From the IMG/VR virus record IMGVR_UViG_3300033121_002286: a stretch of 20,000 nt of DNA. One strand, given 5' to 3'. The position numbers and the translations under genes were made by a program. The notes beneath the pieces are model-generated. The model saw nothing but the letters and a program-made list of their open reading frames with translations. It made no database searches and was not told the origin of the DNA. This document shows positions 1 to 20,000 of the stretch, one piece after another. Every line of letters begins with the position of its first letter. The first letter of the stretch is position 1. The stretch is from an uncultured virus (IMG/VR IMGVR_UViG_3300033121_002286) (Duplodnaviria; Heunggongvirae; Uroviricota; Caudoviricetes).

Positions 1-506
1 ATTGGAACACTGTCTGTCAAATAAACGTTGTTGTTTGATTTATAAAAGGTAAAACCATCATTATTCATTTGAACGGCATCTATTTTTAAAACGACAGGCG
101 ATCCATGTCGCTTACCAACATTGATAGCTGTTTCAAGATTATCAGACAAATGTACGTGATTTCTTGATTGTTTGGTTAGACCTAAATCCATAATTGATCC
201 AAGAAAGCGATGTGCGGTTCCATGATACAAAAAACCGGAAGGAATAAATGGTTGGAGTTCCACATCCACTTCTACACTATGCCCCTGCCTGGCTCTTATT
301 CTTTGTTGATGCTGGTCAAACTCAAACCTTTTTTTATCATTAGTTTCAACAATTTCATCAAGTTCTGTTTTTTTTATTTTTAAAATTTTTAAAATGTCAG
401 AAACATTTGCCCAACCCTTATCACTTAAAACTATCCCAACAGATTCGGGGTCATGCCTTAAAATTTTTGATAAAAATTTGCTTTGCCTTTGTAATTCTTT
501 TCTCAT
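1..506 (-). CDS. kptA: RNA 2'-phosphotransferase (KptA/Tpt1 family), 3' end beyond window edge
   Basis: Not in ORF track. Manual translation from ATG at 506: MRKELQRQSKFLSKILRHDPESVGIVLSDKGWANVSDIL...NDKKRFEF...RIRARQGHSV...LYHGT...RNHVHLS...VGKRHG...NNVYLTDSVP. It contains the Tpt1 motifs LRH, KKRF, IRAxQGHS, HGT and RxHVHLS. Confidence 0.95.
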   Translation of the reverse strand, partial: MRKELQRQSKFLSKILRHDPESVGIVLSDKGWANVSDILKILKIKKTELDEIVETNDKKRFEFDQHQQRIRARQGHSVEVDVELQPFIPSGFLYHGTAHRFLGSIMDLGLTKQSRNHVHLSDNLETAINVGKRHGSPVVLKIDAVQMNNDGFTFYKSNNNVYLTDSVP

Positions 507-536
507 TGGTATTTAAACGGTTAAAAGTTATAAAAG

Positions 537-3500
537 TTACAAACTTTTCTTTTTGCTTAAAACAATTTGCAACAAATCATCAAAAACACTATGTTTAACA
601 GAGTTCTCTCTGTGTTCACCATCTAAAATTTGCATTGTTATTTTTTCTTTTTTATTAAGCAACTCTTCGATATATTCATCTATTGTGTCTTGAACAACAA
701 GCCTTATAATTTGTACATTATCCGATTCTTGTCCTGCCCGATGACAACGATCCTCAGCCTGAATTCGATCTGATGGTGTCCATGGCTGATCAATAAAAAG
801 GACAGTACTGGCTGATGTCAAAGTAAGACCAACACCTGCAGCACCAATAGTTCCTGAAAACACCTTTTTCTTTTCATCTTCCATGAATTTTTCTCTTGCT
901 TCTTCCTTTTCCTCAGCCGATTTTTTCCCGGTATACCAAACAGCATTGTCTTTAAACTCCTCATATATCATTCGTGTTGTTTCAACATATTGAGAAAAAA
1001 CAACAACCTTTTCATCTCCATCAATTATGTTTCTTATAAATTCAAATGATCTTTGGGCACAAATTTTAGAAGTAAACATTTTTAATTTCTGAATTTTTGC
1101 CAAACCAACCATCCTATCATCATCTTCAGAGGTATCTTCAACAACTCCTTTTTCTAATTTTTTATATTCCCTTAATTCTTCTGGGGTTAAATAAATTGGA
1201 ATTATTGTATATGTTTTTGCTGGTAAATATTCTAAAACTCCAGGATCTTTTTTTCTTCTTCTTAAATATAAATAAGATAATTTTTGAAACAACTCTGCTT
1301 CATTCGTAGAATCATCATAATTCCAATGTCCCCACTCATCTTCTTTACCGCCACAATATTTTACTCCAAAACTGTGTGAGTTAACCCATTCAAAGGGATC
1401 AAGAAAGTTTAATACAGGAAAAAACTCATAAGGCTTGTTTTTAATGGCAGTTCCAGACATTAAAATTTTTCTTGGTGTCTTTTTAAATCCAGCATTAACA
1501 AGCTTGTATCTGCTCGATTTTACATTTTTGATATAATGACAATTAGATACCAGTATATTATTTGCATAATAATTATGATTGTCTGAAATTTCTAAATTAA
1601 AAACTTCTTTATTTCCAACACAACCGCTTCTATTGAATTGTCTATTTCCTGATTCCAGAATCTCAATACTTTCCACCCTAGAAAATTCAATATTTCCGTT
1701 TTCCTCTTGTCCAAAAATTTCCATTTTTTCATTAGATGCGTTTTTCCATCTACCTCTATTGATAATTTCAATTCTGGAAATGCCAAATCCACTTTGTAAT
1801 GATTTGGCAAACTTTTGAAAAATCCCCTCGCTGGCCTTGTTTTTATTGGATATTCCATTACCCATCCTTCTCCCAAAGAATCGTATAACCTTTGTTGCTG
1901 TTTTGTTATTTGTCCATTGCCACCTCTTGATAAAAATGTTTTTCCAACTGAACTCTTTTTCATTTTTTCTATGTTTTTTTGATCCGCCATAGGGTTGTTC
2001 AATTTCATTCGAATTGAAGATTTTTGGGCTCTTGCAGGGTTGTTCTGATAATTTTTTAAATTTGACTCTTTTACTTTTCGCTTGGTTTCTTCCGTATATA
2101 TCTTTGCCCTTATTTCCGGTTGGGACATTCTCCATTTTGCAGAACAATTCGTTGAACAAAATCTTCTTTTTTGAGATTGTTTTCCGTTTGATTTTATTTT
2201 GAATGTTTTTCCACACCATTGACATGATTTTACTATCAAAGGCTTTGAATTTCGTTTCTTTACTGCCAATTTTGATTTCTGGGTGTTCATAATTGTTTTT
2301 GAGGCGCAACTCACACTGCAATATTTTCCCTTTTTCCATATTTGCTTTTTGCTCAGCGGTTTTTGACAACACCCACACAGTATCTCCAGTTTTAATTTCT
2401 TCTGCTCTGACATATTTGTTTCCGTTTATATAGATTTTGTGATTTGGAGTGCAAACGATATCTTGTCCATTGTTTGTTCTTATTTTTAACAAACAAGATG
2501 ATGTTTGCTTCTTTATATATCTGTTTATTTTTTTATATTCATTTTTTTTTGTAATATGATTATAACTTAGTACTTTAAAATCTAAATTAAATTCAACCAA
2601 ATCTCCTATTGGAACATTACCAAATTCGGTCATAATATTTGTTTCATAAACAAAGCATTCATCAATTACGACCAAATCATAAATTGATGTTTTTAAATCC
2701 ACACCACCCTTGTCAACAAAACTACACAATTCTGTATTCCTAGATTTAACAGAATTTTCTTTAAAACACTTGGGACACATTTTGTGTTTTTTCACCTGGC
2801 TCACTTCATCAAAATCACAATAAGGATTTTGACATTTATGATGAACGTCAAACTTCAAATAAGTCTCTAAAGCATTATAACTTACAATGTGAATTTTACT
2901 TGTTTCTGGACTGCCCAATTGTAGTCCTTCTTTTTTCTTTATCTTATATTTAAAGACATATGGTACCTCATGTGTAAATTTCAAAATTTCCTTTGCCCAA
3001 ATAAGCGCAAGAGAGGCAGGACATATAATTAAAGTTTGGAAGTGGTGTTTGGCTGAATATGAAATTGCTGTAAGGGTCTTGCCCACACCTGGCTCATCCC
3101 CCAACAAAGCTACACCATCAGAACATTCAAAAAATTTAACAGCTTTCTTCTGATATAAATAAGGCTCGATCTTCATAAAAGAATAATCCTCATTTTTTAT
3201 TTCCTCATCAAAATCTCCATTCTTAAATTTTTCTACCTGGATTAATCTTTCTTTTCTTTTTTTAACATACTCTTCAACTTTCCAAATTTCTTTTTCTGAT
3301 AAATTTTCGTATTGATATAAAATGTGATTATCTTGACAATACCACATTATTTTCATTAATCCGTGAATGTTGCAAATATGAAACCAATCTTTTTTAGACT
3401 GTCCACTATCCGTAATTACAGTGTCAAAAGCGGTCTTAATCTGTTCTTTGGATATGGTTTTAAGGTGTTTTATGAGTTCTTCGTCATACCCAAACCTGAC

Positions 3501-3542
3501 CTGAAAATTGGTCCTTATACGTTTAATCTTGACTACTGGCAT
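537..3542 (-). CDS. SNF2-family (SMARCAL1/HARP-like) helicase precursor containing an intein; 629 aa after predicted splicing
   Basis: Q motif PYLYQ, Walker A LGDEPGVGKT, motif Ia LIICPASL, Walker B VVIDE/CH (split by the intein), motif III MSGTAIKN, and C-terminal motifs VVFSQY, AAGVGLTLT and QAEDRCHRAGQ. N-terminal VRFGYDEELIKHLKTI resembles a HARP domain. Confidence 0.93.
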   Translation of the reverse strand: MPVVKIKRIRTNFQVRFGYDEELIKHLKTISKEQIKTAFDTVITDSGQSKKDWFHICNIHGLMKIMWYCQDNHILYQYENLSEKEIWKVEEYVKKRKERLIQVEKFKNGDFDEEIKNEDYSFMKIEPYLYQKKAVKFFECSDGVALLGDEPGVGKTLTAISYSAKHHFQTLIICPASLALIWAKEILKFTHEVPYVFKYKIKKKEGLQLGSPETSKIHIVSYNALETYLKFDVHHKCQNPYCDFDEVSQVKKHKMCPKCFKENSVKSRNTELCSFVDKGGVDLKTSIYDLVVIDECFVYETNIMTEFGNVPIGDLVEFNLDFKVLSYNHITKKNEYKKINRYIKKQTSSCLLKIRTNNGQDIVCTPNHKIYINGNKYVRAEEIKTGDTVWVLSKTAEQKANMEKGKILQCELRLKNNYEHPEIKIGSKETKFKAFDSKIMSMVWKNIQNKIKRKTISKKKILFNELFCKMENVPTGNKGKDIYGRNQAKSKRVKFKKLSEQPCKSPKIFNSNEIEQPYGGSKKHRKNEKEFSWKNIFIKRWQWTNNKTATKVIRFFGRRMGNGISNKNKASEGIFQKFAKSLQSGFGISRIEIINRGRWKNASNEKMEIFGQEENGNIEFSRVESIEILESGNRQFNRSGCVGNKEVFNLEISDNHNYYANNILVSNCHYIKNVKSSRYKLVNAGFKKTPRKILMSGTAIKNKPYEFFPVLNFLDPFEWVNSHSFGVKYCGGKEDEWGHWNYDDSTNEAELFQKLSYLYLRRRKKDPGVLEYLPAKTYTIIPIYLTPEELREYKKLEKGVVEDTSEDDDRMVGLAKIQKLKMFTSKICAQRSFEFIRNIIDGDEKVVVFSQYVETTRMIYEEFKDNAVWYTGKKSAEEKEEAREKFMEDEKKKVFSGTIGAAGVGLTLTSASTVLFIDQPWTPSDRIQAEDRCHRAGQESDNVQIIRLVVQDTIDEYIEELLNKKEKITMQILDGEHRENSVKHSVFDDLLQIVLSKKKSL
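1542..2657 (-). mobile_element. Intein (372 aa, precursor residues 296-667) in the helicase Walker B motif
   Basis: Block A CFVYETNIMT, block B CTPNHKIY, block F/G VFNLEISDNHNYYANNILVSN followed by +1 Cys. Removing it restores VVIDE-CHYIKN. Confidence 0.95.
1592..2413 (-). CDS. Putative homing endonuclease (two Cys-rich zinc-finger-like modules, NUMOD3-like segment, DUF559/Vsr-like domain) nested in the +1 frame of the intein
   Basis: 273-aa ORF with CGCC...YCSVSC and CQWC...FCSTNC, YTEETKRKVKES, and C-terminal YKVDLAFPELKLSIEVDGKTH...DKRKTEILNFLGWKVLRFWNQEI, which is the DUF559/Vsr-like signature. Confidence 0.88.
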   Translation of the reverse strand: MSEQKKLKLEILCGCCQKPLSKKQIWKKGKYCSVSCASKTIMNTQKSKLAVKKRNSKPLIVKSCQWCGKTFKIKSNGKQSQKRRFCSTNCSAKWRMSQPEIRAKIYTEETKRKVKESNLKNYQNNPARAQKSSIRMKLNNPMADQKNIEKMKKSSVGKTFLSRGGNGQITKQQQRLYDSLGEGWVMEYPIKTRPARGFFKSLPNHYKVDLAFPELKLSIEVDGKTHLMKKWKFLDKRKTEILNFLGWKVLRFWNQEIDNSIEAVVLEIKKFLI

Positions 3543-3560
3543 TTTAATTTATAATTTAAA

Positions 3561-3568
3561 CAAAAATA
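3561..3568 (-). promoter_or_regulatory. Bacteroidota-type -7 promoter box (TAnnTTTG) upstream of the helicase
   Basis: TATTTTTG on the minus strand, 18 nt upstream of the ATG at 3542. Confidence 0.5.
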
Positions 3569-3592
3569 CAAATTAAAAATTAAAAAAACAAA

Positions 3593-3599
3593 CTATTTA
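3593..3599 (+). promoter_or_regulatory. Recurrent phage promoter-like motif CTATTTA
   Basis: 25 nt before the ATG at 3625; the same motif precedes many genes in the window. Confidence 0.5.
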
Positions 3600-3624
3600 C
3601 TAATACATAGTCTATTATACAATC

Positions 3625-4143
3625 ATGGAAAAGAACGAAAAATATAAGGTAAAAGACCTAAAATCAATGATTTCAGAAGAGGTAAAACGCCAAAGAGCAA
3701 TTAAAAAATTGGCGGAGCAAAAAGAAATGTTGAAGAAAGAACTTCAAGACCTTTTAGAGGAAGATTACAATGTTGGAAGTTCTAATTATTTGTATCAAAA
3801 GCCGGAAGAGCAGAAGGAAGGCAAATCTGAAAATATTTTTAAAACAAAACCTGGTAATAGTATTTCTTTGAGTTTTGAAGATGTAGAAGGTATTAAATTG
3901 AGAAGACAAAAAAGGGAAACTGAAGGTATGGTTAATGATGATTTTATGTGGGAAGTAATTGATGCAAAAAACAGCGTTCATTTAAAGGATGGTGATTATC
4001 TTAAGTTAGAAGGAAATGATAATTTGAGGGTTGGAAACAATTTAACTTTTAAAATTTATAGAGTTGTAAATGGTGAATTAAAACCAACAGGTGTAACATA
4101 CAAGACTAATAAGATAACTAGCTGGTTGATTAATCTTTCTTAA
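3625..4143 (+). CDS. Hypothetical protein with N-terminal coiled coil
   Basis: 172-aa ORF with upstream CTATTTA motif; no family recognised. Confidence 0.8.
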   Translation: MEKNEKYKVKDLKSMISEEVKRQRAIKKLAEQKEMLKKELQDLLEEDYNVGSSNYLYQKPEEQKEGKSENIFKTKPGNSISLSFEDVEGIKLRRQKRETEGMVNDDFMWEVIDAKNSVHLKDGDYLKLEGNDNLRVGNNLTFKIYRVVNGELKPTGVTYKTNKITSWLINLS

Positions 4144-4151
4144 AAATTATT

Positions 4152-4159
4152 CTATTTAT
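4152..4159 (+). promoter_or_regulatory. Recurrent phage promoter-like motif CTATTTAT
   Basis: 15 nt upstream of the endolysin ATG. Confidence 0.55.
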
Positions 4160-4174
4160 GGTTAAACACAAACC

Positions 4175-4870
4175 ATGAATAATATAAAACTGGGCGACAC
4201 CTCCCCTCAGGTAAATGATTTGCAAGTTAAATTAAAGGGTTTAGGATATGGCATAAAGTCAGATTCAAATTTTGGTCAAAATACGCTTGGCGCTTTACAT
4301 TCTTTTCAAAAATTAAATGGATTGCCAGAAACTGATTTTGTTGATGAAAATACATATAATTTAATTGTTTCAGATTTAAACAACAATTCTTTGGTTGACA
4401 AGCCATCTTTACCAAAAATAATGAGTTTACATCCTAAGATTAGATTTGAAGTTTTACATCTTTTTAAAGAGCTTTTAAAAAAGAATTTAAAAATAAGAAT
4501 CGTCCAAGGTTTCAGGACATTTGCTGAGCAGGATGAATTGTATGCCCAAGGTAGAACAAAACCTGGCTCAATTGTCACAAATGCTCGTGGTGGCTTCTCG
4601 AATCATTGCTATGGTTTGTCAATAGATTTTTGCATCTTGCATAATGACGGATCAATTTCCTGGAGTTTAAGTGAAGATGCAAACCATGATGGAAACGCAG
4701 ACTGGATGCAAGTTGTTGGTTTGTTTAAATCTCATGGGTATGATTGGGGAGGAGATTGGAAGTTTAAAGATAACCCACACATAGAAAAAACCTTTGGATT
4801 AAGCGTAAGACAATTGTTAAATTTATACAATGCATTTCATTTAGATGACGATGGATATGTTACTATTTGA
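4175..4870 (+). CDS. Endolysin: peptidoglycan-binding domain plus M15 (L-Ala-D-Glu peptidase-like) domain
   Basis: N-terminal LGDTSPQVNDLQVKLKGLGY...FGQNTLGALHSFQKLNGL (PG_binding_1 pattern); catalytic region GFRTFAEQDELYAQGRT, SNHCYGLSIDF, WGGDW and DNPHIE. Confidence 0.92.
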   Translation: MNNIKLGDTSPQVNDLQVKLKGLGYGIKSDSNFGQNTLGALHSFQKLNGLPETDFVDENTYNLIVSDLNNNSLVDKPSLPKIMSLHPKIRFEVLHLFKELLKKNLKIRIVQGFRTFAEQDELYAQGRTKPGSIVTNARGGFSNHCYGLSIDFCILHNDGSISWSLSEDANHDGNADWMQVVGLFKSHGYDWGGDWKFKDNPHIEKTFGLSVRQLLNLYNAFHLDDDGYVTI

Positions 4871-4898
4871 TGTTTTTCCTAGACTATTTATGATATAG

Positions 4899-5123
4899 AT
4901 GAAATCCCAAAAACAAATAAACGAAGCTTCCTCAAAGAAAGTTCAGGATATGAATAAAGAAGATCTAAAATCTTTTATTAAAGATATTTTTGATGAGGAG
5001 ATGAATAAACCAAAAAACAAATCTGTTGGAGAAGATAAGGTTCGCCAAATCATCAGAGATATGTTAAAGAGACAATATAAACTATTTTGGGAAAAATCTT
5101 CACTCTTCTTAGATAAATTGTAA
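4899..5123 (+). CDS. Hypothetical protein
   Basis: 74-aa ORF with CTATTTAT at 4884-4891, co-oriented with its neighbours. Confidence 0.75.
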   Translation: MKSQKQINEASSKKVQDMNKEDLKSFIKDIFDEEMNKPKNKSVGEDKVRQIIRDMLKRQYKLFWEKSSLFLDKL

Positions 5124-5126
5124 GCC

Positions 5127-5357
5127 ATGAATAAAAGAGACTTATTTAAATTAATTGAAGATGAGGTGTCTGCTGTTGTTAATGAACCATTAACGGAGCC
5201 TCAAAAGACACAGAAACCTCTTTATAAACCAGTTTTACAAAACGAAGATGACATTGATGATATTTTGTTTTATACTGGCAATACGCCAGAAGAAGTTAAA
5301 GAGAAGAGAGATAAAAGAAAAAACAATAAAAAACTATTAAGCTTTGGAAAATACTAA
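5127..5357 (+). CDS. Hypothetical protein
   Basis: 76-aa ORF starting 3 nt after the previous stop. Confidence 0.75.
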   Translation: MNKRDLFKLIEDEVSAVVNEPLTEPQKTQKPLYKPVLQNEDDIDDILFYTGNTPEEVKEKRDKRKNNKKLLSFGKY

Positions 5358-5871
5358 ACCACAAATAACAACTACTGAAATCCAAGATTGGGAAAAAAAA
5401 TTCAAGGAATCAGTATCTCCATTAGTTCAATTCGATGCGGATGAACAAAGTGGTGGAAATTCTTTAAAATTATATAACGGACAAAGCGGAATAGAAGCAA
5501 GTTGGGCTGGAACTATTATCCTAAATAATGATAACTATATAAAATGGAGTTTTTCAATTCAAAACGATCCATTTATAGAATGTAAGTTAAATTATACAAA
5601 AGAAAATTATGATATTTTAACAAAATTGTTCAATTTTTATGCTACATGGAAATCTGAGTGGGCAAAACAATTAAGCATTCCTGGTTATACAGATGAACAG
5701 CCTGCTGCTGGTGGAGAACAAAGTCAACAGCCACCAATACAAGATCAAGGAATGGGACAAATGCCAGGATTAGACCAAGGTAGTTCTCAATTGCAGGAAA
5801 ACGAAAGGACAAAATTAAATATAATAAAGAATCACAAAGAAAGAATGCAAAAACTTTCAGGGTTACGCTAA
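5344..5871 (+). CDS. Hypothetical protein with Q/G-rich tail and C-terminal RMQKLSGL motif
   Basis: 175-aa ORF with a TTG start overlapping the previous gene. Confidence 0.8.
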   Translation: MENTKPQITTTEIQDWEKKFKESVSPLVQFDADEQSGGNSLKLYNGQSGIEASWAGTIILNNDNYIKWSFSIQNDPFIECKLNYTKENYDILTKLFNFYATWKSEWAKQLSIPGYTDEQPAAGGEQSQQPPIQDQGMGQMPGLDQGSSQLQENERTKLNIIKNHKERMQKLSGLR

Positions 5872-6282
5872 ATAGCGCTTTTTCATTCCTGACAACTCTT
5901 TCATTCTATGTAATTCACCATTTAAGCTTATTTCGTTTAAGACAATTTGTTTTTCATATTGAGAAATGTAAAACTCCATTTCTTCCAAAATTGATTTTTT
6001 AATTTCATCATTAAAAAAATCATGAAAGTCATAATCTTGTATTTCTTGAAAGGCTTCGTTTAAAAAGTTTTTATTATCATTAAAAGTAACGCATCCAATC
6101 TTTTTATTGTTTTTAAAAACCAAGAACGGTATTTTCTTGGGATTATAATTTTTTAATGTTTCAGAAACTAAAGCATAAACATCTTTTGTAAAATAATCAT
6201 TAAACTTAATACCAATGGTAATTTTTGGCAAATCATTGATTGTTTCAAATTTTACTTTATGCTCTAGTTTCTGTTTATACAT
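5863..6282 (-). CDS. Hypothetical protein with C-terminal RMKELSGM motif
   Basis: 139-aa ORF starting right after the stop of 6284..7093; 9-nt convergent overlap with 5344..5871. Confidence 0.8.
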   Translation of the reverse strand: MYKQKLEHKVKFETINDLPKITIGIKFNDYFTKDVYALVSETLKNYNPKKIPFLVFKNNKKIGCVTFNDNKNFLNEAFQEIQDYDFHDFFNDEIKKSILEEMEFYISQYEKQIVLNEISLNGELHRMKELSGMKKRYLA

Positions 6283-6283
6283 T

Positions 6284-7093
6284 TTATGGTTTTGGATTAT
6301 CGTTTGTTAATCTGAAAATTTTACCATTTATTTTTACACGTCCATCACCAAGTAGTTCCATTTTGTTATTAGACGATTCTACAACTGGTTTTTTTGGCTG
6401 TGCAATAACTGGCTTTGTAGTTTTCTTTGCATATTCACTTAACACCTCTTTAATAACTTCTGTGGCTACCTGTCTAGCAACTTGTTTAGAAATAGATATA
6501 ATTTTCTTTTTTAAATCTTCCTCATTTAAGACAATCATCCCGCTTTGAAGTTGTTGGGAATATCCCTGCCCATGTTGGGATTGAGCTTCCATTTCTTTTT
6601 CAGAGAGTCTTTCGTTTAATTTGTTTCTAAAATTTTGAGTAAAGCCCCTTCCCAAATCACCATCTTCTGATTGTAATTTAAGATTACCCCTTGATTGTGC
6701 TGGCGCTGATCCGGAGCCAAACAAATTTTCCAGTTGATCCAATTTAGGATCTCTTTCTGCAGTAAACTCTTCTAGGGGCACATGTATTTTATTTTGTGGT
6801 TGACCTTTTTCTGTTAGGATTGGCTTTTTATTATTATTTTTAGGTGGCTCAGGCACTCCTTGAAATCCTGGCGCATTGTTTCCACCCTTATCAAAAACCT
6901 CTAAATTAAAATCCTTTTTTAAATTACCATTTTTGATTTGCTGAATACGTTTAAGCATGTTTGGGTCTTTTACATTGACCACCTGAGACATTGCAGGCTT
7001 ATCAATTGGCATTGGTAATCCCATTTCCTGAAGTCTTCTTTTTCTTTGCTCCTTTATACTTTGAGCTTGTTCCGGAGATATGTTTTCTTCCAT
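6284..7093 (-). CDS. Hypothetical protein (largely disordered)
   Basis: 269-aa ORF with CTATTTAT on the minus strand at 7113-7120. Confidence 0.85.
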   Translation of the reverse strand: MEENISPEQAQSIKEQRKRRLQEMGLPMPIDKPAMSQVVNVKDPNMLKRIQQIKNGNLKKDFNLEVFDKGGNNAPGFQGVPEPPKNNNKKPILTEKGQPQNKIHVPLEEFTAERDPKLDQLENLFGSGSAPAQSRGNLKLQSEDGDLGRGFTQNFRNKLNERLSEKEMEAQSQHGQGYSQQLQSGMIVLNEEDLKKKIISISKQVARQVATEVIKEVLSEYAKKTTKPVIAQPKKPVVESSNNKMELLGDGRVKINGKIFRLTNDNPKP

Positions 7094-7136
7094 ATTTTAG
7101 TATAATTATTTTATAAATAGGTTTAAATTTATTGTT

Positions 7137-7577
7137 TTACTCAACATCTGGCATTAAAGTTTTTTCATCCTGTTCATCTTCATCCTCTTCATCATCTGAA
7201 CTTTTATCCTTATTTAACAGAAATTTGTTGTTTTTCTCATCAAAGTTTTTACTATCAGTGATAATTGTAATATTAGAAACAATCCAATTATGAATCATTT
7301 TTATTTTATCTTCTTCAAGAGTTTTTTTAAATGCTTCTATTTCAACATCCAACATATCAGCCTTTATAGTAAGTACTTGGCCCAATCTCCCATATTTTCT
7401 AAACTTAATATCTCTAGAGATATTTACAAATAAAATTTCCTTGAATTCAATATAGCTTTTCTGTTCTATTTCCTGATACCTTATATGCTCACCATATTCA
7501 CATTCAAAAAAATTCAAAGAATGTTCATATTTTATATCAATCAAAACAACCTTGGTGTTATCTCTCTCTTTTTTCAT
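7137..7577 (-). CDS. Hypothetical protein with acidic C-terminal tail
   Basis: 146-aa ORF ending SSDDEEDEDEQDEKTLMPDVE. Confidence 0.8.
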   Translation of the reverse strand: MKKERDNTKVVLIDIKYEHSLNFFECEYGEHIRYQEIEQKSYIEFKEILFVNISRDIKFRKYGRLGQVLTIKADMLDVEIEAFKKTLEEDKIKMIHNWIVSNITIITDSKNFDEKNNKFLLNKDKSSDDEEDEDEQDEKTLMPDVE

Positions 7578-7583
7578 ATAGTT

Positions 7584-7877
7584 TTATTTATCTTCGTATT
7601 TTAATTTTAAAACCTGTTGATTGGTTTCATCCCAAAAAGCATAAAACTTAGGATAAATATTTTTCCAACTTATAAAATAATTATTTATCTCTTTTGTGAT
7701 ATTAATTTTCTTTGCACGATCAAGCATTTTTTTCTTTTCTTGAATAACTTCCTGGTCTTTTGTTTTGATCAGCCTTAACTCTTTTTTCATTAAAGAAAAT
7801 TCTTTTTTCAAAGAATCAACAATTTGTTCTCTATACTTTTGTTGATTTTCAATTATTTGTTTTCTAGTATGATACAT
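7584..7877 (-). CDS. Hypothetical basic helical protein
   Basis: The track start (TTG at 7919) lies inside a terminator-like hairpin, so the ATG at 7877 (MYHTRK, 97 aa) is preferred. Confidence 0.7.
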   Translation of the reverse strand: MYHTRKQIIENQQKYREQIVDSLKKEFSLMKKELRLIKTKDQEVIQEKKKMLDRAKKINITKEINNYFISWKNIYPKFYAFWDETNQQVLKLKYEDK

Positions 7878-7902
7878 AATTTCTAAAAGTAATTCTAAAG
7901 TC

Positions 7903-7943
7903 AAAAAAGTAAAGGCCAAATCTTTCGAAATGGCCTTTGTTTT
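7903..7943 (-). terminator. Probable intrinsic terminator after the PD-(D/E)xK nuclease gene
   Basis: Stem AAAGGCCA/TGGCCTTT with an adjacent A/T tract. Confidence 0.55.
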
Positions 7944-7964
7944 AAATAAATAACTGAAAAAAAA

Positions 7965-8879
7965 TCAAACCGTTTCTTTCAATCTATATTCTTTTAAAAG
8001 ATCCTTTGATTGTAAAACTCCATTGTTGCAATAAAAAGTATTGTCTTTAAAAGGGCAAAAGAAACAATTCTTTTTTTGATCATTTAATTTAGCTTTTTCA
8101 AATTTGTTTTCAATGTGTATTTTTCTAATAACTTCCGCAACGTTCAAAACTGATTCTTTTATATCATTTAGATTGGAGTAAATCTCTACATACTGCAATT
8201 CTCCCAAACCCATCTCCGGGTATTTCTTATTTTTTAAGCGATTTAATACAACATACTTACAATCTATTTGATCCAGGGGGATATTATTTTTTCTGGCATA
8301 AAAATATTTATACAATCTCATTTGAGCCATAAAAACCTGATCCTTCTTTTTTTTATTTACATCCCAAGCCTCCCCAGATGTTTTCCAGTCAATAATAACA
8401 TATCTTCCAGTCTTTCTATCACGAACAATTAAATCAATAAAGCCCTTAAAATAAAAAGGACCGTACAATTGCTCATACAAAGCAAATTCAACCCCTATAA
8501 TTTCATATTCTTTTATAATATTCTCAGTGGATAAATATCTTATAATATGTTCTCCCTGAACCATAAAATCATTAAAATCTGCCATCTCCGGAGTATCATG
8601 TAATTTGTCATGCATCTCCTTGTAAAAATCCTCCCTAAATATCAACACCCTTTCATCAACAGTAGCCAATTCTTTAATTCCCAATTCAATGGCTTTGTGA
8701 ATTGAATTACCAAAAATTAGATGAATTGATGGTTGGTCTTCAACTAATTTTAAATACTTTTCAATTAAATGCCGGTGACCGCAAGATTTATATTTACTAA
8801 ATTCACTGAAAGATATGTGAATTCTGCCAGTATTTACAGTCTTTAAAAGCTCATATTCTAATGTTTTATCTATAACCAT
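7965..8879 (-). CDS. PD-(D/E)xK nuclease, Cas4/AddB-like with probable Fe-S cluster
   Basis: ISFSEFSKYKSC, FGNSIHKAIE, KGFIDLIV...IIDWKTS, QMRLY and C-terminal CFFCPFKDNTFYC (1+3 Cys arrangement). Confidence 0.9.
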   Translation of the reverse strand: MVIDKTLEYELLKTVNTGRIHISFSEFSKYKSCGHRHLIEKYLKLVEDQPSIHLIFGNSIHKAIELGIKELATVDERVLIFREDFYKEMHDKLHDTPEMADFNDFMVQGEHIIRYLSTENIIKEYEIIGVEFALYEQLYGPFYFKGFIDLIVRDRKTGRYVIIDWKTSGEAWDVNKKKKDQVFMAQMRLYKYFYARKNNIPLDQIDCKYVVLNRLKNKKYPEMGLGELQYVEIYSNLNDIKESVLNVAEVIRKIHIENKFEKAKLNDQKKNCFFCPFKDNTFYCNNGVLQSKDLLKEYRLKETV

Positions 8880-8897
8880 TTTTCTAATTTATAATTA

Positions 8898-8905
8898 CAA
8901 ATATA
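8898..8905 (-). promoter_or_regulatory. Bacteroidota-type -7 promoter box (TAnnTTTG) upstream of the nuclease
   Basis: TATATTTG on the minus strand, 18 nt upstream of the ATG at 8879 (same spacing as at the helicase). Confidence 0.55.
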
Positions 8906-8953
8906 AGAAAAAACAAAGAATTTTAAACTATTTATCTACAAATCTTTGCCCCC

Positions 8954-9421
8954 ATGTTCAATAAATACATAATCATAGCCGTTTCAATTGTTGGAGTTTT
9001 ACTTATTTTAAGATTCTTTGTTTGCAATTTCTTCTATAAATGCACTTTATTAAATGAAATTTTAAAAGAACAATTATCAGATAAAAGTTGGAGATATAGC
9101 CAGTCAAGAACCTATCTTTTACTTTCAATTTTGTGTTATTATATTACCTTAGGAATAATGACAGGGAAAGCATTAAGACCAAATATGAGTGTGGATACAA
9201 AAACATTGGAAATGATCGTGGATGCTTTACAGTGGGCAATATTGTTATTTGCCGGATATTCTTTTGGTAACAAAGGTCTTGAAATGATTAAATTGGTTAT
9301 GGGTTATAAAAAAGGTGGAACAAACGGAAATGACAGTGAGAATAAAGCAAAAGAACAAGTGCCTGCTGGTCAACAACAAGTGAACACACCTCCAATTGAA
9401 GGTCAAAATATGCAACAATAA
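8954..9421 (+). CDS. Membrane protein with about 3 hydrophobic segments (possibly holin-like)
   Basis: Hydrophobic stretches YIIIAVSIVGVLLILRFFV, TYLLLSILCYYITLGIM and ALQWAILLFAGYSF; CTATTTAT at 8928-8935. The holin role is speculative. Confidence 0.7.
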   Translation: MFNKYIIIAVSIVGVLLILRFFVCNFFYKCTLLNEILKEQLSDKSWRYSQSRTYLLLSILCYYITLGIMTGKALRPNMSVDTKTLEMIVDALQWAILLFAGYSFGNKGLEMIKLVMGYKKGGTNGNDSENKAKEQVPAGQQQVNTPPIEGQNMQQ

Positions 9422-10059
9422 TGTTACTATCAGAATCATATAAAAATAGATTAAAAAAACTTGCAGGGATTCTTTCTGAGATAACTGACCAAGAAAGAGC
9501 TACCGCTTTTTCTAAATCAGGGGAAAGGGTTCCTTATAATAAGGACATGATGATTCAGGCTATTGAGCAAGGCAGAGAGGTTGGTATTTTATTTCAATCC
9601 AATAACGATAAGTATAAAATGCCAACTCCAAAATATAGAATAATTTACCCTGTCGTATTGGGGCTTTCAAAAAAAGGAAATCCAGTTTTAAGAGCCTTCC
9701 ACAAAATGGGTCAATCAGAAAAAGAAGCTTTAAGAACAGGAAAAAGAAGTGCTGAAATTGAAAACACATGGAGGTTGTTTAAAGTTGAAAACATTAAGTC
9801 TATGTGGATGACCGGCAACTTTTTTAGAGGCCCCTTAGAAGCTTATAATTCGGGTGGAGATGACGGTATGATAAACATTGAAGCTCAGGCAGATTTCAAT
9901 AAGATAATAAAATATCAAGATGATTTCATTGCAAACATGAAAGATCAAAGGTCACAAGAACAAAAAAGAAAAAATATAGTACACCTATTTAAACAAACTG
10001 GGGAAAGACCAATAGAAGAGCCCATAAAAAACCCAGAGACAAAAAACAACATTAAATAA
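9421..10059 (+). CDS. WYL-domain-like protein with N-terminal RLKKLAGI motif
   Basis: The pattern QAIEQGREVGILF...RIIYPVVLG...VLRAF...WRLFKVENIKSM follows the WYL layout (AI..., RxxxP, RxFRxDRI). Confidence 0.65.
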   Translation: MLLSESYKNRLKKLAGILSEITDQERATAFSKSGERVPYNKDMMIQAIEQGREVGILFQSNNDKYKMPTPKYRIIYPVVLGLSKKGNPVLRAFHKMGQSEKEALRTGKRSAEIENTWRLFKVENIKSMWMTGNFFRGPLEAYNSGGDDGMINIEAQADFNKIIKYQDDFIANMKDQRSQEQKRKNIVHLFKQTGERPIEEPIKNPETKNNIK

Positions 10060-10060
10060 A

Positions 10061-10720
10061 ATGAAAATTAGTTGCACAAATTGTTATCATAGTTGGGACA
10101 TTAAAAAAAACGATAGTGATTCGTATTTTTGTCATAAATGCGGATATGACAATAAAAGCAAAGAATTTAATTTATTAAAACTAAAAGATTGGATGAAAAA
10201 TAATCAAAAATTAGTAAGCGAACAATACAAAAACAGGCTCCAGCAATTAGCTGGACTAGTTAAAGAAAATGCCTATATAGACGCTAATGGTCAATTACAA
10301 AACTTAAATTACATTCCTGGAACAAAAGAGTTTACATATTCGATTACATATCAAGAAATAGATAGAAGCCAATTTGCTGACGGAGAAGATATAAGTGATT
10401 ATACAGATCAGGGATATGATATTGAGCCCACAAATTCAAGACTTTCTTTTATTGTTGAAAATGCAAAAAATAATTATGGAATTTATGAACCATCAAGTTC
10501 GCCTGTAATGGCGGGTTGCTCGTGGAGTTCTACTCAGCCCAAACAGAATAGAGAGTTTTTTGAAAAGGGTAAAGAGGTTTATTATAGTTTGCACATAAAA
10601 AACCAAGATGGTTCTGATTTAACAAAAGAGGAGTCAGAATTTATAACAAAACTATTAAACTCATCATTAAGAACATATTGGGATGATAACGAAAATAAAT
10701 GGCAGGGAATAGATTTATAA
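10061..10720 (+). CDS. Hypothetical protein with N-terminal zinc ribbon
   Basis: CTNC...CHKCG, followed by VSEQYKNRLQQLAGL. Confidence 0.8.
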   Translation: MKISCTNCYHSWDIKKNDSDSYFCHKCGYDNKSKEFNLLKLKDWMKNNQKLVSEQYKNRLQQLAGLVKENAYIDANGQLQNLNYIPGTKEFTYSITYQEIDRSQFADGEDISDYTDQGYDIEPTNSRLSFIVENAKNNYGIYEPSSSPVMAGCSWSSTQPKQNREFFEKGKEVYYSLHIKNQDGSDLTKEESEFITKLLNSSLRTYWDDNENKWQGIDL

Positions 10721-10778
10721 AAAAATAATAAAAGAAATTGTCGAAGGTATTAATTTAAAAGATTCTGTCAATCAATTA

Positions 10779-11108
10779 ATGGATAGAATATCTGATGAAT
10801 TAAAAGTTTCTACGGATCTCTATTTTTATAATTATCCTGAAAGTGGTCCGGCTATTAAACTTTCTCTAATTAAAGTTGATCCTGAATACAGAAATCAAGG
10901 TCTCGGAAACAAAGCCATGCAAATGATAATTGATTTTGCTGATGAAAATGGTGTGAAGATTTTTTTAACTCCATCCACTGATTTTGGATCATCAAAAAAA
11001 AGATTAAATGATTTTTATAGAAGGTTTGGATTTGTTCCAAACTCTGGAAGAAATAAAGATTGGCATTTTAGAGAAAGTTTAGTTCGATTGCCAAGCAAAA
11101 CTAAATAA
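10779..11108 (+). CDS. GNAT-family acetyltransferase (may be extended at the N-terminus by a frameshift)
   Basis: Acetyl-CoA binding motif IKVDPEYRNQGLGNKAM and LNDFYRRFGF. Confidence 0.85.
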   Translation: MDRISDELKVSTDLYFYNYPESGPAIKLSLIKVDPEYRNQGLGNKAMQMIIDFADENGVKIFLTPSTDFGSSKKRLNDFYRRFGFVPNSGRNKDWHFRESLVRLPSKTK

Positions 11109-11135
11109 AAAGCCGGATGTTACTCCGGTTTTTTT
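11107..11135. terminator. Bidirectional intrinsic terminator between convergent genes
   Basis: AAAAAGCCGGA-TGTTAC-TCCGGTTTTTTT. Confidence 0.8.
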
Positions 11136-11136
11136 G

Positions 11137-11766
11137 TTAACAAAAATGATCAGCTGCATACGAAGCCGCAAAACTAGCACAGTCGTTTGGTTTTTTTATA
11201 ACAAGATTAAAACCCACTGTTTTTAAATAGTTACTAGCTTCAGCAACAACGCCATTTGATTTTAAATTTTCATTTCCATTATAATCAGAATGTATTTCAA
11301 GAGGCATATTGATACTTCTGAAAAACTCCTTATTATTTCTGGCGAATTCAGCAGAGATATCAATTTCTCTCAAGAGCCTATATCTGTAATCATAAATTTT
11401 TGGAACATCAAATTTAAAAATCAAAGTATTAACTCCATTACGTTCGACTTTTAAGCACAGGGCCAAGACAAAACGAGTATACTGTAAATAATTCTGGGAA
11501 TCGCAGCCAACAAACGCCTCAACCTTTCTTCCGGCCATGGCATTGTCATATTGAAACTTCTTGATATATTCATGCAAATCCACATTGAGAGGAGTGAGGG
11601 TTTTCTTTTCTCCCAATGCTATTTTCCACTTAAAATCATAACGATCTTCAATGACGTATTTACCATCAACTAATGTTCCCCAATTTAACGCAGGATCATT
11701 GTTGTAAGTTTTAGAACTTTCTTCTCTAAGTTTCTTGAAATAATCTTTGTTATACTTCTTGCTCAT
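11137..11766 (-). CDS. RNase H-like YkuK (DUF458) family protein
   Basis: FVGCDSQ, RLLREIDISAE, LEIHSDYN and C-terminal FAASYAADHFC match the family pattern. Confidence 0.8.
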   Translation of the reverse strand: MSKKYNKDYFKKLREESSKTYNNDPALNWGTLVDGKYVIEDRYDFKWKIALGEKKTLTPLNVDLHEYIKKFQYDNAMAGRKVEAFVGCDSQNYLQYTRFVLALCLKVERNGVNTLIFKFDVPKIYDYRYRLLREIDISAEFARNNKEFFRSINMPLEIHSDYNGNENLKSNGVVAEASNYLKTVGFNLVIKKPNDCASFAASYAADHFC

Positions 11767-11793
11767 TGTATTAATTATTTAAAATATTAAAAT

Positions 11794-11834
11794 AAAAAAA
11801 ACCGATTAAGATTTTGAAGTCTTAACCGGTTTTT
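11794..11834 (-). terminator. Intrinsic terminator after the HAD gene
   Basis: Imperfect stem AAAAACCG(A)TTAAGA/TCTTAA(C)CGGTTTTT. Confidence 0.65.
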
Positions 11835-11858
11835 CAGGTATTTATTATAGATGTTAAT

Positions 11859-12554
11859 CTACAGACTTCTTTTTTCTTTTATGTTTGTTACGAAATGAGA
11901 AACAAAATTTACCGAAGGGTAAACTTGATTTACAGCTTCTTCCGCACCGGTGAGCCAATCCAATCTATCTTCATAGAAGTGAACTGTATCCCAACCATAC
12001 TCACGAATACTTTCAAGTATTGACTGAATTTTAAAATCTTTAATACTCAGTTTACCGGATTTATATGTTTTCAGGCCATAATTAGGTAACTCCATGCCTA
12101 ATGCATCAAGGGTATCAATAATTACTTGTGAAAGATTTTTATCTCGTCCAGTAAGGATCATTTTGTTTTCAGCTTTTTTGTATTCTTGATATATTGGTTC
12201 ATTAATTATTTTTCCTACAGTTTCAGGATCACTATGAAAGCCTGGAAATGGATTTAAAACCAAAATCCCATCCTTTTCTCCAAAATCCCTCTTATTTTTA
12301 AAGTAACTTTTTACATCTGACTTAAATGGTTGTCCTGTTTGAACATTAATTGGAACCACGAAATCACCCATGCGCTTAAATGAAATTTCTTTAAAAAGAT
12401 TTTCCAGAAAAGCAGCTTTGATTCTCAAGAAATAGGAAGGAAAATTTTGATCAGTGTCAATGTTTTCTCCAGATTTTGCTCCTGACATGTGGGCAAATTC
12501 TGGGGTTTCAACTAAAGTTCCATCTAAATCAAATATATGCAATACCTTACTCAT
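11859..12554 (-). CDS. HAD-superfamily hydrolase (resembles RNA-repair-associated HAD domains)
   Basis: Motif I IFDLDGTLVET, motif II ILTGR, conserved Lys in DFK, motif IV FYEDR. Confidence 0.8.
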   Translation of the reverse strand: MSKVLHIFDLDGTLVETPEFAHMSGAKSGENIDTDQNFPSYFLRIKAAFLENLFKEISFKRMGDFVVPINVQTGQPFKSDVKSYFKNKRDFGEKDGILVLNPFPGFHSDPETVGKIINEPIYQEYKKAENKMILTGRDKNLSQVIIDTLDALGMELPNYGLKTYKSGKLSIKDFKIQSILESIREYGWDTVHFYEDRLDWLTGAEEAVNQVYPSVNFVSHFVTNIKEKRSL

Positions 12555-12592
12555 TCTTAAATTAAATAGTCACTCAATTTCACAAAAATAAC

Positions 12593-12622
12593 AAAAAAGG
12601 CAACCAAACCAATGGTTGCCTT
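12593..12622 (-). terminator. Intrinsic terminator after the Hsp20 gene
   Basis: AAGGCAACCA/TGGTTGCCTT stem with a U tract on the minus strand. Confidence 0.75.
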
Positions 12623-12649
12623 ATAATTTACAATTTATAATCAACTAAC

Positions 12650-13084
12650 TTATTGAATATCAATAAATTTAGTTTCTTTCTTTTTTTCTTCTAATTTAGG
12701 AATATTGATTTTCAAAATTCCATTTTCTAATTTAGAAGTAATCGATTCCTCGTTTACATTATCCGGCAGCGTAAAACTCCTACTAAACGAAGAGAAGCTA
12801 AATTCTTTACGAACCAAATTATCATTTTTGGTTTCATTTTTAATTTCTTGTTCGTAGGCGATGTTTAGTTGACCTTTTTCAACAGAAATTTTCACATCAG
12901 ATTTTTGTAATCCTGGCAGGGCCACATCCATAACGATTTCTTTTTCGTTTTCCGTGATGTTTGTTGCGGGTCCAACGTTTACATTTCTAATTTGAAGTGG
13001 TTGAAAAATATCATCAAAGAAGCTATCTTTGAAGAAATCGGTTAATAAACTTGGTTTGTAGTTTGATGTTTTAATTAAGTTCAT
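12650..13084 (-). CDS. hsp20: Small heat-shock protein (Hsp20/alpha-crystallin family)
   Basis: PATNITE, LPGLQKSDVKI, EFSFSSFSRSFTLP and SKLENGILKINIPK. The ATG at 13084 (MNLIK) is preferred over the track start at 13138. Confidence 0.95.
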   Translation of the reverse strand: MNLIKTSNYKPSLLTDFFKDSFFDDIFQPLQIRNVNVGPATNITENEKEIVMDVALPGLQKSDVKISVEKGQLNIAYEQEIKNETKNDNLVRKEFSFSSFSRSFTLPDNVNEESITSKLENGILKINIPKLEEKKKETKFIDIQ

Positions 13085-13147
13085 TTTTGTTCTCCTTTTA
13101 ATTTTTAATTTAAAAGAGAAAAACAAAAAATATACCAATAGAAAAAA

Positions 13148-13468
13148 CTAGTTTAAACCTGAAAAATTGTCAGAATCAATTTTAAAATCTGATGAGTTGA
13201 TGACAAAATTTCTTAAATCATCATTATTTTCTTGTGTGTTTTTTGCTTTATGACTAGACAAACCTCCTGGGTTTTCAAGTTGAAGTAATTGATTTTTCCA
13301 GTTATGAAGTCTGTATGTGTATCCAAGTAATGATTGTTCGTAATTTAATTTTTTAGCCTCTGGCAATTTTGGCATTGGATTTTTATATCCTGCTCGAATT
13401 GCTCTCGCTTTTAAATCTGAAACTTCTTTTAAAAGTTCTTCCATATAATTTAATTTATGGTCTTTCAT
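13148..13468 (-). CDS. Hypothetical protein
   Basis: 106-aa ORF in a co-oriented run. Confidence 0.75.
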   Translation of the reverse strand: MKDHKLNYMEELLKEVSDLKARAIRAGYKNPMPKLPEAKKLNYEQSLLGYTYRLHNWKNQLLQLENPGGLSSHKAKNTQENNDDLRNFVINSSDFKIDSDNFSGLN

Positions 13469-13479
13469 CTTTTTGTTTT

Positions 13480-13788
13480 TTAGTTATTGTCTTTTTTTTT
13501 CACTATTTTCTTTTCGGGCTCTTGTATGTTTCTACAGTCGTGCGGGAACACTCTTATGATATTGTTTATAGTATCATAAGTAGAGTGAACTAAATCAAGA
13601 ACATATTTATTTCCTTTTGTATCAGATATAATACACCTTCCATCCGCATTGTTTTTATATAAAACATTCATCATTTTTGATGTTGCTTCATTAAATTCAT
13701 CCTGAGAATTATATTCTATGTCAAGATAATTCCACTTTCCATCTTTGTTTTGAGATGGCTTTCTTGTTATAATTCCAATGTTTTCCAT
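13480..13788 (-). CDS. Hypothetical protein
   Basis: The ATG at 13788 (MENIG) is preferred over the track start at 13848. Confidence 0.75.
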   Translation of the reverse strand: MENIGIITRKPSQNKDGKWNYLDIEYNSQDEFNEATSKMMNVLYKNNADGRCIISDTKGNKYVLDLVHSTYDTINNIIRVFPHDCRNIQEPEKKIVKKKDNN

Positions 13789-13858
13789 AATAATAATAGA
13801 TTTATAAATTATAAATTCAAAATTAGAAAAAAATAAAATAGAAAACAAGTATTTTTAA

Positions 13859-14311
13859 TCAAATTCCTAATATTTCATAAGAAAAAATAGGAACTAAATA
13901 ATCCCTAAATTTATAGTCACATTCAAGTGTAAAATCAAGATAATCAACATCATAATCAAAGCCGTTTTTAAGTAAATTGCCGTAAGAATCAAAAAAATAG
14001 ATTTTAATAATTTCTATTTTTTCAAAATCCTTTATCCACTCATTGATTTTTAGGTAAGTTTTAACCTTTATTACTTTTCTTTTTTCAATAGTTTCAATTT
14101 TAAAACCTTTTATCCTTTCTGGATTTACAACAAAATCTTTGGTTTCCATTTTCAGACAAAAACGATCTTGGAGTATAAAACTTGTATCATAAGAAAAAAT
14201 AATTTTTTTTTCTTCAACAAATGAGTCCGGGACAAAAATATCTTGTTGAATAAAATCTTTTTCATTCATTATTTCCAAAAGCAATTCTCTTCTTCTGGTT
14301 CTAAACCTCAT
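13859..14311 (-). CDS. Hypothetical protein, weak resemblance to tail-tube-like folds
   Basis: 150-aa ORF abutting the upstream stop. QDRFCL, FFDSYGNLL and LECDY loosely recall T4 gp19-like proteins (low confidence in function). Confidence 0.7.
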   Translation of the reverse strand: MRFRTRRRELLLEIMNEKDFIQQDIFVPDSFVEEKKIIFSYDTSFILQDRFCLKMETKDFVVNPERIKGFKIETIEKRKVIKVKTYLKINEWIKDFEKIEIIKIYFFDSYGNLLKNGFDYDVDYLDFTLECDYKFRDYLVPIFSYEILGI

Positions 14312-15094
14312 TTAAACTACACGGTGTTTGTACTTTAATAATTTTTGCATTCTAACAGCATCTAAAACCAAACCATCTCCATTATTTAAGGTGATTATAA
14401 AGTTCTTAGACAATGCATCTTCAATTATTTCAAAACTTAATCTTGTGTCATTAATTCTAAATCCTCTTTCTGAAAAAAGAACTTCAAAAGGAGTTCCTGA
14501 CTTAGATTCAAATTTAACTTTAAAAGCTTTTTTTGCTGGTGCTTGATTTTGTTGTTGTTGTTGTGGGAAAATACTATCCATTTCGTTTATATCATTTTGT
14601 GCAACACCCATACCGGCCCTCTTTAATATTGGCATAGAAATATTTTTATCATACATTTCTTGAACTTGGCCTCTCAGTTGGTTTAGTTGTTCTGCACTTT
14701 GTTTAATTTGATCCATTTGAAGTTGGAGTGCCTTTTGTGTTTCAATGGCTTTCTTTTTCATCTCTTCCTGTTTTGCCATTAGGTTAGTTTTTGTTTGATT
14801 TATTGATTGGAGTTTTTTTTGGCTATCTTTAATTGCCATATCTTTAACTTTCCTTTTAGTTGGATCATTAATAATAGATTTTATTTTAGAATTATTCTGG
14901 ATCTTATCTTTTTCACCCTTTTCTTCTACATCCAAAAAAGAAAAAACTGGTTCTGTAATTGCCTTTAAATCCTCTTCAGTAGACTGAGTTTGTTTGTTAA
15001 TATCAATATTACCCATAGAATCTTGATCCAGGCTGATATTACCCAAAGCTGTTTCTATTATTAAATCTATTTCTTTAATACTTAATTTTTTCAT
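14312..15094 (-). CDS. Hypothetical coiled-coil protein
   Basis: 260-aa ORF with a Q/K-rich coiled coil; its start codon abuts the predicted left end of the TnpB element. Confidence 0.85.
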   Translation of the reverse strand: MKKLSIKEIDLIIETALGNISLDQDSMGNIDINKQTQSTEEDLKAITEPVFSFLDVEEKGEKDKIQNNSKIKSIINDPTKRKVKDMAIKDSQKKLQSINQTKTNLMAKQEEMKKKAIETQKALQLQMDQIKQSAEQLNQLRGQVQEMYDKNISMPILKRAGMGVAQNDINEMDSIFPQQQQQNQAPAKKAFKVKFESKSGTPFEVLFSERGFRINDTRLSFEIIEDALSKNFIITLNNGDGLVLDAVRMQKLLKYKHRVV

Positions 15095-16385
15095 AATTTA
15101 TAAGTGCAGGAAACCCATTCATCACGAAGTGTGGATGGAAGGAATGCACCTGCTTTTACATTTCCTATAATATTTTTTTCTAATATTTGAATTTTTAATT
15201 TTTTTGTACTATTTATGTATAAATGAAACTGACTCTTAAAATAAAACTTCTTGCAACAGATGAGCAATCTAAACATTTGCTTAATACCATTAGGGAAGCA
15301 AATTTGGCTTGCAATATAATTTCGAATGTGGTTTGGGAAAAAAGAATTTTTAATCAGTTTAAAATTCACAATGAAGTTTATCATTCGATTAAGGAATCCA
15401 CCAACCTTTCTGCTCAAGTAATCATACGCTGCATCAGCAAAGTGACGGATGCATATAAGTTGGACAAAAAAACCAAACGTATATTTAGACCACTGGGAAG
15501 CATAACTTACGACCCAAGAATTCTTTCGTATACTCCAAATGATACCGTTTCCATTTGGACAGTCGGTGGTCGTTTGAAAAAACTTCCATTTATATGTCAC
15601 AACAGAAATTACCTTCCTTATATTAAGGGCGAGGCTGATCTTGTTTATAAAAAAGGAAAATTTTATTTGTTTCAAACGGTAGAAGTTCCTGATGAAAAAA
15701 TAACGGATGTGGAAGAATTTATCGGTATTGATTTTGGTATTACAGATATTATATCCACCTCTGATAATATTAAACATTCGGCTGAATGGCTCAATAACTA
15801 TAGAGAAAAAAAACAAAACATACGCAGTTCTATCCAAGCAAAGGCAGACACTTCTAAGCGTTCCACAAAAAGGAATTGTAGGAAATTGTCCAAACGGCTT
15901 TCGGGCAAGGAAAAAACAACGGCAACAATAATTAATCACACCATTTCCAAATCTATTGTAAAACTTGCTAAAGAGCAAAACAAAGGAATTGCTATTGAAG
16001 ATTTGACTGGTATTCGTTTTGCTTCTAAAAAAAGAAATAAAACCTTTAGAACAAAACTTGGCAAATGGAATTTCCATCAACTTCGTTCTTTTTTGGAATA
16101 CAAGAGTGTTCTTTCCGGGGTTAAGTTGGTTGTTGTTCCTCCTGCATACACCAGTCAAATGTGTCATGTATGCAAACACATTGGAAAGCGAACAAACAAG
16201 GTTTTCGAATGTACAAATGAAAATTGCAAGGAAAAAATTCTTGACGCTGACAATAATGCCAGCAAGAACATTTCTTTGCTTGGGGTTGCTATAAATCAGC
16301 CTGAAAAATCGACTCTGTATTGCACTATGCATTCTGTGTCAGGTTTAAAACCCAATCATCACATAAGTGTGATTGGGTAGTTTAT
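15095..16385 (+). mobile_element. Non-autonomous IS200/IS605-family element (tnpB only)
   Basis: Homologous subterminal hairpins flank tnpB: left GAAA-CCCATTCATCAC-GAA-GTGTGGATGG (15110-15138) and right AAAA-CCCAATCATCAC-ATAA-GTGTGATTGGG (16347-16377). No tnpA is present. The ends are inferred from the guide/cleavage tetranucleotide rule; a left end at 15102 is an alternative. Confidence 0.8.
15223..16380 (+). CDS. tnpB: TnpB RNA-guided endonuclease
   Basis: RuvC I IGIDFG, RuvC II IAIEDL, zinc finger YTSQMCHVC...FECTNENC, RuvC III DADNNASKNI. All three catalytic acidic residues are present. Confidence 0.96.
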   Translation: MKLTLKIKLLATDEQSKHLLNTIREANLACNIISNVVWEKRIFNQFKIHNEVYHSIKESTNLSAQVIIRCISKVTDAYKLDKKTKRIFRPLGSITYDPRILSYTPNDTVSIWTVGGRLKKLPFICHNRNYLPYIKGEADLVYKKGKFYLFQTVEVPDEKITDVEEFIGIDFGITDIISTSDNIKHSAEWLNNYREKKQNIRSSIQAKADTSKRSTKRNCRKLSKRLSGKEKTTATIINHTISKSIVKLAKEQNKGIAIEDLTGIRFASKKRNKTFRTKLGKWNFHQLRSFLEYKSVLSGVKLVVVPPAYTSQMCHVCKHIGKRTNKVFECTNENCKEKILDADNNASKNISLLGVAINQPEKSTLYCTMHSVSGLKPNHHISVIG

Positions 16386-16405
16386 GTTCAAAACTCTATA
16401 TAAAT
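16230..16405 (+). ncRNA. Predicted omegaRNA/reRNA (tnpB 3' end, right-end hairpin and flanking guide)
   Basis: Inferred from the established TnpB architecture. The right-end hairpin is visible, the 5' boundary is a guess, and the guide is predicted to start at 16386. Confidence 0.5.
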
Positions 16406-16413
16406 AGCCTTAT

Positions 16414-16450
16414 AAAAAGAAAAACCGCATCAAAAAAATGCGGTTCTTTT
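16414..16450. terminator. Bidirectional intrinsic terminator
   Basis: AACCGCAT/ATGCGGTT stem with A and T tracts on either side. Confidence 0.7.
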
Positions 16451-16491
16451 AGTTTGAAAGCAATCTACAATATTTGATAAATATTAAAAAA

Positions 16492-16674
16492 TCATTTCCC
16501 CATCAACGAATCTAAATAAGCTTTAAATTTCTTTTTCTGAGCTTCCACAAGAGATTGACGCTTTTTAGTTCTTTCAGCCTTGTTAGCTTGTGTCTTCTTA
16601 AATCTAGCCGCCCTTTTCTCTCCCCTCTTTAAGGTTGCCATTCTTTTCTTAATGCTTTTTTCAGGTTTTCTCAT
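16492..16674 (-). CDS. Small very basic protein
   Basis: 60-aa K/R-rich ORF preceded by ATATTTAT (16691-16698) and followed by a terminator. Confidence 0.7.
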   Translation of the reverse strand: MRKPEKSIKKRMATLKRGEKRAARFKKTQANKAERTKKRQSLVEAQKKKFKAYLDSLMGK

Positions 16675-16724
16675 TTTGAATTAATTTTTAATAAATATAA
16701 ATCTCAACAATAAAAAATCAATAA

Positions 16725-18998
16725 TTATTCTCCCCTTTTTTCTAATTCATCTCTTGCTTCTGCAGCCTTTTCAAAATCTCCAGCATCTATTGATTTTAAA
16801 ATGAAGTTTTTTAATTCCTGGGTTTGCATTTGATCAAATGGTTTTAATTGAACAGGTTCCTCTTTTTTAACTATTGGTTTATTTAACATATCTCCTATTT
16901 GACCCATCAAATTTTGAATATTGCCAAAATCAGCAACAGGAATTTCTTCATCTGGACCTTGTTGTTCAAGATCATACTCAACCCGATCTAACATTTTTTC
17001 AAGCCACACCACAGCTCTTGCCCCGTCATTTATCAACAAATCAACTAAACGTAAGAACTTATCTGGTGGAAGCATAGATATTTCTTGCAACAAATAAGCA
17101 ACTATTGTATAATCCGAATCTCTTCCCTTTACAATAAAATCTATTGCATCATGCAAATATTTCCATATTCTTGGACCTAAAAGTTTATGCCAATATTCAT
17201 AATGAAATTGATCTGATTGTTTCATTATTGCACGATTTATTTTTTCGGTATATTGTGGCAAACCATTAGCAAAAATATATTCAATAACAGCCTTTACCGT
17301 TTCATGTAGCAAAACCGGAAAAACAGTTGCTTCCGCAACTGCTCCAGTTACTTCTCTAATTCCATCACCATTTTTGTCATCACCCAATATAAGTTCTGAT
17401 TTTCCGTGAATTGGAATATTTGTAATTTTATTATTTTCTATTTCAATATCACCCTTTTCAAATGGTTTGTTTTTCCAAAGAGATAAATTGTGAGCACTCA
17501 TTATTTTAACATAAAAATTATACAACTCAGGATTAATCGCATCAAGTGCTGGTTTTATTTTTTCTAAAAGATTGTGTGCTTTAAAACCGGCACCCATCAT
17601 CAAAGTATTAGCAATAATTCTCTTATCAACATTTTGTTTAATTATCGCTTGTTCTTCAGGTGTAAAATCATCTATTAACTCTTCTTCATCAAAATCCTGA
17701 TCTTCTACTTTAAAATCAATATCATTTGGGTTTGATTGTAGTTTTACCTGTATCTCATCCATTACATCTTGAGGAACACCAAAATATTTTTGCACAACAT
17801 TTTTTGCAAGCCTTTCAAGTGTGTCTTTATGTTTTTGCTGTACTCCCATTGCTTTTTGCAAATACATTAAGACATCCATATCACTCATATTTTCAGCACC
17901 AAATTTTTTTGCAGTGTCAACAACATCTTTATACTCTTCATCACCCAATTTTTCAATTGTTTTTTGCACATCCCCTTTGTGTAAAATATCAATTTTAGAA
18001 AAAGGGTTTGTGCCTCTTTTTTCTATATTTCTTTTTGCATCATCATTTGGCCCACCTATTTTATCATCTTTATAATTCATTGGAGCATCTTCTTGAATTT
18101 CTGATTTTGCCTTTGGAGCTGGTTTTGCACCAGGATGAATTTGTGGTTTTAATATACGCCTTGGGTTGGGTTGTGCAGGGGCTGGTTGAACTCCTGGTTT
18201 AATTTTAGGTTGTGCTGGTGCAACTTCTTGACCTGCTTTTGGGGCAGGTTTTGCACCAGGATGAATTTGTGGTTTTAATATACGTCTTGGGTTAGGTTGT
18301 GCAGGAGCAGGTTGAACATTTGGTTTAATTTTAGGTTGTGCTGGTGCTATTTCAGGACTTTCAAAAAAGTTTTTTACAGTTTCAAAAATTTTCTTTCTTA
18401 TAATATTTTCATCTGATTGTTTTGACTCTTGCATTTGTATTTTTCCTTTTAATATTCCTAACACTAGCTCATCTGAATTTTCAAAGTTATCCTTATTATT
18501 TTTTAAAACATTATAAATGGCACCATACATTCTTGTATCACCTTCATTATATGAAATAGTAGATTTGGATTCTTTGTAAAAATCCAACATTTCTTTTGAT
18601 TGATTTGTTTTCTGAAGCCAACTTTCTATTATAGATAGTGCATATTTATTTGCTTGGCGTTCTTCTTCTAATGCAATTTGAATATATTTATCTAATGGAT
18701 ACTTGGTTAACGAAACCATATCATAATCTATAGTATCATATCTTTTAAAGTGTCCGGTTTCATGTAAAATAATAAAAACTGCTTTTTCATAATTATTAGA
18801 ATTTATGGTCTTAAAACTTTCAGACAAAAAAACTCCACTTCTAAGTGAAATAGCGCCAAACCTCCCGCCAAAAACCGGAAAATCTTCTATAAAAAAGGGC
18901 ACACTTGATGCTTCAGTGTTTAAAAACTCTGAAAATAGAGAAGAAAAATCAGGGTTGAATTTATGAATTTGGGATACTATATGATCTAACTTTGACAT
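16725..18998 (-). CDS. Large modular protein: HExxH metallopeptidase-like N-domain, Pro-rich repeats, helical domain, UVR-like C-terminal motif
   Basis: ILHETGH...EEERQAN, two 42-aa Pro-rich units, FPVLLHETVKAVIE, and SIDAGDFEKAAEARDEL at the C-terminus. Confidence 0.8.
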   Translation of the reverse strand: MSKLDHIVSQIHKFNPDFSSLFSEFLNTEASSVPFFIEDFPVFGGRFGAISLRSGVFLSESFKTINSNNYEKAVFIILHETGHFKRYDTIDYDMVSLTKYPLDKYIQIALEEERQANKYALSIIESWLQKTNQSKEMLDFYKESKSTISYNEGDTRMYGAIYNVLKNNKDNFENSDELVLGILKGKIQMQESKQSDENIIRKKIFETVKNFFESPEIAPAQPKIKPNVQPAPAQPNPRRILKPQIHPGAKPAPKAGQEVAPAQPKIKPGVQPAPAQPNPRRILKPQIHPGAKPAPKAKSEIQEDAPMNYKDDKIGGPNDDAKRNIEKRGTNPFSKIDILHKGDVQKTIEKLGDEEYKDVVDTAKKFGAENMSDMDVLMYLQKAMGVQQKHKDTLERLAKNVVQKYFGVPQDVMDEIQVKLQSNPNDIDFKVEDQDFDEEELIDDFTPEEQAIIKQNVDKRIIANTLMMGAGFKAHNLLEKIKPALDAINPELYNFYVKIMSAHNLSLWKNKPFEKGDIEIENNKITNIPIHGKSELILGDDKNGDGIREVTGAVAEATVFPVLLHETVKAVIEYIFANGLPQYTEKINRAIMKQSDQFHYEYWHKLLGPRIWKYLHDAIDFIVKGRDSDYTIVAYLLQEISMLPPDKFLRLVDLLINDGARAVVWLEKMLDRVEYDLEQQGPDEEIPVADFGNIQNLMGQIGDMLNKPIVKKEEPVQLKPFDQMQTQELKNFILKSIDAGDFEKAAEARDELEKRGE
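18108..18353 (-). repeat. Tandem duplication with 126-nt period (about 2 copies), encoding a Pro-rich 42-aa unit
   Basis: GGTTTTGCACCAGGATGAATTTGTGGTTTTAATATACG occurs at 18121 and 18247; unit E[IV]APAQPKIKP[NG]VQPAPAQPNPRRILKPQIHPGAKPAPKA. Confidence 0.95.
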
Positions 18999-19025
18999 TT
19001 GTATGGTTTATACTATTAAATATTT

Positions 19026-19060
19026 AAAAAAAAAGAAGGGCGGTAATCAGCCGCCCTTTT
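19026..19060 (-). terminator. Intrinsic terminator after the vWA gene
   Basis: AAGGGCGG/CCGCCCTT stem with a long U tract on the minus strand. Confidence 0.8.
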
Positions 19061-19089
19061 AATCAACAATCACCAACTTAACTTAAAAA

Positions 19090-19914
19090 TTAAATCTTTT
19101 GGTCCTGGTCTGTCGTATTTTTTAATTGATCTTTTAACTTTTGTTCATCTTCATCAATTGTATTGCCATCAATAACGCTACTGAAATATTCCACATTACT
19201 TGTTCCAGCAAATCCAACAGCGTTTATATCAGCAGCCCTTGTGCTCATTGATCTACTTAATACTTGGGATGCATTTGCAGTGCCCACTGCACTAGAATAA
19301 TAATTAAGAGTATTTCCTCTGTCAATTCCAAGGTTTGAACTCACCAACACAGAATCCTGGTTCGCTCCAAGGAAAGAAATTGTCCAACGCTGATCTTTAT
19401 TGAGCTTTTCAACAAGGGGTTTTACTTTGTTGGCATCCCATTTTTCAGGGTGAACTTGAGAGTTGTTTTCACCACCATCAGTCATAATCACAACAACAGC
19501 GCTAACTATCTTATCCTTTTCAATCATTTTTGGTGATAGTTTGTCTTGGAGCTTTGTTATTCCCATCCCCATTGCATGATGTAATGCAGTTAAACCACCC
19601 GGCACATAGCTTTCTTCGGTAAGTGGTTTAACTTCTGATACAGGAACATCCATCATTACCTCTTGCATATCATCACTAAAAGTAATGAGGCTTATAAAAT
19701 ATTTTTGATCTGGGTATTTTTCTTCTAATTTTTTAATTGTTTGCAACTGTTCATTGAAATTGTTAATAGTTGCCTGGCGAACAGAAGACATTGACCCACT
19801 TTTATCTAAAATCAAAAGGTAATGAGTTTCCACTAATTTAGGGGTAATAATCTCTTCAGTAACAGTTGTGGTGGTTGTTACTGTAGTTTTTGTAACTTTT
19901 TGTGCGTTTTCCAT
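19090..19914 (-). CDS. von Willebrand factor A (vWA) domain protein
   Basis: MIDAS motif LILDKSGSMS, plus GLTAL, VIMTDG and FLGANQD. Confidence 0.92.
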   Translation of the reverse strand: MENAQKVTKTTVTTTTTVTEEIITPKLVETHYLLILDKSGSMSSVRQATINNFNEQLQTIKKLEEKYPDQKYFISLITFSDDMQEVMMDVPVSEVKPLTEESYVPGGLTALHHAMGMGITKLQDKLSPKMIEKDKIVSAVVVIMTDGGENNSQVHPEKWDANKVKPLVEKLNKDQRWTISFLGANQDSVLVSSNLGIDRGNTLNYYSSAVGTANASQVLSRSMSTRAADINAVGFAGTSNVEYFSSVIDGNTIDEDEQKLKDQLKNTTDQDQKI

Positions 19915-19969
19915 TTTTTAAGATTTAATTGTAATTGTAAATATACTAATTTAAAAATTAAAAATAAAT

Positions 19970-20000
19970 AAAAAATCCGGGAAAATTTTGCCCGGATTTT
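19970..20000 (-). terminator. Probable intrinsic terminator of a gene outside the window
   Basis: AAAATCCGGG/CCCGGATTTT inverted repeat. Confidence 0.6.

Follow-up and report, generated by a model that had tools for sequence, protein, structure and literature searches.

The SNF2-family helicase gene of this uncultured virus, analysed in a window of 20,000 nucleotides, most probably (roughly 85%) carries in helicase motif II a mobile intein with an overprinted homing endonuclease, whose own gene occupies the +1 frame across the intein's middle part. The nuclease is predicted to be DUF559/Vsr-like (EDxHD-type) with an N-terminal Cys-rich DNA-binding part, and would be no in-frame domain of the intein. 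In the proposed mechanism the helicase mRNA would be translated straight across the nuclease region and the ends of the insert would fold into an ordinary HINT splicing domain, while the middle of about 230 residues would be a frame-shifted shadow of the nuclease, serving only as a stop-free unfolded loop. Splicing would excise the whole insert and join VIDE to CHYIKN. The nuclease would be made apart, most likely by internal initiation at ATG 2413, and would presumably cut intein-less helicase alleles at motif II, after which repair would copy in the whole unit. We infer this cleavage specificity, active splicing and an origin from a mini-intein and a free-standing nuclease gene. In the overprinted layout, selection acts on three things: the frame-0 ends that splice, the +1 nuclease and a frame 0 that stays free of stops over the nuclease.

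All features of the locus lie on the minus strand. The ORF list gives a helicase precursor ORF of 1001 aa (537..3542) with no stop through the intein. It matches SNF2-rel_dom (5.6e-27) and Helicase_C (4.6e-16) in Pfam and phrog_62, DNA helicase, in PHROGs (5.6e-90). The intein is inserted in helicase motif II at DE|C...N|CH. Alignment with three intein-less helicases (P0122, P0123 and P0124), which read VIDE|CHYIKN contiguously, sets the N-extein at 2658..3542 (aa 1-295, ending in YDLVVIDE of motif II); alignment and relatives set the C-extein at 537..1541 (aa 668-1001, beginning with CHYIKN of motif II). The C-extein has 926 relatives with E <= 0.001 in the protein database, and the 120 listed are mostly proteins 620-650 aa long that lack an intein. 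A search of viral contigs for close C-extein relatives gave 13 pattern matches with none confirmed, and the DNA of the helicase gene had no match in GenBank phages by blastn. The intein of 372 aa (1542..2657) was identified by Pfam, NCBIfam and its fold, and reads from Cys1 (TGC 2657..2655) through TPNH of block B to VSN372 (Asn372, AAT 1544..1542), with the next codon, TGT, encoding Cys+1. Its N-terminal splicing domain (aa 1-95, 2373..2657) was delimited by pLDDT, match to solved mini-inteins and wobble at host codon position 3. The host-frame linker (aa 96-325, 1683..2372), which reads as a frame-shifted shadow of the nuclease, was assigned by pLDDT and identity by frame, and the C-terminal splicing region (aa 326-372, 1542..1682), ending in DNHNYYANNILVSN, by pLDDT and profile match.

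The predicted homing-endonuclease ORF of 273 aa (1592..2413) runs from ATG 2413 to TAG 1594..1592 and was recognised from the ORF list and 122 relatives with E <= 0.001. It begins at offset 1129 of the helicase ORF, which is the +1 frame. At the 5' dual-coding junction (2373..2413), seen by reading the sequence, the nuclease start lies over the end of the N-terminal splicing domain (YVRAEEIKTGDTVW), and the ATG overlaps the Y-V codons of YVRAEEIKTGD. At the 3' dual-coding junction (1592..1682), the first strands of the C-terminal splicing region (SRVESIEILESG...VFNLE) are encoded by the same DNA as the final 30 codons of the nuclease (GWKVLRFWNQEI...FLI*); GWKVLRFWNQEI in the nuclease frame overlaps RVESIEILESGN, and the TAG stop falls within N-L-E of VFNLEI. 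An earlier note on this DNA had given ORF and intein coordinates with both frames open, all of which were reproduced by the ORF list and sequence reading, and the three overlaps with the halves of the splicing domain that it described (the ATG, GWKVLRFWNQEI/RVESIEILESGN and the stop) are correct. Elsewhere in the window, a TnpB gene is fully overlapped by a conserved antisense ORF.

Family searches separated the two frames. Pfam DUF559 was found in the +1 frame only (53.1 bits against a cut-off of 20.6, 3.4e-14, aa 204-272) and Intein_splicing in frame 0 only (52.7 bits against 35.8, 5.3e-14), exactly as had been predicted. DUF559 also matches all 34 aligned nuclease relatives. The predicted DUF559/Vsr-like catalytic domain (aa 204-272, 1598..1804) contains IEVDGKTH...D, and all 34 sequences share E220, D222, H226 and D235; these residues probably correspond to the EDxHD motif of Taylor et al. 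Against solved structures, the nuclease profile matches the DUF559 protein 3hrl_A with 2.3e-13 and I-Bth0305I (3r3p_A) weakly (E 0.026, 16.9 bits). Cys motifs at aa 13, 32, 64 and 86 form two CxxC...CSxxC pairs in the N-terminal region (aa 13-90, 2144..2377), which is presumed to be a zinc-finger DNA-binding part. The family zf-FCS matches ten of the 34 relatives and not the window's own protein, and aa 10-115 match phrog_1271, annotated as HNH endonuclease (2.8e-8). From the earlier description of the nuclease as zinc-finger/NUMOD3-like/DUF559, the DUF559 part stands on its match, and the zinc finger on the Cys pairs and on zf-FCS in relatives. The NUMOD3-like part does not: NUMOD3 families are absent among the 25 listed of the 77 Pfam families found for the 34 aligned nucleases.

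The layout is widely shared. Among 164 related viral and bacterial loci, 143 keep the +1 layout with the host frame open across the whole nuclease run, and the +1 ORF is intact in these homologues, where the earlier note had named its disruption as evidence against its reading. These loci span 28-56% nuclease identity and a GC of 0.26-0.71, and wherever the host frame is open the nuclease is at +1. For each locus with extein GC <0.59, 400 resamplings gave no host frame open by chance, and the chance is 2-16% at GC >= 0.66. Cultured Vibrio and Corynebacterium phages carry the same layout, unannotated; carriers include phage phi673 of Corynebacterium glutamicum ATCC13032 and phage 1.088.O of Vibrio lentus. 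In all 40 GenBank phage records with a relative, the matching stretch is annotated solely as a helicase or hypothetical protein, which bears out the suspicion that gene callers would miss the overprinted nuclease. Both motifs of the 3' junction are conserved in 58 distinct loci. The distances of nuclease and splicing domain co-vary (r = 0.62; none of 2000 Mantel permutations as high), which speaks for the two being one unit. A candidate in-frame nuclease at one locus (L148) was ruled out on inspection, the nuclease being at +1.

The frame-specific selection test covers five ungapped relatives and not the window's own lineage. In these relatives, differences before the nuclease ATG are highest at host position 3 (0.36 vs 0.12), in the middle they are highest at nuclease position 3 (0.395 vs 0.22 and 0.20), and after the nuclease stop host position 3 is highest again. 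In the last 120 nt of the overlap all codon positions are constrained (0.14, 0.085 and 0.095). Amino-acid identity over the overlap is 0.68 in the nuclease frame, 0.48 in the host frame and 0.47 in the unused third frame among relatives. The nuclease frame is under purifying selection in relatives.

This selection also bears on the best surviving of the other explanations, by which the +1 ORF would be a dead relic and only the helicase frame would be selected in this phage. Decay is known in the nuclease family. Two loci (L005 and L006) are mini-inteins which have lost the nuclease middle through an in-frame 552-nt deletion (184 codons) and kept the intein ends, and in another (L090) the nuclease stands beside a mere 175-aa remnant of the host frame. 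The window's ORF is, however, complete: it starts with an ATG, runs for 273 aa and has each of the 19 residues shared by all 34 aligned family sequences. The nearest helicase relative (P0122) has exteins 98% identical to those of the window and an empty motif II site, which indicates recent gain or loss of the intein. With these findings and the purifying selection in relatives, a dead relic is quite unlikely. The same intein was also found between exteins only 45% identical (P0220). Free-standing relatives of the nuclease exist at five loci (L095, L099, L106, L137 and L141), and the proposal that a free-standing nuclease gene invaded a mini-intein is plausible.

The intein frame itself shows the features of a splicing domain at its two ends. 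NCBIfam intein_Nterm matches with 47 bits against a cut-off of 24.5 (3.7e-12). The residues of class 1 inteins were all found, that is C1, H73 of TPNH, N372 and Cys+1; the first three do not vary across an alignment of 42 inteins. In the penultimate position Ser replaces the usual His (VSN|C); this position can vary among inteins. Against solved inteins, the intein profile has matches only over positions 4-96 and 344-365. In the AlphaFold model, pLDDT is 89-97 at positions 1-100, 37-72 at 101-320, 78-86 in the strand 323-335 and 96-97 at 351-372. The best matches of the model to solved inteins are 2imz_A (Z 20.5, rmsd 2.6, 140 aligned), 4o1r_A (20.3), 8ubs_A (20.2) and 6riz_A (18.5), and ranks 1-32 of the fold search are all inteins or HINT domains, which identifies the HINT fold. 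In the model, the host-frame product is a mini-intein plus about 220 residues without confident fold.

Whether those residues do something of their own was considered next to the nuclease reading. The frame-0 linker might be functional itself, for example as a basic DNA-binding arm, and both frames would then be working over the whole overlap. Its composition would suit such a role, with K+R of 23% and a net charge of +31, and the AlphaFold model draws long helices at 99-121 and 137-176. The linker pLDDT is, however, mostly below 50, its structural matches are generic helices only (Z <= 4.9), and no endonuclease family was found in frame 0 by Pfam at E up to 0.1. Identity in the host frame is at the level of the unused third frame (0.48 vs 0.47), invariant linker residues such as R301 are shadows of the nuclease catalytic E-x-D-G, and L005 and L006 do without the 184 linker codons. 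A functional linker is therefore very unlikely. The view that the intein-frame middle is not a real domain agrees with the missing Pfam match, the low pLDDT and the identity at the level of an unused frame; the linker is kept free of stops without any constraint of its own.

The absence of stops is not due to chance. With the nuclease protein fixed, the intein frame should contain 18-30 stops; it contains none. Synonymous resampling of the nuclease gave a mean of 28 intein-frame stops with a minimum of 14, codon permutation a mean of 18, and the converse resampling test a mean of 9.6, with a stop-free frame in 0/20000 in each of the three. The +1 frame of the helicase has 52 stops in 1001 codons and a single 834-nt gap, exactly over the nuclease. 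Chance is excluded as a source of the dual open frames. Codon use tells how the frame is kept open: none of the 101 nuclease codons that precede an AA/AG/GA codon in the window ends in T, compared with 50/172 elsewhere in the nuclease gene and 74/226 in the same context in the exteins, and the earlier idea of an intein frame purged of stops is thereby borne out.

The open frame also speaks against an arrangement as in the fractured genes of Dassa et al. (2009), in which the helicase halves would be made separately and trans-spliced, and the open linker would be incidental. Several features speak for it: the nuclease is of the same Vsr-like family, the splicing domain resembles the split inteins gp41-1 and NrdJ-1 in profile and fold matches, and the 3' end of the nuclease shares about 90 nt with the C-intein coding here, compared with the 6-69 bp described there (PMC2677866). 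If the halves were made separately, however, a stop-free frame in 143 loci would be pointless, and the host frame has no stop where 18-30 are expected. Trans-splicing of separate halves is thus also a very improbable account of the window.

Signals for separate expression of the nuclease are suggestive. In 65 of 67 loci the first CxxC is preceded by an ATG. Of 60 distinct loci, 26 have a Shine-Dalgarno-like 4-mer ahead of a candidate ATG, compared with 12.6% of all positions, a count inflated against the background because several candidate ATGs per locus were allowed. The window's own ribosome-binding site is weak, a GGA about 9-11 nt upstream of the nuclease ATG, and RNA folding around this ATG shows nothing beyond shuffles (z = +1.59). 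Contigs from RNA libraries are identical to the window at 1685-1835, 1895-2089 and 2124-2329; they cover it partially, and such libraries can contain DNA, so that they are no firm sign of transcription. A candidate internal promoter, TTTAGA-16-TATAAT (2586..2559, minus strand), was given no weight, promoter-like sites numbering 17 where 14.4 are expected in shuffles. The nuclease is probably translated independently of the helicase, and its dose could then differ from that of the host protein.

Alternatively, the nuclease might be made as a fusion, with ribosomes leaving the helicase/intein frame by a programmed +1 frameshift. Both frames lie on one mRNA, the window's ribosome-binding site is weak, and one gene call (P0050) joins N-intein and nuclease in one frame. 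Against this stand the ATG before the first zinc-finger motif in nearly all loci and the enrichment of Shine-Dalgarno-like motifs there; no conserved slippery site was noticed in an informal look, and an in-frame nuclease occurred in 0/1610 longer candidate proteins, which is weak evidence. A frameshift fusion is less probable still than a functional linker or separate halves. Least credible of all is an assembly or sequencing artefact, in which two compensating indels would have put an ordinary in-frame endonuclease out of frame: the DNA is AT-rich with frequent homopolymer runs, but indels cannot remove the 18-30 expected frame-0 stops, the layout recurs in 143 independently assembled loci and in cultured phages, and contigs from three other studies show 0 differing letters and 0 gaps on 1400-2800 (one covering 1551-2800), so that the compensating assembly indels feared by the earlier note are not there. 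The overprinted layout of intein and nuclease is confirmed as real.

Beyond the overprinted nuclease itself, an entire clade of intein-borne Vsr-like nucleases may have overprinting as its stable and ancestral state, which may also be the source of the fractured genes; we consider this tentative reading possible and rather unlikely. The DNA at the nuclease 3' end (GWxVLRFWN) also encodes, as RVESIEILE, the strand with which the C-terminal splicing domain begins, and the nuclease 3' end therefore cannot go without harm to splicing. This very piece is kept in L005 and L006. As part of this reading, the composite could have arisen only where a second frame of 800 nt was open by chance, that is in GC-rich DNA, and would then have spread to AT-rich phages under continuous selection against T-ending codons. 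If the reading is true, a contiguous intein would become split through one nonsense mutation in the unconstrained linker, and the gene-breaking model of 2009 would run backwards.

For this one nuclease family, the overprinted intein nuclease is the normal state, across phages and bacteria of many habitats, and genome annotation systematically misses such nucleases. About 800 nt lie under a triple constraint, with a nuclease protein, a stop-free second frame and 90 nt coding in both, which is useful for the study of overlapping-gene evolution.

Out-of-frame intein nucleases are already known from the available text of two preprints, which cover nucleases and strands other than those here. Gosselin, Arsenault and Gogarten (bioRxiv 10.1101/2025.01.02.630785) and Phillips, DeSimone and Gogarten (bioRxiv 10.64898/2026.09.14.751524) describe inteins whose homing endonuclease is read in a different frame or from the other strand, and Gorbalenya 1998 is cited in them for an earlier out-of-frame intein nuclease. 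Like the window, these inteins have the splicing domain in the host frame and the nuclease as a separate overlapping ORF, a host frame which is open yet structureless, selection that depends on the frame, a nuclease missed by annotation, and a proposed origin from a free-standing nuclease invading a mini-intein. The types named in that text are antisense LAGLIDADG, antisense VSR-like, same-strand frame-3 endonuclease VII-like and a '+2ORF' LAGLIDADG in dnaX, whereas the window has a same-strand +1 DUF559/Vsr-like nuclease in helicase motif II. The authors call such layouts rare, while in the window's clade the layout is the rule, with 143 loci. The features of a non-canonical intein were all found here, namely a nuclease only in the other frame, an open host frame, no host-frame fold and purifying selection on the nuclease frame in five relatives. 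A literature search on inteins with DUF559 or with overprinting returned nothing relevant.

In the available account of the 'hidden HNH' of ShiLan in phage DNA methylases (Arsenault et al. 2025, PMC11855218), an out-of-frame nuclease lies in a stop-free host ORF, as here. That nuclease is of the HNH type, unlike the window's, and the insert is described without a splicing domain and so stays in the host protein. I-Bth0305I, the prototype EDxHD homing endonuclease (Taylor et al. 2011, PMC3239194; PDB 3r3p), is reported as phage-borne, with a C-terminal Vsr-like catalytic domain and a modular DNA-binding N-terminus like the window's nuclease. According to the text available, its gene lies in a group I intron of recA and no intein is involved, and the window's nuclease is closer to a generic DUF559 protein (3hrl_A) than to it.

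The fractured genes have a split intein, whose halves are separated by a free-standing endonuclease gene of the Vsr-like or GIY-YIG type (Dassa et al. 2009, PMC2677866). From the part of that paper at hand, they share with the window a same-strand Vsr-like nuclease between the splicing parts of a phage DNA-metabolism gene, and in both the nuclease 3' end lies over the start of the C-intein coding, in the window for 91 nt (1592..1682). In the fractured genes described there, the N-terminal part ends in a stop, the next 27-51 nt are non-coding, and splicing joins the halves in trans. No host-frame stop occurs from 3542 to 537 in the window, and its intein is therefore contiguous, unlike theirs. 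The overprinted intein thus sits between contiguous inteins and the fractured genes, the source of gp41-1 and NrdJ-1 for protein engineers.

On the minus strand of the window, a long ORF (537..3542) encodes a 1001-aa helicase of the SNF2 family (SNF2-rel_dom 5.6e-27, Helicase_C 4.6e-16, phrog_62 5.6e-90). An intein occupies aa 296-667 of this protein, with Pfam Intein_splicing above cut-off and NCBIfam intein_Nterm at 3.7e-12. Its Cys1 follows ...VVIDE and its C-terminal ...ILVSN is followed by CHYIKN, therefore helicase motif II is split by the intein. Inside the long ORF and shifted by one base (+1), a second minus-strand ORF (1592..2413) encodes 273 aa. Residues 204-272 of this product match DUF559 (Pfam, 3.4e-14), the N-terminal half has two CxxC...CSxxC pairs, and the catalytic set E220, D222, H226 and D235 is intact and invariant among aligned relatives. 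The nuclease profile matches the solved DUF559 protein 3hrl_A (2.3e-13) and, weakly, I-Bth0305I (3r3p_A, E 0.026). The earlier note had read this region from sequence alone as an intein with its endonuclease overprinted in another frame. All its coordinates and overlaps were found correct by ORF listing and sequence reading, and family search placed Intein_splicing in frame 0 and DUF559 in +1, with no Pfam endonuclease match in frame 0 of the insert. The overprinted nuclease is confirmed as real, and the interpretation offered for it is supported.

The intein profile matched solved inteins, including the Spl DnaX mini-intein (1.1e-21), NrdJ-1 and gp41-1, at its ends only (positions 4-96 and 344-365). 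The host-frame product (372 aa) was modelled with AlphaFold; its pLDDT was 89-97 at residues 1-100, 78-86 at 321-340 and 96-97 at 351-372, but fell to 37-72 at residues 101-320. Comparison of the model with 48161 solved chains retrieved the intein splicing domains 2imz_A (Z 20.5, rmsd 2.6 over 140 residues), 4o1r_A (Z 20.3), 8ubs_A (Z 20.2) and 6riz_A (Z 18.5), while the middle matched generic helices alone among these chains (Z <= 4.9). The middle of the intein frame thus reads as frameshifted text, as had been proposed, with neither an endonuclease nor an intein-profile match and with low model confidence.

The window has 30.8% GC, and the +1 frame of the helicase contains 52 stops with a single gap of 834 nt. 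When the nuclease protein was kept fixed and synonymous codons were redrawn from the usage of the window, the intein frame acquired 28 stops on average and never fewer than 14 in 20000 trials. Permutation of the nuclease's own codons gave 18 stops and an open frame in 0 of 20000 trials; the converse resampling gave 9.6 stops. None of the 101 nuclease codons preceding a codon which starts with AA, AG or GA ends in T, whereas 50 of the remaining 172 nuclease codons do, as do 74 of 226 extein codons in the same context. These results uphold the proposal that the intein frame was purged of stops. An assembly artefact made by two compensating indels is rejected, as such stop avoidance is beyond the reach of indels and contigs from three other studies (digester, river and sludge) showed zero differing letters and zero gaps on 1400-2800, one of them spanning 1551-2800.

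Selection in each frame was compared through pairwise differences by codon position in five distinct 365-aa inteins, aligned without gaps (72-88% nucleotide identity). Upstream of the nuclease ATG, differences were highest at host position 3 (0.36 vs 0.12 and 0.13). From the ATG on, the maximum was at nuclease position 3, equivalent to host position 1 (0.395 vs 0.22 and 0.20). The final 120 nt of the overlap were low at all three positions (0.14, 0.085 and 0.095), and past the nuclease stop host position 3 was again highest. In the middle of the overlap, the nuclease frame had an amino-acid identity of 0.68, against 0.48 for the host frame and 0.47 for the unused one. Both the wobble position and the frame identities indicate that selection in the middle acts on the nuclease protein, the host frame being merely kept open. 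The 3' junction is genuinely coding in both frames; here the nuclease motif G-W-x-V-L-R-F-x-N corresponds to R-V-E-S-x-E-I-L-E in frame 0, and its G, W, R, F and N are each present in 58 of 58 loci. Nuclease and splicing domain travel together: pairwise distances among nucleases co-vary with those among N-terminal splicing domains at r = 0.62 (0 of 2000 permutations as high).

The protein database holds 122 relatives of the nuclease at E <= 0.001. An initial scan of viral contigs returned six loci. Four of them share the helicase and the insertion site with the window and keep both frames open, with nuclease identities of 47-55%. The other two (L005 and L006) are near-copies of locus L004, reduced to a mini-intein by a 552-nt in-frame deletion in the nuclease. 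The deletion lies between the imperfect repeats AAAGGAATT and AAAGGTATT (about 3150-3160, against 3155-3707 in L004); the middle of the nuclease is lost, and its first codons and the 3' piece which doubles as the C-terminal splicing strand are retained. A profile scan yielded 298 viral relatives and one of bacterial and archaeal genomes 295; the best 80 of the viral and 80 of the genome relatives were retained. The host frame is open across the nuclease in 82 of 84 viral loci (79 by script, 3 by eye), the remaining two being the deletion forms. Of the 80 genome loci, the layout together with an intein C-terminus is present in 63 (L148 included, by inspection); one is a remnant (L090), 11 are free-standing or generic DUF559 genes and five lack the searched motif. 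A stricter script, in which a host run no shorter than 500 aa had to cover the entire nuclease run at +1, passed 143 of 164 loci, some of which are the same contig from two collections; the +1 ORF is therefore intact in homologues. The offset was +1 in every case, and host junctions were mostly DE|C...N|CH..KN, ...HN|SSILKN being one of the variants. Cultured phages have the layout too. A relative was found in 40 GenBank phage records (37 of Vibrio, including CP-T1, Pseudomonas MR14 and two of Corynebacterium phi673), and in every one of them only a helicase or hypothetical CDS is annotated under the match; gene callers do miss the nuclease. Where frames were checked, MG592463.1 has an unannotated +1 ORF of 261 aa, and in phi673 the nuclease lies on the same strand at offset +1. 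Two database gene calls depart from this layout. In P0050 the N-intein runs in one frame into the nuclease and then stops, and in P0119 the nuclease C-half runs into C-intein and extein at GWKVIR|LLERGS. These could be natural one-base frame changes, as steps toward fractured or in-frame forms, or errors. The stretch 1400-2800 itself is present in metagenomes of nine studies of sludge, digester, river and wastewater.

Relatives were searched with the C-extein as query and the best matches were aligned. P0122, a helicase with 98% identical exteins, has VIDE|CHYIKN uninterrupted; instead, its Walker A site (GVGK|T) is interrupted by a canonical intein with LAGLIDADG in frame. The helicase family is thus a target of at least two different inteins at two sites. 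P0123 (86%) and P0124 (71%) are intein-less, P0220 (45%) shares both the overprinted intein and its site, and most of the 120 relatives listed are 620-650 aa without intein. This sporadic distribution and the deletion forms fit a homing cycle. A LAGLIDADG_3 domain is present in about 20 of the 120 relatives listed.

In the working proposed for the element, the helicase precursor would be translated through the linker, and the HINT domain would assemble from the two ends of the intein and splice. The nuclease would be translated from its own ATG; 65 of 67 loci have such an ATG. Of 60 distinct loci, 26 showed a Shine-Dalgarno-like motif against a 12.6% background, a figure inflated because several ATGs per locus were allowed. 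A start inside a translated ORF would, speculatively, hold the nuclease scarce. The nuclease would cut empty motif II alleles. Its relatives also occur as free-standing genes among the genome loci. In Clostridia assemblies, two such genes (L137 1558..2205 and L141 2821..3465) are found immediately upstream of helicase genes whose DE(C/S)HH motif is intact, with slight overlap in L141; both may represent free-standing homing genes adjacent to their target. When codons were resampled 400 times per locus from local usage with the nuclease protein kept, no locus below GC 0.59 gave an open host frame (0 of 400 each), and at GC >= 0.66 the frame was open in 2-16%. As an open frame is likelier at high GC, it is conceivable that the composite originated in GC-rich DNA and then spread; a single stop in the linker would then yield a fractured gene.

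Elsewhere, the window encodes a Tpt1/KptA RNA 2'-phosphotransferase (3..506, minus strand, 6.3e-49), an Hsp20 small heat-shock protein (12650..13138, minus strand, 3.8e-25) and an endolysin with PG_binding and Peptidase_M15 (4175..4870, plus strand). A minus-strand ORF of 413 aa (16332..15091), without a family match, extends over nearly the whole of a TnpB gene (15223..16380, plus strand; NCBIfam guided_TnpB 4.6e-39, Pfam Cas12f1-like_TNB 1.5e-17). The in-phase antisense frame of TnpB has two stops against 21 expected, and 0 of 5000 resamplings fell below 10. The antisense ATG is 48 nt inside the TnpB 3' end, and the end of the ORF overlaps the next minus-strand gene (14312..15094) as ATGA. 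Of 80 related viral loci (TnpB identity 56-81%, GC 0.25-0.50), 70 have an antisense run spanning 93% or more of TnpB; in one locus (L222) the run extends in frame into a complete crAss tail-ring protein. In 19 of 43 distinct loci, no more than 10 nt separate the antisense stop from the start of a gene. Our guess is that this ORF is element-borne and would let ribosomes of the host operon read through a backwards TnpB element. No published report of such an ORF was found in the literature searched.

Dassa et al. 2009 (PMC2677866) reported split inteins whose halves flank a Vsr-like nuclease gene, in a layout with a stop, a non-coding gap and a 3' overlap of 6-69 bp; a contiguous overprinted form was not described there. 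I-Bth0305I was characterised and the EDxHD family named by Taylor et al. 2011 (PMC3239194). In Arsenault et al. 2025 (PMC11855218), an HNH gene lies out of frame in a methylase, and no splicing domain is present. No same-strand +1 Vsr-like nuclease in a helicase intein is named in the literature searched, where supplementary tables could list one. Inteins of actinobacteriophages with antisense LAGLIDADG, antisense VSR-like and same-strand endonuclease VII-like ORFs were described by Gosselin et al. 2025 (bioRxiv 10.1101/2025.01.02.630785), who proposed an invasion model and predicted that annotation overlooks such cases. A dnaX intein with a '+2ORF' LAGLIDADG nuclease and frame-dependent dN/dS was reported by Phillips et al. 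2026 (bioRxiv 10.64898/2026.09.14.751524). The overprinted element of the helicase intein is selected and widespread, yet of a kind already described.

What the first reader, a model, noticed from the sequence alone, without database searches (positions are those of the whole stretch)
15090..16407. TnpB element appears inserted exactly between a phage promoter motif and a start codon (predicted TAM TTCAT)
Known (IS608-type rule): the 4 nt at the foot of each hairpin pair with the cleavage tetranucleotide (guide 1:site 2, 2:1, 4:4). Seen: the left guide GAAA predicts TCnT, and TCAT lies at 15091-15094, which puts the guide at +16 to +19 as in IS608. The right guide AAAA predicts TTnT, and TTAT lies at 16382-16385. 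TCAT is the reverse complement of ATGA, the start of gene 14312..15094. Removing 15095-16385 gives, on the minus strand, CTATTTAT-ATAGAGTTTTGAAC-ATG. This returns the otherwise orphan motif at 16400-16407 to 14 nt from an ATG, like the other genes. Inference: an element whose target motif biases it to start codons in antisense orientation, leaving ORFs intact.
Basis: partly seen in the sequence, partly recalled or inferred. Interest (0 to 1): 0.72.

Follow-up and report, generated by a model that had tools for sequence, protein, structure and literature searches.

The report
TnpB transposon parked on start codon
A small jumping gene carrying an RNA-guided nuclease sits backwards exactly in front of a phage gene's start codon, and it keeps its reverse strand free of stop codons, probably so that ribosomes can read across it and the phage gene still gets made.

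Summary
Window 15095-16385 (1291 bp) is a TnpB-only IS200/IS605-type element. It is inserted right after TTCAT (15090-15094), whose complement ATGAA holds the ATG of phage gene 14312..15094.

- **Ends fixed three ways.** (1) 80 related elements share TTCAT|left end and ...GGTAGTTTA(C/T)|right end. (2) At least 114 exact empty sites exist for one relative. (3) A public metagenome contig of this same phage skips exactly 1291 bases, 15092->16384 with 2 ambiguous bases. That excludes the rival left end at 15102.
- **Start codons.** 25 of 39 independent insertions sit on start codons, against 109 of 979 other ATGAA sites.
- **Antisense frame (not in the finding).** A codon-aligned antisense ORF (15091..16332, 413 codons) spans the element and ends at the TGA inside ATGAA. 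It is open in 74 of 80 relatives. Its amino-acid sequence is unconstrained.

I read this ORF as a translated bridge that spares the downstream gene. That step is inferred, not shown. This scan noted the same idea before on other DNA (e1-6123301, e1-6080969, e1-5933019). Seven literature searches and one review found no description.

The parts
15090..15094 (+). Target-adjacent motif TTCAT. On the minus strand it reads ATGAA: the ATG of the phage gene plus an overlapping TGA.
   Evidence: Conserved at 40 of 43 independent insertion sites. The empty allele joins here.
15095..16385 (+). TnpB-only IS200/IS605-type element, 1291 bp.
   Evidence: Family alignments of both ends. A contig in run X7 skips exactly 1291 bases.
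15104..15148 (+). Left-end subterminal imperfect hairpin. The guide tetranucleotide GAAA (15110-15113) lies inside the outer stem, 5' of the inner hairpin.
   Evidence: DNA fold. The same architecture is seen in relatives.
15209..15216 (+). CTATTTAT motif 6 nt upstream of the tnpB ATG. It is the same motif as upstream of several phage genes.
15223..16380 (+). tnpB, 385 aa. The RuvC D170/E259/D343 residues and the CxxC...C zinc-finger residues are present.
16347..16385 (+). Right end: guide AAAA (16347-16350), hairpin (16350/1-16377/8), tail TAGTTTAT.
   Evidence: Fold z -4.55. Compensatory changes in relatives.
16386..16401 (+). Flank that an omega-RNA read out of the right end would carry as guide. 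Together with TTCAT it forms the target in the empty allele. This is inferred.
   Evidence: Inference from the known IS200/IS605 TnpB mechanism (Meers et al. preprint, passages read). Not tested here.
15091..16332 (-). Codon-aligned antisense ORF, 413 codons. Its ATG lies 53 nt inside the right end. Its stop TGA overlaps the host ATG as ATGA.
14312..15094 (-). Phage gene (260 aa, no family) whose start codon abuts the element.
16400..16407 (-). Phage promoter-like motif CTATTTAT. It lies 14 nt from the ATG in the empty allele.
16420..16448 (.). Two-way terminator-like hairpin that closes the upstream minus-strand gene 16492..16674.

Best explanation
Window 15095-16385 is a non-autonomous (TnpB-only, IS1341-type) member of the IS200/IS605 family. 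It inserted by single-strand 'peel and paste' immediately 3' of its target motif TTCAT. No target duplication was made (shown).

The complement of TTCAT is ATGAA, so the only gene-sparing places in a dense phage genome are start codons and ATGA stop/start junctions, with the element lying backwards. Selection keeps those insertions (shown statistically).

Here the element separates gene 14312..15094 from its own promoter motif. The element family offsets this with a stop-free, codon-aligned antisense frame. In this window the frame starts at an ATG 53 nt inside the right end. All three reading frames are closed by stops in the 47 nt before that ATG. The frame runs about 410 codons through tnpB and the left end, and it stops at the TGA of ATGAA.

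I infer that ribosomes translate this frame on the host's read-through transcript. That would keep the transcript from polarity or decay and would deliver ribosomes to the overlapping ATG. The peptide itself would be junk.

TnpB and its guide RNA would cut the empty allele (TTCAT followed by GTTCAAAACTC...). This step is inferred from the family.

My confidence by step:
- Identity and borders: about 0.97.
- TAM plus selection explains the start-codon bias: about 0.85.
- The antisense frame is kept open by selection: about 0.9.
- It works as a translated bridge: about 0.55.
For: **Borders**
- Family alignment of the left and right ends.
- Exact empty sites for relative L058: at least 114 matches. 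Of the 80 fetched, 79 align up to 2882 and resume at 4153.
- Empty allele of this same phage: X7 record 20 skips 1291 bases.

**Start-codon bias**
- 25 of 39 insertions against 109 of 979 other ATGAA sites.
- 17 of 43 sites are ATGA junctions behind an upstream ORF of at least 60 codons.

**Antisense frame**
- tnpB has 372 consecutive codons without TTA, CTA or TCA. The 26 phage genes use these codons at 345 of 5891, and their longest such run is 75 codons.
- 23 antisense stops are expected from the TnpB sequence and phage codon usage; P(none) is 6e-14.
- The 129-nt non-coding left spacer is stop-free in only 84 of 5000 shuffles.
- The frame is open for at least 350 codons in 74 of 80 viral relatives.
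- 66 of 69 full-length bacterial relatives have at most 4 in-frame antisense stops, against 6-38 in the other phases.
- Three distant TnpBs used as controls have 25, 10 and 12.
- The stop lies at the ATGA in 25 of 53 distinct elements, and within -10..+8 nt of the host ATG in 35 of 53.
- A start codon lies 23-56 nt inside the right end in 50 of 53.

**Only openness is selected**
- In pairs at 50-60% amino-acid identity, four-fold sites match at 0.34-0.40, against 0.35-0.36 expected from composition.
- CTA accounts for 2 of 1123 CTN codons and TCA for 32 of 1129 TCN codons.
- Of 16 substitutions between strains, 15 change the antisense residue and none makes a stop.
Against: - There are no expression data. 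No stranded RNA was laid on the window, so translation of the antisense frame is not shown.
- The phase rule is not universal. 18 of 53 distinct elements end the frame more than 10 nt from the host ATG, fuse to it, or have lost it.
- Counted as distinct left-end lengths, only about half are multiples of 3.
- The counts are not corrected for shared descent.
- The antisense start codon coincides with a near-invariant His codon of TnpB, so its conservation may owe nothing to the antisense frame.
- In this window the gene has its own promoter. The bridge would therefore be a first cistron, not a link between two host genes.
- 14 of 39 insertions are not at start codons.
Confidence: 0.55

Rival explanations
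1. This is an ordinary TnpB-only insertion and nothing more. The start-codon position follows from the TTCAT motif plus loss of gene-breaking insertions. The downstream gene is expressed from signals in the left end or from read-through. The antisense frame has no role: it is a by-product that is never translated.
For: - TAM plus survivorship is enough to explain the site bias.
- There are no expression data.
- The antisense product looks like no protein: Atlas recognition score 882, best hit 0.78; 0 Pfam and 0 PHROG families.
- Some relatives live without the frame: L053 has 29 stops and L074 has 3.
Against: - A by-product does not explain frame-specific avoidance of exactly the three codons that make antisense stops. 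P(none) is 6e-14, and CTA is 2 of 1123 CTN codons.
- It does not explain persistence at 40-81% identity across phyla.
- It does not explain the absence of the trait in three distant TnpBs.
- It does not explain the extension through the non-coding left end to the TAM's TGA.
Confidence: 0.2
2. The antisense frame is translated only to shield the read-through transcript from Rho-dependent termination or RNase attack. The downstream ATG is found by ribosomes independently. The ATGA overlap is a side effect of the TAM sequence.
For: - 18 of 53 distinct elements do not stop within 10 nt of the ATG, yet mostly keep the frame open.
- Phage genes here lack Shine-Dalgarno sequences and have A/T-rich leaders, so free initiation is plausible.
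Against: - The stop sits exactly at the ATGA in 25 of 53 elements and within -10..+8 nt in 35 of 53.
- The 43 non-coding codons of the left end stay open up to the junction. Shielding alone would not require that.
Confidence: 0.15
3. The antisense ORF encodes a functional accessory protein of the element.
For: It is a long conserved ORF with a conserved start position.
Against: - Four-fold sites of tnpB, which are the first codon positions of the antisense frame, are saturated at deep divergence.
- 15 of 16 strain differences change the antisense residue, including C>W, C>R, P>L and S>P.
- It matches no Pfam or PHROG family.
- The Atlas recognition score is 882, in the range of shuffled sequences.
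Confidence: 0.07

Closest known systems
IS200/IS605 family, TnpB-only (IS1341-type) elements with omega-RNA, such as the ISGst elements of Geobacillus stearothermophilus (Meers et al., bioRxiv 10.1101/2023.03.14.532601; passages read) and ISDra2 (recalled)
   Same: - Subterminal hairpins.
- Insertion 3' of a 5-nt motif without duplication.
- TnpB with RuvC and zinc-finger residues.
- An empty site made of TAM plus flank, as the presumed nuclease target.
- TTCAT is itself a known TAM: it is that of the IscB element ISGst5 in that paper.
   Different: - This clade keeps a stop-free, codon-aligned antisense frame across the whole element, ending at the TAM's own TGA.
- Its surviving insertions concentrate on start codons and ATGA junctions.
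- The passages I searched in that paper hold no occurrence of 'antisense'.
IS608 of Helicobacter pylori: recognition of the cleavage site by a guide tetranucleotide at the hairpin foot (recalled, no paper read here)
   Same: - The guide lies directly 5' of each hairpin, and 19 nt separate the left cleavage site from the inner hairpin.
- The right-end pair AAAG/TTAC (or AAAA/TTAT) covaries at position 4.
   Different: - No TnpA lies in the element.
- The left target is TTCAT, not TTAC.
- The right tail is 8 nt.
IStrons: a group I intron joined to an IS605/IS607-type element (PMC4227781 and bioRxiv 10.1101/2023.11.20.567912; starts of the abstracts seen in the search listing)
   Same: A TnpB-bearing transposon with a built-in device that makes insertions harmless to the host gene.
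   Different: - IStrons remove themselves from the mRNA by splicing, in the sense orientation.
- Here no intron is found (no Rfam family reaches its gathering score).
- Here the proposed device is translation across the element on the antisense strand.

Membership tests
IS200/IS605 (IS1341-type, TnpB-only) | Subterminal imperfect hairpins at both ends and no terminal inverted repeats | tested here: met
   Folds (right end z -4.55, left end weak at z -0.94). Right-end hairpins with compensatory changes in 33 distinct relatives.
IS200/IS605 (IS1341-type, TnpB-only) | Insertion 3' of a fixed 4-5 nt motif with no target-site duplication | tested here: met
   The empty allele skips exactly 1291 bases. 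79 of 80 empty sites of L058 are exact. TTCAT is present at 40 of 43 sites.
IS200/IS605 (IS1341-type, TnpB-only) | Cleavage sites paired with a guide tetranucleotide at the hairpin foot | tested here: met
   Right-end position 4: G-C 25, A-T 6, G-T 2, A-C 0, of 33 scored. Fisher p 2.5e-5, not corrected for descent. At the left end, GAAG goes with TTCAC in L031.
IS200/IS605 (IS1341-type, TnpB-only) | TnpB with RuvC D-E-D residues and a zinc finger | tested here: met
   PF07282 at 1.5e-17. D170, E259, D343 and C314/C317/C330 are invariant in a 13-sequence alignment. Aligns to solved Cas12f and TnpB chains at 9e-19.
IS200/IS605 (autonomous members) | Y1 HUH transposase TnpA inside the element | tested here: not met
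   None of the 28 ORFs in the window matches a Y1 transposase family. Only 128 nt separate the left end from tnpB. The element is therefore non-autonomous and must be moved in trans.
IS200/IS605 (IS1341-type, TnpB-only) | Omega-RNA encoded over the 3' end of tnpB and the right end | tested here: inconclusive
   No Rfam family reaches its gathering score. RNAalifold on 12 right ends gave only 4 pairs, because of gaps in the alignment.
IS200/IS605 (IS1341-type, TnpB-only) | TAM-dependent, RNA-guided DNA cleavage | not testable with these tools
   Needs a cleavage or plasmid-interference assay.
Antisense overlapping protein-coding gene | Purifying selection on the amino-acid sequence of the antisense product | tested here: not met
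   Four-fold sites are saturated. 15 of 16 strain differences are non-synonymous in the antisense frame. No family matches.

The most novel reading that the evidence does not exclude
A whole clade of TnpB transposons, found in phages and in bacteria of several phyla, is built to be 'translationally transparent'. It lands backwards on ATGAA. Its right end (complement RTAAAC) gives the upstream gene a new TAA stop and preserves that gene's last codon. A junk antisense cistron then carries ribosomes about 1.2 kb across the element. The TAM's own TGA hands them to the overlapping ATG. An operon therefore keeps working with a nuclease gene hidden inside it. This would be a translation-level counterpart of self-splicing IStrons and inteins.
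Probability: 0.45. Interest if true: 0.85.

Novelty: new variant of a known kind. Interest (0 to 1): 0.72.

Why it matters
Insertion sequences are textbook causes of polar mutations. An IS family that avoids this by letting ribosomes read through it backwards would be a new way for selfish DNA to lower its cost. It would help explain why TnpB elements persist in dense phage genomes. It would also warn annotators that a long, conserved, stop-free frame need not encode a functional protein.

Practical value:
- The TAM (TTCAT) and the exact ends of a compact 385-aa TnpB are now fixed by natural empty and filled alleles.
- The bridge idea can be tested directly with stop codons that are silent for TnpB.

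Tried and rejected
- **Whole genome of the window.** None is held.
- **Phage relatives.** blastn of 14300-17200 against 50,697 phage records gave no match.
- **Flanking proteins.** Neither the 260-aa nor the 757-aa protein has a relative in viral contigs.
- **Predicted empty junction of the window as an 18-mer in viral contigs.** It gave 17 hits, but none shares flank similarity by blastn, so they are chance matches. The tblastx step printed nothing and is not used.
- **First left-end regex.** It was faulty and was replaced. In one search I set the left junction by hand from the printed sequences for L011, L031, L034, L038, L042, L057, L076 and L077.
- **Rfam.** Only sub-threshold terminator-like matches.
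- **RNAalifold on the right-end and omega-RNA region.** Uninformative.
- **Left-end fold alone.** Not better than shuffles (z -0.94).
- **ESM Atlas on the antisense product.** Nothing above 0.78.
- **Alternative left end at 15102 (TAM TTTAT).** Rejected by the 1291-base skip.
- **Literature.** Searches, and term searches inside one preprint and one 2026 review, gave no description of the antisense frame or of start-codon parking. Subscription journals are outside that library.
Full report
**What is there**

The window is phage DNA at 31% G+C. It encodes an endolysin, a SNF2 helicase with an intein, a PD-(D/E)XK exonuclease and a Tpt1 RNA 2'-phosphotransferase. From about 11137 to 20000 all genes run on the minus strand, except one.

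That exception is ORF 15223..16380 (+), 385 aa, which is a TnpB:
- Pfam PF07282 at 1.5e-17.
- PF01385 at 26.2 bits, below its cut-off of 30.5.
- PHROG 506 'transposase' at 5.7e-35.
- It aligns to solved Cas12f and TnpB chains at 9e-19.
- It keeps the invariant D170, E259, D343 and zinc-finger cysteines of its clade.
- None of the 28 ORFs scanned is a Y1 transposase.

**The ends of the element**

*Related elements.* A protein-guided scan of viral contigs gave 124 relatives from 130 candidate stretches. The best 80 were kept, at 56-81% identity.
- Printed in register, the DNA left of tnpB is alike up to a point 90-141 nt upstream. Immediately left of that point stands TTCAT, and beyond it the sequences are unrelated.
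- On the right, all relatives share a hairpin followed by TAGTTTA(C/T) and then diverge.
- Applied to the window, this gives 15094|15095 and 16385|16386, an element of 1291 bp.

*Empty sites of a relative.* I joined the two flanks of relative L058 into a 26-base pattern.
- 79 of the 80 fetched loci align to L058 up to base 2882 and again from 4153.
- This is a clean 1272-bp insertion with 2 ambiguous bases.

*Empty allele of this phage.* No relative of the window's own flanks is in the viral or phage collections. Public metagenome runs hold the phage.
- Contigs of X2, X3 and X4 (three sludge studies) carry the filled allele. X2 record 1 spans 14300-17300 with 57 differences.
- A 1007-base contig of X7 (a river study) covers 14701-15092 with 0 differences and 16384-16997 with 6. 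It joins the two directly and 'skips 1291', with 2 bases (AT) that fit either side.
- So the empty allele reads ...TTTTTCAT|GTTCAAAAC... and does not keep AATTTAT.
- The empty contig's flanks are closer to the window than the filled X2 contig is. This points to recent excision or to spread of the element between strains. It rests on metagenome consensus contigs.

**The recognition rule**

- Both ends have a hairpin with a tetranucleotide at its 5' foot (GAAA on the left, AAAA on the right).
- I scored 33 of 41 distinct right ends. In 7 the last stem base did not pair in the fold, and 1 was non-standard.
- The fourth guide base pairs with the last base of the element: G with C in 25, A with T in 6, G with T in 2, A with C in 0 (Fisher p 2.5e-5, not corrected for descent).
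- On the left, the one relative with TTCAC has GAAG in place of GAAA (L031).
I recall the rule and read no paper on it.

**Start codons**

TTCAT is the motif at 40 of 43 independent sites. I rebuilt each empty site in a script. A site counted as a start codon if the complement ATG opened at least 60 codons and had at most 20 open codons upstream.
- 25 of 39 scorable insertions qualify. One site ran off its contig and three have variant TAMs.
- Only 109 of 979 other ATGAA sites in the same loci qualify (11%; binomial p 4.5e-15).
- In 17 of 43 sites the TGA of ATGAA also closes an upstream ORF of at least 60 codons. These are stop/start-coupled junctions.
- In such sites the complement of the right end (A/G)TAAAC completes the split last codon and supplies a TAA. 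This follows from the sequences.
- Flanks are mostly coded on the strand opposite to tnpB: 33 of 43 right flanks and 30 of 43 left flanks.
- The window's case is a promoter-proximal start. A terminator-like hairpin (16420-16448) is followed by CTATTTAT (16400-16407), then 14 nt, then the junction.
- CTATTTAT has 6 exact copies in the window. Five lie 6-19 nt upstream of start codons.

**The antisense frame (not in the finding)**

*In the window.*
- The ORF listing shows ORF 15091..16332 (-), 413 codons, codon-aligned with tnpB. It ends at the TGA that overlaps the host ATG.
- tnpB has 372 consecutive codons without TTA, CTA or TCA. These are the only codons that read as stops on the aligned antisense frame.
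- The 26 phage genes use these codons at 345 of 5891, and none has a run longer than 75 codons.
- Given TnpB's residues and the phage's synonymous usage, 23 antisense stops are expected; P(none) is 6e-14.
- The other two minus-strand frames of the element hold 25 and 33 stops.
- The 129-nt non-coding spacer at 26% G+C stays open in only 84 of 5000 dinucleotide shuffles.

*In relatives.*
- The frame is open for at least 350 codons in 74 of 80 viral relatives. Of the six exceptions, two are cut by contig ends, two have a broken tnpB, and two have lost the frame: L053 with 29 stops and L074 with 3.
- I scanned 74 of the 80 bacterial-genome relatives at 40-71% identity. Six partial matches were left out. 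They come from Bacteroidota, Chloroflexota, Acidobacteriota and other phyla.
- Of these, 69 have a tnpB of at least 350 codons. 66 of the 69 have at most 4 in-frame antisense stops, against 6-38 in the other phases.
- In 28 of 68 the frame ends at a TCA inside NTCAT, 96 nt or more upstream of tnpB.
- Three distant phage TnpBs (27-30% identity) have 25, 10 and 12 in-frame antisense stops, so the trait is not general to tnpB.

*Anatomy of the frame.* These counts are among 53 distinct element sequences.
- 50 have a start codon (ATG, GTG or TTG) 23-56 nt inside the right end.
- The stop is the ATGA overlap in 25, and lies within -10..+8 nt of the host ATG in 35.
- The frame runs in phase into the host gene in 7.
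- In the window, the 47 nt before the antisense ATG hold stops in all three frames (read).

*What is selected.* Only openness is selected.
- In pairs at 50-60% TnpB identity, four-fold sites agree at 0.34-0.40, against 0.35-0.36 expected from composition.
- CTA is 2 of 1123 CTN codons and TCA is 32 of 1129 TCN codons. A-ending codons are 15-27% in the other six four-fold families.
- Between the window and the X2 strain, 16 listed differences fall inside tnpB. Ten are silent for TnpB. Fifteen change the antisense residue. None makes a stop. Only the 40 best-supported of 67 differences were listed.
- The antisense product matches no Pfam or PHROG family. Its ESM Atlas recognition score is 882, in the range of shuffled sequences.

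**Reading**

- *Shown:* the element's identity, its ends and TAM, the natural empty and filled alleles, the excess of insertions at start codons, and the selection that keeps the antisense frame open.
- *Inferred:* ribosomes translate this frame on the host's read-through transcript. This would prevent polarity and pass ribosomes to the overlapping ATG.
- *Also inferred, from the family:* an omega-RNA with guide 16386 onward, cleavage of the empty allele, and mobilisation by a TnpA in trans.
- *Rivals:* a shield against Rho only, a real accessory protein, or a by-product. They are weighed in their own sections.

**Known or new**

- TTCAT is a published TAM, for the IscB element ISGst5 (Meers et al. 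preprint, passages read).
- IStrons are the known case of TnpB-type transposons made harmless to host genes, by RNA splicing (starts of the abstracts seen in the listing).
- Seven full-text searches found no description of an antisense frame in tnpB or of insertion at start codons. Neither did a term search in a 2026 review of OMEGA systems.
- The library lacks most subscription journals, and I saw no supplements.
- This scan's own notes record the same reading on other genomes. I reached the antisense observation before opening them. One note's title led me to test coupled junctions.

Noticed in passing
window 15209-15216: tnpB's own upstream region carries the phage's CTATTTAT motif 6 nt before its ATG. 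Most relatives instead have a TAnnTTTG-like box there (for example GTATATTTGC). The closest relative, L056, shares the phage-like version. The element's promoter may have adapted to this phage's transcription signals.
   Followed up: partly
window 14548-14563: A TTG/CAA triplet run (poly-Gln) lies in gene 14312..15094. Strains X2 and X3 carry 9 extra bases (TTGTTGTTG), an in-frame repeat-length polymorphism (table 4).
   Followed up: no
window 537-3542 (-): The SNF2-type helicase gene is interrupted by an intein. Pfam Intein_splicing covers residues 309-667, between the SNF2 N-terminal part and the Helicase_C domain.
   Followed up: no
window 3-506 (-), 11859-12554 (-), 11137-11766 (-): A Tpt1/KptA RNA 2'-phosphotransferase (6e-49) lies here with a weak match to a HAD domain of 'Swiss Army Knife' RNA-repair proteins (0.0032, below cut-off) and an RNaseH-like protein. 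This may be a phage RNA-repair set.
   Followed up: no
window 16330-16332, TnpB residue H370: The antisense start codon is the complement of a near-invariant His codon (CAT or CAC, giving ATG or GTG) in TnpB's poorly conserved C-terminal tail. The His may be conserved for the antisense start, not for TnpB.
   Followed up: partly
L058-L066 against L060 (viral contigs): In nine contigs the antisense frame runs in phase into the 231-codon host gene, giving a 645-codon open frame. Variant L060 has a 1-base deletion in the left end that moves the TAM's TGA into the frame, yet the frame then closes 77 nt before the ATG.
   Followed up: partly
L053 and L074 (viral contigs); L263, L268, L289 (bacterial contigs): These relatives have lost the open antisense frame, with 3 to 29 in-frame stops. 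L053 lies in a 675-kb contig at 26% G+C. They could serve as natural controls.
   Followed up: no
L056:3001-4154: The closest relative of the window's TnpB (81% identity) has a broken tnpB of 235 codons. Its antisense frame is cut at the same region. It is a decaying copy at the start of a 156-codon ORF.
   Followed up: no
window 16420-16448: A two-way terminator-like hairpin lies 35 nt beyond the right end. On the plus strand it would also end any tnpB or guide-RNA read-out transcript.
   Followed up: no

Follow-up and report, generated by a model that had tools for sequence, protein, structure and literature searches.

An open antisense frame, in register with tnpB, runs through a TnpB-only transposon to the start codon of a phage gene

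The 20,000-nucleotide stretch of uncultured virus DNA analyzed here (the window) was found to carry a TnpB-only element of the IS200/IS605 type, 1291 bp in length, on the plus strand at 15095..16385, with borders derived from a comparison of 80 loci. The element is preceded by the target/TAM motif TTCAT (15090..15094, plus strand), which was identified by reading the sequence and is kept directly 5' of the left end in relatives; the TCAT proposed as target in the first-pass annotation lies within this slightly longer motif. An empty site was seen in an RNA-library contig which joins 15092 to 16384, skipping exactly 1291 bases (the joint being ambiguous by 2 letters). Insertion 3' of TTCAT without target duplication, in the window and its relatives, and clean absence in the empty-site contig are as expected of IS200/IS605 elements. 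The RNA-library contigs came from four metatranscriptome runs and consisted of flanks, diverged pieces of the tnpB genes of relatives and the single empty-site contig. They are unstranded and cover only small parts of the stretch; they say nothing on antisense transcription of the element, and missing cover over most of it does not count as evidence.

The tnpB gene (15223..16380, plus strand) encodes a protein of 385 aa with a match to the Pfam family Cas12f1-like_TNB (1.5e-17; 63.9 bits against a cut-off of 26.3) and a score of 26.2 bits for OrfB_IS605, under the cut-off of 30.5 for that profile. Residues D170, E259 and D343 and the cysteines C314/C317/C330 are invariant in an alignment of 24 sequences (A1), in keeping with a RuvC-like nuclease containing a zinc finger. 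No Y1_Tnp match that would indicate a Y1 transposase (TnpA) was found among the window ORFs scanned, which is consistent with the TnpB-only (IS1341-type) subtype. Imperfect subterminal hairpins are present at both ends, as is typical of IS200/IS605 elements. The left end (15095..15222, plus strand; 128 nt) is predicted to fold with an outer stem at 15104-15108/15145-15149 and an inner stem-loop at 15115-15138, a hairpin which is weak in this copy (z = -0.9) and shows compensatory stem changes among relatives. The right end (16350..16385, plus strand) has a hairpin at 16350-16378 (z = -4.9) and a terminal TAGTTTAT, with a conserved GGTAGTTTA[C/T] end; its reverse complement begins ATAAAC, with TAA at offset 1. 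The putative omega-RNA/right-end part, at the 3' end of tnpB, is conserved in sequence among relatives, and a search of Rfam matched no family, giving only sub-threshold chance matches around a terminator-like hairpin outside the element. From its position and the way TnpB elements work, the flank adjoining the right end (16386..16401, plus strand) is predicted to be the target that the omega-RNA guide would match in the empty site. No annotated relatives were obtained from a DNA search of GenBank phages (query 13800..17800) or from a TnpB protein search (E up to 1e-30).

The left end abuts the ATG of a phage gene of 260 aa without a family match (14312..15094, minus strand), and when the empty site is rebuilt, this ATG is preceded by an in-frame stop 8 codons away. 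Beyond the right end, the ORF list contains an upstream phage gene encoding a basic protein of 60 aa (16492..16674, minus strand). Neither the displaced gene nor its upstream neighbors could be assigned a function with PHROGs or Pfam. The phage promoter-like motif CTATTTAT (16400..16407, minus strand), picked out by motif count, has been cut off from its gene and is now directed into the element at its right end and, as was noted at first pass, into the antisense frame described below. It occurs 7 times in the window compared with 2.4 expected (1 of 200 shuffles reaches 7), and four other copies precede gene starts by 20–30 nt. A two-way terminator-like hairpin (16420..16448) lies between this motif and the upstream gene. 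A scan for sigma-70-type promoters returned 5 matches compared with 7.1 in shuffles and is thus uninformative for this type of host. The element is inserted backwards after TTCAT, exactly between the candidate phage promoter/leader and the ATG of the displaced gene.

On the strand opposite tnpB there is an ORF of 413 codons followed by TGA (15091..16332, minus strand), contained in a frame which is open from stop to stop from 16338 down to 15094. As 15091 and 15223 are both 1 mod 3, each antisense codon opposite tnpB is the exact complement of a tnpB codon. Codons 1–372 of tnpB contain no TTA, CTA or TCA despite the presence of 31 Leu and 31 Ser codons in the gene. These three codons are used freely by the 24 other genes of the window (5765 codons), with TTA and CTA accounting for 210 and 27 of 468 Leu codons and TCA for 96 of 353 Ser codons (together 5.8 per 100 codons); with this usage, the probability of finding none is 4.6e-14. 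Synonymous resampling of tnpB with flank usage (20,000 times) gave a longest open run that had a median length of 54 codons and never exceeded 169, and the longest run free of the three codons in any other gene of the window was 75 codons. The avoidance is confined to these three codons, as GCA, ATA, GTA, ACA, CCA, AAA and GAA occur at shares like those of the flanks. A conserved TCA and TTA return in the omega-RNA/right-end part (16339..16347, plus strand) as codons 373 (TCA, 16339) and 375 (TTA, 16345). Read antisense, they are in-register TGA and TAA codons, by which the frame is closed upstream of its ATG.

The frame is also open throughout the non-coding left end, with no antisense stop in register compared with 5 and 4 in the other two frames. 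The reverse complement of TTCAT, ATGAA, holds both the host ATG (15094..15092) and the antisense TGA (15093..15091), and the resulting ATGA at 15094..15091 (minus strand) is a stop/start overlap of the kind found in coupled gene pairs. No Shine-Dalgarno-like motif was evident upstream of the antisense start. The first-pass annotation had described the shared register, about 30 Leu residues, a flank rich in TTA, the return of TCA and TTA from 16339, the open left end and the overlap of the antisense TGA with the ATG of 14312..15094, and all of this was confirmed; its span of 370 codons for the avoidance itself was slightly short.

It had also proposed that the antisense frames of relatives be examined, and these were found to behave in the same way. 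The viral set consisted of 45 representatives (under 90% nucleotide identity) with a TnpB protein identity of 56–81%. No TTA, CTA or TCA was present in about 355 core codons in 41 of these, compared with 1.6–10.2 per 100 codons in their flanks, and the three were the most depleted of the 61 codons in the viral representatives (ratios of 0.02, 0.02, and 0.06, with 0.33 for the next most depleted). Antisense stops in the tnpB genes of relatives numbered 33 in register vs 791 and 1442 in the other two frames, or 5, 776, and 1409 when one relative, L053, is excluded. A second collection of 58 further metagenomic tnpB genes included 50 with none of these codons, 5 with one and 3 with two, and copies from Bacteroidota genomes (L081-L087) had 0–1. 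L053 itself contains 28, and many distant cyanobacterial TnpB have 9–28, from which it follows that the avoidance is not required by TnpB itself. In cyanobacteria, several TnpB clades also seem to have at least an open reverse frame. A reverse ORF in register over nearly the whole gene, with lineage-wide avoidance of TTA, CTA and TCA, is the pattern known as ambigrammatic. Avoidance of a DNA motif and tRNA supply were considered as causes and rejected, as the three trinucleotides are plentiful in both of the other frames, and genes in the flanks make free use of the codons.

Across the left ends of the viral set, 20 antisense stops were found in register vs 159 and 139 in the other frames. The antisense frame is open through the left end to the target motif at 29 of 45 viral sites and 30 of 42 second-set sites, with the same ATGA arrangement, and the complete bridge is missing at 16 of the 45. 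The TCA of the target is in register at 35 of 45 viral sites (p = 1e-9 vs one third) and at 36 of 42 second-set sites, in which case the antisense TGA overlaps the host ATG; the idea that the target forms the stop/start overlap automatically on insertion proved correct. As the register is inherited with the element, these insertion sites are not independent. The left end is kept free of in-register stops and its length is for the most part a multiple of three, by which the target TCA becomes an in-frame TGA overlapping the host ATG (ATGA). Multiples of three make up 11 of the 20 distinct left-end lengths, a modest excess only. The target assignment of one locus, L057, is doubtful, its motif looking like TTTAT.

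True host start codons, defined as a host ATG which opens an ORF of 60 codons or more and has an in-frame stop no more than 20 codons before it, were found at 24 of 39 insertion sites compared with 99 of 989 TTCAT sites (10%) in the same flanks (p = 6e-15), the remaining 15 of the 39 not being at start codons. Both neighboring genes lie on the antisense strand at 23 of 40 sites, and at 16 of 40 the right end provides the TAA on which the upstream host ORF terminates.

The antisense peptide itself shows hardly any conservation. In pairs at 55–65% TnpB identity, antisense identity was 0.36–0.37 vs 0.32 after synonymous shuffling, and codon identity at identical residues was 0.51 vs 0.45 when shuffled. 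Between the window and its relative L161 (91.6% nucleotide identity), the codon changes were synonymous in 54 and non-synonymous in 31 cases in the sense direction, compared with 18 and 67, respectively, when read antisense, and none creates an antisense stop. Selection thus acts on the open frame and not on a protein. These data show selection for a frame that is open up to the junction, and an element family built so that the complementary strand of its tnpB can be translated.

It is probable that this frame serves as a translated bridge, which would limit polarity and hand ribosomes to the displaced gene. Host transcripts would enter at the right end of the element, in this window from the CTATTTAT motif at 16400. 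Ribosomes would start at the antisense AUG (16332), about 50 nt inside, and produce about 413 codons of meaningless peptide, and this translation would keep transcription and translation coupled, with no Rho-type polarity and less mRNA decay. They would stop on the UGA overlapping the host AUG and could re-initiate there. The cost of the transposon would thereby be lowered, allowing its persistence at start codons within compact phage operons. Translation of the antisense frame and the rescue of downstream expression are both predicted on this basis.

Entry of the antisense ORF by ribosomes reading through from the upstream host gene was rejected, since two conserved in-register stops in the right-end/omega-RNA part mean that they must initiate anew about 50 nt inside. 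In this window, the terminator-like hairpin upstream makes the bridge dependent on the candidate promoter. The first antisense start codon in 41 representatives was ATG in 28, GTG in 9, TTG in 3 and absent in 1. Selection for ATG at this position found no support, since a conserved His codon lies opposite this start, which is GTG in one subgroup. Bacteroidota, the likely hosts, use little Shine-Dalgarno pairing, so that the host ATG might start unaided, leaving the anti-polarity part only. Whether the TnpB clade of Bacteroidota and their phages is ambigrammatic in a full sense we regard as an even bet. In such elements TTCAT would steer insertion to, or let it survive at, start codons and ATGA junctions, the right end would give the upstream gene a TAA, and a throw-away reverse frame would relay ribosomes, both neighboring proteins being unchanged and expressed.

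Of the alternatives, the one that survives best is that the open frame serves the element itself, with ribosomes blocking the pairing of antisense RNA with tnpB mRNA or omega-RNA, or stabilizing a regulatory antisense RNA. Models in which translation itself is the function, as proposed for ambigrammatic narnaviruses (PMC8316113), are all compatible with selection for openness instead of for the peptide, and some distant cyanobacterial TnpB have an open antisense frame with no obvious host ATG at the junction. Such a benefit leaves unexplained why the frame is open through a non-coding left end exactly to the junction, why the target TCA is in register (35 of 45 sites) and why host start codons are hit (24 of 39 sites), and it is considered unlikely.

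It is less likely still that translation does nothing beyond preventing Rho termination and mRNA decay, with the host ATG initiated independently and ATGA only marking the necessary end of the frame. The host leaders beside the right end have no Shine-Dalgarno motif, and register 0 is the sole register with neither fusion to the host gene nor an out-of-frame run over it, both of which suit this reading; against it, ATGA and TAATG overlaps are the classic arrangement for coupling. It is a sub-case of the translated bridge and not a true rival, and the present data do not separate the two.

That the antisense ORF is an overprinted transposon gene for a functional protein is very improbable, even with a long ORF whose presence is conserved across the family. 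Its identity is scarcely above that obtained by synonymous shuffling, the antisense residue differs at 67 of 85 changed codons between copies that are 92% identical, the peptide has no Pfam match, the start codon is not fixed and the ORF crosses the hairpin-forming left end. Donor codon bias, which the first-pass annotation had allowed as a partial cause and which would make this a functionless shadow ORF, can be excluded: GC-rich genes often have open antisense frames in register, the register that opens most easily, and Streptomyces relatives are free of the three codons by bias alone (GC3 0.87), but GC3 is only 0.31 in this tnpB, the depletion is restricted to these three codons in window and relatives and is not what composition or codon usage would give, TTA, CTA and TCA are never reached with synonymous sites near saturation, the left end is also open in register, and the L053 lineage shows what a relaxed sequence looks like.

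Stop/start overlaps such as ATGA and TAATG are a known means of translational coupling in operons, and here the TGA overlaps the downstream ATG by the same four letters. The difference is that the upstream cistron would be the reverse strand of a transposon, with the target motif creating the overlap at every insertion. IStrons are IS605-type elements fused to a group I intron which lie in the sense direction and are removed from the RNA by self-splicing. They share with the present element the reduction of harm by a TnpB-bearing element within a host transcript, but the element here is antisense and would be translated across. Shadow antisense ORFs of GC-rich genes have the same frame and involve the same three codons; here the gene is AT-rich, the depletion is limited to those codons and the openness extends into non-coding DNA.

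TnpB-only (IS1341-type) elements of the IS200/IS605 group with an omega-RNA, e.g., ISDra2 and ISGst, resemble the present one (Meers et al., 2023 preprint, 10.1101/2023.03.14.532601). Both encode the TnpB nuclease but no transposase, have subterminal hairpins, and insert 3' of a 5-nt motif that is not duplicated. An antisense frame, start-codon sites and host-gene coupling are unmentioned in the accessible part of the preprint, and the whole element here, including the left end, is shaped for antisense translation, unlike the elements described there. No description of this phenomenon was found in the literature searched, the closest analog being the ambigrammatic narnaviruses (PMC6884476, PMC8316113). 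In the available portions of those reports, an in-register reverse ORF covers nearly the entire forward gene by avoidance of UUA, CUA and UCA, is conserved as an open frame with a peptide without homology, and has translation itself as its proposed function. Narnaviruses are eukaryotic RNA viruses with protection of viral RNA as the proposed benefit. The present case is a DNA transposon with TnpB, in phages and bacteria, whose frame terminates where its stop overlaps the start of a host gene, so the likeness is one of function and not of membership.

If the frame is translated, this would be an undescribed strategy of a DNA transposon, relying on backward translatability instead of excision from RNA (introns, IStrons) or from protein (inteins), and would add to introns and inteins a third means by which mobile elements can hide in an operon. 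It would explain the persistence of TnpB elements in gene-dense phage genomes, the mirroring of a start codon by the target motif of the family and the avoidance of three codons by these tnpB genes, and would be a bacterial counterpart to the ambigrammatic narnavirus puzzle. For annotation, long 'hypothetical' ORFs opposite tnpB would not be genes in the usual sense, and the arrangement offers a possible design route for non-polar insertions. The motif TTCAT is itself already known, being given for the IscB of ISGst5 by Meers et al. (2023 preprint, 10.1101/2023.03.14.532601).

The tnpB gene of the window (15223..16380, plus strand; 385 aa; Cas12f1-like_TNB, 1.5e-17, with an OrfB_IS605 match slightly under the cut-off of that model) was found to be faced on the minus strand by an open reading frame of 413 codons (15091..16332) that runs in tnpB codon register, its codons exactly complementing those of the gene. 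As the complements of TTA, CTA and TCA are stops, in-register openness depends on these three codons, which the first-pass annotation had reported to be avoided over the first 370 codons of tnpB. This was borne out: Leu and Ser each take up 31 codons of the gene, but none of the three is used ahead of codon 373. Across the remaining 24 window genes, 237 of 468 Leu codons are TTA or CTA and 96 of 353 Ser codons are TCA; given this usage, P = 4.6e-14 for their complete absence. The longest open run did not exceed 169 codons in 20,000 synonymous resamplings of tnpB with flank codon usage and is 75 codons at most in any other window gene, and the two out-of-register antisense frames of tnpB contain 18 and 28 stops. 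The open antisense frame is not a product of chance.

The open frame is a trait of the tnpB family. Codons were counted in 45 representatives (under 90% nucleotide identity; about 355 core codons each), excluding the final 15, where tnpB runs into the right end. The three codons are entirely absent from 41 of these, the exceptions being L018 and L073 (one each), L074 (three) and L053 (28), and occur at 1.6–10.2 per 100 codons in the flanking genes. No other of the 61 codons is depleted as strongly as CTA, TCA and TTA (ratios of 0.02, 0.02 and 0.06; the next being 0.33), and in-register antisense stops in tnpB, summed over the representatives, number 33, compared with 791 and 1442 in the two other frames. 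A second collection of 80 metagenome loci, 15 of them already in the first set, provided 58 distinct new tnpB genes, with none of the three codons in 50, one in five and two in three. The openness of relatives' frames, proposed as a check by the first-pass annotation, was thus upheld in both sets. Copies in Bacteroidota genomes (L081–L087; 44–68% identity; Chitinophagaceae, Cyclobacteriaceae, Cytophagales and others) contain at most one of the three codons.

The frame is carried by an ordinary IS200/IS605 element of the TnpB-only type, and no TnpA gene is present in the window. Its borders were obtained from 80 viral-contig loci with relatives at 56–81% identity (the best 80 of 124 confirmed relatives), in which a conserved TTCAT directly precedes the left end and the right end closes with GGTAGTTTA[C/T]. 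The element is therefore placed at 15095..16385 (1291 bp), with one hairpin at its left end and a strong one at its right end. An unstranded contig from one RNA-library run links 15092 to 16384, omitting exactly 1291 bases, and this empty site confirms the borders. The phage's promoter-like motif, CTATTTAT, also lies at 15209..15216 (plus strand), 7 nt ahead of the tnpB ATG. Relatives have TATATTTG or TATCTTTG in its place, which resembles the Bacteroidetes -7 box, and the element's own promoter may have adapted to the window phage. The window seems to come from the AT-rich genome of a phage, with family matches to an endolysin, Hsp20, an SNF2 helicase with an intein, a PD-(D/E)XK nuclease and Tpt1. 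The SNF2-family helicase gene (537..3542, minus strand) is split by the intein (Intein_splicing, residues 309–667), a second kind of self-removing mobile element within the window; the Tpt1/KptA RNA 2'-phosphotransferase (6e-49) and the Hsp20 small heat-shock protein are encoded at 3..506 and 12650..13138, both on the minus strand.

The 128-nt left end of the window element contains no antisense stop in register, against five and four in the other frames. The antisense TGA (15093..15091) shares letters with the ATG (15094..15092) of the displaced 260-aa gene (14312..15094, minus strand), which confirms, at 15094..15091, the ATGA overlap noticed earlier. Junctions were counted at 45 independent insertion sites (L039 and L040 pooled as one; loci included where both a TTCAT and a left end could be recognised; target assignment of L057 doubtful). 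The TCA of the target shares the tnpB codon register at 35 of 45 sites (p = 1e-9 against one third), a figure to be read with the caveat that register is inherited with the element, so that the sites do not represent separate events. At four sites the host ATG is in frame, and six have the third register. Summed over the left ends, there are 20 stops in register and 159 and 139 in the two remaining frames, and 11 of 20 distinct left-end lengths are divisible by three. The frame was also expected to stay open up to the left-end junction in relatives, and at 29 of 45 sites it does, running unbroken to the target TGA; in the second collection, register 0 is found at 36 of 42 sites and the complete frame at 30 of 42. 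At one site (L058–L066), the left end is longer by one base (124 nt) in nine of ten loci, so that the antisense frame bypasses the target stop and enters a 231-codon host gene in frame, the combined ORF being 645 codons long. L060, the tenth locus, differs by one base in the left end and contains five in-register stops.

The reverse complement of TTCAT is ATGAA. At 24 of 39 sites with both flanks readable, this ATG is a true start codon, since in the rebuilt empty site it opens a host ORF 60 or more codons long and has an in-frame stop no more than 20 codons upstream; only 99 of 989 (10%) TTCAT sites in the same flanks have this arrangement (p = 6e-15). At 23 of 40 sites, the genes on either side are both encoded on the antisense strand. 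The reverse complement of the right end begins (G/A)TAAAC, and at 16 of 40 sites (L007, L009, L014, L019, L028, L032, L035 and nine others) an upstream host ORF, 60 or more codons long, extends to the right end and terminates on this TAA. Those 16 sites were ATGA-type gene junctions before insertion, and there the element's same-frame TAA substitutes for the lost TGA of the upstream gene. The third letter of that gene's final codon turns to G or A, and the upstream protein keeps its length.

The antisense frame is best read, with somewhat better than even confidence, as a translated bridge. Host transcripts would run backwards through the element, ribosomes would load at the antisense AUG and make a throw-away peptide, and this translation would avert polarity and decay; ribosomes would then stop on the UGA overlapping the host AUG, where re-initiation would be possible. 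No published description of such an antisense design of a TnpB element was found, the Meers et al. preprint being covered for its TTCAT and start-codon passages.

The weak point of the bridge model is ribosome entry. The right-end/omega-RNA part has two conserved in-register stops, the complements of TCA and TTA (codons 373 and 375), and ribosomes must therefore initiate anew inside the element. In most members the new start falls 41–56 nt in from the right end. It is complementary to a conserved His codon, and among 41 representatives it is ATG in 28, GTG in nine and TTG in three, and missing in one. In the window, the antisense ATG (16332) lies 18 nt past the right-end hairpin on the antisense RNA. 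Before the element is a minus-strand CTATTTAT motif (16400–16407), preceded by a terminator-like two-way hairpin (16420–16448) that separates it from a gene for a 60-aa basic protein. The motif occurs seven times in the window (2.4 expected), 20–30 nt ahead of four other gene starts, and the copy at 16400–16407 is probably the former promoter of the displaced gene, now firing into the element.

Among other explanations, the same antisense translation might benefit the element itself, which is unlikely; polarity relief alone, without re-initiation at the host AUG, is less likely again. That the antisense ORF encodes a functional protein is very improbable. Its peptide, previously said to resemble nothing recognised, has no Pfam match, and the alignment of 40 representatives (L053, L074, L072, L018 and L073 dropped as lost or truncated) shows that selection maintains the open frame and not the peptide. 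In pairs whose TnpB proteins are 55–65% identical, a fraction of 0.51 of the identical residues also share their codon (0.45 once synonymous codons are shuffled), so synonymous sites are near saturation, and antisense residue identity is 0.36–0.37 against 0.32 shuffled. Set against L161, the intact relative closest to it (91.6% nucleotide identity, different site), the window element has 85 changed codons, of which 54 are synonymous and 31 non-synonymous on the sense strand; on the antisense strand the same changes are 18 synonymous and 67 non-synonymous, and create no stop. A frame kept open without preservation of its peptide is also the pattern of ambigrammatic narnaviruses, as described in PMC6884476 and PMC8316113. 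Codon bias alone is scarcely credible, GCA, ATA, GTA, ACA, CCA, AAA and GAA being used in the window tnpB as in its flanks, so that avoidance is confined to the three codons with stop complements.

A 92%-identical copy of the window element at another site (L056:2877-4162) has a single-base indel that breaks tnpB and the antisense frame each into two overlapping open pieces, the result of either recent pseudogene formation or faulty assembly. A midpoint-rooted tree places L053 (2897-4124) in a group with the window element. The surroundings of L053 are 26% GC, its tnpB uses the three codons 28 times, its left end contains four stops and its register is shifted; the trait has been lost in this relative, which illustrates naturally what relaxed constraint looks like. 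Distant cyanobacterial and archaeal relatives (34–45% identity) fall into two groups, one with 9–28 of the three codons, matching flank prediction, and one with 0–5 against 9–22 expected. L053 and the codon-carrying distant relatives thus show that TnpB function does not depend on avoiding these codons. The distribution of the trait follows clades, and an open reverse frame may extend beyond, perhaps far beyond, the family of the window element. Among the distant cyanobacterial TnpB genes (L088–L160), none of the three codons is found in, for example, L098, L140, L152 and L156, and in L156 the antisense frame additionally spans the entire left end and its TTCAT.
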